Source of the DNA: Candidatus Marinacidobacterium sp.
GTDB lineage: Bacteria > Acidobacteriota > Vicinamibacteria > Marinacidobacterales > Marinacidobacteraceae
DNA: 64,000 nucleotides
Direction: 5' to 3'
Assembly: GCA_965220965.1 (NCBI GenBank)
Contig: OZ244852.1
Location: 576,001 to 640,000 of the forward strand
Shown here: positions 1 through 64,000 of the stretch, one piece after another
How positions within the stretch are numbered: position 1 is the first letter of the stretch
Layout of the letters: every line of letters begins with the position of its first letter
The notes under the pieces: generated by a model
Seen by the model: only the letters and a program-made list of their open reading frames with translations
What the model was told of the DNA's origin: nothing
Databases searched by the model: none
Program-made: the position numbers and the translations under genes

Positions 1-793
1 CGGTGGCCGAGGCCGAGGTCCAGGCGTTCAGGAGCGCCTCCCGGGTGAGGAACTGGCGCGCCGTCTTCCCTTCGCGGACGAGGTCCATGACCCGTTCGCC
101 GACCTTGCGCGCCACCCCCCGCTTTCTCGGGTCCACCGCCGGGATCTCGTTCCCGACCATCGGCGAAATGCCGAGGAAGGCGGTCGCCACCGACATCGTG
201 TTCGCGGTGAACTGGCCCCCGCACGCCCCGGCGCCGGGGCAGGCGGCCCCTTCGATCTCGCGAAGGTCGGCGTCGCTCATCGTCCCGGCGGCGTGCGCGC
301 CGACCGCCTCGAAGACGTCCTGGATCGTGACCGACTCTCCCCGGAACCGGCCGGACGCGATCGAGCCTCCGTAGAGCATGAGCGAGGGCAGGTCGAGCCG
401 CGCCAGCGCCATGACCGTGCCCGGGATCGTCTTGTCGCAGCCGGAGATCGCTACGACCCCGTCGAACAGGTGCCCCCGGGTCACGAGTTCGATCGAGTCG
501 GCGACGACTTCGCGGGACACCAGCGAAGCTCGCATCCCTGACGACCCCATCGCGATGCCGTCGGTCACCACGACCGTGTTGAACTCGAGGGGAACCCCGC
601 CGGCGGCGCGCACCCCCGCCTTGATCTCCTCGGCGAGGCCCCGGAGGTGGACGTTGCAGGGCGTGATTTCGGTCCAGGTGTTCGCGATCCCGATGAGCGG
701 CTTGCCGAAGTCCTCATCGGTCAGCCCCACCGCGCGCCACATGGCGCGGGCGGGAGCGCGGCTGGGACCGCTCTTGATTTCGTCGCTGCGCAT
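1..793 (-). CDS. ilvD: Dihydroxy-acid dehydratase (5' part; runs off the window edge)
   Basis: Read by hand on the minus strand: MRSDEIKSGPSRAPARAMWRAVGL...IANTWTEITPCNVH...SDGIAMG...SGCDKTIPG; AAGGAG RBS upstream of the ATG at 793. Confidence 0.95.
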   Translation of the reverse strand, partial: MRSDEIKSGPSRAPARAMWRAVGLTDEDFGKPLIGIANTWTEITPCNVHLRGLAEEIKAGVRAAGGVPLEFNTVVVTDGIAMGSSGMRASLVSREVVADSIELVTRGHLFDGVVAISGCDKTIPGTVMALARLDLPSLMLYGGSIASGRFRGESVTIQDVFEAVGAHAAGTMSDADLREIEGAACPGAGACGGQFTANTMSVATAFLGISPMVGNEIPAVDPRKRGVARKVGERVMDLVREGKTARQFLTREALLNAWTSASAT

Positions 794-866
794 CGCCCCG
801 ATCTCCTTGGGCGGCCGGCCTCCTTCCCTCCGGCGGGGCGGCCGCGCGCCGCTACTCTCTCACGGA

Positions 867-1805
867 GTGTCCGGCGTCGAACCGCCTGCGGAGGGCCGGC
901 CCCGGTTCCTGGTATTCGGCGCCGGCGCCACCGGGAGCGTCTTCGCCGCCCGGCTCGCCGCCCGTCATCCGGTCGCGGTCGTGGCGCGGGGCGCGCGTCT
1001 CGAGCGGATCCGCGCCGAGGGTCTACGCGTCGAGGGAGCGACCGAGGCGGCCGTCCGGCTCCCGGCGGAGCCGTCGCCCGCGGCGCTGTCCGGCTTCCGG
1101 CCCGACTTCGTGCTGGTGAGCGTCAAGGCCGGAGACACCGACGCGGCGGCCGCCTCGCTGGCGCCGCTGGGACGCGCTCCGGTCCGGGTTTCGCTCCAGA
1201 ACGGGCTCGGGAACGAGGAGGCCCTCGCCGAGGGCGGCCATCCGGTGATCGGGGCCGTTTCGAACAATGGCGCGACGCTCCGCGCGGACGGCGCGGTGTT
1301 CCACGCCGGTTTCGGCGAGGTCATCCTGGGCGCATTCGCCGGAAGCTCGCAGAGCGCAGCGGAACGGTTGGCGGCCTGCCTGTCGGATGCCGGATTCCCG
1401 GTCCGGCGCGTCGAGGAGGTTCGGAACGCCCTCTGGGACAAGGCGCTCCTGAACGCGGCGGCGAACCCGGTGACCGCGCTGCTCGGGTTGCGGACCGGTC
1501 AACTCCTGGAGCGGCCCGGGGTCTGGACCGTCGTGCGCCGGGTCGTGGCGGAGGGCGTCGCGGTGGCCCGCGCCGAGGGAATCCCCGCCACCGAAGCCGA
1601 GGTCCTCGAACGGATCCGGTCGGTGGCGCGCGCCACCGCGGAGAACCGCTCGAGCATGCTGCAGGACCTCGAGCGCGGCGCCCGGACCGAGATCGAGGCG
1701 ATCACCGGCGTGATCGTGGCCCGCGCCGCCGCCCACGGGCTGCCCGCGCCCTGGAACCGGCTCATGCTCCGGCTGGTCCGCGCCCGCGAGCGCGGCGCAA
1801 CCTGA
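867..1805 (+). CDS. panE: 2-dehydropantoate 2-reductase (ketopantoate reductase)
   Basis: C-terminal part of ORF 378-1805: GAGATG Rossmann motif, SLQNGLG, WDKALLNAAANP, SSMLQD...RTEIEAITG; GTG start at 867 is inferred. Confidence 0.9.
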   Translation: MSGVEPPAEGRPRFLVFGAGATGSVFAARLAARHPVAVVARGARLERIRAEGLRVEGATEAAVRLPAEPSPAALSGFRPDFVLVSVKAGDTDAAAASLAPLGRAPVRVSLQNGLGNEEALAEGGHPVIGAVSNNGATLRADGAVFHAGFGEVILGAFAGSSQSAAERLAACLSDAGFPVRRVEEVRNALWDKALLNAAANPVTALLGLRTGQLLERPGVWTVVRRVVAEGVAVARAEGIPATEAEVLERIRSVARATAENRSSMLQDLERGARTEIEAITGVIVARAAAHGLPAPWNRLMLRLVRARERGAT

Positions 1806-1847
1806 GGGGCTCCCGCCCGGGAGGGATCGGGCCGGAGCCGGCGGAAG

Positions 1848-2195
1848 TCAGGCGTCCGGATGCGCCGGGACGCCCGTCTCATGGGAGAGCCGGGGCGTCA
1901 CCGACCTGGTGATTTCCTTTCCGTTCGCGGCCTCCGCCTGACGCAGCTCCCACGTCTTCTGGAGGTTGAGCCACAACTGCGGCGTCGTCCCGAAGTACCG
2001 CGCCAGCCGGAGCGCGGTGTCCGCGCTCACGCCCCGCCGGCCGTTCAGGATGCCGGTCACCCGATTCGCCGGAACGTCCAGCGCCCGCGCCAACCCGTTC
2101 GCCGAGAGCTGGAGTTCATTCAGTTCGTCCCGCAGGATTTCTCCGGGATGGACCGCTCTCATGCCATGGCCCGGCTTCATGACTCTTGCCCTCAT
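1848..2195 (-). CDS. higA: HigA-family addiction-module antitoxin (HTH-XRE)
   Basis: VHPGEILRDEL...LARALDVPANRVTGILNGRRGVSADTALRLARYFGTTPQLWLNLQKTWEL is the typical HigA/VapI signature; alternative start at 2162. Confidence 0.9.
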   Translation of the reverse strand: MRARVMKPGHGMRAVHPGEILRDELNELQLSANGLARALDVPANRVTGILNGRRGVSADTALRLARYFGTTPQLWLNLQKTWELRQAEAANGKEITRSVTPRLSHETGVPAHPDA

Positions 2196-2242
2196 GTTTC
2201 CGCCGGCGCGAGGGTAGCGCCGCCTGACCCGGGAGCGCTCCG

Positions 2243-2809
2243 TCAGCGAGGGGGACGGGGGCGCGCCGGCCTTCCCAGGGACAGGACCTCGTATTCCGGC
2301 TCGACCTCGTCGTAGTCGACCCATTTGGGGCTGTTCATGCCCCGGGGGAGGAGTTCCCGCAGCCGCTTCTTCAGGGCTTCCGGCGCAAGCGGCGCCGCCT
2401 GATAGATAATGAGCCCGATGGCGTAGAAGACGGCGAGATCGAGGAAAAAATTGAGGATCCCCTCGCCCAGCGCTTCCGCAGTCCTCGGGCCCAGGGGCTC
2501 CCCGCCCCTGCCGGAACTCAGGTACCCAAATCCCAACCCGGGACCCGGCAGGAGAGTGGACACCAGCGTCGACTTGTTCGGGGTGCGTTCGTAGAGGCCG
2601 ATGGCGCCGATGGAAAAGAAGAGCCCCATCGCCAGGCCTCGCTCCGGGTCCAGCAGCCCCCAGGGAAACGCGAAGAGCACCATCGCCCAGAGGGCGTAGA
2701 AGGACACCGGGTCGCGTCCCTTCAGGAAGGTGGAGATCGCGGACCAGGGGCTCTTTTCGCCCTTGCCGGGAGCGGCGCGTTCCGGCCATCCTCCGGACTC
2801 CGGCTTCAC
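2243..2809 (-). CDS. Hypothetical membrane protein (about 3 hydrophobic segments)
   Basis: Open frame with hydrophobic stretches (FYALWAMVLFAFPWG, LAMGLFFSIGAIGL, ILNFFLDLAVFYAIGLIIY); GTG start overlaps the upstream gene's stop (GTGA); locally more AT-rich. Confidence 0.65.
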   Translation of the reverse strand: MKPESGGWPERAAPGKGEKSPWSAISTFLKGRDPVSFYALWAMVLFAFPWGLLDPERGLAMGLFFSIGAIGLYERTPNKSTLVSTLLPGPGLGFGYLSSGRGGEPLGPRTAEALGEGILNFFLDLAVFYAIGLIIYQAAPLAPEALKKRLRELLPRGMNSPKWVDYDEVEPEYEVLSLGRPARPRPPR

Positions 2810-3678
2810 GAGGCGGTCGCCTCCGGTCCCCGGCCGACCGGACGGGAGGGATCGGCGCACCACTCGGACCAGGAGCCCGAATACACCGCGACCCCCGTCG
2901 CTCCGGCCAGCTCGAGCGCCAGCGCGTTGTGCGCCGCGGTGAGGCCCGATCCGCAGTAGCAGACGACCGGTCGTCCGCGCCTCCCGGCGAGCGCCGGCCC
3001 GAGCCGCTCCTTCAGCTCCCCGGGCGTCAGGAAGCGGCCTCCGTCCCCCAGGTTCCCGCGCCAGAGGTGGTTCCGGGCGCCGGGGATCCGTCCGGCGACC
3101 GGATCGATCGGCTCCTGCTCGCCGCGAAAGCGCTCGGGTTCGCGCGCGTCGAGGAGCACATGCCGCCGGTCCGCGAGTCCCGTCTCGACCTCCTTCACGC
3201 CGATCGCCATCCCGGCCACTGGTTGCGCGACGAACCGCGCCGGCGCCCGCTTCACCTCACCCGGAACGAGCGATCCGCCAGCTTCCGTCCACGCGGAAAG
3301 CCCGCCGTCGAGGACCGCCGCCCCCCGGTGGCCGAGATAGCGGAGCGACCACCAGAGACGGGCGGCGAACATCGCCGAGGCGTCATCACAGGCCACGACG
3401 CGGGTTCCGGCACCGATTCCCAGCCGGCCGAAGACTTCGGCGAGACGCTCGGGCGAGGGCAGGGGATGGCGGCCATTCGTCCCGGTCTTCGGCGCCGAGA
3501 GGTCCGTGTCGGTGTCGGCGAAGACCGCCCCGGGAATGTGTCCTTCGAGGTAGCGCGCGCGACCCCACGCCGGGTCCATCAGGTTGCACCGGACATCCAC
3601 CACGAGGAGGTCGGGGTCGGCCCCCAGCCGGTCCAGCAGCCACCCGGCCGACACCAGGGGGCCGAAGGCCGCAGGCAT
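2806..3678 (-). CDS. sseA: Tandem-rhodanese sulfurtransferase (3-mercaptopyruvate/thiosulfate sulfurtransferase family)
   Basis: GHIPGA, GRHPLP, ARLWW, LDGG, LLDAR..RFRG, active-site YCGSG, YSGSWSEW. Confidence 0.88.
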   Translation of the reverse strand: MPAAFGPLVSAGWLLDRLGADPDLLVVDVRCNLMDPAWGRARYLEGHIPGAVFADTDTDLSAPKTGTNGRHPLPSPERLAEVFGRLGIGAGTRVVACDDASAMFAARLWWSLRYLGHRGAAVLDGGLSAWTEAGGSLVPGEVKRAPARFVAQPVAGMAIGVKEVETGLADRRHVLLDAREPERFRGEQEPIDPVAGRIPGARNHLWRGNLGDGGRFLTPGELKERLGPALAGRRGRPVVCYCGSGLTAAHNALALELAGATGVAVYSGSWSEWCADPSRPVGRGPEATAS

Positions 3679-3709
3679 GGGCGCGAAAGGACCGGAGCCG
3701 CGCGGCGCC

Positions 3710-5782
3710 TCAGTTGTCGTCGGTGGTCTCGCCGGGCTCCCGGAGGCGGACCGCCCACAGGCCGCTGTTGAAGTCGGCGAGGAAGATCGTTCCCTTGTGG
3801 GGTTGGGGACCCCAGGTGAAGGCGGCGTTCGCAAGGAAGCCCTCGTTGTCCTCCGGGAAGAACCGGGCGATCTCCCGGTCCTGCCGGTAGAGGTCCCCGA
3901 GGAGTTCGCCGGAGACATCCACGATCCGGAGCCCGGCGTCGAAGTAGCCCACGTACATGATCTCCTCCTCCCAGTCGACCCACAGGTTGTGCGGTCCGGA
4001 GTCGGGAAGCTGGAAGCGGGCCACTTCCTCCGGGTTCGCCGGGTCGGTGAAGTCCACGAAGTGGAGCCACCCCTTGGCGCGCGAGGGAATCCCCTCCCTC
4101 CAGAGGATTCCGCCGCCGTCGGGCCGCCTCGGGCTCAGGTGGAAGGCCTCGTCCCCGCCGATGACGTAGAGCTTGCCGGTGGAGGGGCTCCGGAACGGCC
4201 ACACCGCGTGGTTCCAGCCGGTGATCTGCGGGAATCGCCCCATCTCCACCGGGGTGTTCGGGCTGCCGCCCATGCCGCCGCCTCCCACGTCCACCAGGAT
4301 GAGCCCGTCGGTCCGGCCCGCCTGGTAGGCGATCCCGTCCCGAACCCACACGTCGTGGACCGAGCGCCCCGGCGTCTCCGTCTCGTAGCGCGACACCCGG
4401 AACGGGTTCCGGGGATCCTCGACGTTCACCACGTCCCAGCGGCGGCCGTTGTTGACCGCGTAGACGTGGTTGTTGTCGAGGAACACGTTGTGGACGCCGC
4501 CGGTCAGCCCCTGGTCGAAGGCCGACAGGATCTCGACGTTCCTCGGATCGGTGCAGTCCAGCAGCACGAAGCCGTTGCGCCGGTTCGAGGCGCCCTCGCG
4601 GCTGATCACGCACACCGTTCCATCCTCGGACACCTTGACGTCGTTCACCGTCCGGGCGTCCACCTGGACCGTGTCGATCAGCTCCATGTTGCGCGGGTCG
4701 GTCACGTCGTAGAAGTAGGCGTGTCCCTCGGCGTTCCAGGTTCCGTGGACCGCGTAGTCGCGCCCGTCCACGCCCTCCCAGACCCAGAAGTCGGCGGTCA
4801 CGCGGTCGGACACCCGCGCCTGCCCGAGGAACTCGATCTCCCGCTTCACGTTCCGCGGGACGACGCGGACGCTCTGTCGCGCCAGCCGGTCGCCGCTCAT
4901 CGCGACCACGGTGTAGACGCCCGGCTGCTCCGCCACGAACCTTCCGTCGGCCATCACCTGCGCCGGCGCGCCGGCGCCCAGCGACTCGGGACGGAACGGA
5001 TCCGGGCGTGACTCGACCGCGAACCGGACCGCCGGCCCCTCGATCTCGTTGCCAGCCTGATCCACCGTCGAGGCGCGGAAGCGCACCACGTCGCCGACCC
5101 GGACTTCGGACGCTTCCGGCGCCTCGAGGACGACCTCGGCCGTCGGGTTCGGCAGCACCTGGACGTCGTGGTAGATCGTCATCTCCCCGCTCATCGCGGC
5201 GACCTGGACCGTCCCCTCCTGGAGGAACGACACGAGCCCGAAGTCATCCACCTGCGCGATGCTCGCGTCGCTCGTTCCGTAGCCGGCGTCGATCCCGTGA
5301 AGCACCTCGCCAGCCGAGTCGCGCCCGGCGAGGGAGAAGCGCACTTCGGTGCCGGCCCACGCCCGCCACGGCGGGTCCTCGAAGAAGATGTGGGTCATCG
5401 GCGCCGCGAGGACCGTCACCGTCATCTCGGCCCGGATTCCGGGAGCGGACCGGCTGTAGCTGTCCGGGTCCCCTTCGAACGCCTGATCGGGCAGCAGCGC
5501 GGTCACCGGATGTTCCCCGGGCCGGTTGGCCGTCACGAACCCGGCGGGGGTCACGGTGAGCGCCATCCGGTTGCCGGAGAAGAACACGACCTGCGCCCCT
5601 TCCACCGGGTTCCCGGCCGCATCCGCCACCGTCGCGCGCAACTGGCCGGTCTCCCCGACTTCCAGCTCGAGCGACGCCGGCTCGATCGTGATGGACGGCG
5701 CGTCTGGCGCCTGCGCCGCGGCGGCGCCGAGCGCCAGCAGGAGACTTCCGGTCAGAAGCGCGAGTACACGGGAACGGGACAT
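3710..5782 (-). CDS. Secreted protein with N-terminal Ig-like (Big_2) domains and C-terminal LVIVD-repeat beta-propeller
   Basis: Signal peptide; ITIEPASLELEVGETGQLRATV Ig-like repeats; repeated xDxTDPxNP / GLILVDV / GLRIVDVS motifs; GAGGAGG RBS. Confidence 0.8.
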   Translation of the reverse strand: MSRSRVLALLTGSLLLALGAAAAQAPDAPSITIEPASLELEVGETGQLRATVADAAGNPVEGAQVVFFSGNRMALTVTPAGFVTANRPGEHPVTALLPDQAFEGDPDSYSRSAPGIRAEMTVTVLAAPMTHIFFEDPPWRAWAGTEVRFSLAGRDSAGEVLHGIDAGYGTSDASIAQVDDFGLVSFLQEGTVQVAAMSGEMTIYHDVQVLPNPTAEVVLEAPEASEVRVGDVVRFRASTVDQAGNEIEGPAVRFAVESRPDPFRPESLGAGAPAQVMADGRFVAEQPGVYTVVAMSGDRLARQSVRVVPRNVKREIEFLGQARVSDRVTADFWVWEGVDGRDYAVHGTWNAEGHAYFYDVTDPRNMELIDTVQVDARTVNDVKVSEDGTVCVISREGASNRRNGFVLLDCTDPRNVEILSAFDQGLTGGVHNVFLDNNHVYAVNNGRRWDVVNVEDPRNPFRVSRYETETPGRSVHDVWVRDGIAYQAGRTDGLILVDVGGGGMGGSPNTPVEMGRFPQITGWNHAVWPFRSPSTGKLYVIGGDEAFHLSPRRPDGGGILWREGIPSRAKGWLHFVDFTDPANPEEVARFQLPDSGPHNLWVDWEEEIMYVGYFDAGLRIVDVSGELLGDLYRQDREIARFFPEDNEGFLANAAFTWGPQPHKGTIFLADFNSGLWAVRLREPGETTDDN

Positions 5783-5805
5783 GGGCGGGCCTCCTCGTCT
5801 GTGCG

Positions 5806-5814
5806 AAATTAGCA
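5806..5814 (-). promoter_or_regulatory. Extended -10 element TGCTAATTT for the LVIVD gene
   Basis: TG-n-TAnnnT match about 25 nt upstream of the ATG at 5782; TA is rare in this DNA. Confidence 0.5.
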
Positions 5815-5893
5815 GGGCGGCGCGCCGCCCTCCGACTCCCGTAGGATTCCCGTTCCAGGATTCCCCCCAGGACTCCCCTCGCCGCCCCCGAAC

Positions 5894-8521
5894 ATGACGC
5901 TCGAATCGCTCTGGCCGCTCGCGCTGCTCCCGCTTCTGGCCCTCATCGTGGTGGCCGGGCTGCGTTCCGATCTGCGCTGGCCCACCGTCCGCCTCCGGGC
6001 CTCACTGATCCTGCGGCTGCTCGCCGCCGGACTGCTGCTCGCCGCGCTCTGCCGCCCGGTGATCAGCCCCGGCTCCCGCGAGGTCTCGGTGGCCTTCCTG
6101 GTGGATGTGTCCCGCAGCGTCGCGGGTTCCTCGATCCAGGACGCCGTCGAATGGTCGCGGGACACCGCCCGCTCGCTCGGCGCGGCGGACGCCCACTTCG
6201 TCGCCTTCGGGGACCGACCGGTCCCGGTGGAGACCGCGGATGAACTCCTCGGAGTCCAGGTCTTCGACGGTTTCGATTCGGCCGGGCGTCCACCCGACGG
6301 CGCGATCGATCAGGGACGGACGAACATCGAAGCGGCGCTTCGCCACGCCGCCACGCTCTTCCCGCCCGACCGGCTGAAGCGCATCGTCCTCTTCAGCGAC
6401 GGCAGGGAGACCGAGGGCGAGAGCGCGGCGGTCGTCTCGCAGCTCCGGGAAGCCGGCATCCGGGTGTTTCCCGCGCCGTCCGCCGTCCGGAGCGATGGCG
6501 GCGGTTTCGTCTCGGCGCTTCGGCTCTCCGAGTCGCTTCGCGCCGGGGAGATGACCCTCGTCGAGGTGGATGTCTTCTCGGCGTCGGGCGGGGCGGCCGA
6601 TGTCCGGATCCTCGCCGGACCGGCGGATCAGCCGGCGAGCGAGCGGGAAGTCCTGGCGGCGGTGGAGGTGGATCTCCCGACGGGACTCTCGACGGTCCCG
6701 GTTCCGGTGCGCCTCGAGGACGAGGGGATGACCGTCGTCGAGGCGGAGGTCTCGGTCGCCGGCGACCAGCTCGCCGGGAACGACCGCCGGGCCGCCTCCG
6801 TCCCGGTGGGACCGCGGGCGGGCGTCCTTTACGTGGAGGGTCGACCGGAGAGCGCTTCCTACCTGCGGAACGCCCTCGAGTCGGAGGGGGTTGCGGTGCG
6901 CACCGCGCCGCCGCCGGCGCTCGGCCTTCTCGACCTGAACGAGTGGGATGCGGTGGTTCTGAGCGACGTCCCGCCGGAGCGCATTCCCGAGTCCACCATG
7001 CAGCGGATCGCCACTTACGTCCGGGACGACGGAGGGGGCCTGGTGTTCACGGCGGGCGAGTCCAGCTACGGCGAGGACGGGTACTCCGACTCGGTTCTCG
7101 AGGAGGCGCTGCCGGTCGATTTCCAGATCGAGGAGAAGTGGAAGGACCTGTCGCTCCTCATCGTGCTCGACAAGTCCTACAGCATGTACGGCCGCAAGAT
7201 CGCGCTCGCCAAGGAGGCCACCAAGGCGGCGCTCGACCTGCTCGAGGACACCCACCGGTTCGGCGTCGTCACCTTCGACTGGAACCCCTACACCACGATT
7301 CCGCTCCAGATCGTGTCGGACCGGGAGTGGATCAAGGAGGGGATCAGCCGGATCCAGGCCAGCGCCCAGACGAACATCTACCCGGCGCTCGACCGGGCTT
7401 ACGAGCAGCTCCTCGAGAGCCCCTCGAAGGTCAAGCACGTGATCCTGCTCTCCGACGGGAAGACCTATCCGGACGACTACGAGGATCTGGTCACCCGGAT
7501 GGAGGAGGACGAGATCACGATCTCGACGGTCGCGGTGGGTGAGGAGGCCGACCGCGAACTCCTCTCCGACATCGCCGACTGGGGTTCGGGCCGAAGCTAC
7601 TTCATCCGGGACGCGGCCCGGGTCCAGCAGATCTTCGTCGAGGAGACCCAGATCGCCCTCGACGCCACGCTCGTCGAGGAGCCGTTCCACCCGGTGGTCC
7701 GCCAGCGGGCCCGCGTCCTCGACGGGCTGGACTTCGACAACGCCCCCGAGCTCAAGGGGTTCGTCGCGACCATGGCGAAAGACACCGCCGAAGTCCTGCT
7801 GGAGGGTCCGGACGAGGAGCCGCTTCTCGCGCGCTGGCAGTATGGCCTCGGCCGGGTCGCGATGTTCACCTCGGACAGCAAGAACCGCTGGGCGGCGGAC
7901 TGGGTGGAGTGGGACGGCTACGGCAAGTTCTGGGCGCAGGTGGTCCGCGATTCCATGCGGCGCGGTTCGGGCGCCGATGTGGAGTTCGCGGTGGACCGGC
8001 GCGGGAGCTCCGCCGACGTCACGCTGTCGCTCATCGGCGAGGACGGCGCCTACCCCACCGGGGTGGCGCCCGAGCTCGAGGTGCGCTACGCCGGTCTCGT
8101 CGGCCGGACTGCCGTGCGTCAGACCGGGCCGGGTCGTTTCGAGGCCGAGGTGCCGCTGGATCTGCCGCCGGGAAGCGCCGCCGAGTTCCGGATCCTCGCG
8201 GACTCGCTCCCGGACGAGCTGACGGGCGGCGCGGACCTCGAGCGGGCCATCCACCTGAGTTACCCCGACGAGTACCGGTTCCTCCCTCCCGACGAGGAGG
8301 CGATGGCGCGTCTCGCCGCCGAGACCGGCGGGGTGGTGGCGCCCACCCGGGCCCAGGTCCTGGCGGCCGGAACCGACCGGGCGGTTCTCTCGCGGCCGCT
8401 GTGGCCGCTGCTGGCGCTCCTCGCGCTCATCGCCTACCTGCTCGATCTGTCGGTCCGGCGCACTCCCTGGATCTGGAGCCGTCTGGGCCGCCTGGTTCGC
8501 TCCCGCCTCCAGACCGCCTGA
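5894..8521 (+). CDS. Membrane-anchored protein with two VWA domains and a class-I glutamine-amidotransferase-like domain
   Basis: Two MIDAS motifs (LVDVSRS, VLDKSYS), SDG motifs, DAVVLSDVP...GGGLVFTAG, WQYGLGR...W; N- and C-terminal TM helices. Confidence 0.8.
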   Translation: MTLESLWPLALLPLLALIVVAGLRSDLRWPTVRLRASLILRLLAAGLLLAALCRPVISPGSREVSVAFLVDVSRSVAGSSIQDAVEWSRDTARSLGAADAHFVAFGDRPVPVETADELLGVQVFDGFDSAGRPPDGAIDQGRTNIEAALRHAATLFPPDRLKRIVLFSDGRETEGESAAVVSQLREAGIRVFPAPSAVRSDGGGFVSALRLSESLRAGEMTLVEVDVFSASGGAADVRILAGPADQPASEREVLAAVEVDLPTGLSTVPVPVRLEDEGMTVVEAEVSVAGDQLAGNDRRAASVPVGPRAGVLYVEGRPESASYLRNALESEGVAVRTAPPPALGLLDLNEWDAVVLSDVPPERIPESTMQRIATYVRDDGGGLVFTAGESSYGEDGYSDSVLEEALPVDFQIEEKWKDLSLLIVLDKSYSMYGRKIALAKEATKAALDLLEDTHRFGVVTFDWNPYTTIPLQIVSDREWIKEGISRIQASAQTNIYPALDRAYEQLLESPSKVKHVILLSDGKTYPDDYEDLVTRMEEDEITISTVAVGEEADRELLSDIADWGSGRSYFIRDAARVQQIFVEETQIALDATLVEEPFHPVVRQRARVLDGLDFDNAPELKGFVATMAKDTAEVLLEGPDEEPLLARWQYGLGRVAMFTSDSKNRWAADWVEWDGYGKFWAQVVRDSMRRGSGADVEFAVDRRGSSADVTLSLIGEDGAYPTGVAPELEVRYAGLVGRTAVRQTGPGRFEAEVPLDLPPGSAAEFRILADSLPDELTGGADLERAIHLSYPDEYRFLPPDEEAMARLAAETGGVVAPTRAQVLAAGTDRAVLSRPLWPLLALLALIAYLLDLSVRRTPWIWSRLGRLVRSRLQTA

Positions 8522-8540
8522 GGGCGGCGGCGCTGGTGTC

Positions 8541-9740
8541 TCAGCGCCAGGCGGGGAAGCCGGAAGCGATCGTGAGGAGCTGGATGTTCTCCGTCCCTTC
8601 GTAGATCGTCCCGGCCTTGGCGTCCCGCCACAGCTTCTCGGCGAGGCAGTCCGTCGTGTAGCCGACGCCGCCGTGGATCTCGATCCCGAGCGACGTCACT
8701 CTCTCCGCCATCCGCTGGGCGGTCAGCTTGGCGATCGCCGCCGCGTGGCGCAGGTCATGCCCGTCGTCCGCGAGGCGCGCGGCGTTCCAGGTGGCGAGCC
8801 GGGCGGTCTCGACCGCCGCCGCGGCGTCAGCGAGCGCGAACGCGACCCCCTGGCGCTTCCGGATCGCCTTGCCGAACGTCTCCCGCTCCGCCGCGTAGGC
8901 GGCGGCCAGGTCGAGCGCCGCCTGCCCGATGCCCACGAGCTGCGCCGCGATCCCGATCCGCCCTTCATTCAGGAGCGCCATCGCCAGGCGGCGGCCGCTT
9001 CCGGCCTCGCCCACTACATCGCCGTCGGGAACGAACGCATCCTTCAGGAAGACCGGCGTCGTGCTGGACGCCTTGAGTCCGACCTTCTTCTCGGGCGGCC
9101 CGATATCGACTCCCGGGTTCTCCCGTTCGACGAGGAACGTCGTGATCCCGGCGTCGTCCACCCGGGCGAAGATCAGGAACAGACCCGCCTCCCGACCCCC
9201 GGACACCCAGGCCTTCGAGCCGTTCAGCAGGTAGCCCCCGGAGACCCGCCGGGCGCCGGTGCGAAGAGCGAACGCGTCGCTCCCGGCGTGCGCCTCCGAG
9301 AGCGAGAACGCCCCGATCCTCCCTTCGGCGAGCCCGGGCAGGAAACGGGAACGCTGGTCCGCCGAGCCGAATCGGCTCACCGCCGCCGCGATCAGCGTGT
9401 TGTGGACATCCACCAGCAGCGCCACCGACCCGTCGGCGCGCGCCAGCGACTCCACGGTGAGCGCGACGTCGAAGACCCCCATGCCGAGGCCCCCGAATTC
9501 CTCCGGGATCGCCACGCCGAAGAAGCCTGACTCCGTCAGCTTCCGGAGCACATCGGGCGGGATCGCTCCCGCTTCCTCCATCTCCCGGGAGCGCGGCGCC
9601 AGCTCGCTCTGCGCGAACTCGTGAACCGAGGCCAGGTGGAGCCGCTCGTCGGCCCCGAGGACGCTCAGGGGGTTCGTCCCGTCGCGCTTCGGGAGCGCGG
9701 CGGAGGAGGCGGAGGGGTTGTCGAAGACCTGGACAGACAC
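8541..9740 (-). CDS. Acyl-CoA dehydrogenase (short/branched-chain type)
   Basis: FSLSEAHAGSDA, LNGSKAWVS, LNEGRIGIAAQ, IHGGVGY, IYEGTENIQ. Confidence 0.92.
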   Translation of the reverse strand: MSVQVFDNPSASSAALPKRDGTNPLSVLGADERLHLASVHEFAQSELAPRSREMEEAGAIPPDVLRKLTESGFFGVAIPEEFGGLGMGVFDVALTVESLARADGSVALLVDVHNTLIAAAVSRFGSADQRSRFLPGLAEGRIGAFSLSEAHAGSDAFALRTGARRVSGGYLLNGSKAWVSGGREAGLFLIFARVDDAGITTFLVERENPGVDIGPPEKKVGLKASSTTPVFLKDAFVPDGDVVGEAGSGRRLAMALLNEGRIGIAAQLVGIGQAALDLAAAYAAERETFGKAIRKRQGVAFALADAAAAVETARLATWNAARLADDGHDLRHAAAIAKLTAQRMAERVTSLGIEIHGGVGYTTDCLAEKLWRDAKAGTIYEGTENIQLLTIASGFPAWR

Positions 9741-9779
9741 GGCGGAGCGGAGCGGCTCGGACGGACCCTCAGCGAGGGC

Positions 9780-12029
9780 TCAGTATTCCGCGAGGCTGCG
9801 GAACGCTTCGAGCAGGTCCTCGGGCTGAGGCAGGATCGCCCGCTCCAGTCCGGGGCAGTAGGCGACCCAGGTGTCCTGGGCGGCCACCCGCCGGACCGGC
9901 GCGTCGAGTTCCTCGAACAGCTCGTCGGCGATCCGGGCGGCGATTTCCGCGCCGTAGCCGAAGCTCCGGGTGTCCTCGTAGGCCACCAGGACGCGGCTCG
10001 TGCGGCGGACGCTCTCGCGGATCGCGTCCCAGTCGTACGGCGCGAGCGATCGAAGATCGAGGATCTCGACCGAAATGCCGTCCGCCGCCGCCTGCTTCGC
10101 CGCGACCTCGGCCCGGTGGACCAGCGCGCCGTAGGTCACCACCGTGAGGTCCTCGCCGGGACGGACCGTTCGGGCCTTCCCGAACGGAACCATGTAGTCG
10201 GGGCCGGGGTCCAGGCTCTTGTTGTAGGTCTGGCGGTAGAGATGCTTGTGCTCGAGGAAGAGCACCGGATCGTCGCAGCGGAGCGCGGTCCGCAGGAGTC
10301 CGGCGGCGTCCAGCGCCGTCGAGGGCATGACCACCCGGAGTCCGGGGAGGTGGGTGAAGAGGACCTCGGCCGACTGGCTGTGGTACGGCCCGCCGCCGGT
10401 CACGTAGCCGCCCACCGGAACCCGCACGACGAGCGGGGCGCTGTAGGCCCCGTTCGAGCGCCAGCGCAGGCTCGCCAGCTCGTTCCGCACCTGCATGTAG
10501 GAGGGCCACAGGTAGTCGAGGAACTGGATCTCGGCCACCGGCCGCAGTCCGCGGGTGGCCATCCCGGTCCCGACGCCGACGATCGTGGCCTCGGCCAGCG
10601 GGCTGTTGAACACCCGCTCGGAGCCGAACTCGCGCTGGAGGCCGGCGGTGACCTTGAAGACCCCGCCCTTGCCCTTGACCTCGCGGAGGATCTCCTCGCG
10701 GCTGGCGTCGGCCACGTCCTGACCGAAGAGGACGACCCGGGGGTCGCGGGCCATTTCCGAACGGAGGGTGGAGCGGATCAGGTCCACCATGGTGCCCGGC
10801 TTGGCCTCTTCTTCGAACGCTGGCGGGGTGTCGAACTCCGGAGCGCACGGGTCCACCGAGGGGCTGTAGAGGTGGTCCAGCACCGAGTCTTCCGGCGCCC
10901 ACGGCATCGCGAGCGCCTCGGCGGCGGCCCCCGCCACTTCGGTCTGGGTGCGCTTTCTCAGGGCGTCCAGCTCCTCCCGGGCCGCCGCTCCCGAGGCGGT
11001 GAGCCGGTCCCGCAGGCGCAGCAGCGGGTCGCGGCCGCGCTCGCCCTCGAGTTCCGCCTTCGTCTTGTAGTCGCGGTCGTCATCGGAGAGCGAGTGGGAC
11101 TCGAAGCGGACGACCCGGGCCCGGACGAGCGCGGGCCCTTCGCCCGCCCGGGCGTGCGCGAACGCTTCGCTCAGAGTCCGGTGGGACTCTTCGTAGTCGC
11201 ACCCGTCGCACTCGAGCACCTTGAGGTGGGGAAAGCTCGAGACCAGCGAGGCGACGTTGCCGCCAGCCGTCTGGTGCTCCACCGGAACCGAAATCGCGTA
11301 GCCGTTGTCCTCGATCAGGAAGACGACCGGCAGCCGCCGCAGCGCGGCGCTGTTCAGCGCCTCCCAGAATTCCCCCTCGCTGGTGGAGCCGTCGCCGCCG
11401 CAGACCAGGACGATGCCGTCGGGCGCCGCCGGGAGGCCGGGGATTTCATGGCGCGCCAGGTAGCGCTGGGCGTGCGCGACGCCGACCGCATTCAGATACT
11501 GGGTCCCCACGCAGCTCGAGTGGATCGCGAGCCCGAGCGAGCGCTTCGAGAAGTGGGAGGGCATCTGACGCCCGCCGCCCGAAGGCTCGGCCGCGGCGCC
11601 CCAGGCGCTCGCGAGCTGTTCCTTCGGCGTGATGCCCATCCGTGAGGCGAGGGCCCGGTCGCGGTAGTAGGCGAAGGTCCAGTCGTGGTCCGGCCGCAGC
11701 AGGGCGCCGGCGGCGGCGGTGATCGCCTCGTGGCCGATGCTGCTGATCTGGAAGAACGCCTTGTTCTGGCGCTTCAGCGCGATCTCGCGAAGGTCCACCT
11801 CCCGGGACTCGAGCATGGCCCGGTAGGCGTCCTTCAGGTGTTCGACGCTGAGCCCGGCGCCCTCCTCGAGGTCGGGATCGGTCTCCCCGTTGGCGGCGAT
11901 CGTGTCGCGGCCGTTCTCCTCGACCGAGGCCTCCGTGTCCCCCCCGTTGCCGGGGGTCCGGAGGTGAGGTTCTTCGCGGTCCGCCCCGTCCTCCCGGGCC
12001 TCGGTCCGCTGGATGTCCCGCTCTCGCAT
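9780..12029 (-). CDS. 2-oxoacid (probably 2-oxoisovalerate) dehydrogenase E1, fused alpha+beta subunits
   Basis: GHEA, YYRDR, ThDP motif [10 protein letters not shown]...[15 protein letters not shown], then beta half FGQDV...[25 protein letters not shown]. Confidence 0.92.
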
Positions 12030-12158
12030 GGTCAATTCCGGCCCCGATGTCCCCGGATCAGGCGCCCCGGGCGGGCGCCCCGACTCCTTCCGCCACCCAC
12101 CGGGAAGGGAGGAACCGAGCGGTCATGACGACGAAATCCCTTCTCACGGCGCACCCGA

Positions 12159-12167
12159 ATCCTAGCA
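12159..12167 (-). promoter_or_regulatory. Extended -10 element TGCTAGGAT for the E1 / acyl-CoA dehydrogenase operon
   Basis: TG-n-TAnnnT in the intergenic region, next to the hairpin GGACGCGGA-N6-TCCGCGTCC. Confidence 0.45.
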
Positions 12168-12265
12168 GGACGCGGATCGCCTTCCGCGTCCGTCGGGCCC
12201 CGACCGAGCGGACCACGCAGGGCGGCGCCAGGCCGGATTCCGCGGGCCGCCCCTCGCGCGCCGAA

Positions 12266-12616
12266 CTACTTGGCGAGCGCTTCGCCGGGCTTCTTCTCGA
12301 AGAGGCGGTAGTCGAACGAGCGGTCGCGTTCCTCGGCGAGGCGAATGCCCTCGTCGTGCGGGAACATGTGGACCGCGTCGTAGTCCGGCGGGCAGAACTT
12401 GGCGCAGAGCTGGCAGCCGATGCAGGTCTCCACGTTCACTTCGCAGACCTCTCCCACCGCCTTCGGCTCGGGGTCGGGGACGAGCGTGATGCAGTCCTTC
12501 ACCGGGCAGACGGCGATGCACATCTCGCAGCCGCGCCCGAAGCACTTGCCGTGGTCCACGTAGGCGAGGATCTTCGGCTGGCGCTTCCGGGGTCCGGTGA
12601 TCAGGACATCCTGCAT
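12266..12616 (-). CDS. 2x[4Fe-4S]-type ferredoxin
   Basis: CFGRGCEMCIAVCP and CIGCQLCAKFCP cysteine clusters in a 116-aa protein. Confidence 0.85.
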   Translation of the reverse strand: MQDVLITGPRKRQPKILAYVDHGKCFGRGCEMCIAVCPVKDCITLVPDPEPKAVGEVCEVNVETCIGCQLCAKFCPPDYDAVHMFPHDEGIRLAEERDRSFDYRLFEKKPGEALAK

Positions 12617-12640
12617 GGGCCGGAAGGCTATCATCCGAAC
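12617..12640. promoter_or_regulatory. Bidirectional overlapping -10 elements (plus TATCAT 12629-12634; minus TGnTAGCCT 12633-12625)
   Basis: The two hexamers share the TA at 12629-12630 and lie 6 and 8 nt from the two start codons; no SD sequence. Confidence 0.6.
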
Positions 12641-13933
12641 GTGCCCCCGACCGACCCGTTCCCGGCGGCGGGAGCGGTCCCGGAGGCGCCGCCGCCCGAC
12701 CCCGGAACGCACTTCCGCAAGGGCCTCGGCCTTCGACCGCAGATCATCGGGCCGCTGACCGAGGACTACCGGGGCCATCTGGTCCGGTTCGCCCGCGAGC
12801 ACGACTACCGCATCCGGGCCGCGGAGCTTCGTTTCCGTCTCGCCCGCGAGTTCGGGTTCTGCTACGGGGTGGACCGGGCCATCGAGTACGCCTACGAGGC
12901 GCGGCTCCGCTTCCCCGACCGGCGCATCTTCCTGACCGGGGAGATCATCCACAACCCCTATGTGAACCGGCGGCTCAACGGATTCGGGATCCGGATCCTC
13001 GACGCCGCCACCGACACCCGGGAGAAGTTCGCCGGCGTCGGGCCGGAGGACGTGGTCCTCCTCCCCGCCTTCGGGGTGCCCACGACGGAGCTCGACGTCC
13101 TGCGCGAGCGGGGAGCGGTGCTGGTGGACACGACCTGCGGCTCGGTGATGAACGTCTGGAAGAACGTGGACCGCTACCGCAAGCAGGGCTTCACGTCGAT
13201 CGTCCACGGCAAGTGGGCGCACGAGGAGACCCGGGCCACCGTCTCCCGCGCCGGGACCTACCTCGTGGTGCGGGACCTCGATGAGGCGGACGACGTGTGC
13301 CGCTACATCGAGGCGGGGACCGCGGCGGCCGCGTCATCCCCCTTCGACCGGGAGGGCTTTCTCCGCCGCTACGCGCCGCACGCCTGCTCCCCGGACTTCG
13401 ACCCGGACACCTCGCTCGAGCGGGTCGGGCTCGCCAACCAGACGACGATGCTGGCGAGCGAATCGCTCGCCATCGCGAGGCGCTTCGGGGAGGCGCTCGA
13501 GCGCCGCTACGGAGAGGAGGAGCTTCCCTCCCGGTTCCGCTCCTTCGACACGATCTGCAGCGCCACCCAGGAACGCCAGGACGCGGTCATCGGGCTGCTC
13601 GAGGAGGACCTCGACCTGGTCCTCGTCATCGGCGGGTTCAACTCCTCGAACACCGCCCACCTCGCCGAGATCTGCGCCCGGAAGTTCCCCGCCTTCCACA
13701 TCGCCGGGCCGGAGTGCCTCCGCTCCGCCGACGAGATCCTCCACCGCGCGCCCACCGGGAAGCCGGGAGTGGGTCGGCAGACCGTCGACCGGGGCTGGTT
13801 TCCGGAGGGGCCGGTGTCGATCGGGATCACCTCGGGGGCCTCGACTCCCGACGTGATGGTCCACCGGACGATCGCCCGGGTCCTCGGCTTCCGGGGTCTC
13901 ACCGAGGACGACTGCCGGCCGGACCCGGCGTGA
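12641..13933 (+). CDS. ispH: 4-hydroxy-3-methylbut-2-enyl diphosphate reductase (long type)
   Basis: [62 protein letters not shown]. Confidence 0.95.
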
Positions 13934-13973
13934 CCGCCAGGGGGCGGCGACCCGGCCGGAGGGCGCCGGCGGG

Positions 13974-16148
13974 ATGCGCTCCGCTCACGCCGCGGTCGGG
14001 CCCGCGAGGCCCCTTCCGGAGGGCCCGGTGAAGCCGGAAGGCGGCGTAACCGGCGCCCGCTACGCCGGCCCGGCGGAACGGGCGGCGCCCTACGCCCGGC
14101 CCGGGCTCCCGGCGCCGTGGTCGGCGGCGGAGAGCTCCGCCGCGTTCCGGGTGTCCAGCGAATTCGAGCCCACCGGAGACCAGCCGCGCGCCATCGAGTC
14201 CCTCTCCGAGGGCGTCGTCCGGGGGGATCCACACCAGGTGCTGCTCGGCGTCACCGGGTCGGGGAAGACCTACACGATGGCGCGCGTCATCGAGGCGGTG
14301 AACCGGCCGGCGCTGGTGATCGCCCACAACAAGACGCTCGCCGCGCAGCTCTACCAGGAGTTCCGCGGCTTCTTCCCCGACAACGCCGTCGAGTACTTCG
14401 TCAGCTACTACGACTACTACCAGCCGGAGGCGTACGTTCCGGCGAGCGACACCTACATCGAGAAGGAAGCCACGATCAACGACGAGATCGATCGGCTGCG
14501 GCTCTCGGCGACCCGCTCGCTCTTCGAGCGGCGCGACGTGCTGATCGTGGCGAGCGTCTCCTGCATCTACGGCCTCGGATCCCCCGAGGCCTACTACGGC
14601 ATGCTCGTGGTGTTCGAGGAGGGGGCCGCCTTCCCCTCCCGCCAGGCGCTCCTGCGGAAGCTCGTGGAGATGCAGTACGAGCGGAACGACGCCTCGCTGG
14701 AACGGGGCCGGTTCCGGGTCCGGGGGGACACGATCGAGGTCGTTCCCGGCTACGAGGACCTCGGCCTGCGGGTGCAGCTCTGGGGCGACGAGGTCGAACG
14801 GATCGCCCGGTTCGATCCCCTCACCGGCCGCGAGCTGGCGCGCGAGCGCCGGGCGACGCTCTTCCCGCGCACCCACTACGTCGCCCGGCAGGAAGATCTC
14901 GCCCGGGCGCTGGTCAGCATCCGCGAGGAGCTCGACGAGCACCACCCGAAGCTGGTCGCCGGGGAGAAGCTGCTCGAGGCGCAGCGGCTCATGCAGCGGA
15001 CGCTGTTCGACCTCGACATGCTCGCCGAGTCGGGACACTGCCACGGCATCGAGAACTACTCGCGCCACTTCACCGGGCGGGCCCCCGGGGAGCCGCCGCC
15101 CACCCTGATGGACTACCTGCCGCGCGACATGGTGGTCTTCGTGGACGAGAGCCACCAGACCTACCCCCAGATCCGGGGCATGTTCGCCGGCGATCAGGCG
15201 AGGAAGCGCACGCTCGTGGACCACGGCTTCCGGCTCCCCTCGGCGCTCGACAACCGCCCGCTCTCGTTCGACGAGTGGGAAGAGCGGGTCGGCCAGACGG
15301 TCGCGGTTTCGGCGACCCCGGGTCCCTACGAACTCGAGGCCTCCGCCGGCGTCGTCGTCGAACAGATCATCCGGCCCACCGGTCTGCTCGATCCCTCGGT
15401 CGAGGTCCGCCCGGCGGGCTCCCAGGTCGACGACCTGCTCGCCGAGATCCGGACCACCGTCGCCCGCGGCGAGCGCGTGCTGGTGACCACGCTCACCAAG
15501 CGCATGGCCGAGGACCTGGCCGAGTACTACCATGAGCTCGGAGTCCGCTGCCGCTACATGCACTCGGACATCGACACCCTGGAGCGGGTGCGGCTGTTGC
15601 GATCGCTGCGGCTCGGCGAATTCGACGTGCTGATCGGGATCAACCTGCTCCGGGAGGGGCTCGACCTTCCCGAGGTCTCGCTGGTGGCGATCCTGGACGC
15701 CGACCGCGAGGGGTATCTGAGGTCCGAGGGCGCGCTCATCCAGACGGTGGGAAGGGCGGCGCGCCACCTGGCCGGTCGGGCGCTTCTCTACGCCGATCGC
15801 GAGACCGGGTCGATGGCCCGCGCGCTCGCCGAGACCGGCCGCCGCCGCGCCCTCCAGGAGGCCTACAACGCGGAACACGGCGTCGTCCCCCGCTCGGTCG
15901 TCAAGGAGGTGGCCGATGCGCTCGCGCCGGGGGCCGGCGCCGAGGAAGCGCTCCGCAGCGAGGAGGAAGACTGGGCCCGCGCGGTCGGCCTGTTCGAGCC
16001 GCCGCCGGAGGAGCCGGAGAAGCTGGAGCGCGAAGTGGCCCGTCTGCGGAAGGAGATGAAGAAGGCCGCCCGCGAGCTGGAGTTCGAGCGCGCCGCCCGC
16101 CTGCGCGACCACCTCCGCGAGCTCCAGCACGGCGCCCTGATGCGCTGA
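13974..16148 (+). CDS. uvrB: Excinuclease ABC subunit B
   Basis: [58 protein letters not shown]-terminal UVR domain; start uncertain. Confidence 0.97.
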
Positions 16149-16192
16149 CGCCGCCTCCTTCCGGGAGTCCGCGGCCGGCGGAGCCCCGCGCA

Positions 16193-16221
16193 TTGCCTCG
16201 GAGCGGCTGGCCACCTAAAAT
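16193..16221 (+). promoter_or_regulatory. Sigma70-type promoter TTGCCT-N17-TAAAAT for the icd operon
   Basis: Near-consensus -35 and -10 with an exact 17-nt spacer. Confidence 0.65.
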
Positions 16222-16399
16222 TCTCGGGTTCAACGGAGCGGCCGCGCCCTTCCCGGGCGGCTGCCGACGCTCCTTACCCGGCCCGCTCTCCGGCATCCTC
16301 CGGGCCGGGTGCTCCGTGACCGCGTGGCGCTGCGCGCCCGCCCGCTCCCCTCGCCGCTTTCCGCCCGCATTCCGGCGGAAAGCTCCTGACCCAGAGGCC

Positions 16400-17800
<1,401 letters not shown>

Positions 17801-17846
17801 GCCCCGGCCGGGGCGGAGTCCGATCGCAAGCACGGGAGAACGATTC

Positions 17847-18785
17847 ATGGGAGCCGCGAGACGCTTCAAGGTCACCGTCGTCGGCGCCGGCAACGTGGGC
17901 GCCACCACCGCGCAGCGCCTGGCCGACGCCGAGCTCGCGGATGTCGTCCTGATCGACATCGTGGACGGGATCCCGCAGGGGAAGGGCCTCGACATGCTGG
18001 AGGCCTGCCCGGTGACCGGCAGCGACGTGTCCGTCATCGGGACCTGCGACTACGCCGACACCGCGGACTCCGACGTCGTCGTGATCACCGCCGGCCTGCC
18101 CCGGAAGGCGGGGATGAGCCGCGACGACCTGCTGCGCAAGAACCACCAGATCGTGAAGCAGGTGACGGAGGCCGCGGTCCGGGTCTCGCCGGAGGCGGTG
18201 CTCGTCGTCGTCTCGAACCCGCTCGATGCGATGGTCCAGACGGCGCTCCGCGCCAGCGGCTTTCCGAAGGAACGGGTCATCGGGATGGCCGGCATCCTCG
18301 ACTCGGCGCGCATGCGGGCGTTCATCGCCGCCGAGCTCGAGGTCTCGGTGGACAACGTGCACGCCTTCGTCCTCGGCGGGCACGGGGACGACATGGTGCC
18401 GCTGCCGCGCTATTCGACGGTCGCGGGCATCCCGCTCCCCGAAATGCTGGATGACGAGGCGCTCGCCCGGATCGTGGAGCGGACCCGGAAGGGGGGCGGG
18501 GAGATCGTCGCCTACCTGAAGACCGGCTCCGCCTACTACGCCCCCTCGGCCGCCATCGTCGAAATGGTGGACGCGATCCTGAAGGACAAGAAGAAGATCC
18601 TGCCCTGCGCCGCCTACCTCGAGGGCGAGTACGGGGTGGACGGGATCTACCTCGGCGTCCCGGTGAAGCTGGGCCGTGGCGGGGTCGAGCAGGTCGTCCA
18701 GATCCGACTCACCGCCGAGGAGCAGGCTGCGCTCGACCGTTCCGCGGCTTCCGTCCGCGAACTGATCGCGGTCATCGGAGTCTGA
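17847..18785 (+). CDS. mdh: Malate dehydrogenase (LDH-like)
   Basis: [47 protein letters not shown]. Confidence 0.96.
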
Positions 18786-18788
18786 GGC

Positions 18789-19952
18789 TTGAATCTCCAC
18801 GAGCACCAGGCGAAGGCGCTCCTCGCGGAGCACGGGGTTCCCGTTCCCCGGGGCGAGGCGGTATTCACGGTGGACGAAGCGCTGACCGCCGCCGAGGGGC
18901 TCGGCTATCCGGTCGTCGTGAAGGCCCAGATCCACGCCGGCGGGCGCGGCAAGGCGGGGGGCGTCCGGCTCGCCCGTGACGCCGACGCCGTCCGGGAGGC
19001 CGCCGAAGCGCTCCTCGGCCACACACTGGTCACGAAGCAGACCGGCCCCGAGGGCAGGGAAGTCCGCCGCCTGCTGATCGAGGAGGGCGTGGATATCGCC
19101 CAGGAGCTCTACGTGAGCTTCCTGGTGGACCGCTCCCGGGGCCGGCCGATCTGTATCGCGAGCGCCTCCGGCGGCATGGACATCGAGGAAGTCGCCGCCT
19201 CCACGCCGGAGAAGATCATCACCGTCGCGGTGGACCCGGCCGTCGGACTCCAGGCCTTCCAGGCGCGGCGGATCGCGTATGGCCTCGGTCTCCGAGGCAA
19301 GACGGCGGGCCGCGCCGCCGCCTTCCTCGGCGCGCTCTACCGCGCCTACGACGCTCTCGACGCCAGCCAGGTGGAGATCAATCCGATGCTGGTGACGGGT
19401 GACGGCGACGTGCTGGCGCTCGACGCCAAGGTGTCGGTGGACGACAGCGCGCTGTTCCGTCAGCCGAAAGTCGCGTCGCTGCGGGACACCCACGAGGAGT
19501 CGCCGCTCGAAGTCGAGGCGAGCCGCTTCTCGCTGAACTACATCAAGCTGGACGGTTCCGTGGGCTGCATGGTGAACGGCGCCGGGCTCGCGATGGCCAC
19601 CATGGACATCGTGAAGCTCGCGGGGGCGGAGCCGGCCAACTTCCTCGACGTTGGCGGGGGCGCCAACGCCGAACAGATCGAGAACGCCTTCCGGATCCTC
19701 TCGTCGGACCCCTCGGTCCGGGCGGTCCTGATCAACATCTTCGGCGGGATCCTCCGCTGCGATCGCCTCGCCGAAGGGCTGATCGCGGCGGTCCGGTCGC
19801 TGGGGGTGACGCTCCCGATCGTGATCCGCATGGAGGGGACGAACGTGGAGGTCGCGCGCAAGATGCTCGAGGAGTCCGGTCTCGACTTCACGACCGCCGC
19901 TTCCATGCAGGACGCCGCCGACAAGGTCGTCGCCCGGCTGGCGGCCGCCTGA
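18789..19952 (+). CDS. sucC: Succinyl-CoA ligase beta subunit
   Basis: (M)[56 protein letters not shown]; TTG start. Confidence 0.97.
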
Positions 19953-19960
19953 GGGAACGC

Positions 19961-20836
19961 ATGGCCATTTTCGTCGGAGCGGACACCCGCATGGTCGTCC
20001 AGGGGATCACCGGCCGCGAGGGCGCGTTCCACGCCGCCGCCTGCCGCGACTACGGCACGAAGCTGGTCGCCGGCGTGACCCCGGGCAAGGGGGGCCAGGA
20101 AGCGGTCGGCGTCCCGATCTTCGACACCGTCGCCGAGGCGGTCGAGAAGGCGGGCGCGAACACTTCGTTCGTGGTCGTCCCGCCGCCGTTCGCGGCGGAT
20201 GCGATCGCCGAAGCGATGGACGCGGGCGTGGAGCTCGTCGTCGCGATCACCGAAGGAGTGCCCGCCCGCGACATGGTGCGGACGCTGCGGGCCGCGGAAG
20301 GCGGAAACTCGCGCCTCGTGGGGCCGAACTGTCCCGGCGTGATTTCGCCGGGCCGGGCCAAGGTGGGGATCATGCCCGGGTTCATCCACCGGGAGGGCCC
20401 CGTCGGGGTGGTTTCCCGGAGCGGCACGCTGACCTACGAGGCGGTCCACCAGCTCACCGCGCGCGGCATCGGGCAGAGCACCTGCATCGGGATCGGCGGG
20501 GATCCGGTCATCGGCACGACCTTCGTGGATGCGCTCGAGGCGTTCGCCCGGGACGACGAGACCGAGGCCGTGATCCTGATCGGCGAGATCGGCGGCAGCG
20601 CCGAGGAAGAGGCCGCCGACTTCATCCGCCGCGAGTTCAATAAGCCGGTGGTGGGGTTCATCGCCGGGCAGACGGCGCCGCCAGGCCGCCGGATGGGCCA
20701 CGCCGGCGCCATCGTGATGGGCGGGAAGGGGACGGCCGCCGACAAGATGGACGCGCTCCGCTCCGCCGGCTGCCGGGTGGTGGGAAGCCCCGCTGACCTC
20801 GGCGCCGCGATGGAAGCGGCGCGCAACGGCGGCTGA
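19961..20836 (+). CDS. sucD: Succinyl-CoA ligase alpha subunit
   Basis: [42 protein letters not shown]. Confidence 0.97.
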
Positions 20837-20885
20837 GTCCGCGCGCAAGACACACCGCTCCGAAGAGGAGGAACAACGAGTTTCC

Positions 20886-21296
20886 ATGCGCACCCTGACG
20901 ATCGTGAAACCCGACGCGGTCGCCGCCGCCCAGGCCGGCCAGATCCTCGCCGACCTCGAGAGCCGCGGCTTCCGCATCCACGCGATGCGCATGGTTCGGC
21001 TCACGCTGAAGGAAGCGGAGGGCTTCTATGCGGTGCATCGCGGCCGACCCTTCTTCGCCGAGCTGACCGCGTTCATGTCCTCCGGGCCAGCGGTCGCCGC
21101 GGTCCTCGAGCGTGACGACGCGGTCGCCGGGCTCCGTGAAGCCATGGGCGCAACGAACCCGGCCGACGCCGACGAAGGGACGATCCGCGCCCGCTTCGGG
21201 TCCTCCATCGGACAGAACGCGATCCACGGGTCGGACTCGGAGGAGAACGCGGCGATCGAGATCGCCTACTTCTTCCCCGGCGTCGAGCTCGTCTGA
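20886..21296 (+). CDS. ndk: Nucleoside-diphosphate kinase
   Basis: [36 protein letters not shown]; GAGGAGG RBS. Confidence 0.97.
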
Positions 21297-21327
21297 GGAC
21301 GCGAGGGCCGGAAGCCGAAGTCAGGTC

Positions 21328-21900
21328 ATGCCGAGCATCAAGCCGGACCACTGGATCCGGCGGATGGCCAACGAGCACCGGATGATCGATCCGTTCGTGG
21401 ATCACCAGGTCGGGGAGGGGGTCATCTCCTACGGACTGTCGGCCTACGGCTACGACATCCGCGTCTCCGACGAGTTCAAGATCTTCACGAACGTCCACAC
21501 CGCGATCGTGGACCCGAAGAACTTCGACGAGCGCGGCTTCGTGGACTACAAGGGCGAGGTCTGCGTCATCCCGCCGAACTCGTTCGCGCTCTCCAACACC
21601 ATCGAGAACTTTCGCATTCCCCGGAACGTCTACGCCGTCTGTATCGGGAAGTCCACCTACGCCCGTTGCGGCATCATCATCAACGTGACCGGCTTCGACG
21701 CGGAGTGGGAAGGCAACGCCACGCTCGAGATCTCGAACACCACCCCGCTGCCGTGCCGCATCTACGCGGGGGAGGGGATCGCCCAGGTCCTCTTCTTCGA
21801 GAGCGACGGCGAGTGCGAGATCAGCTACCGCGACAAGAAGGGCAAGTACCAGGGGCAGGAGCGGATCACCCTCCCCACCATCGGACGCGGCCAGCGCTGA
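21328..21900 (+). CDS. dcd: dCTP deaminase
   Basis: [61 protein letters not shown]. Confidence 0.93.
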
Positions 21901-21922
21901 ATCCGGGACGGCCGCAGACCGG

Positions 21923-22435
21923 ATGGAGCTGATCGCCGGTTCCGAACTTCGGCGGCGCCTCGAAGAGAACCCTCCGCTCCTTTCGGGACTTCTGGACCCC
22001 GACACCCAGGTCCAGATGAACGGGGTCGACCTGACGCTCGCCGATGTGGCGCGTTTCGAGGATGGCGCGCCCGGCCGGGTGGACTTCGACAACTCCACCC
22101 GCCGCATCCCCGACTCCGCGTCGCTCCCGCGCGATCCGGACGACGTCTGGCGCCTCGCTCCCGGCGCCTACTGGGTGCGCTACCACGAGGTCGTGAACAT
22201 CCCCGCCGATGTTTTCGCCATCGGGAGGACCCGCTCCTCGCTTCTCCGGAGCGGCGCGCAGATCGGCACCGCGCTGTGGGACTCGGGCTACTCCGGGAGG
22301 AGCGGCTCGCTGCTCACCGTCCACCATCCGGGCGGGCTCCATCTGGCGCTGCGCGCCCGCGTCCTCCAGCTCGTCTTCTTCCACCTGAGCCAGCCCGCCG
22401 AAGCCACCTACCAGGGCGCCTACCAGAACGAATGA
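21923..22435 (+). CDS. Trimeric dUTPase of the dCTP-deaminase-like (archaeal-type) subfamily
   Basis: QMNGVDLTL, RSSLLRSG, WDSGYSG, VLQLVF, YQGAYQ; lacks the deaminase LE motif. Confidence 0.8.
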   Translation: MELIAGSELRRRLEENPPLLSGLLDPDTQVQMNGVDLTLADVARFEDGAPGRVDFDNSTRRIPDSASLPRDPDDVWRLAPGAYWVRYHEVVNIPADVFAIGRTRSSLLRSGAQIGTALWDSGYSGRSGSLLTVHHPGGLHLALRARVLQLVFFHLSQPAEATYQGAYQNE

Positions 22436-24717
22436 GCCGAGTGACCCTTCGCGTCACGCTCTGCGCCCTCCTGGGCGCGCCCGCGGCTCTCGCCGCGCAG
22501 CCCGCTGCGGGCGGGGCGGCGCCCCCCGGCGCGCGGGCCTCCGCAACCGTCGAACCCCCCGTCATCGATGGTCGGCTCGCCGATGAGGTCTGGTCGGCCT
22601 CCGAGCCCCTCGCCGGATTCACCCAGCGCGAGCCCTCCGACGGCTCGCCGGTCTCCCAGTCGACACAAGTGCGCGTTCTCTACGACGACGTGGCCCTCTA
22701 CATCGGCGCGTGGCTCCTGGACGACGACCCGGCGGGCATCGTCTTCGGCCAGACGCTGCGCGACGCCTCGCTCAACGACGCGGATGCGTTCGTCGTGGTG
22801 CTCGACACCTACCTCGACCGTCAGAACGGTTTCGTCTTTGGAACGACGCCAGCGGGGATCGAGTACGACGGCCAGGTCATCGGCGAGGGTGTGGGCGGCG
22901 GGCCCGGCGGCGGTCGCCAGCAGCGGGGCTCGGGCGGCGGGTTCAACCTGAACTGGGACGGCTCGTGGGACGTCGCCACGACCCGGGACGAGCGGGGCTG
23001 GTACGTCGAGATGCGGATTCCCTTCTCGACGCTCCGCTACGGGGTCGGGGGGCCGCAGACCTGGGGGCTCAACTTCGAGCGCAGGATCCGGCGCAACAGC
23101 GAGCAGTCGATGTGGGCGCCGATTCCCAGGCAGTTCGGCGTCTACCGCGTTTCGCTCGCGGGGACCCTCGAGCTCGAGGCGCCCGCGAACCGGACGGTCA
23201 CGGTCAGCCCCTACGTGCTCGGGGACGCGTTCAAGGACTACCAGGTCCTTGCGCCGGGCGTGGACTTCGGCGGCAAGGTCGGGGGCGACGCCAAGATCGG
23301 CATCAACCAGAGCCTGACGCTCGACCTCACCGTGAACACCGACTTCGCGCAGGCGGAGGTGGACGACCAGCAGGTGAACCTCACCCGGTTCAGCCTCTTC
23401 TTCCCCGAGAAGCGCGCCTTCTTCCTCGAGAACGCCGGCGCCTTCGCCGTGGGCGCGCCCCGCTCCGCCGAACTCTTCTTCAGCCGCCGCATCGGGCTCT
23501 CCGGCGGCCGCGAAGTGCCGATCCAGGCCGGCGCCCGGTTGACGGGCAAGGTCGGCGCCTTCCAGATCGGAGTGCTGAACATCCAGACCGGCGAGGCCTT
23601 TGACGTCGACGCCGACACCGGAGTTCGCGACCAGGTCGCTCCGAACAACAACTTCGGTGTCCTGCGGGCGTACCGGGAGTTCGGCAACCGGTCCCAGCTC
23701 GGGGCCATCTTCGTGTCCCGGGTCAACACGACCGACACGCAGGACCACAACCTCACCTGGGGCGTCGACGGCCGGCTCGGTATCGGGGAGGCGCTCACGC
23801 TGGACGGCTGGGCGGGCCTCACCACGACCCCGGTCGCGGCCGACGAGCAGGCGACGGGGTCGGGGTTCAACGACGGGGAATACGGGTTCGCCGGCGGGAT
23901 GCGCTACGTCACGCGCGACTGGCAGGTCTTCTCGGGCTACCGGCAGATCGGCGAGGCCTTCAATCCGGAGGTCGGGTTCGTCAACCGCCTCGGCTACCGC
24001 CAGGTCAACTGGCGCTTTCTACGGCACGTGCGCACCGAGAGCGTCCCGTGGTTCCGCGAGTTCCGCCCCCACATCTCCGGCAACGCCTTCTGGACGCTGG
24101 GGGGCTTCAACGAGTCCTACCTCCTCCACATCGACAACCACTTCGCCTTCGAGAACGGCGCCTTCTTCCAGCTTCCGGGTTTCAACTTCACCGGTGAGGG
24201 GCTCGAGGAGCCGTTTGCGATCCGCGACGACATCGTGATCCCGGCCGGGACGTACCACAACACCGAGTGGGAGTTCCGGGCGAACACGAATCGCGGCGCC
24301 GCGCTCTCGGCGTCCGCCGGCTGGACGCTCGGCGGCTTCTACAGCGGGACGCGCTTCGGCCCGAATCTGACGGTCTCGTACCGTCACGGCGACGCGCTGT
24401 TCGCGAGCGTCCGCGCCGACTACTACGACGTCCGCCTCGCAGAGGGCGAGTTCAGGACGGCGGTCGTGCGTCTCAACGCCTCCTACGCGTTCACTCCCCG
24501 CGTCTACGTCCAGACGAACGTTCAGTACAACGGCGACACGAGGGACCTCGGGACCAACATCCGGATCGGCTGGCTCGACACCGCCGGCACCGGGCTCTTC
24601 CTCGTCTGGAACGACACGAACCACACCGGCTCGCTCGAGCGGACCGGAATCATCGGTGGCCCGAAGCAGCGGCAACTCGTCGTGAAGTACAGCCGCCTGT
24701 TCAACCGGAGGGGGTAG
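22432..24717 (+). CDS. Exported/outer-membrane protein with CBM9-like domain plus DUF5916-type beta-barrel
   Basis: Signal peptide; PVIDGRLADEVW, FTQREP, EMRIPFSTLRY, TVNTDFAQAEVD, LFFPEKRAFFLE, FFSRRIG; ATG overlaps the dUTPase stop (ATGA). Confidence 0.8.
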   Translation: MSRVTLRVTLCALLGAPAALAAQPAAGGAAPPGARASATVEPPVIDGRLADEVWSASEPLAGFTQREPSDGSPVSQSTQVRVLYDDVALYIGAWLLDDDPAGIVFGQTLRDASLNDADAFVVVLDTYLDRQNGFVFGTTPAGIEYDGQVIGEGVGGGPGGGRQQRGSGGGFNLNWDGSWDVATTRDERGWYVEMRIPFSTLRYGVGGPQTWGLNFERRIRRNSEQSMWAPIPRQFGVYRVSLAGTLELEAPANRTVTVSPYVLGDAFKDYQVLAPGVDFGGKVGGDAKIGINQSLTLDLTVNTDFAQAEVDDQQVNLTRFSLFFPEKRAFFLENAGAFAVGAPRSAELFFSRRIGLSGGREVPIQAGARLTGKVGAFQIGVLNIQTGEAFDVDADTGVRDQVAPNNNFGVLRAYREFGNRSQLGAIFVSRVNTTDTQDHNLTWGVDGRLGIGEALTLDGWAGLTTTPVAADEQATGSGFNDGEYGFAGGMRYVTRDWQVFSGYRQIGEAFNPEVGFVNRLGYRQVNWRFLRHVRTESVPWFREFRPHISGNAFWTLGGFNESYLLHIDNHFAFENGAFFQLPGFNFTGEGLEEPFAIRDDIVIPAGTYHNTEWEFRANTNRGAALSASAGWTLGGFYSGTRFGPNLTVSYRHGDALFASVRADYYDVRLAEGEFRTAVVRLNASYAFTPRVYVQTNVQYNGDTRDLGTNIRIGWLDTAGTGLFLVWNDTNHTGSLERTGIIGGPKQRQLVVKYSRLFNRRG

Positions 24718-24952
24718 GAGCGGGACCCGTTGACGGCTGGGCGGTGGCCAGATCGGCCGCCAACCCACCGCGTCCCGGGCTCCCCTCCCTCTCTCCTGAG
24801 CCCTCCCGCCGAAGCCATCCACGAGCGCGCCTGCCTGGGGCGCCTTCAGCAGGATAAGACGCTGACCGGCGGTCGCGTGGGCCGCACTCCGGCCCGCGCA
24901 TGGTCGTCCGGGGCCGCTTCCGCGGTCGCGTCCGGCGCCGCAAGTCCGTGTA

Positions 24953-24995
24953 GCCTGACGATGTCAGGCGTCTGTGCAGATCACCTGACTTCAGG
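24953..24995. promoter_or_regulatory. Two related palindromes (GCCTGAC-gat-GTCAGGC; CCTGA-ct-TCAGG) upstream of the XRE gene, candidate operators
   Basis: Perfect inverted repeats at 24953-24969 and 24984-24995; the first overlaps a TAGCCT -10-like hexamer (24951-24956). Confidence 0.5.
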
Positions 24996-25547
24996 ATGCT
25001 CTCGAACGCGGAAATCGGCAGGCGACTCCGGACGATCCGGAAGTCGCGGGGGCTGCGCCGGAGCGACGCCGCCCGGGAGAGTGGCGTCGCGCGAGCGACG
25101 CTGGTGGCCATCGAGCAGGGCCGGCGGCGCGTCCGAACCGACGAGATCCAGCGGCTGGCGCGGCTCTACGGGACGTCGGTCAACGGCGTGCTTCGCTCTG
25201 AGGCCGTCCATCTCGACCTTGTTTCGTCGTTCCGGAAGCTTCTGCGCGGCTCGGAGCGGAGAAGCGACAGAGCCGCGCAGCGCATGAATCGGCTGGTCTG
25301 CGCCCAGGTCGAGCTCGAGAACGTTCTGGGGGTTCAGCGGCAAGAAAATCCTCCTCCTGAGCACCCCATCCTGCCGGGCGATCTCGTCGCCCTGGCCAGG
25401 GAGGCCTGGAAGCGGGATCTCTACAGCGAGGGCCAGCTCGCCGATCTGCTGGATCTCGACCGGTTGACGATCCGCGAGGTTCTCGAAGGCGCGCAGGAGG
25501 AAGAAGCCGAAGCTGTTGACCGCGAGGGTCTTGTCGCTCCCTCATGA
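24996..25547 (+). CDS. XRE-family HTH regulator resembling an XRE-ImmA/IrrE fusion protein without the metallopeptidase domain
   Basis: EIGRRLRTIRKSRGL...VARATLVAIEQGRRRV...LARLYG HTH; C-terminal LAREAWKRDLYSEGQLADLLDLDR; no HEXXH. Confidence 0.7.
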   Translation: MLSNAEIGRRLRTIRKSRGLRRSDAARESGVARATLVAIEQGRRRVRTDEIQRLARLYGTSVNGVLRSEAVHLDLVSSFRKLLRGSERRSDRAAQRMNRLVCAQVELENVLGVQRQENPPPEHPILPGDLVALAREAWKRDLYSEGQLADLLDLDRLTIREVLEGAQEEEAEAVDREGLVAPS

Positions 25548-25604
25548 GGGGCTACGGCCGGCGCCGGGGAGCTGACTACGCTCTGGTGACCGCCGTTCCT
25601 CGTC

Positions 25605-26780
25605 TCATTCCGAGAGACGCGGGAGCCGGGTCCAGACGCCGCAGTTCGCGGTCGACCGGAAGCCGGCGTCCGACTGCTGGATTGTCACGGTGATCCGGGC
25701 GTCCTGCTCCAGGAAGGCGTCTTCCAGGATGTCCGCCGGCGTTCCTCCGAATCCGCTCAGGCGAGCCCAGTAACAGGACTCGCCGGCGGTCGCCTGCCAG
25801 GTTCCGGGCGTCACCTGCTCCCCGACGAGCCAGGCGCCGGGGCCCACTTCCGCCGGGGGGCCCTGGGCCGGCGTGATCTCCCAGACGCCGCACTCGGCGG
25901 TGGAGCGGAAGACGCCGTCGGTGGGCTCGATGTCGACGATCTCCTGCGCGACATCGGCGCCGTGGTACCCCTCGGCGATCAGGGTCCGGTCCGGCTCCGA
26001 AACCGCCGCCCGTCTGGCGCCGACCGCGAGCGCGACGCCCGAGCGCCGCTGCCACGAGCAGTCCGCAGCCGGGTCGGTGAAGTAGCGGCCCGGGACGATC
26101 TCGTCGCCGACGAGCCACTGGCCCTCGCCGAACGAGTTCCGCAGTTCGGCTTCGCCCAGCCGGAAGTCCAGCGAGTCGTCGGGGCCGGTCACGGTTCGGG
26201 TCAGCTCCGCGTAGCCGGTCTTCTGCGCCGCGATCGTGGTCTCTCCGATGAGCCCGGCGAGGCGGAACGCTCCGTCCTCCCGCGACTCGGTCGCCGCTCC
26301 GGCGCTCGGGCCGTCGAGCGCGACGATGCGGACTCCGGACACCGGCTGGGTGTTCGGGTTCAGGACCCGGCCCGAGACGGCGTAGAGGATGTCCGTCCCC
26401 ACGGTGATGTCCGCTTCGGCGCGGACCGCATCGATCGCCGCGGTGATGCGGGCCACGCCGCTGGACCGCGCGGTCACGAGCCCCTCGGAGTCGATCTCCG
26501 CCACCTGCGGGGCGGCGGAACTCCACACCGGATGAGCCTGTCCCGAGGTTCCGTCGCTGAACGTCACCTGCGCGGTGAGCTGGGCGGTCGCGCCGACGGC
26601 GAGCGGCCCGTCGGGAAGGTCGCGGATCTCGAGGGCCGTCGGGACCGGCTCGGGGGAGGGCGGGGGCGTCACCGTCGTGGGCCCCGGGTCTCCGCCGCAG
26701 CCAATGGCTATCGCCCCGGCCGCCAGCGCAGAGAAGAGTCCGGATCTCCGTCGCCGAACGTCGTGTTGACCGCCTCGCAT
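25605..26780 (-). CDS. Lipoprotein with Ig-like domain, carboxypeptidase-regulatory-like domain and two Cys-containing repeats
   Basis: Lipobox AIAIGC; WSSAAPQVAEIDSEGLVTA; VSGRV...DGAFRLAGL...KTGY; repeats GxWLVG..xxPGx[YW]...CxWxR...FRSTAxCGVW. Confidence 0.7.
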   Translation of the reverse strand: MRGGQHDVRRRRSGLFSALAAGAIAIGCGGDPGPTTVTPPPSPEPVPTALEIRDLPDGPLAVGATAQLTAQVTFSDGTSGQAHPVWSSAAPQVAEIDSEGLVTARSSGVARITAAIDAVRAEADITVGTDILYAVSGRVLNPNTQPVSGVRIVALDGPSAGAATESREDGAFRLAGLIGETTIAAQKTGYAELTRTVTGPDDSLDFRLGEAELRNSFGEGQWLVGDEIVPGRYFTDPAADCSWQRRSGVALAVGARRAAVSEPDRTLIAEGYHGADVAQEIVDIEPTDGVFRSTAECGVWEITPAQGPPAEVGPGAWLVGEQVTPGTWQATAGESCYWARLSGFGGTPADILEDAFLEQDARITVTIQQSDAGFRSTANCGVWTRLPRLSE

Positions 26781-26851
26781 CGTGTCTCCCCCAGTGTCGT
26801 GGCCCTTGCCGGACCTGTTGTCGCCCCGGAGCCCCCACCCCCCGGCCAGGC

Positions 26852-27778
26852 TCAGAGCAGCCGGAACTCCACCTCGATTTCGGCGAGCACGTCCACCGCC
26901 TCGCCCCGGAAGGATCCCGGAACGAAGAGCCAGTCGCGCACCGCGGCGATGGCCTTGGCGTCGAGGCCGTCGTCGAGGCTGCGGATCACCCGGGCGGGTC
27001 CCACCCGGCCGCTCTTCAGGATGACGACCTCGAGGATCACGACCCCCTCGATCTTCCGGGCGAGCGCGTCGTCGGTGTATTCCGGGGTGACCCGGCGCCG
27101 GAGCTGCGGGGGCTCGACGCCGCTGCCGATCCGGTAGGCCCCGCCGCCGAAGCCGCCTCCGAAACCCTCGCCGATCCCGTCGCCGTCGCCCTCACCGATC
27201 CCTCCGCCCTGGCCGGTTCCGGCGCCGCCCTGGCGCCCCGGTCCGGCGACCAGGCTGGAAGCGTCCCGGAGGAGCCCGGCGAGCGAGTCGGCGTCGGGCA
27301 TCATCGTCGCGAACGGGGCTCGCACCGCGTCTTCGAGGATCTCTTCATCGACCTCGATGGCCTCGGGATCCTCGAAGACCAGATCGGGAGGCTCCGGGGC
27401 GGTCGCGACCGCGGCCAGAACCGGATCCGGTCCCTCGAGCTGGTTCTCGGCGGGATCTTCGGGGGTCTCGTCCCCGCCGCCTCCACCGCCGCCGCCGGGT
27501 CCCTCCTCGACCAGGAAAACCAGCCCCGGCAGGTCGAACGGGTCGTCGTCGGTGATCTCCTCGGCGGTGAAGACGCCGAGCACGATCAGCAGGAAGAGGC
27601 CGCCGTGCGCGGCGGTCGCCGACAGCAACCCGCGGCGTCCGGTGTTGAGCCCGGCGCCCAGGTGGTCCAGCGGGAGTCCGGTGATCGGGCTGATCTCCGG
27701 CGGCGCCGGCGCGAACGCCCGGCGCACGGCTTCCACGACACGGAGCAGCGGCGACTTCGCGCGGGCCTTCGGTGGCAT
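26852..27778 (-). CDS. TonB-family energy transducer
   Basis: N-terminal TM helix with His (SATAAHGGLFLLIVLG), Gly-rich linker, TonB_C domain PEYTDDALARKIEGVVILEVVI...GLDAKAIAAVRDWLFVP. Confidence 0.88.
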   Translation of the reverse strand: MPPKARAKSPLLRVVEAVRRAFAPAPPEISPITGLPLDHLGAGLNTGRRGLLSATAAHGGLFLLIVLGVFTAEEITDDDPFDLPGLVFLVEEGPGGGGGGGGDETPEDPAENQLEGPDPVLAAVATAPEPPDLVFEDPEAIEVDEEILEDAVRAPFATMMPDADSLAGLLRDASSLVAGPGRQGGAGTGQGGGIGEGDGDGIGEGFGGGFGGGAYRIGSGVEPPQLRRRVTPEYTDDALARKIEGVVILEVVILKSGRVGPARVIRSLDDGLDAKAIAAVRDWLFVPGSFRGEAVDVLAEIEVEFRLL

Positions 27779-27966
27779 TGTGGGGAGGCCGGGGTGGGCG
27801 AACCCGGTTCCGCATTGTAGCGATCAGCCGGGCCGCCGATTCCGGCCCGCGTGGTACGCTGGCCGCCGGCTTGCAGCCGGGCGACGCGCTCCCGGTTCCG
27901 CTGCGATTTCCGCCCGCAGTACTGGAACCCCGCTGCCCACCACGCTTCACGACCCCGCGTCACCCC

Positions 27967-28512
27967 ATGATCCTGCCCTTCGGCGGCCACGCGCCCGTCG
28001 TCCCCGCTTCGGCCTTCGTCGCCCCCGGCGCCGACCTGATCGGCCAGGTCGTTCTCGGCGAGGACGCCTCCGTCTGGTTTGGCGCGGTGCTGCGGGGGGA
28101 TGTGAACTCGATCACGGTCGGACGCCGCACGAACATCCAGGACGGGACGGTCGTCCATGCCAACCCCGGGGAGCAGCGGACGGTCATCGGCGATGAGGTC
28201 ACGATCGGGCACGCCGCGATCGTCCACGCCTGCACCGTGGGCCGCCGCGCCCTGATCGGCATGGGGTCCGTGGTGCTCGACGACGCCCGGGTCGGAGACG
28301 AGGTCATGGTGGCCGCCGGCGCGGTCGTGCCTCCCGGGCTCGAGGTTCCGCCGCGCGTTCTCGTCCGGGGAGTGCCCGGGCGGGTGGCGCGGCCGCTGAC
28401 CGACGGGGAAATCGCCCATCTGGCGCGCTCGGCGCAGAACTACGTTGAGCTCAAGGACCGCTATCTCGCCGCCGAAGCGGATCGCGGCGGAACGGCCCCG
28501 GAGGCCGGGTGA
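27967..28512 (+). CDS. Gamma carbonic anhydrase family hexapeptide-repeat protein (YrdA-like)
   Basis: SVWFGAVLRGD, NIQDGTVVH, TIGHAAIVHAC, LIGMGS. Confidence 0.92.
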   Translation: MILPFGGHAPVVPASAFVAPGADLIGQVVLGEDASVWFGAVLRGDVNSITVGRRTNIQDGTVVHANPGEQRTVIGDEVTIGHAAIVHACTVGRRALIGMGSVVLDDARVGDEVMVAAGAVVPPGLEVPPRVLVRGVPGRVARPLTDGEIAHLARSAQNYVELKDRYLAAEADRGGTAPEAG

Positions 28513-30302
28513 TGAGCGCCCCGACCCGCGCCACGCACCACTGCGCCGAACTCCGCGTCGCCGACGCCGGATCGCGGGTGATCCTCATGGGCTGGGTGGA
28601 GCGCATCCGGGACCTCGGCGGGCTGCTCTTCCTGGACCTGCGGGACTACCGCGGCGCCACCCAGGTGGTGGTCCGCCCCGACACGCCCGCCGCCGCCGTC
28701 GCGAAGCGGGTGGGCGCCTGGTGGGTTCTGGCCGTCGAGGGAGTCGTCCTCGCCCGCGAGGCGGGGACGGTCAATGCCGCGGTGGACACCGGCGAGGTCG
28801 AACTGGAGGCCGCGGCCATCCACGTCCTGAACGAGTCCCGGACGCCGCCGTTCTCCCCCACCGGAGGCGACGGGGTCGCCGAGGAACTGCGGCTTCGCTA
28901 CCGCTACCTCGAGCTCCGGAACCCGAAGCTCCAGCACAACCTGCGGATCCGCGGGCGGCTCGCCGCCGAGATCCGGGGCCACCTCGACGAACGCGGTTTC
29001 CTCGAAGTGGAGACGCCGTTCCTGACCCGTTCGACTCCCGAAGGGGCGAGGGACTACCTCGTCCCCTCGCGGGTCCATCGCGGCCGCTTCTACGCCCTCC
29101 CGCAGTCGCCCCAGTTGTTCAAGCAGTTGCTGATGATCGGGGGGGTGGACCGCTACTACCAGATCGCCCGCTGCTTCCGGGACGAGGACCTGCGCGCCGA
29201 CCGCCAGCCCGAGTTCAGCCAGGTGGACATCGAGATGTCCTTCGCCGATCCGGATCTCGTCATCGAGATCACCGAAGGACTCTTCCAGCGGGCGCTCGGC
29301 GCGGTGGGGATCGAGGTCCAGCCGCCGTTCCCCCGCTTCCGCTGGGCCGAGGCGATGGACCGCTACGGCGTGGATCGCCCCGACCTCCGCTACGGCGCAG
29401 AAGTTCACGACCTGACGGAACTCGCCCGGGACTCCGGCCACCCCATCCTCGACCGGGTGCTCGGGGAGGGTGGCTCCCTCCGGGGCATCGCCGCGCCGGG
29501 ATGCGGCGGGTTCTCGCGCAAGCGGCTCGACGAGCTCCAGGCCGCCGCGGTGGCCGCCGGCGCCGGCGGCCTCTTCTGGGCGGCGTTCGCGGACGGCGCG
29601 GTTCGCTCTCCACTGAAGAAGACGCTCGGCCCCGAGCGGCTCGAGGGACTCCTCGAGGCGGCGGGCGGGGGGCCCGGGGATCTCCTGCTCCTCGTCGCCG
29701 GAGAGCCCCGGAAGGCCTCGGTCGCGCTCGGCGCGCTCCGACGCCAGTTGGCGGCGAGCGAGGGCTGGATCCCGAAGGGCGAGTTCCGGATGGCCTGGGT
29801 CACCGACTTTCCGCTGTTCGACTGGTCGGAAACCGAGGGCCGCCTGACCTCGGTCCACCACCCGTTCACCAGCCCGCACCCGGACGACCTCGACCGCATC
29901 GAGTCGGAACCGCTCGCCGCGCGCTCGCTCGCCTACGACGTCATCGCGAACGGCCACGAGCTCGGCGGCGGCAGCATCCGGATCCACGACCGTCGCACCC
30001 AGCAGCGGATCTTCGACGCGCTCGAGATCCCGCCCGCCGAAGCCAGCGAGCGGTTCGGCTTCTTCCTCGAGGCCCTCGAGTACGGCACGCCGCCCCACGG
30101 CGGCATCGCGCTCGGATTCGACCGGATTGCGATGCTCGCTTCGGGCGCCGCCAGCCTGCGCGAGGTCATCGCGTTCCCCAAGACGACATCCGCCACCGAC
30201 CTGATGACCGGCTCCCCCGGGCCGGTCCAGCCGGTCCAGCTCGACGAAGTCGGCGTGACGCTGGCCTCGGAGAAAGGCGGGGGCTCCGCGAAGGAACGCT
30301 GA
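28512..30302 (+). CDS. aspS: Aspartate--tRNA ligase
   Basis: GWV..IRDLGGLLFLDLRD, RLRYRYLELR, STPEGARDY, ALPQSPQLFKQ, CFRDEDLRADRQPEF, HHPFT, GGGSIRIH, PPHGGIALGFDR, FPKT. Confidence 0.97.
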   Translation: MSAPTRATHHCAELRVADAGSRVILMGWVERIRDLGGLLFLDLRDYRGATQVVVRPDTPAAAVAKRVGAWWVLAVEGVVLAREAGTVNAAVDTGEVELEAAAIHVLNESRTPPFSPTGGDGVAEELRLRYRYLELRNPKLQHNLRIRGRLAAEIRGHLDERGFLEVETPFLTRSTPEGARDYLVPSRVHRGRFYALPQSPQLFKQLLMIGGVDRYYQIARCFRDEDLRADRQPEFSQVDIEMSFADPDLVIEITEGLFQRALGAVGIEVQPPFPRFRWAEAMDRYGVDRPDLRYGAEVHDLTELARDSGHPILDRVLGEGGSLRGIAAPGCGGFSRKRLDELQAAAVAAGAGGLFWAAFADGAVRSPLKKTLGPERLEGLLEAAGGGPGDLLLLVAGEPRKASVALGALRRQLAASEGWIPKGEFRMAWVTDFPLFDWSETEGRLTSVHHPFTSPHPDDLDRIESEPLAARSLAYDVIANGHELGGGSIRIHDRRTQQRIFDALEIPPAEASERFGFFLEALEYGTPPHGGIALGFDRIAMLASGAASLREVIAFPKTTSATDLMTGSPGPVQPVQLDEVGVTLASEKGGGSAKER

Positions 30303-30432
30303 GCGCTTCACGGCGCCCGCGTCACAGACCCCGCCCTCGAGCGGCTCGTCGAGTCGCGGGGCCGGCGCCCCGGGAGTCCATCGAGGGGCGCCCCGGGCGG
30401 GGGAGCTTCCTCGCTCGGCGCATGGGCTCTGG

Positions 30433-30461
30433 TTGCCGGGGCGGGGGCGCTGTGTTAGCGT
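30433..30461 (+). promoter_or_regulatory. Sigma70-type promoter TTGCCG-N17-TAGCGT (with extended TG) for the phoH operon
   Basis: Exact 17-nt spacer, within the 400-bp aspS-phoH gap. Confidence 0.5.
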
Positions 30462-30711
30462 GAAACCGTTCCATGAGACCAGCGGCGGAGGCCTTTTTTC
30501 GCCCCGCTCGCCGCCTTCCGTGCTGAACCGGCCCAGCCGGCGTTCCCGACGGCGATTGGCCGCCGGGAGTCCCTCTGTCGCCCGGCCCGCGGACCCGCGT
30601 CCCGGAGGTCTGGCCGTCGCCGCTGAACCGGCGCCCGCCGCCGCCCGGCGCCCCGCATCGGCCAGCGCCTCCCCGGAGCCGCTCCCCGGCGCCCCGGGCC
30701 GAACGCGGCCC

Positions 30712-31767
30712 ATGACCCGCATTCCCATTCCCGGGGAGGGAGGCCTGTCCTTCTTCGGGATCCGGGACCGCAGCCTGCGGTCGCTCGAGGAGGCGGCCGG
30801 CCTGACGCTGGCGAGCCGGGGCGACGTGCTGCTCGCGGAGGGGTCCGAGGACCGCATCGCGCTGCTCGGAACGGCCCTCGAAGGGCTTGCGGGGCTCCGC
30901 GCCGAACTGGGCCAGCGCTGCCGCATGAGCGATGTGCGCGCCGCGCTCCGGATCCTGGAACAGGATCCCGAGGCTTCCCTCCGCGAGTACTTCGTGGAGA
31001 CGGTGATCACCCCCTCGTCGGGGAAGATCGTCCGCCCCCGGAGTCTGGGTCAGCTCGAGTACATCCGGGCGCTGCGGAGCAGGGATCTCGTTCTCGGGGT
31101 CGGGCCCGCCGGCACCGGCAAGACCTGGCTAGCGATGGCGGTCGCGGTGGAGGCGCTGCGCAACCAGCAGGTCCGCCGGATCGTCCTGACCCGCCCCGCC
31201 GTCGAGGCGGGAGAGAAGCTGGGTTTTCTGCCCGGCGACCTGATCGACAAGGTGGATCCCTACCTCCGGCCGCTCTACGACGCGCTTCACGACATGATGG
31301 ACCCGGACCGGGCGGCGCGGCTCCGGGAGCGCGGCGTGATCGAGATCGCGCCGATCGCGTTCATGCGGGGAAGGACGCTGAACGACGCCTTCATCATCCT
31401 CGACGAGGCGCAGAACACGACTTCGGAACAGATGAAGATGTTCCTCACCCGGATGGGCAACGGCACCCGGGCGGTCGTGACCGGCGACATCACCCAGAAC
31501 GACCTCCCGCCGGGGAAGATCAGCGGGCTGGTGGAGTGCCTCTCCGTGGTCGGCCATCTGGGCGAAGTGGGCCTCGTGCGGCTCGAGGACTCCGATGTGG
31601 TCCGGCACCGTCTCGTCCAGCAGATCGTCCGGGCCTACGCCCGCAGCGAGCGCGCCCGCGCCGCGCGGCGGCGCGACTCCGGCGGCCAGCCCGGCGCCTC
31701 GGTCGAGGGCGACGCCTTCGAGCCGGATGCAGCCTACGACCCGCTGACCGAGCCGACCCCGGCCTGA
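30712..31767 (+). CDS. phoH: PhoH-family ATPase (YbeZ-like)
   Basis: GPAGTGKT, RPAVEAGEKLGFLPGD, DPYLRPLYDAL, AFMRGRTL, DEAQN, GDITQ, DVVRH. Confidence 0.95.
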   Translation: MTRIPIPGEGGLSFFGIRDRSLRSLEEAAGLTLASRGDVLLAEGSEDRIALLGTALEGLAGLRAELGQRCRMSDVRAALRILEQDPEASLREYFVETVITPSSGKIVRPRSLGQLEYIRALRSRDLVLGVGPAGTGKTWLAMAVAVEALRNQQVRRIVLTRPAVEAGEKLGFLPGDLIDKVDPYLRPLYDALHDMMDPDRAARLRERGVIEIAPIAFMRGRTLNDAFIILDEAQNTTSEQMKMFLTRMGNGTRAVVTGDITQNDLPPGKISGLVECLSVVGHLGEVGLVRLEDSDVVRHRLVQQIVRAYARSERARAARRRDSGGQPGASVEGDAFEPDAAYDPLTEPTPA

Positions 31768-31796
31768 CGCGCCGCCGTCCTCGCTCCACCGGCGCC

Positions 31797-34082
31797 ATGC
31801 AGACGAAGACCCCGACCCCGGAAGAGCTTCCGCCGCCGGCGCGTTCCCGCCGCTCCTGGAGGAGCGCGATGTCCCGGGTTCTGTACCGCTGGCGGGACGG
31901 GCTGTTCGCGCGCACGCGCCTCATGGGCGCCCTCTTCGTTGTCGGCCTGGGAGTGCTGATCTGGCCCGGGCTCGGCTTCGAGCCCGCGCTCTTCGAGGTG
32001 GGGCAGATCGCCCCGCGGACCGTTCGCGCCAGCGACGACTTCACCTACGAGGATGAGGCGACCACCGAGGCCCGGCGGCGGGAAGCGGTGGAGATGGTGC
32101 CCGACGTCTACGACTTCGACGTCCAGGTGCGGGAGGAAGCGCGGCTTCGCATCGCCCGCGCCTTCGAGTTCGGCCGCGCGGCGATCGAGGCGGGCATCGT
32201 GGAGGAGCCGGACTTTCCCGAGACTCTCAACCGAACGATCGGCGCCGAGGTCAGCGCGGAACAGCTCCGGCTGCTTCTCGAAGCGGAGTTCGCCGAGGAG
32301 ATCCAGCAGAACCTCGCGGACGCGGTCACGAGCGTTCTGGCGCGCGAGATCCTCGCGGAGAAGGGCGCTCTCGCCGCGCTCCAGCGACCCATCCAGCGGC
32401 GCGACCCCGGTGGCGGGGGCTCCTCGATCATCGACTTCACGAACGTCCTGTCGCTCGACGAGGCGGCGCGGGCGGTCGATCTCCAGGTCCTGGCGATCTC
32501 GGAACTGGACACGCGGCGGCGCCGGGTTCTGGCCGGGCTGGGGGCGGCGCTGGTCCGTCCCACCCTCGTGCACAACGAGGTCGAGACGACGCACCTCCGG
32601 AGCGCGGCCGAAGAGGCGGTGGATCCGGTCGTCGTCCAGGTGCGCCGCGGAAGAACGATCGTCCGCGCCGGAGACGAGGTGACCCCCCTGGCGCGTCAGC
32701 TCATGGAGGCGCGGAGCTCTCCCTCCCAGGGCGCCACCGTCTGGTCGGGCCTCGGCGCGATGTCCTTCGCGGCCCTGCTCGTCACGCTGCTGGGCGTCCT
32801 CCTGGCGCCGGCCCGGGAGTCTCACCGGTGGAGGGCTCACGCCTTCGTGCTGGCCGGAAGCGTGATCCTGCTTCTGCTGGTCGCGACCCGCGGCGCGGGA
32901 TTCCTCGGGCGGGCGGTCGCCGCGCAGCTCGTCAGCGAACCGTTTTCGAACCCTGCGGTCTATGTCTGGGCGGTGCCGGTGGCCTCGGTGGCGCTGCTGA
33001 TGGTGATCCTCGAGAACCAGACGTCGGCGGTCGTGACCCAGGCGCTGTTCGCCGCCGCCCTGACGCTCATGACGGGGAACCTGACCCTCGGTCTGTTCGC
33101 GCTGCTGACCGGCCTCGCCGCCGTGTTTTTCTACATGCGGTCCCCCGACCGGCGCACCCAGCTTCTCCGGCTCGGGGCGCTCGTCGGTCTGATCGGCGCG
33201 GGGCTGATCCTGGCGCTGGCCCTCGTTCGCGGAGGCTCCGGGGGAGTTCCCGAAGTGGCGCTGGAAGCGGCGACCGCCTTCCTGGGCGGGCTTCTCGTCG
33301 CGCCCCTCGTCACCGTCGTGCTTCCGATCTTCGAGCTGGCGTTCGAGCGCACCAGCGAACTGCGCCTCATGGAGCTCTCGCGGCGCGACAACCCGCTTCT
33401 GCGGCAACTGGCGCTCCGGGCGCCGGGCACCTACCAGCACAGCGTGCTCGTCGGCCTCCTCTCCGAGGCGGCCGCGGACGCCGTCGGCGCGAACTCCTCC
33501 TTCTGCGCGGCGGCGGCGCTCTATCACGACATCGGCAAGCTGGGCCGCGCGAGTTACTTCGTCGAGAACATGCGGGGGAACACCCCCCACGACGGGCTTG
33601 CACCGGAAAAGAGCGCGGACATCATCCGCCGCCACGTGACCGAGGGCATCGAGACCGCCCGGAACCTGAACCTCCCGAAGGACATCGTGGATGTGATCCC
33701 CCAGCACCACGGCACCCGCCTGATCCGGGTGTTCTACGAGAAGGCCAGGGAGGCCGCCGAAGCCAAGGGTGATGTGGTGGACGAGGACGCATTCCGCTAT
33801 CCGGGTCCCCGACCCCAGACGCGCGAGGCCGCGATCATCATGATCGCGGACAGCGTGGAAGCGGCGGCGCGCAGCGTCGAGGAACCCACGCCGGTGAAGT
33901 TCGAGCGCGTCGTGGACCGTATCCTCGGCTCGGTGGTGGAGGACAACCAGCTCGTGGAGTGCGACCTGACGCTCCGCGACATGAACCGGATCCGCACGAG
34001 CTTCCTCTCCACTCTCGCCGGGATCCACCACAAGCGGCTCACCTATCCGGGGTTCGATTTCGGGAGGCCGGCCCGTGCCTGA
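31797..34082 (+). CDS. 7TM-HD membrane phosphohydrolase (PgpH-like cyclic-di-nucleotide phosphodiesterase family)
   Basis: Large extracytoplasmic domain, multiple TMs, then APGTYQHS, YHDIGK, YFVEN, IIRRHV, QHHGT, FRYPGPRP, MIADSVEAA. Confidence 0.9.
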   Translation: MQTKTPTPEELPPPARSRRSWRSAMSRVLYRWRDGLFARTRLMGALFVVGLGVLIWPGLGFEPALFEVGQIAPRTVRASDDFTYEDEATTEARRREAVEMVPDVYDFDVQVREEARLRIARAFEFGRAAIEAGIVEEPDFPETLNRTIGAEVSAEQLRLLLEAEFAEEIQQNLADAVTSVLAREILAEKGALAALQRPIQRRDPGGGGSSIIDFTNVLSLDEAARAVDLQVLAISELDTRRRRVLAGLGAALVRPTLVHNEVETTHLRSAAEEAVDPVVVQVRRGRTIVRAGDEVTPLARQLMEARSSPSQGATVWSGLGAMSFAALLVTLLGVLLAPARESHRWRAHAFVLAGSVILLLLVATRGAGFLGRAVAAQLVSEPFSNPAVYVWAVPVASVALLMVILENQTSAVVTQALFAAALTLMTGNLTLGLFALLTGLAAVFFYMRSPDRRTQLLRLGALVGLIGAGLILALALVRGGSGGVPEVALEAATAFLGGLLVAPLVTVVLPIFELAFERTSELRLMELSRRDNPLLRQLALRAPGTYQHSVLVGLLSEAAADAVGANSSFCAAAALYHDIGKLGRASYFVENMRGNTPHDGLAPEKSADIIRRHVTEGIETARNLNLPKDIVDVIPQHHGTRLIRVFYEKAREAAEAKGDVVDEDAFRYPGPRPQTREAAIIMIADSVEAAARSVEEPTPVKFERVVDRILGSVVEDNQLVECDLTLRDMNRIRTSFLSTLAGIHHKRLTYPGFDFGRPARA

Positions 34083-34626
34083 TCCGGGCGACTCCCCCCC
34101 TCCCGAACCCGCCGACCGTTTTCTGGTCCAGAACCGGCAGCGCGGCTTCGCGGTGGACACCGGCGGTCTGGCCGGTTTCCTCGAGCGGGTCGTGCGCGAC
34201 TTCGCGCCGGGCGACCGGCGCGGCGCGACGCTGCGCCTCGTCTCCGATGTGCGGATGCGGGAGCTGAACCGTCGCTTCCGGGGCCGGGACGCCCCAACCG
34301 ACGTGCTCGCCTTTCCGGCCGATCCACCGATCGGCGCGGAGGCGGAGGTCAGCGATCCGGAGGCCGGAGGCTGGCTCGCGGAGGAGCCCTACCTGGGGGA
34401 TCTGGTGGTCTCCGCGCCCACCGCCGCCCGTCAGGCCGCGGCCTCGGGGTGGGACCTCGATACCGAGCTCCGGACCCTCGCCCTCCACGGGGTCCTCCAC
34501 CTGTTCGGATACGACCATGAGACGGACCGCGGCGAAATGGACCGGCTCGAGGCGCTGCTGCGCAAGCGGCACGGGCTCCCGGTCGGCGCCGTTCTTCCCG
34601 CAGACGCGGGGGCGGGAGCGGCGTGA
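34075..34626 (+). CDS. ybeY: rRNA maturation endoribonuclease YbeY
   Basis: ELNRRFRGRDAPTDVLAF, LGDLVVS, HGVLHLFGYDH. Confidence 0.93.
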   Translation: MPDPGDSPPPEPADRFLVQNRQRGFAVDTGGLAGFLERVVRDFAPGDRRGATLRLVSDVRMRELNRRFRGRDAPTDVLAFPADPPIGAEAEVSDPEAGGWLAEEPYLGDLVVSAPTAARQAAASGWDLDTELRTLALHGVLHLFGYDHETDRGEMDRLEALLRKRHGLPVGAVLPADAGAGAA

Positions 34627-35894
34627 CCGGGATCTGGATCGCCGCGCTCTTCGGCGCGGCGCTGCTCACCGTCCTCGCCGCGCTCTTCGAGATCGCGTTC
34701 TTCGCCTCCAGTCCGATCGCCATCCGGGCCCTCGGCGACCGGGGAGAGGAGGCGCGCGCTCACCGGGAGCGCCTCGCGGACCCGCTCGCCGTGCTGATCC
34801 CCGCCCGCGGCGGGCTTCTCATGGGGGCGGCGATCGCCTCGGTCGCGCTGAATCGCGCCGGGTTCGCCGAAGGCGCCGCGTCGCTGGCGTGGGCGTTCGG
34901 CGTGTCCGCCGCCGGATGGTTCCTGCTCCGCGAGGTCATCCCGGCGGCGGTTCTGCTCCGGGATCCCGAGGACGTGTTGCGCCGGCTGTCGCCCTGGTTC
35001 CGGGCCTGGGAGCGGATCTCGCGTCCGCTGGCCGAGCCGCTGCGCCGGGCTTTGAGGCGTTTCTTCCCGCTTTCTCCCGAGCCGGATGACGAAGCCACCG
35101 ACGAGGAGGTGGCGGCGTTCCTCGAGACCGGGGAGGAGGAGGGCATCCTGGAAGAGGATGAGGCGGAGATGGTGCGCGGGGTGCTGGAGCTCGACGAGAC
35201 GCTGGTGCGGGAGGTCATGACGCCCCGTCCCCAGGTCGTCTCGGTGGATGGCGGGGCGTCGGTGGCGGCGGTCGAGGCGGTCGTCGCCGAGAGCCGCCAC
35301 CACCGGATCCCGGTGTTTGGCGAGGGCGACCGGGTGCTGGGAATCGTGGACTGCGTGGACCTGATCGCGGTGGGCCCGCACCAGCGGAGACGGCGCGCCA
35401 CGAGCGGCATCGGCCCCCTGGTCCGGCAGGTGCCGGTCGTGCCGGAGACCAAGCGGGTTGACGACCTGCTCCGGGAGTTCCGGACGACCCGGCAGACGTT
35501 CGCCGTCGTCGTCGACGAGCACGCCAGCGTCTCGGGCATCGTCACGTTGCGCGACATCTCCGAGGAGGTCGTGGGCGAAGTCCACGAGGACGCGCCGCCG
35601 CCCGAGGCCGGGATCGTCCCGGAGACCGGAGGGTTCTTTCTGGTCCGCGGCTCCGCCGAGTTGGACGACGTGTGCCGGGCGACCGGCTTCGAGCTTCCCG
35701 AATCGCTGAACGGGGCCGGGTTCGACACGGTGTCCGGCTTCGTGCTCGCGGCGTGGGGGCGCATTCCGGCCGTGGGGGAGACCATCCGGCGGGAGGGCCT
35801 GCGCATCGAGGTCGTCGAGGCGGATGAGCGGCGCGTCCACCGGGTCCGGATCGGGCCGGAGACCGGCGCCGACGACGACGACGGGGAACGCTGA
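34623..35894 (+). CDS. CNNM/CorC-HlyC family transporter (DUF21-CBS-CorC)
   Basis: N-terminal TMs, VREVMTPR, HRIPVF, VPETKRVDDLLREF, VVDEH..VSGIVTL.DI.EEVVGE, FDTVSGFV. Confidence 0.88.
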   Translation: MTGIWIAALFGAALLTVLAALFEIAFFASSPIAIRALGDRGEEARAHRERLADPLAVLIPARGGLLMGAAIASVALNRAGFAEGAASLAWAFGVSAAGWFLLREVIPAAVLLRDPEDVLRRLSPWFRAWERISRPLAEPLRRALRRFFPLSPEPDDEATDEEVAAFLETGEEEGILEEDEAEMVRGVLELDETLVREVMTPRPQVVSVDGGASVAAVEAVVAESRHHRIPVFGEGDRVLGIVDCVDLIAVGPHQRRRRATSGIGPLVRQVPVVPETKRVDDLLREFRTTRQTFAVVVDEHASVSGIVTLRDISEEVVGEVHEDAPPPEAGIVPETGGFFLVRGSAELDDVCRATGFELPESLNGAGFDTVSGFVLAAWGRIPAVGETIRREGLRIEVVEADERRVHRVRIGPETGADDDDGER

Positions 35895-36833
35895 TTGGAT
35901 CCCGGACCGGGCCTCCCGGCGGGCGCGGAGTCGACCGGCGCCGGCCACCGGGCGGGCTTCGTGGCGATCGTTGGTCTGCCCGGGGCGGGGAAGTCGACGC
36001 TGCTGAACCGGCTCGTCGGAACCCGGCTCGCCATCGTCACGAAGAAGCCCCAGACGACGCGTCGGCGGATCCTCGGGATCGTCCGCCGGCCGGGCCTCGA
36101 GCTGGTGCTGCTGGACACGCCCGGGATTCACCGCCCGAAGACGGGACTCGGACGGGCGATGATGCGGGCGGTCGCCGAGAGCCTCGGGGGGGCGGATGTG
36201 GCGCTCGCGGTGGTGGACGCCCGGCTTCCCTTCTCGGGCGAGTCCGCCGGCCTGTTGCGGCGTCTTTCCGGTTTCGCCGGCCCGCGCGTCATCGGGCTGA
36301 ACAAGACCGACGCCGCTTCCGCGGACCGGGTGGCCGAACTGGCCGCGCTCTACCGGGAGCGGGAGGCGGGGGAGATCGCGCGCTTTTCGGCCCGAACCGG
36401 ATCGGGGCTTGAAGGGGGTGGCCACGGGTCGCTGATGGAGGTTCTGGGAGCCCGCATCCCGCTGAGCCCTCCGCTCTACGAGGAGGGGCAGATCACCGAC
36501 CTGCCCGAAGCGTTCTTCGCCTCCGAGATCGTTCGCGAGCGCATGCTGGTGAACCTGCGCCAGGAGGTTCCGCATGCGGCGGCGGTCCGGATCGAGGAGT
36601 ACGACGGCGGGGGCGAACTCGTGCGGATCACCGCTTCCATCCTCCTGGATCGCGACTCGCAGCGCGGCATCGTGATCGGACGCGGCGGCAGGATGCTCAA
36701 GAAGATCGGCTCGGAAGCTCGCATATCGATCGAAAAACGGCTCCGCCGACGCGTTTTCCTCGGTCTCCAGGTCAAGGTGCGTCCACGCTGGCGCGACAAC
36801 CCCGGAATTCTCCGGGATCTGGGGCTCACATGA
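35895..36833 (+). CDS. era: GTPase Era
   Basis: GFVAIVGLPGAGKSTLLN, KPQTTR, DTPG, NKTD, EIVRE...QEVPH, KH domain SQRGIVIGRGG. Confidence 0.93.
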   Translation: MDPGPGLPAGAESTGAGHRAGFVAIVGLPGAGKSTLLNRLVGTRLAIVTKKPQTTRRRILGIVRRPGLELVLLDTPGIHRPKTGLGRAMMRAVAESLGGADVALAVVDARLPFSGESAGLLRRLSGFAGPRVIGLNKTDAASADRVAELAALYREREAGEIARFSARTGSGLEGGGHGSLMEVLGARIPLSPPLYEEGQITDLPEAFFASEIVRERMLVNLRQEVPHAAAVRIEEYDGGGELVRITASILLDRDSQRGIVIGRGGRMLKKIGSEARISIEKRLRRRVFLGLQVKVRPRWRDNPGILRDLGLT

Positions 36834-36894
36834 ACCACCCGCTGCGGGGCCCGGCGGCCGGCGCGCAGCCGGCCCGGAAACCACCGGCGTTTTC

Positions 36895-36923
36895 TTGACT
36901 GCGGGGGCGGCGCGACCTATCGT
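36895..36923 (+). promoter_or_regulatory. Sigma70-type promoter TTGACT-N17-TATCGT for the rpsP operon
   Basis: Near-consensus -35 and -10 with an exact 17-nt spacer. Confidence 0.7.
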
Positions 36924-36967
36924 TCGCGCTCTCGGAAGGCCGGTACATGGTCGGCCGTCGCCACCTC

Positions 36968-37303
36968 ATGCTCAACATCCGCCTCGCCCGCACCGGCCGG
37001 AAACGGGACGCCCACTTTCGGGTCGTGGTCTCCGATTCGGCGCACGGCCGGGTGGGACGCATCGTCGAGACCGTGGGCCACTACCACCCCCGCATGCCGG
37101 ACGGCGCGGAGGGGCGGCTCGCGGTGAACACCGACCGGACGCGCTACTGGATCGGCCAGGGCGCGAAGCCGAGCACCACGGTGCGAAACCTGCTCAAGCG
37201 GGCCGGCGCCCCGGACGAGACCCCGGACGAGCCCGCCCCGCAGGCGACGGCCGAAACCACCGAGCAGGCGAAGGCCGAGCCCACCGAGCAGGCGAGCGAC
37301 TGA
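36968..37303 (+). CDS. rpsP: 30S ribosomal protein S16
   Basis: MLNIRLARTGRK..HFRVVVSDS...GRIVETVGHYHP...YWIGQGAKPSTTV; acidic C-terminal tail. Confidence 0.93.
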   Translation: MLNIRLARTGRKRDAHFRVVVSDSAHGRVGRIVETVGHYHPRMPDGAEGRLAVNTDRTRYWIGQGAKPSTTVRNLLKRAGAPDETPDEPAPQATAETTEQAKAEPTEQASD

Positions 37304-37405
37304 CCTGCGGGGGCGCTCCCCCAGGCGGTTCGCTTCCCGGCCTCCCGGCCAGACCACCCCGCCACTCCTCCATCTCCAGCGCGTGACCAGCCGGCTCCCG
37401 ACATC

Positions 37406-37996
37406 ATGGCCGCCACGATGCCCCCCGACGCCGGGTCGGAGCGAGCCAGCCTCGAGGCCGCCGACGTGGTCGTTGGTCATGTGGTCCGTCCGTTCGGTCG
37501 CCGCGGCGAAGTCGTCATCGAGCCGCTGACCGACGACGTCCGGCGCTTCTTCGACTTCTCCGCTGTAGACCTGGGCCTCCCCGGGCGGGAGGGAGTTCGC
37601 CGGGCGGTCGAGTCGGTCCGGCTGCTCAAGGGACGCCCCGTCGTCCGGTTCGCCGGCGCCAGCGACATTCCCGGAGCGGAGGCCCTCCGCGGACAGGAAG
37701 TGAGGATCCACGCTTCCGAACGCGCCGCGCCGCCGGAGGACCACTACTACCTCGACGACCTGGTCGGCTGCGTCGCGCAGGGGCGCGACGGCCGCCGGCT
37801 GGGGGAGATCACCGGCGTCGAGGACACCGCCGGCCCCAGCCTTCTCGTGCTCCGGGACGACCGGGGGGCGGAACACCTGGTTCCGTTCGTGGAAGCGCTG
37901 TGCGTCGAGGTGGATGCGCCCGGCGCCCTGCTCGTCATGGATCTGCCGGAAGGCCTCCTCGGGCTGAACGACCGGGCCGGGACGACAGGCTCCTGA
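37406..37996 (+). CDS. rimM: Ribosome maturation factor RimM
   Basis: VVGHVVRPFGRRGEV, AEALRG, YYLDDLVGC, LVPFV, DLPEGLL; operon position. Confidence 0.92.
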   Translation: MAATMPPDAGSERASLEAADVVVGHVVRPFGRRGEVVIEPLTDDVRRFFDFSAVDLGLPGREGVRRAVESVRLLKGRPVVRFAGASDIPGAEALRGQEVRIHASERAAPPEDHYYLDDLVGCVAQGRDGRRLGEITGVEDTAGPSLLVLRDDRGAEHLVPFVEALCVEVDAPGALLVMDLPEGLLGLNDRAGTTGS

Positions 37997-37998
37997 AG

Positions 37999-38793
37999 AT
38001 GCGCGTTGACATCCTGACGCTGTTCCCGGGTATGTTCGGGGAGGTCTTCGACCACGGGATCGTCCGCCGCGCGCAGCGGGCCGGCCTCCTCCGGATCGGA
38101 GTTCACGATCTCACCGACTGGACCGCGGGCCGGTTCCAGCGCGCCGACGACGCGCCCTACGGCGGGGGCCCCGGCATGGTGATGCGGGTCGAGCCGCTGG
38201 TCGCCGGATGGGAGGCGATCCGGGAGCTGGCCCCCGACCAGCCGCGCACCGTTCTCCTGTCCCCCCGGGGCCGCCGCCTCGATCAGGATCTCGTCGCCGA
38301 CCTCGCGGCTTCGCCACGGCTCCTGCTGGTGGCCGGCCGCTACGAGGGGGTCGACGAGCGGTTCCGGGCGCTCACCGGCGCCGAGGAAGTGTCCGTTGGC
38401 GACTACGTCCTCTCAGGGGGCGAGATCCCGGCCATGATCCTCGTGGACGCCGTGACCCGGCTGATTCCGGGCGCGGTGGGGGACTCCGATTCGGTGGCCC
38501 AGGAGTCCTTCAGCGAGGGGCTGCTGGAGCACGCCCAGTACACTCGCCCGGCGGAGTTCCGGGGAGTTCACGTCCCCGAAGTGCTGCTTTCCGGCGACCA
38601 CGCGGCGGTCCGGCGATTCCGTCTCGATGACTCGCTCGCGCTGACCCGGGAGCGCCGCCCCGATCTCTACGCCGCCTACCGCGGCGCGGCCGACGCCGCG
38701 CCCGGCGCGACCTGTCCCGATGAGCCCGGGACAGGAGCCCTGCAGCCCCCCGGCGCCGCGCCGGCGGGCCTCTCCCAGGAGACCACCCGATGA
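37999..38793 (+). CDS. trmD: tRNA (guanine37-N1)-methyltransferase
   Basis: ILTLFP, DDAPYGGGPGMVM, LLSPRG, GRYEGVDER, SVGDYVLSGGE, YTRP, VPEVLLSGDH. Confidence 0.97.
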   Translation: MRVDILTLFPGMFGEVFDHGIVRRAQRAGLLRIGVHDLTDWTAGRFQRADDAPYGGGPGMVMRVEPLVAGWEAIRELAPDQPRTVLLSPRGRRLDQDLVADLAASPRLLLVAGRYEGVDERFRALTGAEEVSVGDYVLSGGEIPAMILVDAVTRLIPGAVGDSDSVAQESFSEGLLEHAQYTRPAEFRGVHVPEVLLSGDHAAVRRFRLDDSLALTRERRPDLYAAYRGAADAAPGATCPDEPGTGALQPPGAAPAGLSQETTR

Positions 38794-39239
38794 CCTCCAC
38801 GGAAACCGAGCCCCTTCCCGCCGACGAGGCGAGCCCCGAGGGGGCGCTGGCTCTCGCCAGCGAGACTCCCCCCGAGGCCGCCTCCCCGTCCGGGGTCGAG
38901 ATCATTCGCGAGCTGGAGGCCACCGATCTGCGTTCGGACCGGCCGGATCTTCGCCCGGGCGACGCGATCCGGGTCCACGCAACGATCCGGGAGGGAGATC
39001 GCGAGCGCATCCAGGTGTTCGAAGGCATCCTGATTGCGATGAAGCACGGTGGAAACCGGCGCACGATCACCGTGCGCAAGACCTCCTTCGGGGTCGCGGT
39101 GGAGCGGATCTTCCCGCTGCATTCGCCGCTGGTCGCGAAGATCGAGGTCGTCCGCTCCCACCATGTGCGACGCGCCAAGCTCTATTTCCTCCGCAAGCGG
39201 AAGGGCAAGGCGGCGCGTCTGCGCGAGAAGCGCCGCTGA
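38790..39239 (+). CDS. rplS: 50S ribosomal protein L19
   Basis: RPGDAIRVH..IREGDRERIQVFEG, TVRKTSFGVAVERIFP, VRRAKLYFLR; acidic N-terminal extension. Confidence 0.96.
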   Translation: MTSTETEPLPADEASPEGALALASETPPEAASPSGVEIIRELEATDLRSDRPDLRPGDAIRVHATIREGDRERIQVFEGILIAMKHGGNRRTITVRKTSFGVAVERIFPLHSPLVAKIEVVRSHHVRRAKLYFLRKRKGKAARLREKRR

Positions 39240-39319
39240 GGCCGGAGGCTCGCGAGGCCCGGAAGTGCGGGGCCGCCCGATTTCCTCTCGGCGCGCCGGC
39301 CAGACCGGTCGCGTGCGCG

Positions 39320-39910
39320 GTGACGCCGCTGCGCGGTCTCGATCCCGCTCATCTCGCGGCGCTTCGCCGGGTCGGGGTGGACTACTTCCAGTTGCGCGAT
39401 CGAACCGCCTCCGACCGCGAGTTCGAGACCTTTCTGGAGCGGCTGGAAGCGGAGGCGCCGGATGTCCTGTCCCGGGTGCTGGTGAACGACCGGCTGGCGC
39501 TCGCCGCTTCCTTCCCGGTCGCGGGCGTTCATCTTCCCGAGAGCGGGTTCCCGCCCTCTCCGGTGCGGTCGCGCTTTCCTCCGGGCCGCCTGCTCGTGGG
39601 ACGGTCGGTCCACTCGCTCGCGGGAGCGGCGCAGGCCGCCGCCGAGGGAGCGGACTACCTGATTCTGGGCCCCTTCGCGCCCACCCGGGACGCGGTGACC
39701 GGCCCCAAGGCTCCGCTGCCGCTTGCGGTCTTTGCGGAAACGGCCGCGACCGTCCCGATCCCGGTGTGGGCCATCGGGGGGCTCTCGGCCGCGACGGTCG
39801 GGGGGCTGCGGGGCGCCGGCGTCTCCGGCGTCGCGGCGATCCGCGGCTTCTCATCCCCCGAGACCGCCGCCGCCCTGGTGTCCGCCATGCGCCGGACCCT
39901 CGCTTCGTGA
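39320..39910 (+). CDS. Thiamine-phosphate synthase / TenI-family protein
   Basis: GVDYFQLRDR, LVNDR, GVHLP, GRSVHS, GADYLILGP, IPVWAIGGL, GVAAIR; the true start may lie up to about 80 nt upstream. Confidence 0.8.
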   Translation: MTPLRGLDPAHLAALRRVGVDYFQLRDRTASDREFETFLERLEAEAPDVLSRVLVNDRLALAASFPVAGVHLPESGFPPSPVRSRFPPGRLLVGRSVHSLAGAAQAAAEGADYLILGPFAPTRDAVTGPKAPLPLAVFAETAATVPIPVWAIGGLSAATVGGLRGAGVSGVAAIRGFSSPETAAALVSAMRRTLAS

Positions 39911-39966
39911 CCCTCCGTATGGGCGGTGAGGCCGCGCGGCTCCGGTACAGTAGGCGGGTTGGCCTC

Positions 39967-41514
39967 ATGACCGCCCTTGCGGCAGCCGTCGCGCTGTTCG
40001 GGATGTCTGCAGGAGCCCAGCCCGGCCCCGACCCCGAACTGGAGAACGCCGCGGAGCGCCGGTTCCTGAGCGCCGAACAGTTCTACGCGGGCGGCCGCCA
40101 CGCCCAGGCGCTCCGGGACTTCGAGGCGATTCTGGACTCCATGGCCACCACCCGGGTCGCCGACGATGCGGCGCTCCGGATCGCCCGCCACCGGTTCGAG
40201 ATGGAGGGGGATGAAGCCGCCGCCGAGACGATGGTGGACCGTCTGCTGCGCGAGTTTCCCGCCGGAGACGCCGTGCCGGGCGCCCACTTCCTCCGCGGCG
40301 AGATCGCGGCCGCCGCGACGCCGCCGCGTCTCCTGGATGCCCGCGCCGACTTCGAACGGGTCCTCACATCGGCCGGTCCCGCGGAAACGGCCTGGTCCTT
40401 CGACGCCCTGGTCGGCATCGCCGACATCGCCCTGGCGCTGATGGACGACGAAGCCGCCGCCGGCGCGCTGCTCGCCGCGCTCCACGAAACGGCTCCGGCG
40501 CCAGGGGATCGGGCCGCCCGCCGCGAGGCGCGCCTGCTGCTCGCCCGCGCGCTGGCGCGTCAGGGAAACACCGGCGCGGCGCTCACCGAGATCGCCGGGC
40601 TTCGCGCCGAAGCGCTCGACGTGATCGCCACCGCCGATCCGGGGTCGGAGGCGGCGGTCGCCGCCGCGGCGCTGGCCGAGCGGGCGTCGGACTTCGCCAC
40701 GCTGCTCGGTCGGTTCGGACGGCGCGGCGCTCCGGAGTGGCGGGTGGCTGGCGCCCTCAGTCCTCCAAGGCGGCTGGACGAACCGGTCCGCCTCCGTTTC
40801 GCCGACGGGCAGCTTCATGTGCTGGACCGCGACCTGGAGGAGCTCCAGAGCCTCTCCCTCGAGGCGGAGTTCGTCCGCGCCTTCGGGCTCGACGATCCCC
40901 GGGACGTCGCGTTCACGCTGGAAGTGAGTTCTCCTGCGGGCGAACCCCTGGCGATCGTGGCCGCCGAAGACATCCTCGGCCTTGGCGGCAACGTGCTTCC
41001 GATGGAGGCGCCCGCCACCCGGCGCGCCCGGCCGCTCGACCGGATGCGCGCCGTCACCGCCTCCCTGGAGGGGTTCTGGGTGTGGGACGACCGCGAGAAG
41101 GCGGTGTTCTCCTTCGCCCTCTCCGGGGCCTCGCTCGGTCGCACTCCGCATGGTCCGCTCGAGGACGTTCTGCGGATCGGGCGCCATCCCGCCGGGTGGC
41201 TCATGGTGATCGACGAGGAGCAGGGCGTGCTCGCCTTCGACGCCGACGGGGCCCGGATCTTCCAGGTGGCGCCCGACGCCGGGATGCCGGAGCCGGTGGA
41301 CTTCGCGTTCGATGAGCTCGGGAACCTCTACGTGCTCGAGCGGAGCGGGCCGACGCTCTCGGTTCGCGACGCCTCGTTCCGTCCGGTTGTGACGCTCCGC
41401 GGGTCCGAGTGGACCGGGGGGCAGGTGCGGGAGCCGATCTCGCTGGATGTGGGTCCCGACGGGACGCTGTTCATCCTGGACGAGGCCACGCGCGCCGTGG
41501 TGGTGCTCGAATGA
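39967..41514 (+). CDS. Exported protein with N-terminal TPR (BamD/YfiO-like) helices and C-terminal NHL-like beta-propeller
   Basis: Signal peptide MTALAAAVALFGMSAGA; ADDAALRIA, LLREFPAGDAVPGAHFLRG; EPVDFAFDELGNLYVLE, EPISLDVGPDGTLFILD; TACAGT -10 at 39946-39951 supports the start. Confidence 0.75.
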   Translation: MTALAAAVALFGMSAGAQPGPDPELENAAERRFLSAEQFYAGGRHAQALRDFEAILDSMATTRVADDAALRIARHRFEMEGDEAAAETMVDRLLREFPAGDAVPGAHFLRGEIAAAATPPRLLDARADFERVLTSAGPAETAWSFDALVGIADIALALMDDEAAAGALLAALHETAPAPGDRAARREARLLLARALARQGNTGAALTEIAGLRAEALDVIATADPGSEAAVAAAALAERASDFATLLGRFGRRGAPEWRVAGALSPPRRLDEPVRLRFADGQLHVLDRDLEELQSLSLEAEFVRAFGLDDPRDVAFTLEVSSPAGEPLAIVAAEDILGLGGNVLPMEAPATRRARPLDRMRAVTASLEGFWVWDDREKAVFSFALSGASLGRTPHGPLEDVLRIGRHPAGWLMVIDEEQGVLAFDADGARIFQVAPDAGMPEPVDFAFDELGNLYVLERSGPTLSVRDASFRPVVTLRGSEWTGGQVREPISLDVGPDGTLFILDEATRAVVVLE

Positions 41515-43604
41515 GTCCCGCGCTGGCGCGCCGGCGGCGCTGGCCCGGGAGCTTCGCTCTCGCTGCCGTCGCTCTCTGCGTCAGCCTGCCGGCGCTCGGC
41601 CTCGCCCGCGGCGCCCTCCAGAGCGGGTCGCTCGACCCGCTGGCCCTCGCCACCGAGCTGGGCGAGCTCCGGGAGGCCGCGTCGGATGCGGACGCCGCGC
41701 TCGGCGTCATCGCCCGCCTCACCGACATTCTGGAGCAGCTCGACGCCCGGCGGGACGCCGCCGGACAGCTTCCGGAGACCGAGCGAGAGCTCCATCTCCG
41801 GGCCCTCGAGTACCGGGCCCGCGCCTACGTGACCCGGGGGTCGTCGCCAGCAGCGTCGGACGATCTGCGCCTGCTGGTTCTCGCCGACCCGACGCGGCGG
41901 CTGGACATCGTCGGCCTGAGCCCCGCGGTGCTGGATCTCTTCGAGGCGCAGCGGACCGCGCTGCTGGCGCATCTGAGCGTCTTCACCGAGCCCCCGGGCG
42001 CGACGGTCCTGGTCGGGGCCGAGCCGGTGGGAACGACCCCGCTGGTCGGCCACCCCGTGTTCGCCGGGCGGGTCCGGATCCGCGCCGAGCGGGCGGGATA
42101 CGCGCCAGTGGACGAGGGGCCGCGCGACATCCTCCCCGGAGACATCCTTTCGATCGAGCGCGAGCTGGTGCGCACCGGGCCGGTGCTCCCGGTCGTCACC
42201 TCTCCGGCCGGCGTCACCGTCCGGGTGGGCGGCCGGGTCGTCGGAGTCACCGGGGGCGAACTCCCCGAGGAGCTTCGCCCCCTCGTGCCGCCCCGGTTCG
42301 CGCGAGACGAGTTTTCCGCGCCGCTCGATCTCGGCGACCTCGCGGCCGGTCCGAACGAGATCACGCTCGAGGCGCCCTGCCGACGTCCGGCGCGGTTCGT
42401 CTTCCACGCCGACGAGGCTCGCGACTACCTCCCCCGTTTCGTGCGCCTCGGCCCCTCCACCGGCGGGCTGCGCATCGAGAGCGATCCCGGCGGCGGCGTG
42501 GTCTTCCTGGACGGGGAGGAGCAGGGCGCGACTCCGCTCTCGTTCTCGGCGATGTGCTCCGGACCCCATGTCGTGGAGATCCGCCACCCGGCTGGCCGGT
42601 GCTCCCGGTCCTTCGACGTCACGCGGGGATCGCGAACGGCGGTGCGATGCGAAGTGCGCCCGGTCGTCGTGGTGGAGCACGCGGGGCCGGGGACGGTCCC
42701 CGAACTTGACGAGGCGCTCCGCAGCGTCCTCGCCTCGGATGAGCGGTTCTTCCTGCTGGAGGAGCCTGATCCCGGGGACCGGGTTCAGGTGCGCGTCCGC
42801 GTCGAGGTTCCCGAGCCCGGCGGCGGTTCGGCCCGGATCGGCCTTCTGGCGGACGGTTCGTCGCAGCCGGACTCGGAGACTTTCGATCGGTTCTCGCCCG
42901 ACAGCGCGGTGTCGGCCTTGCGCGGGCTGCTGGAGGCGCCGGAGCGGCGGCGGGCCTGGGCCGGATTCAGCGCCGCGGTGCGCCGGATCCATGGAGCCGA
43001 TGGCGAGCGTCGCCGGACGCTCGAGGTGACGGGCCTTCATCCCGGCGGTCCGGCGGCCCTCGCCGGCGTCGAACCCGGAGACGAAGTCCTCGAGGTTCAG
43101 GGGGGCCCGGTGCGCGATGAGCTGGGCCTGCTGCGAGGCGTCAGAACCGTCCCGGCGGACGCGACGCTCGATCTGCTGGTGCGCCGGGAGGGCGCGGACC
43201 GGCTCCTCCACCTGGTGCTCGACGAGACTCCGGTTCTGCCCGATGGCGGCGCCGCCCACTGCAACCGGCGCCTCATCGCGCTCGAGGCGGAGTTCGCCCG
43301 CGGCGTCGATGACCCCACCCGACGCCTCGAAGCGGCGGTCTGCTGGATCCTCCTCGGCGAACCGGCGCGGGCGATGCAGGACCATCTGGCCGGTCTGGAT
43401 TCGGAGACGACCCTGTCGGAGGCGGGCGTCGGGCGAGGGACCGTGCTGTTCCAGCAGGGGGTCGCGTTCGCCGCGCTCGGTGACGCGGCGCGCGCGGTGG
43501 GAGCCTTCGAGGCGGCGGCGGCGGTTCCGGGCGCGACGCTGGTCACGCACGACGGGCCGGTCCTGGCGCCGCTGGCGCTTCGCCGGGCGGAGCGGACGCG
43601 CTGA
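41511..43604 (+). CDS. Exported protein with PEGA domains, a PDZ domain and TPR-like helices
   Basis: LSVFTEPPGATVLVG..VGTTP, VVTSPAGVTVRVGG, LRIESDPGGGVVFLDG..QGATP; PDZ GGPAALAGVEPGDEVLEVQG; ATGA overlap with the upstream gene. Confidence 0.8.
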   Translation: MSPALARRRRWPGSFALAAVALCVSLPALGLARGALQSGSLDPLALATELGELREAASDADAALGVIARLTDILEQLDARRDAAGQLPETERELHLRALEYRARAYVTRGSSPAASDDLRLLVLADPTRRLDIVGLSPAVLDLFEAQRTALLAHLSVFTEPPGATVLVGAEPVGTTPLVGHPVFAGRVRIRAERAGYAPVDEGPRDILPGDILSIERELVRTGPVLPVVTSPAGVTVRVGGRVVGVTGGELPEELRPLVPPRFARDEFSAPLDLGDLAAGPNEITLEAPCRRPARFVFHADEARDYLPRFVRLGPSTGGLRIESDPGGGVVFLDGEEQGATPLSFSAMCSGPHVVEIRHPAGRCSRSFDVTRGSRTAVRCEVRPVVVVEHAGPGTVPELDEALRSVLASDERFFLLEEPDPGDRVQVRVRVEVPEPGGGSARIGLLADGSSQPDSETFDRFSPDSAVSALRGLLEAPERRRAWAGFSAAVRRIHGADGERRRTLEVTGLHPGGPAALAGVEPGDEVLEVQGGPVRDELGLLRGVRTVPADATLDLLVRREGADRLLHLVLDETPVLPDGGAAHCNRRLIALEAEFARGVDDPTRRLEAAVCWILLGEPARAMQDHLAGLDSETTLSEAGVGRGTVLFQQGVAFAALGDAARAVGAFEAAAAVPGATLVTHDGPVLAPLALRRAERTR

Positions 43605-43608
43605 GCCG

Positions 43609-44274
43609 GTGCTCGCCGCCTCGCCTGATGTCGCCGAGGCCGGGGGAGACGAGGCGCCAGGATCCCGCCAGCGCAGCCGGCCGGGGCCCGGGCGCGCGGC
43701 GCCGCAGTACCGGCTGGTCGTGGACACCGCTCCCTCGGGCGCGAGGGTGGGAGATCGCCGGACCCCGCCGGCGTCCTACGCCATCGAGGCGCGGGAGACC
43801 CTCATAGGACGCGATCCGGTCTGCGCCATCCGGCTGGACGACGTCTTCGTGAGCCGGCGTCACGCGCGGCTCCTGCTCCGCGACCATGAGCTCCATCTCG
43901 AGGATCTGGAGAGCGCGAACGGGACCCGCCGGAACGGCGACCTGGTCGAGACCCGGGTCCAGGTCCGCCCGGGGGACATTCTGGAATTCGGCCCCTCGCT
44001 CTGCCGGCTGGAGTCCGGCGAGGTGAAACCGGGCGCTGAAGTCGAGGTTTCCGGGACGCCGGACGAAGTCCGGGCGCCGGTAGCGGCCCCGGTCGAGGAG
44101 ACGGGAGCCGCCGCGTCCGCGTCCGAACCCGGGCCCGCCGCCCGGGACGACCCGCCGGATTACGAGATCGTGGGGCCGCTGCCCGGAGAGCCGCGACGGA
44201 CCCGCCTGCTGGCGCTCGCCTGGGCGGGGGCGGTCGCGGCCGCTCTGGTGGTCGTCATGCTGGGGCTCCGTTGA
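43609..44274 (+). CDS. FHA-domain protein with C-terminal membrane anchor
   Basis: LIGRDP.C.IRLDD.FVSRRHA...LEDLESANGTRRNG...PGDILEFG; C-terminal hydrophobic helix. Confidence 0.85.
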   Translation: MLAASPDVAEAGGDEAPGSRQRSRPGPGRAAPQYRLVVDTAPSGARVGDRRTPPASYAIEARETLIGRDPVCAIRLDDVFVSRRHARLLLRDHELHLEDLESANGTRRNGDLVETRVQVRPGDILEFGPSLCRLESGEVKPGAEVEVSGTPDEVRAPVAAPVEETGAAASASEPGPAARDDPPDYEIVGPLPGEPRRTRLLALAWAGAVAAALVVVMLGLR

Positions 44275-45200
44275 CGGCCCCGGTCATGCGGCCTCCGGCC
44301 GTCGTTCCGCCGGCTGGCCTCGGAGTCTTCGCCCCCGCCAGCCCGGTCCGCGCGGAATACCTGGAGGCGGGGGAGCGGGCGCTCGCGGAGCTCGGGTTCC
44401 GCGTGCGCCGGGCGCCCGCGCTGTTCGAGCGCGGTGACTACACCGCCGGAACCCCGGAGCAGCGCGCCGGCGATTTTCTGACGCTCCTCGACGACGAGGA
44501 GGTCGCGGCGCTGTTCTGCGCTCGCGGCGGCTACGGGAGCCTCGACCTCCTCGAGCGGATTCCTCCTGGCCGCCTCCGGGAGCGGCCGAAGGCGCTGCTG
44601 GGGGCGAGCGACGCGACCGCGCTCCACGCGCTGGCCGCGAGGGCGGGGATCGTCTCGTTTCACGGCCCGATGGTGGCGCAGCAGATGGCCCGGGGCGCCG
44701 AGGCCTGGGACAGCGGCGAGCTGCTCGGCCTGCTTTCGGCCACGTCGCCCGGCTTCCGGCTCGCGTGGCGCGCCGCCGAGCCGCTGCATGGCGGAAGCGC
44801 CGAGGGAGCGCTTCGCGGCGGCTGCCTCTCGCTGGTCGCCGCGCTCGTCGGCGGCCCCTGCGAGCTTCGGTTCGAGGGCGCGATCGCGGTTCTCGAGGAC
44901 ATCGGAGTCAAGCCGTACCAGATCGAGCGGATGTTCACCCAGCTTCGCCAGGCGGGCGCGTTCCGTGGCGTGCGGGGCTTCGTGTTCGGGGAGATGCCGG
45001 GCTGCGTTCAGCACCCCGACCAGGGATACACGACCGCGGATCTGTTGCGCCGGCTCACGGCGCCGTTCGGGGTTCCGGCGGTCATGGGCTTCGCGACCGG
45101 ACACACGACGCCGGGTTCGGCCTGCCGGACGCTTCCCTTCGGGGTGGGGGCGCGCATGGACGACTCCGGCGTCACGCTGCTCGAGGCGCCGGTCCGGTGA
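44271..45200 (+). CDS. ldcA: LD-carboxypeptidase (peptidase S66)
   Basis: FAPAS, CARGGYG, LGASDAT (catalytic Ser), HGPM, GGCL, LEDI (Glu), GH (His). Confidence 0.88.
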   Translation: MTAPVMRPPAVVPPAGLGVFAPASPVRAEYLEAGERALAELGFRVRRAPALFERGDYTAGTPEQRAGDFLTLLDDEEVAALFCARGGYGSLDLLERIPPGRLRERPKALLGASDATALHALAARAGIVSFHGPMVAQQMARGAEAWDSGELLGLLSATSPGFRLAWRAAEPLHGGSAEGALRGGCLSLVAALVGGPCELRFEGAIAVLEDIGVKPYQIERMFTQLRQAGAFRGVRGFVFGEMPGCVQHPDQGYTTADLLRRLTAPFGVPAVMGFATGHTTPGSACRTLPFGVGARMDDSGVTLLEAPVR

Positions 45201-46651
45201 TCCGGGGGCTGAAGCCGGGGGACCCGCTTCACCTGCTCGCGGTCGCCGGGACCGCGATGGCGTCGCTGGCGGGTCTGCTGGCCCGCCTCGGCTACCGGGT
45301 CACCGGATCCGACGAGGGCGCCTATCCCCCGATGTCCACCGTCCTCGAACGCGAGGGCATTCCGGTGGCCTCGCCGTATGGCGCGGGGAACCTGCCGGAG
45401 TCGTGCGCCGCCGTCGTCGTGGGGAACGCGGTCTCCCGCGGAAACCCCGAACTCGAGGCGGCCCTCGACCGGCGGCTGCCGCTCGTTTCGATGCCGGAGA
45501 CGCTTCGTGAACTCGTGCTGCGCGACCGGCGGCCGGTGGTGGTCGCCGGAACGCACGGGAAGACCACGACGACCTCGCTCCTCTCCTGGATCCTCCACGT
45601 CGCCGGCTCGGGCGCCGGGTTCCTGGTGGGGGGCCTTCCCGAAGACCTCGGGACCAGCTTCCGGCTCGGCGCCGAGGGACAGCCCTTCGTCGTCGAGGGC
45701 GACGAATACGACAGCGCCTACTGGGACAAGGGGCCGAAGTTCCTCCACTATCTCCCCGAAATCGCCATCGTCGGCAACGTGGAGTTCGACCACGCCGACA
45801 TCTACCCCGACTTCGCGGCGGTGCGGCGCGCGTTTTCCTTCCTCGCGCGTCTCCCTCCGCGGGGCGGCCTGCTGCTGCTGGGCGCCGACTCGCCCGCCGC
45901 GCTCGAGCTCCGGCGCCACGCGCACACCGACGTGCTCACTTTCGGCGTTCCGGGCGGCGACGCGGTCGACTGGGTGGGGGTTCCGGCGGCCTCGGGTTCC
46001 GGCGGAACCCGGCTGCAGGTCACGTTCCGTGGAGACGCCCGCCCGATGCTCGAGGGACGCTTCTGGGGCGCCGCCGCCTGCCGCAACGTGCTCGCCGCGG
46101 CCGCAGTCGCGGAACGGCTCGGGGTCGCATGGGACGCGGTGCGCGAGGCGGTCCGGAGCTTCCGCGGCGTGGCGCGCCGGCTGGAAGTCGTGGGTCAGAC
46201 GCCGGACGGCGGCGTGACGGTGGCGCGTGACTTCGCGCATCACCCCACGGCGGCCGTCGCGGCGCTGGAGGCGGCCCGCCGCCGCTGGGGCTCGGCCCGG
46301 CTGGTCGTGGCGTTCGAGCCGCGCTCTTTCACCTCCCGCACCGCGGTCTTCCAGAGCGAGTATGCGCGGGCGTTCGCCGCCGCCGACGAGGTGCTGCTCG
46401 CCGCCCCCGGGTCGCGCGGGCGCCGGCCCCCGGGGGGCGCCCTCGACCTCGAACGGCTGGCCCGCGATCTCGGCGAGTCAGGGGTCGCCGCCGAGGTCGC
46501 GACGGATCATCGCCGCCTGGTGAGCGCCGCCACCGAGCGCGCCAGGGGCGAGGCGCCGACCGTGCTGCTGTTCCTCTCGAACGGTAGCTTCGGCGGCGTC
46601 CCCGAAGCGGCCGCCGAAGCGCTCGGCGCGCCGCGTCCCGCCGCGGACTGA
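45197..46651 (+). CDS. mpl: UDP-MurNAc:L-Ala-gamma-D-Glu-mDAP ligase (murein peptide ligase)
   Basis: AGTAMASLA, GSD..YPPMST, VGNAVSRGNPE, VAGTHGKTTT, EGDEYDSA, EFDHADIY, DFAHHPTA, FEPRS, SNGSFGG. Confidence 0.92.
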   Translation: MIRGLKPGDPLHLLAVAGTAMASLAGLLARLGYRVTGSDEGAYPPMSTVLEREGIPVASPYGAGNLPESCAAVVVGNAVSRGNPELEAALDRRLPLVSMPETLRELVLRDRRPVVVAGTHGKTTTTSLLSWILHVAGSGAGFLVGGLPEDLGTSFRLGAEGQPFVVEGDEYDSAYWDKGPKFLHYLPEIAIVGNVEFDHADIYPDFAAVRRAFSFLARLPPRGGLLLLGADSPAALELRRHAHTDVLTFGVPGGDAVDWVGVPAASGSGGTRLQVTFRGDARPMLEGRFWGAAACRNVLAAAAVAERLGVAWDAVREAVRSFRGVARRLEVVGQTPDGGVTVARDFAHHPTAAVAALEAARRRWGSARLVVAFEPRSFTSRTAVFQSEYARAFAAADEVLLAAPGSRGRRPPGGALDLERLARDLGESGVAAEVATDHRRLVSAATERARGEAPTVLLFLSNGSFGGVPEAAAEALGAPRPAAD

Positions 46652-46687
46652 GCCGCCGGGGACGGCCCCGGCGCCTTCCCGGTTTCC

Positions 46688-48328
46688 CTACCGACGAACG
46701 ATGTGCGGCAGGAGCGTCTCCTCATCCAGGTCCGCCCGCCGCGCGATCCGGGGCGTGATCGTCAGGATGATGTCCGACTCCAGCGAATCGTCCTCGTTGT
46801 TCGCAAACAGTCGTCCCAGGATCGGCAGATCGGCGATCCCCGGCAGCCCCGTCAGTTTCGTCCGCTCCTCCTGCCGGATGAGGCCGGCGATCAGGCTGGT
46901 CTCCCCGTTGCGGAGGCGCAGGGTGGTTTCGACGTTCCGGTTCCCGAAGGTGGGAAGACCCGAGTAGCCCGTCCCGGACACGTTATCCAGCCGGACCTTC
47001 ACGTCGAGCGTCACGGTGTCGTCGTGGTGGATCCGGGGGATGAGCTCGATGCTGACGCCGACGTTTTCGTATTCGAACGTCGTGGTGGGTTGCTGGGCGA
47101 TCCCGCCGGTGGCGATCGGCGCGAACGTCGTCACCGGGACCGGCACCCGTTCTCCGAAGTCCGCAGTGGCGGTCTTGCCGTCGGAGGCCCGCAACTGGGG
47201 ATTGGCGAGCACGTGGGTGTCGGTGTCGGTCCGGACCAGCCGCAGGATCGCCCCCGGAAGCCCGGCGATCCGGAGGTTCGACCCGCGGTAGGGGTTGTAG
47301 AGCAGCGTGTCCAGCGTGGGGTTCACTGACGTCGCGATCCCCTCGGACTCTCCGGACACGAAGGGGATCCCGTACTGCTGGAGCCGGGAGCGGTTGACCT
47401 CCATGAGCTCCACATCCACGAGCACCTCGCCCGGACTGCGGTCGAGGGACCGGACGATCCGGGCGGCCGCCTGGATCTGTTCGCGCGTGTCCACGATGGT
47501 GATCGAGTTCGTCCCGGGGTGCGCGGCGATCTGGCGGAGCCCGAGCACGATCCGGAGCGCGTCGGTCGTTTCGGTCAGGTCCGCGGTCGAGAGGTAGAAC
47601 GTCTGGGCGATCGCATCCTCGTAGCGCGCGCGTTTGTCCGGCGTGTCGGGGACGATCGTGATCAGATCCGGACTCTCGACCCGGAAGAAGTGGCCGGTCG
47701 TTTCGGTCACGCTCCGGAGCGCGTCCTCGAACGTGGAGTCCTCGGCCTCGACCGAGATCGCGCGGTCCCGGAAGTCCTCGTCGAAGGCGAGGTTGACCCC
47801 GCCAATCTCCGCGAGTGTCAGGAGCACATCCCGGAGGCTGGCGTCGCGGAAGACGAACCGCGCCGGCGCCCTGGCGCCCTCGAGCACATCGAGCCCGAGC
47901 GGGCGGCCGAGAGCCTCCTCCTTGAGTCCGGCCAGCGTCTGGCGGCGCGCATCGGCCTCGTGAGCTTCCGCGGCCTGGGTGATCTCGAGCAGGCGCTCCT
48001 GGTAGACCGCCTCCTCGGGAGCGAAGAGCACCGCGGTCCGCAGTTCGTCCTCTGCGCCTCGCCAGTCGAGCGCGGCGGCGCGTCTTTCGGCTTCCGCGGC
48101 GTGGGCCTCGGCGGCGCGGAGCTTGGCCCGCGTCAAGGACAGCTCAGTCTCCGGTCCGGCCCCTTCCTCGGCCGCGGCGCGGGCGTAGTGGGCCACCGCG
48201 TCGTCGTAGCGGCCCATCCGCTCGGCCGCCTCGCCGGCGGCGAAATGGCGGCTTCCGGCGCAGGCGCCAAGGAACAGCAGCGCCAGAGCAGCCGCGGCGG
48301 GCAGGCGGGCCGGCATGCGGGGGGTCAC
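46688..48328 (-). CDS. Type II/III secretion-family secretin (GspD-like) with lipoprotein signal and TPR N-terminus
   Basis: LFLGAC lipobox; TFYLS, EVLVDVELMEV, VLANPQLRASDG, GERVPV, YENVG, PRIH, LRNGETSLIAGL, PILGRLF, ILTITPRI. Confidence 0.88.
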   Translation of the reverse strand: MTPRMPARLPAAAALALLFLGACAGSRHFAAGEAAERMGRYDDAVAHYARAAAEEGAGPETELSLTRAKLRAAEAHAAEAERRAAALDWRGAEDELRTAVLFAPEEAVYQERLLEITQAAEAHEADARRQTLAGLKEEALGRPLGLDVLEGARAPARFVFRDASLRDVLLTLAEIGGVNLAFDEDFRDRAISVEAEDSTFEDALRSVTETTGHFFRVESPDLITIVPDTPDKRARYEDAIAQTFYLSTADLTETTDALRIVLGLRQIAAHPGTNSITIVDTREQIQAAARIVRSLDRSPGEVLVDVELMEVNRSRLQQYGIPFVSGESEGIATSVNPTLDTLLYNPYRGSNLRIAGLPGAILRLVRTDTDTHVLANPQLRASDGKTATADFGERVPVPVTTFAPIATGGIAQQPTTTFEYENVGVSIELIPRIHHDDTVTLDVKVRLDNVSGTGYSGLPTFGNRNVETTLRLRNGETSLIAGLIRQEERTKLTGLPGIADLPILGRLFANNEDDSLESDIILTITPRIARRADLDEETLLPHIVRR

Positions 48329-49074
48329 GGGCGGAACTCCGAAGCGGTCACGATGTCGGTCCCGGGCGGGATCGTGAACCGGAACAGCTCTTCCGGCGGG
48401 GTCTCTCCGGCGGTGAAGTCCGAGAACCGGAACTCGGTCCGGTTCCCCTCCGGGTCTTCCGAGGCGAAGGCGTGGATGCGGCCGGTGGCCTCATCCACCT
48501 CGAGGCGGAGCGACACGATCTCTCCCGGTTCGCGCGGGGTCAACTGGAGCGCCGTGAGCGCCGCGTCGACCCCGGTGGTCCCGGCGAGGAAGACGTCGAA
48601 ATGGTCGAGGATCGCCGCTTCTCCGGTGAGGAAACGGAGCGGGTTCACCGCGCCCCGGCTCTCTCCGGCGTCCGATCCGGCTGAACCCGTCCCGTCGAGG
48701 GACCCGACGACGACCTGCTGGTCCGCGGGCACGTGGAACCAGGTGTTCGCGCCATCCGTGACGAAGAGCTTGGGCTCCGGGTTCCGGTACTCCCAGCGCA
48801 TCCGGCCGGGATTGAGCACGGTGAGCTGGCCGGTCTCGACCCGCTCGCGTCCGAAGATCCGGGGCGTGAAGCGCTGCTCGAAGCTGGCGCTGAAGTGGGG
48901 GAGCGAGCGGTGGTGGTCCTCGATCCTGCGGATCAGCTCCGCGACGCGCGCCGGGGTCTGCCCGGACGGCGCGGCGGCGAGCGGCGCGGCGAGGGCCACG
49001 GCGCTGACCAGGAGCAGCAGGGAACGAACCCTCCGGGAACGGAGGAAGGCGGGGAGGATGGCGGCAACTCTCAA
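48325..49074 (-). CDS. lolA: Outer-membrane lipoprotein carrier protein LolA
   Basis: FSASFEQ, PGRMRWEY, LFVTDGANTWFHVP..QQV, GNRTEFRF, FRFTIPPGTDIV; TTG start inferred. Confidence 0.85.
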   Translation of the reverse strand: MRVAAILPAFLRSRRVRSLLLLVSAVALAAPLAAAPSGQTPARVAELIRRIEDHHRSLPHFSASFEQRFTPRIFGRERVETGQLTVLNPGRMRWEYRNPEPKLFVTDGANTWFHVPADQQVVVGSLDGTGSAGSDAGESRGAVNPLRFLTGEAAILDHFDVFLAGTTGVDAALTALQLTPREPGEIVSLRLEVDEATGRIHAFASEDPEGNRTEFRFSDFTAGETPPEELFRFTIPPGTDIVTASEFRP

Positions 49075-49119
49075 GCTCGGCGCCTCCACGGCCCGACGGG
49101 CGGGCGTTGTTTCCGGCAG

Positions 49120-49196
49120 TGGTGGACGGCACGGGGATCGAACCCGTGACCTCGGCATTGCGAACGCCGCGCTCTCCCTGGCTGAGCTAGCCGCCC
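49120..49196 (-). tRNA. tRNA-Ala(CGC)
   Basis: GGGCGGCTAGCTCAGCCAGGGAGAGCGCGGCGTTCGCAATGCCGAGGTCACGGGTTCGATCCCCGTGCCGTCCACCA: cloverleaf, anticodon CGC, G3:U70 pair, encoded CCA. Confidence 0.96.
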
Positions 49197-49213
49197 CCGC
49201 TACCGGTCGTTCA

Positions 49214-49222
49214 ATCTTAGCA
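49214..49222 (-). promoter_or_regulatory. Extended -10 TGCTAAGAT for tRNA-Ala, overlapping the aroC stop codon
   Basis: TG-n-TAnnnT 17 nt upstream of the tRNA 5' end. Confidence 0.55.
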
Positions 49223-50356
49223 ACCCGTTGATTTCGCTGCCGGTGCGTCCCGGCGAAGCCCGGAGCCGGTCCTGCTCTCTCGCAGCGCGGCCTGTCGCAG
49301 CGCATGGTCCGCGAGGACCAGGCACGCCATCGCTTCCACGATCGGGACCGCCCGCGGCAGCACGCACGGGTCGTGTCGACCGCGCCCGGCCAGGGTCACC
49401 GGCTTCCCGGCGGCGTCGACGGTGGACTGGGGCTTCGCGATCGTCGAGGTCGGCTTGAACGCCACCCGGAACACCACCGGCATTCCGGTGGAGATCCCCC
49501 CAAGCACCCCGCCGGCGTGGTTCGTCGTCGTCACGACGCGGCCCCCCTCGACGGCGAACTGGTCGTTGTGCTCGCTGCCGGTCATGCGCGTTCCGGAGAA
49601 GCCGCTGCCGACTTCGAATCCCTTCGAAGCGTTGATCGAGAGCATCGCCTTCGCCAGGTCCGCCTCCAGCTTGTCGAAGACCGGCTCTCCCAGTCCGGGC
49701 GGGACGCCGACCGCCCGGCACTCGATCACGCCGCCGACCGAGTCCCCCTCCTTGCGGACCCGCGTGATCAGCTCTTCCATCCGCGCCGCGGCGTCCGGGT
49801 CGGGGCAGCGCGTGGGGGTGGCGTCCACCGCCTCGCGGGTCACGACGTCCGGAATCGCCTCGGCCTCGATCTCGTGGACGCGCCGCACCCAGGCGACGCA
49901 GTCGGCGCCATACCGTTCGGCGAGGAAGGCGCGGGCCACCGCCCCGGCGGCGACGTGGGCGACGGTGACCCGGGCCGAGGAGCGGCCCCCGCCGCTCGGA
50001 TCCCGGCGGCCGTACTTGGCGTCGAGCGTGAAGTCGGCGTGGCCCGGGCGGAACGCGGTTCCGAAGGCCTGGTAGTCCGCCGGTCGGGCGTCCCGGTTCC
50101 GGACCGACATCGCGATCGGGTGCCCCGTCGTTCGTCCCTCGTGGAGCCCGGACTCGATCCGGACCCGGTCCTCTTCGCGCCGCGGCGAGGTGAGCGCGCT
50201 CTGACCCGGCCGCCGGCGGTCGAGGTCCCGCTGGACATCGTCGGCGCTGAGCGGCAGGCCGGGAGGGCACCCGTCCACCACGACTCCGATCCCGGGTCCG
50301 TGCGACTCGCCCCACGCGGTCACCCGGAAGAGCCGTCCGAAGGAGCTACCCGCCAT
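49217..50356 (-). CDS. aroC: Chorismate synthase
   Basis: [62 protein letters not shown]. Confidence 0.97.
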
Positions 50357-52550
50357 CCGGCGCCCCGATCCGCGTCGCTTCGGCGGTTTCGGCCGCCCGC
50401 CGCATCGTCTCCGCGGTGTTGCGCTCCCCGGTCCAGGCCTCGAACGCGGCCTCGGCCTGGAAGACCAGCATGGAGAGCCCGCCGACCGTCTTCTTCCCCA
50501 GTTCCTCCGCGCGCCGGAGGAGTCTGGTCCGCCGCGGCTGGTAGACGAGGTCGAAGATCAAGGCGTGCCCGGCGATGGCGGCGTCGGGCGCAGCCTGGGT
50601 CTCCGCGCCGCCAGCGGCGGCGCCGCGCATGCCGATCGGCGTGGCGTTCACCAGCAGGTCCCCGCCAAGACGCGCCCGGTCCGACCACGGCGCGTGCTCC
50701 ACCCCGAATTCGCTCGCCAGGCGCGAAGCCTTCCGGTCGCTCCGGGAGGTCACCACCGGCGCGGCCCCTTCGTCGAGGAGCGCGTAGAGGACGGCGCGCG
50801 CCGCTCCCCCGGCGCCGAAGACGCTCGCCCGGCGCTTGCGCAGCCGCCCGTGCGGGATCGCCTCCCGCAGGGCGCGGATCACCCCCAGCCAGTCCGTGTT
50901 GCGCCCTTCGAGAGCCCCGTCCACGGACACGATCGTATTCGCCGCTCCGATGCTCCGCGCGTCGTCGCGCAGGCGGTCGAGCAGCGGCGGGACGGCGGAC
51001 TTGTGGGGGATCGTGACATTCAGCCCGGCGGCGCCCATCAGCCGCGCCGCCATCAGGAAGGCCTCCAGTTCGGACGGCGGAACATCGAACGCCTGGTAGC
51101 AGGCTTCGATTCCGGTGCTCCGGAAAGCCGCCTCGTGCATCGGGGGGCTCAGGCTGTGTCCGACCGGATGGCCGATCACCCCGTGGACCGGGACGGGCGC
51201 CAGGAGCTTGCGGCCCCACCGGAGATGACGGCTTCGCACCTCCTCCGCATCCAGTTGGCCGGGGGCCACCGCGGCGCCTCCGGGGGGCGGCGCGAACGAG
51301 CCGAACGCGCTTCCGAGCGCGCCGCCCACCACGCGAAGCGCCTGACCGGCTTCCCCGAGCGCGACGCCCACGACGGGCGCGCGGCGGGAGGCCTGGCGCA
51401 CCCAGCGGGCGACCCTTCCGACCTCCGGCGCCGTTCGCGCGCGCATGGCGAGCTTCCGCACCGCCGGACCCGCGCCTCCGTCCATGGCGTCCATCGCTCC
51501 GGCGACCGCGTCCGGGTCCGCCGGGCAGCCGTCGATGTCGTGGAAGGATCCGAGAAGGCGGACGCCGGGCGCCGCCTCCCGAAGCAGCCGCGAGAGCGCC
51601 CCGCCGCGCTGGCGGTCGGCGGCGGCCTCGAGGTCCACCGTTCCCGCGCCGCAGCGGGCCGCGGTGAGGAGCAGTTGGGCGAGTTCCTCGCTGCCCCCCT
51701 GGAACGCTCCACCCTCCGCCGCGCTCCTCACGGTGACGATGAGCCGCGCGCGCCGCTCGCGCGGAAGCTCCCGGAGGACCGCCGCGAGGCGCTCCGGGCC
51801 CCCCGGGCGGAACAGATCCCAGCGCAGCTCGATCTGGTCGAGCGGTCCCGCTCCCCGGAACGCGGCCTCGATGGCGGCCCCGGGGCTTTCCTCCGGCCCG
51901 CCTCCGGCGATGACGGCGAGGCGCGGTCCGAAGTGAGCGGCCAGCAGCCGGTCGGCGGCCTCCCCCGGGCGGGTCTGGTCGAGGGCCTCGACGCTCCAGA
52001 GGTCGGCCTCGGCGGCCTCGCGGTAGCGCGGTGTGCGGCGCTCGAGCACGGCGGCGGCCTCGGCCTCCGGGTCCCCGGATCCCGGCAGCAGCGGAGGCCG
52101 GCGCGCGCGGTGTTTCGGCCGGGCGAGGCGCGCCTCCAGATACGCGAGGGGCGCCCGCACCCAGTAGACGGTCCCGAGCCCGCGCAGCAGCGGGAAGTTC
52201 GCCGCCCGCTCCACGATCCCTCCGCCGCAATCCACGACGAGGCCGGCGCCGCGGATCGACGCCAGCGCCGCGGTTTCCTCGTCCCGGAAGCGCTCCCAGC
52301 CGTGGCGCGCCACGAACTCGTGGATCGGGCCGAGCCGCGCCGTCAGCCCGTCGTCGGTGCTGATGCGCCGCCAGCCAATCCGGGCGGCGACGCGGCGCGC
52401 GGCCCGGCTCTTTCCCGAGGCCCGGGCGCCGATCAGCACGATGTTCGGGAAGCTCTCCGCCCGGAAGTCCCCGGTGGGGAAGTCCACCGACGGGAGATCC
52501 GGCGTCCGCGGCGGCTCGTTGCCGGCGCCGGGGCCGGGAGGGGTTGTCAC
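50346..52550 (-). CDS. Trifunctional fusion: shikimate kinase + type I 3-dehydroquinate dehydratase + shikimate dehydrogenase
   Basis: Kinase: [27 protein letters not shown]. Dehydratase: [27 protein letters not shown]. Dehydrogenase: [39 protein letters not shown]. One uninterrupted frame. Confidence 0.93.
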
Positions 52551-53875
52551 GCCTGGTCGTCCTCGTTCACCAGGGCGCCGAGGCCGGCGAGCGCCTTCCA
52601 GAAACCCGGGAAGGACTTCGCCACCACTTCCGGGGAGGAGACGCGCACTCCGCCCGGGATCCGCAGCCCGGTGAGAGCCAGCCCCATGGCGATGCGGTGA
52701 TCTCCCTCCGGGTCGACGGTGGCGGGCCGCAGCCTCGCGGGCCAGATCGTGAGGCTGTCGGCCGCGGTCTCGACCCGCGCGCCGAGGCGCCGGAGTCCGG
52801 CGGCGATCGCCTCGATCCGGTCGCTCTCCTTGTGCCGGAGATGCGCCACTCCGGTGATCCGCGTCGGCGCATCGGCGAACGGCGCCAGCGCGGCGAGCGT
52901 CGGGACCGCATCGGGCAGACGCCCCATGTCGACCTCGATCCCGGCGAGCCGCGGGGCGCCGGTGACCCGGAGCCGCCATCCGGACGACGTCGCGTCCTCC
53001 TCCACGTCGCAGCCCATCCGGCGGAGGAGGGCGGGGAACTCGCGCTCGCCCTGGGGAGAGTCGGGGTCGAGGCCGCGGATCTCGACCCGGCCCGGGGCGC
53101 CGTCAGGACCGCGCCCGAGGGCGGCCGCCGCCAGAAAGTAGCTGGCGGTCGTCCAGTCTCCTGAGACGCGGTGGATCCCGGGCCGGTAGCGCTCGGCCGC
53201 CGCCACCCGGAAACGGCGCGGCCCGTCCACTTCGACCCGGACACCGCAGCGCTCCATGACCCGGACCGTCAGGTCGAGGTAGGACCGGGACACCGGGTCC
53301 CCCGCCAGCTCCACTTCGACCGTCCCCGACGCCCGGGGCGCCGCGAGGAGGATGGCCGAGGCGAACTGGCTCGTCTGGTCCGCGGGGATGCGCGCCACTC
53401 CCCCGCGAAGCGTTCCGGAGCGCACTGTCAGCGGGGCGCCGCCGTCCCGCGTGCGGATCCGGGCGCCGAGGCTCTCGAGCGCCGCGACCAGACCGCGGAT
53501 CGGGCGCTCCCCGATGCGGCCCCGCCCGCGCAGCGTGACCGGCCGGGGAATCGTCGCGGAGGCGGCGGTCAGGAAGCGGAACAGCGTTCCCGACTCTCCC
53601 ACGGTGACGGCGATCTCTTCGAGCGGGGCGGAAGCGTCACCCGCCGAGGGCGCGCCGGTCACGACCAGCGCATCCCCGTCCTCCCGGATGTTCGCCCCGA
53701 TAGCGCCGATTGCGGCGGCGGCGATCCGGATGTCGTCCCCGTCGGGCAGCCCGAGAAGCCGGGTCTCGCCCTCGGTCAGCGCCGCAGCGATCAGCAGGCG
53801 ATTCGCTTCGTACTTGCTGCCCGGAACCCGGGCCGCCGCCCGAACCGGCGCCGGCCCGGGCGCCACCCGGGTCAC
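52547..53875 (-). CDS. aroA: 3-phosphoshikimate 1-carboxyvinyltransferase (EPSP synthase)
   Basis: PGSK..NR, SGTLFRFL, RP, TSQFASA, D.TTASYF, PDAVPTLA, LRHKESDRI, DHRIAM, KSFPGFW. Confidence 0.95.
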   Translation of the reverse strand: MTRVAPGPAPVRAAARVPGSKYEANRLLIAAALTEGETRLLGLPDGDDIRIAAAAIGAIGANIREDGDALVVTGAPSAGDASAPLEEIAVTVGESGTLFRFLTAASATIPRPVTLRGRGRIGERPIRGLVAALESLGARIRTRDGGAPLTVRSGTLRGGVARIPADQTSQFASAILLAAPRASGTVEVELAGDPVSRSYLDLTVRVMERCGVRVEVDGPRRFRVAAAERYRPGIHRVSGDWTTASYFLAAAALGRGPDGAPGRVEIRGLDPDSPQGEREFPALLRRMGCDVEEDATSSGWRLRVTGAPRLAGIEVDMGRLPDAVPTLAALAPFADAPTRITGVAHLRHKESDRIEAIAAGLRRLGARVETAADSLTIWPARLRPATVDPEGDHRIAMGLALTGLRIPGGVRVSSPEVVAKSFPGFWKALAGLGALVNEDDQA

Positions 53876-55008
53876 AGCCCGATCCGGCGCAGCCCGGCGT
53901 CGACCGCGTCCCCGGACACCGGGAACGCGTAGCGGCGGGCGCCATCGGCCTCTTCGCTGTGCGCCCGACCCACGGCGGCGAGCAGGACGAACCGGGCTCT
54001 TCCGCCGCGCGCCTTCTTGTCGCTGCGGATGCCGTCGAGCACCGCCTCGCGCGTCACCCCGGCCGGCGCGCGCGAGGGGAGCCCCACCGCTTCGAGGAGC
54101 GCGACGACCCTGGCCTCGTCCGCCTCGGACAGCAGACCCTCGGCGCGGGCGATACGGCTCTCGGCGACGATGCCGGTGGCGACCGCGGCGCCGTGCGGCA
54201 GCCGGTACCCGGAGGCGAGCTCGAGGCCGTGCCCCACGGTGTGGCCGAAGTTGAGGACCTCGCGGAGCCCGGCCTCCTGTTCGTCGGTGCGGACGACGCC
54301 CGTCTTGATCCGGACGCTGGCGGCGACGAGCCGGGTCAGCGCGCCCGTCTCGCGGCGGAGCAGCGGGTCCAGGTCGGCCTCGAACCGGGCGAATGCCCCG
54401 GCGTCGCTGGTGGCGGCCATCTTGAACGCCTCGGCGAGCCCGTTCCGGTACTCGGCGTCAGGAAGCGTTCCGAAGAACCCGGTGTCGGCGAAGACCGCCA
54501 CCGGCTGCCGGAACGCGCCGATCAGGTTCTTCCCCCAGGGGGTGTTCACGCCGGTCTTTCCGCCGACCGAAGCGTCCACCGCCGCCAGCAGCGTCGTGGG
54601 AACGGCCACGAAGGGCGCCCCCCGCAGGTAGGTCGCGGCCACGAACGCCGCCAGGTCGCTGACCACGCCCCCGCCGAAGCTCACGATGACGGTGTCGCGT
54701 CCCAGGTGGCGCGCGAGCAGTTCGTCCTCGATCCGTTCCTTCCGCCGCCGGGTCTTGTGCTCTTCTCCCGAGGGGACTTCCACCACGGTCGATCCGGACG
54801 GCAGGGCGGCCTCCAGCCGGTCGCGGTGGAGGGCGAGCGCTCCCGCGTCCGCGATCGCCGCGACCCGCCAGCCGGGGAACCGGTCCCGCAGCAGGTCGGG
54901 CAACCCGAGGATCGCGCCGGCGCCGGCGACCACCTCGCAGAAAGCGTCCCTCCGCGGGACGCGGACCTCGACGCGGGAGAGGCCGGAGGTCGCGCTTCCC
55001 CTGCTCAC
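53872..55008 (-). CDS. aroB: 3-dehydroquinate synthase
   Basis: GEEHKT, GGGVVSDLAAFVAATYLRG, VPTTLLAAVDASVGGKTGVN, GKNLIGAF, GLAE, LNFGHTVGH, HGAAVA, DKK. Confidence 0.96.
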   Translation of the reverse strand: MSRGSATSGLSRVEVRVPRRDAFCEVVAGAGAILGLPDLLRDRFPGWRVAAIADAGALALHRDRLEAALPSGSTVVEVPSGEEHKTRRRKERIEDELLARHLGRDTVIVSFGGGVVSDLAAFVAATYLRGAPFVAVPTTLLAAVDASVGGKTGVNTPWGKNLIGAFRQPVAVFADTGFFGTLPDAEYRNGLAEAFKMAATSDAGAFARFEADLDPLLRRETGALTRLVAASVRIKTGVVRTDEQEAGLREVLNFGHTVGHGLELASGYRLPHGAAVATGIVAESRIARAEGLLSEADEARVVALLEAVGLPSRAPAGVTREAVLDGIRSDKKARGGRARFVLLAAVGRAHSEEADGARRYAFPVSGDAVDAGLRRIGL

Positions 55009-56114
55009 CCGAGCGGCAGGCGCTCTCCCGCTCCGGTGTCGGGCGGGCCTCCCACCGGGAGCCCGGGAGCTGTCGGCAGGTTCCGCTTGAGCGCCTTCGC
55101 CACCGCCCGCAGGTCTCCCATCAGGTCCGCGAACTGGTCGGGGTAGAGCGACTGGGCGCCGTCGCTGAGCGCTTCCGCCGGGTTCGGGTGGACCTCGATG
55201 ATGAGTCCGTCGGCGCCGGCGGCGACCGCCGCCAGCGAGAGCGCCGGCACCAGGCTCTTGTTCCCGGCGGCGTGGCTCGGATCGGCGATCACCGGAAGGT
55301 GCGTCTCCTGCTTCAGCACTCCGATCGCGCCGACATCGAGCGTATTGCGGTACGCGGTCTCGAACGAGCGGATGCCCCGCTCGCACAGGATGACGCGCTC
55401 GTTCCCCTGCAGGATGTACTCGGCGGCGAGCAGGAACTCGCGGATCGTGTTCGCCGCCCCGCGCTTCAGGATGACGGGAACATCGACCAGCGCCATTTCC
55501 CGGAGCAGGTCGAAGTTCTGCATGTTGCGCGCGCCGATCCGGACGACGTCCACCAGCTCGGCGGCGATCTCGACGTCACGCACATCCATGACCTCGGTCT
55601 CGACGAGCACGCCGGTCGCCTCCCGGATCCGCTTCAGCATCCGGAGCCCGTCCCGCCCGAGACCCTGGAACGAATACGGCGACGTGCGCGGCTTGAACGC
55701 CGAAGCGCGCATGACCTCGAGGCCGAGCGAGCGAACCATCCGCGCCGACGCGAGCCCCTGCTCCTCGTTCTCGAGCGCGCAGGGTCCGGCGATGACCAGC
55801 AGGTCCCGCGATCCGAGGGTCTGGGTTCCGATTTCGATCCGGGTGTTCGAGCGATGGTGCGTCTTGTTCGCGAGCCGGTACGGCTTGGGCAGCCCGTAGA
55901 CCGCCTTCACGGCGGGCTGGGTCCGCCAGTCCGCCTCGATCTCCCCGGAGAGGTCTCCCAGCACGTGGATCTGGGTGCGCACCGCTGCGTGGTGCACCGC
56001 GTAGTCGAGGGCCTTCGCCTCGATCTGGCGGCCGAGGTGCTCGATGTCCTCGGCGGTGGCGCCCTGGTGCAGGATGAGCACCATGGTGGCGGGCTCGGTG
56101 GAACGTGGGCTCAT
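55005..56114 (-). CDS. aroF: DAHP synthase, type I-beta, with N-terminal regulatory (ACT/ferredoxin-like) domain
   Basis: IAGPC, FKPRTSPYSFQGLG, IGARNMQNF, ILKRG, LCERGIR, DPSH, IEVHP..ALSDG.QSL. Confidence 0.94.
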   Translation of the reverse strand: MSPRSTEPATMVLILHQGATAEDIEHLGRQIEAKALDYAVHHAAVRTQIHVLGDLSGEIEADWRTQPAVKAVYGLPKPYRLANKTHHRSNTRIEIGTQTLGSRDLLVIAGPCALENEEQGLASARMVRSLGLEVMRASAFKPRTSPYSFQGLGRDGLRMLKRIREATGVLVETEVMDVRDVEIAAELVDVVRIGARNMQNFDLLREMALVDVPVILKRGAANTIREFLLAAEYILQGNERVILCERGIRSFETAYRNTLDVGAIGVLKQETHLPVIADPSHAAGNKSLVPALSLAAVAAGADGLIIEVHPNPAEALSDGAQSLYPDQFADLMGDLRAVAKALKRNLPTAPGLPVGGPPDTGAGERLPLG

Positions 56115-56148
56115 GAGACGGGCCGGACCTTCGTCCGGACGCGGCCGA

Positions 56149-56718
56149 TCAGGCGGTCAGGTCGAGGAAGTTCTCCATCAGCCGACGGCCGGCGGGCGTC
56201 AGGATGGACTCGGGGTGGAACTGTACGCCCCACATCGGGGCCGCGCGATGGCGAACCGCCATGACCTCGTCGTCGTCTTCGGCTCGGGCGGTGACTTCGA
56301 ACTCCGGCGGGAGGGGTTCGTTCGCCGCGAGCGAGTGATAGCGCGCCGCGGGAAACGGGTTTTCCACCCCGGCGAAGAGCCCCTTCGCGTCGTGGCGCAC
56401 CAGCGACGTCTTCCCGTGGACGAGGCGCCGGGCCCGTCCGATCGTTCCGGCGAACGCCTGGACGAGCGACTGGTGGCCGAGGCAGACCCCGAGGACGGGA
56501 ACTTCGCCAGCGAATCGGCGCGCGAGTTCCACCGAGATGCCCGCCTTGTCCGGGGTGCAGGGGCCGGGCGAGATCACGACGCGCGCGGGCCGGAGGGCGG
56601 CGGCCTCCTCCACGGTGAGCCGGTCGTTCCGCACGACTTCCGGCTCGGCGCCCAGTTCTCCGAGGAGCTGCACGAGATTCCAGGTGAACGAGTCGTAGTT
56701 GTCGAGGACGAGGGTCAC
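56149..56718 (-). CDS. trpG: Anthranilate/aminodeoxychorismate synthase component II (glutamine amidotransferase)
   Basis: LDNYDSFTWNL, ISPGP, GVCLGHQ, HGKTS, RYHSL, GVQFHPES. Confidence 0.92.
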   Translation of the reverse strand: MTLVLDNYDSFTWNLVQLLGELGAEPEVVRNDRLTVEEAAALRPARVVISPGPCTPDKAGISVELARRFAGEVPVLGVCLGHQSLVQAFAGTIGRARRLVHGKTSLVRHDAKGLFAGVENPFPAARYHSLAANEPLPPEFEVTARAEDDDEVMAVRHRAAPMWGVQFHPESILTPAGRRLMENFLDLTA

Positions 56719-56730
56719 GACGGTTCCGGC

Positions 56731-58236
56731 TCAGGTGAGTCCCTCGTGGGCCATGCGCAGCGCGGTGAGCACCGCGTCGGCCTTCTGGCGGGTCTCTTCG
56801 AATTCGGCTTCCGGGTCCGAGTCGGCGACGACCCCGCCCCCGGCCTGGAAGTAGGCCATCCCGCCGGTGGCGACCAGCGTCCGGATGGCGATCGCGGTGT
56901 CCGAGGCGCCGCTCCATGAGAAGTAGCCGACCGCGCCTCCGTACACCCCGCGCCGCTCCGTCTCGAGCTCGTCAATGATCTCCATCGCGCGGATCTTGGG
57001 CGCCCCGGTGAGCGTCCCGGCAGGGAACGTAGCGCGCAGCGCGTCGAAGGCGTCGAGCCCCGGACGCAGCCGCCCCCGCACCCGGGATACGAGATGCATG
57101 ACGTGGGAGTAGCGCTCGATCTCGGAGAACGCCTCGACTCTCACATCCCCGAAGCCGGCGATGCGGCCGATGTCGTTGCGGGCGAGGTCCACCAGCATCA
57201 CGTGCTCGGCGCGTTCCTTCTCGTCGGCCAGCAGGTCGCGCTCGAGCGCCTCGTCCCGGACCGGGTCGTCGTGGCGGGGCCGGGTCCCGGCGATCGGGCG
57301 GGTCTCGACGACCCCGTCCTGGGTCCGGGTCATCATCTCCGGTGAAGCGCCCGCGACGACCAGGTCCCCGAAGTCCAGGTAGTACATGTAGGGGGAGGGG
57401 TTGACGACCCGCAGCGCCCGGTAGAAGTCGAAGGGCTCGACGGTGAGCGGCGTCCGGAAGCGCCGCGAGGGGACGACCTGGATGATGTCGCCGGCGGCGA
57501 CGTAGTCCTTGGCCCGGCGCACGCGGTCGAGGTACGCCTCGCGGCTCAGGTCCGATGTGGGCTCAGGGAATGGCGGTATCCGCCGCGGGACCGCGCGCGC
57601 GGTCTCCGGGAGCGCGGCCCAGAGTCTCCTCACTTCGGCCTCGAGCTCGGCCGCCGCGCGGTCGTAGGCAACGTCGGGGTCCTCGCCGGGCCGAAGGATG
57701 GTGTTCGACACGACCTGGATGACGCTGCGGGCGTGATCGAAGACGACGACCGCCCCGCTGAGGAGGAACGCGGCGTCCGGCAGCCCGAGCGAATCCTCCA
57801 CCGTGTCCGGGAGCCTCTCGAAGCGCCGGACGGCGTCGTAGCCGAGGTATCCGACGAGTCCCCCGTGAAACGGCGGGAGCCCCTCCGGCTCGGCGGGGCG
57901 CGATTCCGCCAGCACCTCCCGGAGGGCGTCCAACGGGTCGCGGCTGGTTGTCGTCCGGACCTGGCCGTCGGGGAGAGCGCGCCGGGTGATCTGCTCCCCG
58001 CGCACTTCGACGATCTCCCGGGGACGGGACCCGAGGAAGGAGTAGCGGGCCACCGTCTCCCCGCCCTCGACCGACTCCATGAGGAACGAGGGGCCGCCAT
58101 CGGCCAGCCGCAGGAAGCTGGACACCGGGGTGTCGCAGTCCGCGACGATGCGTCGCCACACCGGGATCAGGTTCCCCTGCTTCGCGAGCCGCCGGAAATC
58201 GGCCCTCGAAGGCGTCAGATCCCCGGTGCGCCGCAT
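56731..58236 (-). CDS. trpE: Anthranilate synthase component I
   Basis: DTP, FLMESVEGG...RYSF, GDIIQVV.S, NPSPYMYY, SPE, RPIAGTR, KERAEHVMLVDLARND, YSHVMH, PAGTLTGAPK, QAGGGVVADS. Confidence 0.92.
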   Translation of the reverse strand: MRRTGDLTPSRADFRRLAKQGNLIPVWRRIVADCDTPVSSFLRLADGGPSFLMESVEGGETVARYSFLGSRPREIVEVRGEQITRRALPDGQVRTTTSRDPLDALREVLAESRPAEPEGLPPFHGGLVGYLGYDAVRRFERLPDTVEDSLGLPDAAFLLSGAVVVFDHARSVIQVVSNTILRPGEDPDVAYDRAAAELEAEVRRLWAALPETARAVPRRIPPFPEPTSDLSREAYLDRVRRAKDYVAAGDIIQVVPSRRFRTPLTVEPFDFYRALRVVNPSPYMYYLDFGDLVVAGASPEMMTRTQDGVVETRPIAGTRPRHDDPVRDEALERDLLADEKERAEHVMLVDLARNDIGRIAGFGDVRVEAFSEIERYSHVMHLVSRVRGRLRPGLDAFDALRATFPAGTLTGAPKIRAMEIIDELETERRGVYGGAVGYFSWSGASDTAIAIRTLVATGGMAYFQAGGGVVADSDPEAEFEETRQKADAVLTALRMAHEGLT

Positions 58237-58244
58237 GGGCCGGG

Positions 58245-58299
58245 AGTCTAGGTTCGGGAGACCGGATCGTCACGGCCGCGCCATCCGGCTCACTAACAT
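58245..58299. promoter_or_regulatory. Divergent -10 elements for leaderless or near-leaderless trpE (minus TAGACT 58250-58245) and tyrA (plus TAACAT 58294-58299)
   Basis: Hexamers lie 8 nt and 6 nt upstream of their ATGs; no SD sequences. Confidence 0.6.
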
Positions 58300-58305
58300 T
58301 CCCGA

Positions 58306-59427
58306 ATGTCGCTGGAGGCGCTCCGGGACCGCGTCGCCCAGGCGGACCGGGACCTTCTCGACGCGTGGGCGCGTCGGGAGGAGGCGGTCCGGGCGCTCGG
58401 GCGGCTGAAGGCGGAACGCGGCCTTCCCATCCACGACCCGCAGCAGGAGGGACCGGTCTTCGAGCGGGCCCGCGTGCGCGCCGAGCGCCGGGGGCTTCCC
58501 CCGGACGCCGTGGAAGAGGTCATCGGGGTCATCATGCGGACCTCGTTGGCCCGCCAGGAGACGATCCGCGTGCGGTCGCGCCGGTCGGGCGCGGGCCGGA
58601 AGGCGCTGGTGATCGGCGGTGGGGGCCGGATGGGGCGGTGGTTTTGTCGTTTCCTTGCGGATCAGGCGTATTCGGTCACGGTCGCGGACCCGGGGGGCGC
58701 TCCTCCCGACACCCCGCAACTCCGCGACTGGCGGGATGCGCGCGGCGAATCCTGGGACGTCACGGTCGTGGCCGCGCCGATCCTGGTGTCCGCGGACATT
58801 CTCGCGGCGATGGCCGAGACTGGATGGCCGGGACTGGTGTTCGACATCGGGTCGGTCAAGGCTCCCCTCGCGCCGGCGCTGGGACGGCTCGCGAGCCGGG
58901 GAGTCCGGACCGCTTCGGTCCACCCGATGTTCGGACCGCACGCCATCCTTCTCCACGGGCGGCACATCCTCGTCATGGATGCGGGCAGCCCGGAGGCCGC
59001 CGATGAGGCGGAGGCCCTCTTCGGCGAAACGATGGCGGAGATCCTCCGGCTCCCGCTCGAACAGCACGATCCGCTCATCGCGTATGTCCTGGGCCTCTCC
59101 CACGCCCTGAACCTCGCCTTCCTCGAGGCGCTTCGCAACAGCGGCGAGCAGGCGCCGCAGCTCGCCCGGATCTCGAGCGTCACGTTCGACCGCCAGTTGC
59201 GGGTGTCCGCGGCCGTGGCCGCGGAGAATCCGCATCTCTATTACGAGATCCAGCGGCTCAACCCGGATGGCCAGCGGGCGCTCGCCGGCCTCGCCGAGGC
59301 GGTATCCCGTATCCGGGCCGCCGTCGGCGACGCCCGCGAGGGGGCGTTCGTTGGCCTGATGGAGAGCGGACGCGAGTGGGTGAGCTCCCGCCGCGCGCCG
59401 GGGTCCCGTCGCGTCGCCGAGTCCTGA
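58306..59427 (+). CDS. tyrA: Bifunctional chorismate mutase (AroQ) / prephenate dehydrogenase
   Basis: N-terminal LEALR...R...LK...PIHDP..E...S...QE; IGGGGRMG, DIGSVK, HPMFGP, HD..IAYVLGLSH, NPHLYYEIQ. Confidence 0.9.
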   Translation: MSLEALRDRVAQADRDLLDAWARREEAVRALGRLKAERGLPIHDPQQEGPVFERARVRAERRGLPPDAVEEVIGVIMRTSLARQETIRVRSRRSGAGRKALVIGGGGRMGRWFCRFLADQAYSVTVADPGGAPPDTPQLRDWRDARGESWDVTVVAAPILVSADILAAMAETGWPGLVFDIGSVKAPLAPALGRLASRGVRTASVHPMFGPHAILLHGRHILVMDAGSPEAADEAEALFGETMAEILRLPLEQHDPLIAYVLGLSHALNLAFLEALRNSGEQAPQLARISSVTFDRQLRVSAAVAAENPHLYYEIQRLNPDGQRALAGLAEAVSRIRAAVGDAREGAFVGLMESGREWVSSRRAPGSRRVAES

Positions 59428-59455
59428 AGAGGCGGCGGCCCGCCGCGCCGGGCTG

Positions 59456-60514
59456 CTACCGCGGCCGCTCCGCCGCCAGTCGCGCGATCCGGTCGCAGAA
59501 CTCGGGGAACCCGATCCCCACGCACGCCGCCGACTGGGGAAGCAGGCTCCTGGTCGTCATCCCGGGCAGGGTGTTCGCTTCCAGCACCGACGGCTCCCCG
59601 TCGGCGTCCAGCCGGAAATCCACCCGCGAGAAATCCCTGAGCCCCAGCGCGCGGTGGGTCCCGAGGGCCAGCTCCGCGAGACGGGTCCGGAGGGCTGCCG
59701 GGATGTCCGCCGGGAAGATCTCGTCGGCGAGCCCCGGGGTGTACTTGGCGTGGTAGTCGAAGAGGCCGCCGTGGGCGACGATTTCCCCGACTCCCAACGG
59801 CTCGAGATCGGGTCCGCCGGCGCCCACCACTCCCACGGTGAACTCCCGGCCGGGCAGCATCGCCTCGACGAGCGCCAGACTGTCGTGTCGGCGCGCCTCC
59901 GCCACCGCGGCCCGCACCTCCTCCCAGGACTTCGCCATCCGCAGGCCGACCGAGGACCCCACCTGCGACGGCTTCACGATCACGGGAAGCCCGAGCGCGT
60001 CGATCTCGCTTCGCCACGGCGTCGGGTCGTCGCGGTCGCAGACCACGAACCGGGCGGTCGGGATCCCCGCGCCCCGAAGCACCCGTTTCGCGGCCGCCTT
60101 CTCCATCGCGAGGGCGCTCGCCAGCACGCCGCTGCCGGTGTAGGGGCGGTCCCCCAGCTCGAGGAGCGCCTGGAGTCGTCCCCCCTCGCCGTCCAGACCG
60201 TGGAGAACGAGGAAGGCCACGTCCGCGGAGCGCACCGCGGCTAAGCGGAGGAGCCCGGGAACATCCTCGCGCTCCCGCAGGCGGGCGAGCTCCTCGGCCG
60301 ATGGCGGCCGGCGTCCCACCCGGAGGGCCAGGTGGTGACCCTCGCTCTCGGGGTCGAGTTCGCCCCGCACCGTGTCCACCGCGGTCACCGCGTGGCCCGC
60401 CGCCCGCAGCGCCCGCAGGACCTCGCCACCCCCGGCGAGCGCCACTTCGCGTTCGGGAGTCGTGCCCCCGGTGATCAGAACGATCCGCAGCGGACCGCCT
60501 CGGTCGACGCTCAC
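59456..60514 (-). CDS. ddl: D-alanine--D-alanine ligase
   Basis: GGTTPEREV, LHGLDGEGG, PYTGSG, VKPSQVGSSVG, GREFTVGV, FDYHAKY, RVDF, EANTLPGMT..SLLP. Confidence 0.94.
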   Translation of the reverse strand: MSVDRGGPLRIVLITGGTTPEREVALAGGGEVLRALRAAGHAVTAVDTVRGELDPESEGHHLALRVGRRPPSAEELARLREREDVPGLLRLAAVRSADVAFLVLHGLDGEGGRLQALLELGDRPYTGSGVLASALAMEKAAAKRVLRGAGIPTARFVVCDRDDPTPWRSEIDALGLPVIVKPSQVGSSVGLRMAKSWEEVRAAVAEARRHDSLALVEAMLPGREFTVGVVGAGGPDLEPLGVGEIVAHGGLFDYHAKYTPGLADEIFPADIPAALRTRLAELALGTHRALGLRDFSRVDFRLDADGEPSVLEANTLPGMTTRSLLPQSAACVGIGFPEFCDRIARLAAERPR

Positions 60515-61965
60515 AGCCGGAGAGCCAGCCGCACCGCTTCCGGCAGAGGTCGGGGAGCGGAGCGCAGGGTGAGGAGGACCAGCGTGGCGGCCCCGACGCC
60601 GAGCGCCACCGCGGCGGTCGGGGCGCCGAAGCCCGGTCGGGCGGCCTCGAGCAGAACGAGCGCGGCGAGCCCCGCAATCATCGAGGCGGTGGCCGCCCGC
60701 GCCGGAACCCGGCGCCAGGCGAGCCCCAGCATCATCGTCGGCGCCAGCCCGGCGGCGAACACCCCGAATCCGAGCGTTCCGAGCCAGACGATGAGCCCTC
60801 CCCCGGCGAGGTGCCAGGCGGCGACTCCGGCGGCCAGGATGCCGACGAGCGCCGAAGCCCCGCGCGCCGACCGCAGACCGCCCGTGTCCCCGTCGGCGCC
60901 ACGGCCCAGCGCCGCGGGAAGGTCGCGGACCAGAGCGGCCGCCCCGAGGTTCAGGAAGGCGTCGCTGGTCGAGAGGATCGCGGCGAGCACCGCCGCGCTC
61001 AGCAGGCCGGCCAGAATCGCCGGCGCCTCGGGGAGCGACATGACGGCGAGGGCGGCGTCGTCCGGGTGGGAGAGGGCGGGGAGCCTCCCGCTCGCGGAGT
61101 GGGCCAGCGCCGCGGCGCCGAGGCCGATCCAGACGAGCAGGCTCAGGCTCTGGGCGCCGCCGATGACCGCGGGCAGGGCCCGAAGCGACGCAGGGCTCCT
61201 CAGCATCAGGAACTTGTGGAGCATATGGGGCTGGCCCAGCACCCCGACGGAGAACAGCAGCAGGAACCCGAGTCCGGTCCCGGGGTCCAGCACGCCGAAC
61301 GGCTCGAGCCGCCGGAGCGCGGCCTCGCCGCCTCCCGCTACGGCGGTCACCAGGCCGTCGGGGCCCGAGACGCTGGAGAGGGCCCACCAGAAGGCGGCGA
61401 CCGCGGCGCCCGCCATGACGACGCCCTGGAGCACATCGGTGTCCACCGAGGCCACCATGCCCCCGCCGAGGGAATAGGCGAGGAGAACGAGGAGTCCGAG
61501 GAGGAGTCCCGCGGCGAGGCCGAGGCCGGGGAATGCGACCTGGGCCGCGCGCGCCAGGGCGGAGAGCTGGACGCCCAGATATATCACGCTTCCGAAGAGG
61601 ATGACCGCGGCGGCTACGGCGGCGGGCGCCCTTCCGCCGAAGCGGAACCCGACCGCCTGCGGAAGCGTCTCGGCGCCGCTGGCCTCGGCGATCAGCAGGA
61701 GCCGCCGTCCCACGGTGCGGCACAGCAGCGCCGCGGTGAATCCCGCGGGAACCACGATAAGGAGCGAACCGAAGCCGATCTCGGCGGTCCATCCCGGCCC
61801 ACCGAGGAACACGAACCCGCTGAAGGCGGAGGCGGCCACCGCGAGACCGGCGCGGAACGGGCCCAGCCGCCGGCCGGCGACGAAGAAGTCGGACTCGTTG
61901 CGGGTGCGGCGCATGGCCAGCAGGCCGACCGCGAGGGTCGCCAGCAGGAGCAGCGCTGGAATCAT
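60511..61965 (-). CDS. Sodium:solute symporter (PutP-like)
   Basis: DFFVAGRRLG, ASAFSGFVFLGGPG, GGMVASVDTDVLQG, GQPH, AAILSTSD; many TM helices. Confidence 0.9.
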   Translation of the reverse strand: MIPALLLLATLAVGLLAMRRTRNESDFFVAGRRLGPFRAGLAVAASAFSGFVFLGGPGWTAEIGFGSLLIVVPAGFTAALLCRTVGRRLLLIAEASGAETLPQAVGFRFGGRAPAAVAAAVILFGSVIYLGVQLSALARAAQVAFPGLGLAAGLLLGLLVLLAYSLGGGMVASVDTDVLQGVVMAGAAVAAFWWALSSVSGPDGLVTAVAGGGEAALRRLEPFGVLDPGTGLGFLLLFSVGVLGQPHMLHKFLMLRSPASLRALPAVIGGAQSLSLLVWIGLGAAALAHSASGRLPALSHPDDAALAVMSLPEAPAILAGLLSAAVLAAILSTSDAFLNLGAAALVRDLPAALGRGADGDTGGLRSARGASALVGILAAGVAAWHLAGGGLIVWLGTLGFGVFAAGLAPTMMLGLAWRRVPARAATASMIAGLAALVLLEAARPGFGAPTAAVALGVGAATLVLLTLRSAPRPLPEAVRLALRL

Positions 61966-62414
61966 CGGGAGATCCCCGTCTCGGCGTCGCCCGCCCGCCC
62001 GGAACCCCTTGCGGGAGGCGCCGCCGCTTCGCGGAGCCGTCGCAGATCCTCGTTCGACGGGGGTTCGAAGGCGGCGGCGAACCCGACGGTCGTCAGCAGC
62101 AGCGGAACGAGGAAGACGCCGCTCAGCAGGGCCCAGAGCGCGCGCGGCAGTCCGAACGGTCCGTCCCCGCTGAGGAGCGCGGCGCCAGCCACGCCCAGAA
62201 CGAGGGAGGCGGCGAGGCCGGTCGTCGTCCACCGGTCCCATCTCGCGCCCCGGGCGCTCCGGTTCGCCCCAACCGCCGAACCCGTGGACCACACCGCCAG
62301 GATCGCGAGCGCCACGGCGCCGGCGACAAGTCCGGCGCCGGCGCTCCCCCCTGCGGGCGCCGCCACCGCGGCGGCGGCCGCAGCGAGCGCAAACCCGGCG
62401 ATCGCCGGCTTCAC
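61962..62414 (-). CDS. Small membrane protein, probable accessory partner of the SSS transporter
   Basis: About 4 hydrophobic segments, GPFGLP...FLVPLLLTTVGFAAAFE...EDLRRLRE; stop overlaps the symporter ATG (ATGA); start uncertain. Confidence 0.6.
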   Translation of the reverse strand: MKPAIAGFALAAAAAAVAAPAGGSAGAGLVAGAVALAILAVWSTGSAVGANRSARGARWDRWTTTGLAASLVLGVAGAALLSGDGPFGLPRALWALLSGVFLVPLLLTTVGFAAAFEPPSNEDLRRLREAAAPPARGSGRAGDAETGISR

Positions 62415-62494
62415 CGAGCGCCGGATCGGCGCGGCGCCTGAGGGGCGCTCCGTGGACCGGTGGCTAACATTCCACATCCTTGAGAAGGGGATTC

Positions 62495-63319
62495 ATGGTA
62501 GTGCGCAGCTTCCTCTCGTTGGCGTTCGTCCTTGCCGTTCTGGCGGCCTGCGCGGCGCCGCCTCCCGAGCCGGCCGCGCCCGCCCCGGCGCCGGACACGG
62601 TCGCCGGCTGGCGCATCGTGGACCTGAGCCATCCCTACGGCGAGGGCACGCTCTACTGGCCCACCGACACCCGGGGCTTCGAACTGAACACGCTCGCCGA
62701 GGGAGAGACCGACGCCGGCTTCTTCTACGCGGCGAAGGAGTACGCCTCGGCGGAGCACGGCGGAACGCATATCGACGCCCCCTACCACTTCGCCGAGGGA
62801 CAGGCGGATGTGGCGAGCGTTCCCCTTTCGCGCCTCATCGTTCCCGGCGTCGTCGTGGATGTGGCCGCGAGCGCGGACGCCGACCCCGACTACCGGGTCA
62901 CCGCGGCGGACATCGAGGCCTGGGAGGCCCGGAACGGGCGAATCCCCGACGGCGCCGGCGTCCTGTTTCGCACCGGCTGGCCGGCTCGCTGGCCCGATGC
63001 GCTGGCCTATCTGGGCGATGACACCCCCGGCGACGCCTCCGGGCTCCACTTCCCGGGGGTCTCCGCCGACGCCATGCGCCTGCTCGTGGACCGGAACCCC
63101 GGAATCGTCGGGATCGACACCGCGAGCATCGATCACGGCCCCTCGCAGGACTTCATCGCCCACCAGATCGGGGCCGCCGCCGGGATCCCGAACCTGGAGA
63201 ACCTCGGTGATCTCTCGGACCTGCCGGAGACCGGATTCCTGCTGGTCGCGCTTCCGATGAAGATCGAGGGCGGCACTGGCGCCCCGGTCCGCGCGGTGGC
63301 GCTCATTCCGCCCGGCTGA
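62495..63319 (+). CDS. Cyclase-family metal hydrolase (kynurenine formamidase-like) with lipoprotein signal
   Basis: LAAC lipobox; VDLSH, EHGGTHIDAPYH, LFRTGW, HFPG, GIDTASID, LENL, LPMKIEGGTGAPVRAVA. Confidence 0.9.
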   Translation: MVVRSFLSLAFVLAVLAACAAPPPEPAAPAPAPDTVAGWRIVDLSHPYGEGTLYWPTDTRGFELNTLAEGETDAGFFYAAKEYASAEHGGTHIDAPYHFAEGQADVASVPLSRLIVPGVVVDVAASADADPDYRVTAADIEAWEARNGRIPDGAGVLFRTGWPARWPDALAYLGDDTPGDASGLHFPGVSADAMRLLVDRNPGIVGIDTASIDHGPSQDFIAHQIGAAAGIPNLENLGDLSDLPETGFLLVALPMKIEGGTGAPVRAVALIPPG

Positions 63320-63390
63320 TCCGGGCGGGAACGGGAACCCTCGCCTGATCGTCGACGCCCGCTTCGGTGGGCGCTGATCCGCGACCGCCG

Positions 63391-64000
63391 ATGACCGAAG
63401 AGCCCGCGAAACCCCATCCGCTGGCGCGGTTCGCCGCGCTCGTCGTCGAGGCGCTTCGGGGGTCCGACCGGGATCTGACCTCGGGGCCGCTCGGCCCCGC
63501 CGTGCTCGTCCTGGCGGTGCCGATGGTCATCGAGATGATCGGCGAGTCCATCTTCGCGGTGGTGGACGCCCTCTTCGTTTCCCGACTGGGGGCGGCGGCG
63601 CTGGCTTCGGTGGGCCTCACCGAGACCGCGCTCAACTTCGTCTTCGCGATCGCGATCGGTTTCTCGTTCGCGGTGACCGCCGTCGTCGCGCGCCGCTATG
63701 GCGAGGGCGACCGGCGGGGCGCCGCGCGCGCCGGGGTTCAGGCGATCGGGCTGGGCATCGGGTTCTCGCTGGTCATGGCGGTGATCGGGGTCTGGTTCGC
63801 CCCCGACATCCTCCGCGTCCTGGGAGCGGACGCCGAAGTCGTGGCGACCGGGACGACCCACGCCCGGATCATGTACGCGGGGATGGCGACGATCATCCTC
63901 CTGTTCCTGAACAACGCGATCCTGCGCGGCGCCGGCGACGCGCAGGCCGCGATGCGGGCGCTGTGGATCTCGAACGCGATCAACATCGTCCTCGACCCGT
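63391..64000 (+). CDS. MATE-family efflux transporter (5' part; runs off the window edge)
   Basis: Read by hand: DLTSGPLG..VLVLAVPMVIEM...FAVVDALFVSRLG..ALASVGLTE...VARRYGEG...ILRGAGDA...NAINIVLDP. Confidence 0.92.
   Translation, partial: MTEEPAKPHPLARFAALVVEALRGSDRDLTSGPLGPAVLVLAVPMVIEMIGESIFAVVDALFVSRLGAAALASVGLTETALNFVFAIAIGFSFAVTAVVARRYGEGDRRGAARAGVQAIGLGIGFSLVMAVIGVWFAPDILRVLGADAEVVATGTTHARIMYAGMATIILLFLNNAILRGAGDAQAAMRALWISNAINIVLDP

Follow-up and report, generated by a model that had tools for sequence, protein, structure and literature searches.

The aro locus in the 64,000-nucleotide stretch of Acidobacteriota DNA analysed here (the window) is an example of a broader prokaryotic operon type, ordered DAHPS-B-A-K-D-E-C, that includes A-K-D-E fusions. 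Most probably it serves one Acidobacteriota family as its housekeeping operon for chorismate synthesis and is a member of an operon type that has spread laterally. The order of its genes and domains is that of the eukaryotic pentafunctional AROM protein, as the earlier note had claimed.

All seven chorismate-pathway steps lie in one gene cluster

On the minus strand, the genes follow the order trpE-trpG-DAHPS-aroB-aroA-aroKDE-aroC-tRNA-Ala, and all seven steps of the chorismate pathway are encoded in one cluster (Table 1). The three consecutive genes aroB, aroA and aroKDE, proposed in the earlier note, were recovered as ORFs with Pfam and TIGR matches: the aroB product scored 328 bits against TIGR01357 (cut-off 305), and the aroA product, in which the EPSPS motif GT..RFLT was found, scored 369 bits against TIGR01356 (cut-off 287). 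The DAHP synthase, which carries an N-terminal ferredoxin-like regulatory domain, scored 423 bits against NF006421 (cut-off 335).

Table 1. Features of the chorismate gene cluster and its surroundings (positions in the window)
Feature	Positions	Strand	Basis and remarks
Chorismate mutase / prephenate dehydrogenase	58306..59427	+	PF01817, PF02153, PF20463; divergent neighbour, context
trpE, anthranilate synthase component I	56731..58236	-	Pfam Chorismate_bind and Anth_synt_I_N; opens the gene cluster
trpG, glutamine amidotransferase of anthranilate synthase	56149..56718	-	Pfam GATase
DAHP synthase type I-beta, step 1	55005..56114	-	PF00793, PF18152
aroB, 3-dehydroquinate synthase, step 2	53872..55008	-	378 aa; PF01761 and PF24621 (DHQ_synthase N and C domains)
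aroA, EPSP synthase, step 6	52547..53875	-	442 aa; PF00275 (EPSP_synthase)
aroK-aroD-aroE fusion gene, steps 5, 3, 4	50346..52550	-	734 aa; SKI, DHquinase_I, Shikimate_dh_N, SDH_C in order
Shikimate kinase domain, residues 32-207	51930..52457	-	envelope from purpose-built domain HMM
Type I dehydroquinase domain, residues 210-445	51216..51923	-	envelope from purpose-built domain HMM
Shikimate dehydrogenase domain, residues 454-726	50373..51191	-	envelope from purpose-built domain HMM
aroC, chorismate synthase, step 7	49217..50356	-	PF01264, 457 bits
tRNA-Ala(CGC)	49120..49196	-	ARAGORN and Rfam; directly 3' of aroC, 3' boundary of the cluster

The two 4-nt GTGA overlaps described earlier, at the aroB/aroA junction (53872-53875) and the aroA/aroKDE junction (52547-52550), were read directly off the sequence, and a third is found between the DAHP synthase gene and aroB (55005-55008). 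At the aroKDE/aroC junction the overlap is 11 nt long (50346-50356), with the ATG of aroC placed 11 nt within the end of the fusion gene. A 4-base start/stop overlap is the most frequent overlap type in prokaryotic operons, and the GTGA overlaps here represent ordinary translational coupling, nothing special. By coupling translation, the overlaps would allow the enzymes of the operon, whose genes are probably co-transcribed, to be produced together. A promoter scan of the locus returned no promoter-like site, and a terminator scan returned two terminator-like sites, on the plus strand, which is below the 2.6 expected from shuffled sequences. Since the G+C content of the operon (0.75-0.76) is near that found elsewhere in the window (0.69-0.74), the operon bears no compositional mark of recent transfer.

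The 734-residue protein combines kinase, dehydroquinase and dehydrogenase domains

The fusion protein was matched by the Pfam domains SKI (residues 43-181), DHquinase_I (228-440) and Shikimate_dh_N plus SDH_C (458-720). The kinase domain scored 78 bits against PF01202 (cut-off 22.1); none of the NCBIfam kinase models reached its cut-off, the best being AroL with 90.9 against 161. The dehydroquinase domain scored 101.7 bits against PF01487 (cut-off 22.2) and 69.1 against TIGR01093, below the cut-off of 139.3, and the shikimate dehydrogenase domain scored 216.1 bits against TIGR00507, the AroE equivalog model (cut-off 200.2).

In an alignment of 39 K-D-E proteins, residues G46 and K47 (Walker A), D66 and G109-G111 of the kinase domain were invariant; we take these to be the Walker A, shikimate-binding Asp and GGG motifs. 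The same alignment showed invariant E241, R243, D245, H337 and K366 in the dehydroquinase domain, and K517, N538, D553 and the glycine-rich-motif residues G579, G581 and G582 in the dehydrogenase domain. H337 and K366, presumably the catalytic His and the Schiff-base Lys of type I dehydroquinase, were also invariant in an alignment of 16 proteins. All three domains are probably active enzymes. The kinase Walker motif, GARASGKS, had been considered AROM-like; it is indeed present, but the pattern GxRGxGKS/T also occurs in unrelated D-E-K fusions, and the motif is therefore not specific to AROM. An AlphaFold2 model of the entire K-D-E protein was confident (pLDDT 90.8, pTM 0.91).

The fusion is a derived trait of one family

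In the genome from which the window derives (94% complete), the K-D-E fusion is present in a single copy, its kinase domain is the sole SKI match, and no type II dehydroquinase (PF01220) was found. Of the 27 other family genomes, 26 encode a full-length K-D-E protein in a single uninterrupted frame, and the one without a match is 66% complete; the fusion is thus not an assembly artefact, the explanation that the earlier note had named as a danger to its own reading. Genomes of the two sister families contain only D-E (7 of 8 and 19 of 19 genomes); their aroK stands alone, and in 18 of 25 loci of this kind aroA adjoins it. Among 401 genomes sampled across the phylum, 334 contained a match of any kind, and a match extending from the N-terminus was obtained only in the window's own genome. 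The K-D-E fusion is a derived, family-level trait.

The whole gene order, including the positions of trpE and trpG, is kept in all nine family loci examined, each with the same tRNA-Ala after aroC. The genes aroB, aroA and aroKDE occupy different reading frames in seven of these nine loci and separate stop-to-stop frames in all of them. By tblastn, the neighbouring chorismate mutase/prephenate dehydrogenase was matched over its full length in three loci (L062, L063 and L065), on the strand opposite trpE and upstream of it, and over residues 237-373 only in L064; in L061 and L066-L069 there was no tblastn match above 60 bits.

The bifunctional AroDE proteins of plants (DHQ-SDH, PDB IDs 2gpt and 2o7q) and bacteria contain the same D and E domains in the same order, and the window protein adds to them an N-terminal kinase. 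According to PMC11237513, assemblies with the D-E fusion number 88 in Acidobacteria and 198 in Planctomycetes. Superposition of the K-D-E model on the plant structures was no better than moderate, with query TM-scores of 0.39-0.40 and target TM-scores of 0.54-0.55. The D-E-K fusions of Pirellulales/Planctomycetota place the same three activities on one chain; unlike the AROM order, however, their kinase is C-terminal, and their kinase domains mostly fall elsewhere in the kinase tree than that of the window.

The same operon order recurs in archaea and Marinimicrobia

The survey for K-D-E fusions and B-A-K-D-E synteny that the earlier note had proposed revealed the order A-K-D-E in 27 of 30 further loci (L111-L140) from Woesearchaeota, Nanoarchaeota, Neomarinimicrobiota and additional MAGs. 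The entire DAHPS-B-A-K-D-E-C arrangement, including the flanking DAHPS and aroC, is common to the family loci and these DPANN/Marinimicrobia operons, and trpE and trpG are likewise placed in L118, L121 and L138. Four fusion states were observed among the operons, A/K/DE, A/KDE, AK/DE and AKDE, and A/KDE, the state of the window, was found in six of the archaeal/Marinimicrobia-type loci. The two groups share the gene order, a sister relationship of AroA and the kinase group, but differ in the grouping of D-E, and the identity between their K-D-E proteins is only 28-33%; the family belongs to the Acidobacteriota, whereas the operons of the other group come from Marinimicrobia and from archaea with small genomes. 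In databases, the archaeal/Marinimicrobia A-K-D-E and K-D-E proteins are annotated merely as 'shikimate dehydrogenase', and our literature search found no paper on these fusions.

Phylogenetic analysis of the individual enzymes supported a specific relationship for AroA and a probable one for the kinase. The family AroB, too, grouped with that of the operons (100/99) and not with other Acidobacteriota, in a clade that also contained AROM and Caldithrix. In the quick AroA tree (106 rows) the family was sister to the main operon group with a support of 99, and in the careful tree (57 rows) with 89/99, other Acidobacteriota forming a separate 100/100 cluster. The family kinases grouped with the operon-type kinases with a support of 95 under LG+G4 and 88 under PMSF, apart from the AroK proteins of the sister families, which fell in clades supported at 99-100. 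The D-E domains behaved differently: under a site-heterogeneous model the family grouped, weakly (86), with other Acidobacteriota and not with the operon group, and under LG+G4 it was placed beside unnamed D-E proteins. The grouping with Acidobacteriota means that the operon may be a mosaic, or that the D-E tree is poorly resolved. The stems of the family were long (0.46 to 1.14 across trees), so that fast divergence after a rearrangement could mimic transfer. The outgroups were also sampled sparsely, from four other phylum samples and a few single genomes.

These results bear on whether the B-A-K-D-E order arose separately in the family, in the archaeal/Marinimicrobia group and in AROM. The D-E tree, in which the three groups stay apart, speaks for separate origins. 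So does the variety of other orders encountered, D-E-K, K-A-D-E, D-E-A-K, A-K-E, E-K and K-E among fusions and D-E-A-K-C in locus L134, which indicates that shikimate genes shuffle and fuse freely. However, the family AroA and kinase pair specifically with those of the operon group, and the flanking genes occupy matching positions as well, so that a common origin, at least for part of the prokaryotic arrangement, is the likelier explanation; independent origin in all three groups appears quite improbable.

Relationship to eukaryotic AROM

AROM/Aro1 of fungi and protists (PDB IDs 6hqv, 7u5s and 7tbv) has the same five activities in the same order as the window, including a type I dehydroquinase; PMC6851490 gives the order from the N- to the C-terminus as DHQS-EPSPS-SK-DHQD-SD. 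AROM is one polypeptide, whereas the window encodes three ORFs in a prokaryotic system set between DAHPS and aroC, the stop codons that part them lying at 53872-53874 and 52547-52549. The K-D-E protein is collinear with AROM: four of six long matches cover 92-94% of its length with 28-32% identity. Structure 6hqv was the top Foldseek match to the K-D-E model and covered all three domains, but the predicted inter-domain geometry is unlike that of AROM (TM-score 0.33, rmsd 22 Å for the monomer model), which forms a compact homodimer built around its DHQS and DHQD dimers.

The earlier note had suggested that the locus may be a relative of the operon that gave rise to AROM, and proposed per-domain phylogenies as a check. 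These gave a divided answer, and topology tests had too little power to add to it. In the careful AroB tree, AROM, the family and the operon group formed one clade with a support of 100/99, which left out all 34 other AroB proteins sampled (seven from the Actinomycetota sample, eight from the phylum sampled around a Rhodospirillales MAG, seven from the Bacillota sample, five from a fourth phylum sample, five from other Acidobacteriota and two from Nitrospinota/Nitrospirota). The same cluster was recovered in a 97-row tree (support 96). The other three trees showed no such link: the EPSPS trees paired the family with the operon group and left AROM as a separate branch of a polytomy, AROM lay across a split of support 92 in the kinase tree, and it stood apart in the D-E tree. 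The concatenated tree was a polytomy, in which AROM clustered with the family and the operon group (support 97).

The AroB and concatenated trees, together with the recurrence of the AROM order in at least three prokaryotic groups, four-domain fusions among them, would fit an origin of AROM from a DAHPS-B-A-K-D-E-C operon whose genes were joined step by step after its acquisition by an early eukaryote. Against this origin stand the three remaining domain trees and the composition of the AroB clade, which also takes in Caldithrix and one further bacterium, both without the full order. In addition, the AROM stems are long (0.44 to 0.89) and invite long-branch artefacts, and the sampling reaches few phyla and no Asgard archaea. 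We therefore regard this origin as possible but, on balance, unlikely.

A narrower version, in which the Acidobacteriota family itself is nearest, among living lineages, to the operon from which AROM arose, draws on the sister position of AROM and the family within the AroB clade (90/70) and on the full-length collinearity of the two proteins. The support of that node is weak and it joins the two longest stems of the clade, however, and the family EPSPS and kinase pair with archaeal and Marinimicrobia operons instead of AROM. Nor is AROM the best-scoring structure against the fusion: 6hqv reached 160 bits, compared with 177 for an archaeal stand-alone shikimate dehydrogenase (1nvt) and 169 for plant DHQ-SDH (2gpt). 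Finally, the fusion is limited to one family, while the phylum at large has, as a rule, D-E alone; since the trait is derived at the family level, the family is not a surviving ancestor. This version is very improbable.

The collinear order and the identity of about 30% along the full length could also be explained if the prokaryotic K-D-E and A-K-D-E proteins were pieces of a eukaryotic AROM gene. In every tree, though, AROM formed one clade with a stem of its own (99-100), with the domains of the window outside it and no prokaryotic group nested within it; the sole non-AROM rows inside the clade were eukaryotic K-E-E proteins of a dinoflagellate and a labyrinthulid. Transfer in this direction is extremely unlikely.

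A working model of the operon and its implications

We favour the view that the family carries a housekeeping member of a laterally spread operon type. The type would have moved among prokaryotes, with neighbouring genes fused repeatedly in DPANN archaea and Marinimicrobia. In the family, the operon would have replaced the scattered set found in its relatives, in which aroD and aroE are fused, aroK is a separate gene next to an aroA of another class, and aroB differs as well; the D-E portion of the family's fusion is possibly native. The resulting chain, the one source of shikimate kinase detected for the cell, would hold steps 3 (type I dehydroquinase), 4 (shikimate dehydrogenase) and 5 (shikimate kinase) at a 1:1:1 ratio and in close proximity, which may be of benefit to the pathway. 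The likeness to the AROM order would then reflect membership of the operon type and not direct AROM ancestry.

The locus is thus not the demonstrated ancestor of AROM, yet it is a credible lead. The recurring operon order and the phylogenetic tie of the DHQS domain together provide a concrete, testable hypothesis on the origin of AROM: its non-pathway order may go back to a prokaryotic operon capable of lateral movement instead of being a eukaryotic invention, a proposal that we still consider doubtful. If it is true, the series A/K/DE, A/KDE, AK/DE and AKDE would be a fusion path that was finished in a eukaryote, and the Acidobacteriota locus, together with the DPANN and Marinimicrobia loci, would be living members of the operon type from which AROM came.

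By itself, the locus represents ordinary primary metabolism. The AROM order is a recurring prokaryotic operon order, and three- and four-enzyme fusions already exist in bacteria and archaea. As a compact natural enzyme for three steps, the bacterial K-D-E protein may be of use in studies of fusion and channelling and in shikimate-pathway engineering.

The chorismate operon and its three-domain fusion protein

The earlier note had described aroB, aroA and a gene for a 734-aa fusion of shikimate kinase (K), type I dehydroquinase (D) and shikimate dehydrogenase (E) on the minus strand, joined by GTGA overlaps. The open reading frames, the Pfam matches and the junctions read from the sequence proved this description correct, yet these genes form only the central part of an operon for all seven chorismate steps. 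Assignments by ORF, Pfam/NCBIfam, ARAGORN and Rfam gave an uninterrupted minus-strand run from trpE through tRNA-Ala(CGC).

Features of the operon, its divergent neighbor and the domains of the K-D-E protein
Feature	Position	Strand	Remark
trpE	56731-58236	-	
trpG	56149-56718	-	
DAHP synthase (DAHPS)	55005-56114	-	type I-beta, ferredoxin-like N-domain PF18152
aroB (B)	53872-55008	-	
aroA (A)	52547-53875	-	
K-D-E fusion gene	50346-52550	-	734 aa
aroC (C)	49217-50356	-	
tRNA-Ala(CGC)	49120-49196	-	directly 3' of aroC
Chorismate mutase / prephenate dehydrogenase	58306-59427	+	divergent neighbor (Pfam)
SKI domain	residues 43-181		Pfam, 734-aa protein
DHquinase_I domain	residues 228-440		734-aa protein
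Shikimate dehydrogenase domain	residues 458-720		734-aa protein

The GTGA overlap occurs at three junctions (DAHPS/aroB, aroB/aroA and aroA/fusion), and the fusion gene and aroC overlap by 11 nt. Translational coupling usually takes the form of four-base overlaps, which are in themselves unremarkable. A scan for promoters and terminators was uninformative. The ferredoxin-like domain of the PF18152 type confers feedback inhibition in Thermotoga-type enzymes, and the DAHP synthase of the window is a likely control point of flux through the operon. The order trpE-trpG-DAHPS-aroB-aroA-KDE-aroC was intact in all nine loci of the Marinacidobacteraceae examined, and the tRNA-Ala after aroC was kept in 9/9; bordering an operon that was probably acquired, this tRNA gene may be the trace of a former integration site.

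In the window's genome (94% complete; 2 contigs, 3.25 Mb) the K-D-E fusion occurs once and holds the sole shikimate kinase match, and no type II dehydroquinase was found. Across 39 aligned K-D-E proteins, G46 and K47 of Walker A, D66 and G109-G111 of the kinase, E241, R243, D245, H337 and K366 of the dehydroquinase, and K517, N538, D553 and glycine-rich-motif G579, G581 and G582 of the dehydrogenase are invariant; we take their roles to be catalytic. Pfam accepts the dehydroquinase domain, whose TIGR01093 (aroD) score of 69 is below the cut-off of 139, and the domain is therefore divergent. An AlphaFold2 model built from the 39-protein alignment was confident (pLDDT 90.8, pTM 0.91).

Distribution of the fusion within Acidobacteriota

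In a search of 5.8 billion proteins, full-length K-D-E proteins of 48-65% identity formed 58 further clusters, the few named ones being 'Acidobacteria bacterium'. Although 334 of 401 sampled genomes of the phylum match the fusion, the best matches cover residues ~220-720, i.e. a D-E fusion, and only the window's own genome matched from the N-terminus onward. In the order sample (55 genomes), the full-length fusion was present in 26 of the 27 other family genomes, the remaining one being 66% complete; an open frame conserved to this extent rules out an assembly artefact, which the note had considered. The two sister families of the order Marinacidobacterales had D-E only (7/8 and 19/19 genomes). 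Family genomes contain exactly one shikimate kinase match, the fused one, and sister-family genomes one to five matches to a stand-alone aroK. At 11 loci of the sister families and the class, D-E stands alone or adjoins trpE-trpG. In 18 of 25 sister-family loci (L081-L105) aroA lies directly beside a stand-alone aroK, so A-K adjacency exists in the scattered arrangement too, with a different class of EPSP synthase. The phylum, order and kinase tallies take in unpublished genomes (G152, G049, G024, G403, G495), on which no conclusion depends.

In one sister family, the D-E fusion has a C-terminal ThiF-family (PF00899) domain, in frames of ~830-990 aa (L070:8470-11448 (+), P0183, P0080, P0082); we are not aware of any account of a D-E-ThiF fusion. 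A 197-aa 'shikimate kinase [Geodia barretti]' from a sponge (P0260, on a 351-kb contig) shares 65% identity with the kinase domain. This contig is probably that of a sponge symbiont from the Marinacidobacteraceae, caught up in the sponge assembly, and the annotation would have cut the fusion gene in two.

For Acidobacteria the D-E fusion has already been published, in 88 assemblies (PMC11237513), in a passage that makes no mention of the K-D-E form. Among the matches listed in a search of mostly open-access literature, no paper was found that describes K-D-E or A-K-D-E fusions in prokaryotes or an operon in the order of AROM, the eukaryotic pentafunctional protein (B-A-K-D-E).

The same layout in other prokaryotes

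Collinear K-D-E proteins at 30-34% identity, two of which carry the name Woesearchaeota, were found in a scan of 1.84 billion representatives, together with two A-K-D-E proteins (1071 and 1086 aa) and K-A-D-E, D-E-A-K and A-K-E forms. With a 4-sequence alignment as the query, 30 full- or part-length matches were collected from species-representative genomes (loci L111-L140), the hosts being Woesearchaeota, Nanoarchaeota/Nanoarchaeia, Neomarinimicrobiota, MAGs tagged 'uncultured Methanosarcinales' or 'archaeon', and further bacteria. The order is A-K-D-E in 27 of the 30 loci, preceded by aroB and DAHPS and followed by aroC wherever the contig reaches. All four domains are fused in 8 of these loci (one cut by the contig end); the separate frames are AK and DE in 3, A and KDE in 6, and A, K and DE in 10 (two cut). 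The exceptions are L134 (D-E-A-K-C) and the fragments L132 and L133. The arrangement in the window thus belongs to an operon type that recurs among prokaryotes. The order of AROM is a prokaryotic operon order, and the window does not hold the most AROM-like member of the type.

Four-enzyme EPSPS-SK-DHQD-SD proteins of ~1070-1120 aa, with aroB and aroC flanking, occur in MAGs of the Nanoarchaeota/Woesearchaeota type (e.g. L112:1588-4890, L114, L118, L121 and L122), and near relatives of these loci span every intermediate fusion state.

Relation to AROM

Six long matches of AROM architecture showed 28-32% identity to the fusion, and four of them cover 92-94% of it. Among solved structures, AROM itself (6hqv, 160 bits) scored below the plant DHQ-SDH (2gpt, 169) and an archaeal stand-alone dehydrogenase (1nvt, 177). 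Foldseek on the predicted model gave 6hqv as the top hit, aligned over all three domains, at a TM of 0.33 and an rmsd of 22 Å, values at which the predicted domain arrangement differs from AROM's. Superposition, as a test for an inter-domain architecture shared with AROM, gave matches at domain level only.

Of the per-domain phylogenies, that of AroB joined AROM and the operons, and those of AroA, the kinase and D-E did not. In the AroB tree, AROM, the family, the operon group (the DAHPS-B-A-K-D-E-C loci), Caldithrix and one other bacterium form a clade (100/99, paired supports), in which AROM is sister to the family (90/70). In the AroA tree, AROM (100/99) and the four-domain protein P0215 (91/44) form a separate branch of a polytomy; in the kinase tree a 92 split separates the AROM clade from the family, and in the D-E tree AROM and P0215 stand apart. 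A concatenated tree (30 rows, 1428 columns) left AROM, the family, the operon group and Caldithrix in an unresolved polytomy, set off from five further Acidobacteriota at 100 and from a single Eubacteriales genome at 97. AU topology tests under LG+G4, in which the free tree came from a short search and had a likelihood below every constrained tree, did not reject the family with AROM for D-E (p 0.736), AROM with the family and operon group for AroA (p 0.768), or AROM with the family and operon-type kinases (p 0.694). A control grouping of AROM with the sister families' stand-alone AroK passed equally well (p 0.674); the tests are therefore without power and were given no weight. On these phylogenies, one domain, AroB, ties AROM to these prokaryotic operons.

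P0215 (1167 aa, 68-kb contig) has the order D-E-A-K. The D-E trees (96, 91), the first AroA tree (93) and the careful AroA tree (91/44) place it with AROM; in the 106-row AroA tree it is unresolved beside AROM, and its kinase domain falls outside the AROM grouping. K-E-E proteins of ~920 aa (P0123, from a dinoflagellate; P0133, whose cluster has a labyrinthulid member; P0160) nest within the AROM kinase clade and resemble pieces of AROM that were remodelled, with the dehydrogenase duplicated.

Origin of the operon in the Marinacidobacteraceae

The window's AroA scores 363-599 bits against the same family, 188-332 against archaeal and Marinimicrobia operons and 74-156 against the sister families. 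In the AroA trees the family and the main operon group come out as sisters (99 in the quick tree of 106 rows, 89/99 in the careful tree of 57), and other Acidobacteriota belong to a 100/100 cluster of their own, which also takes in the majority of the Bacillota sample and of the Rhodospirillales-MAG-centred sample. The family's kinase groups with operon-type kinases (95 under LG+G4, 88 under PMSF), apart from the sister families' AroK; one row from G403 (locus L081) was included in both kinase trees and the first AroA tree. Its AroB lies with the operon group in the 100/99 clade (96 for the same cluster in a 97-row tree), apart from other Acidobacteriota. For D-E, the PMSF tree placed the family with 15 other Acidobacteriota (86). 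The quick LG+G4 tree had put it with other D-E proteins; the placement shifted under the site-heterogeneous model, and the quick tree was therefore not relied on.

Our reading of these placements is that the ancestor of the family acquired or assembled the operon, for the most part from external sources; the alternative is fast divergence on long stems in place of such acquisition. The G+C content of the operon compared with the window gave no sign of recent transfer. Under acquisition or assembly, the native D-E gene was possibly the core around which the operon was put together. The relation to an operon ancestral to AROM, suggested in the earlier note, finds partial support in a broader form: the shared gene order and the AroB tie hold, and three of the four domain trees are without a link; the Marinacidobacteraceae are a late, derived member of the operon type, not an ancestor.
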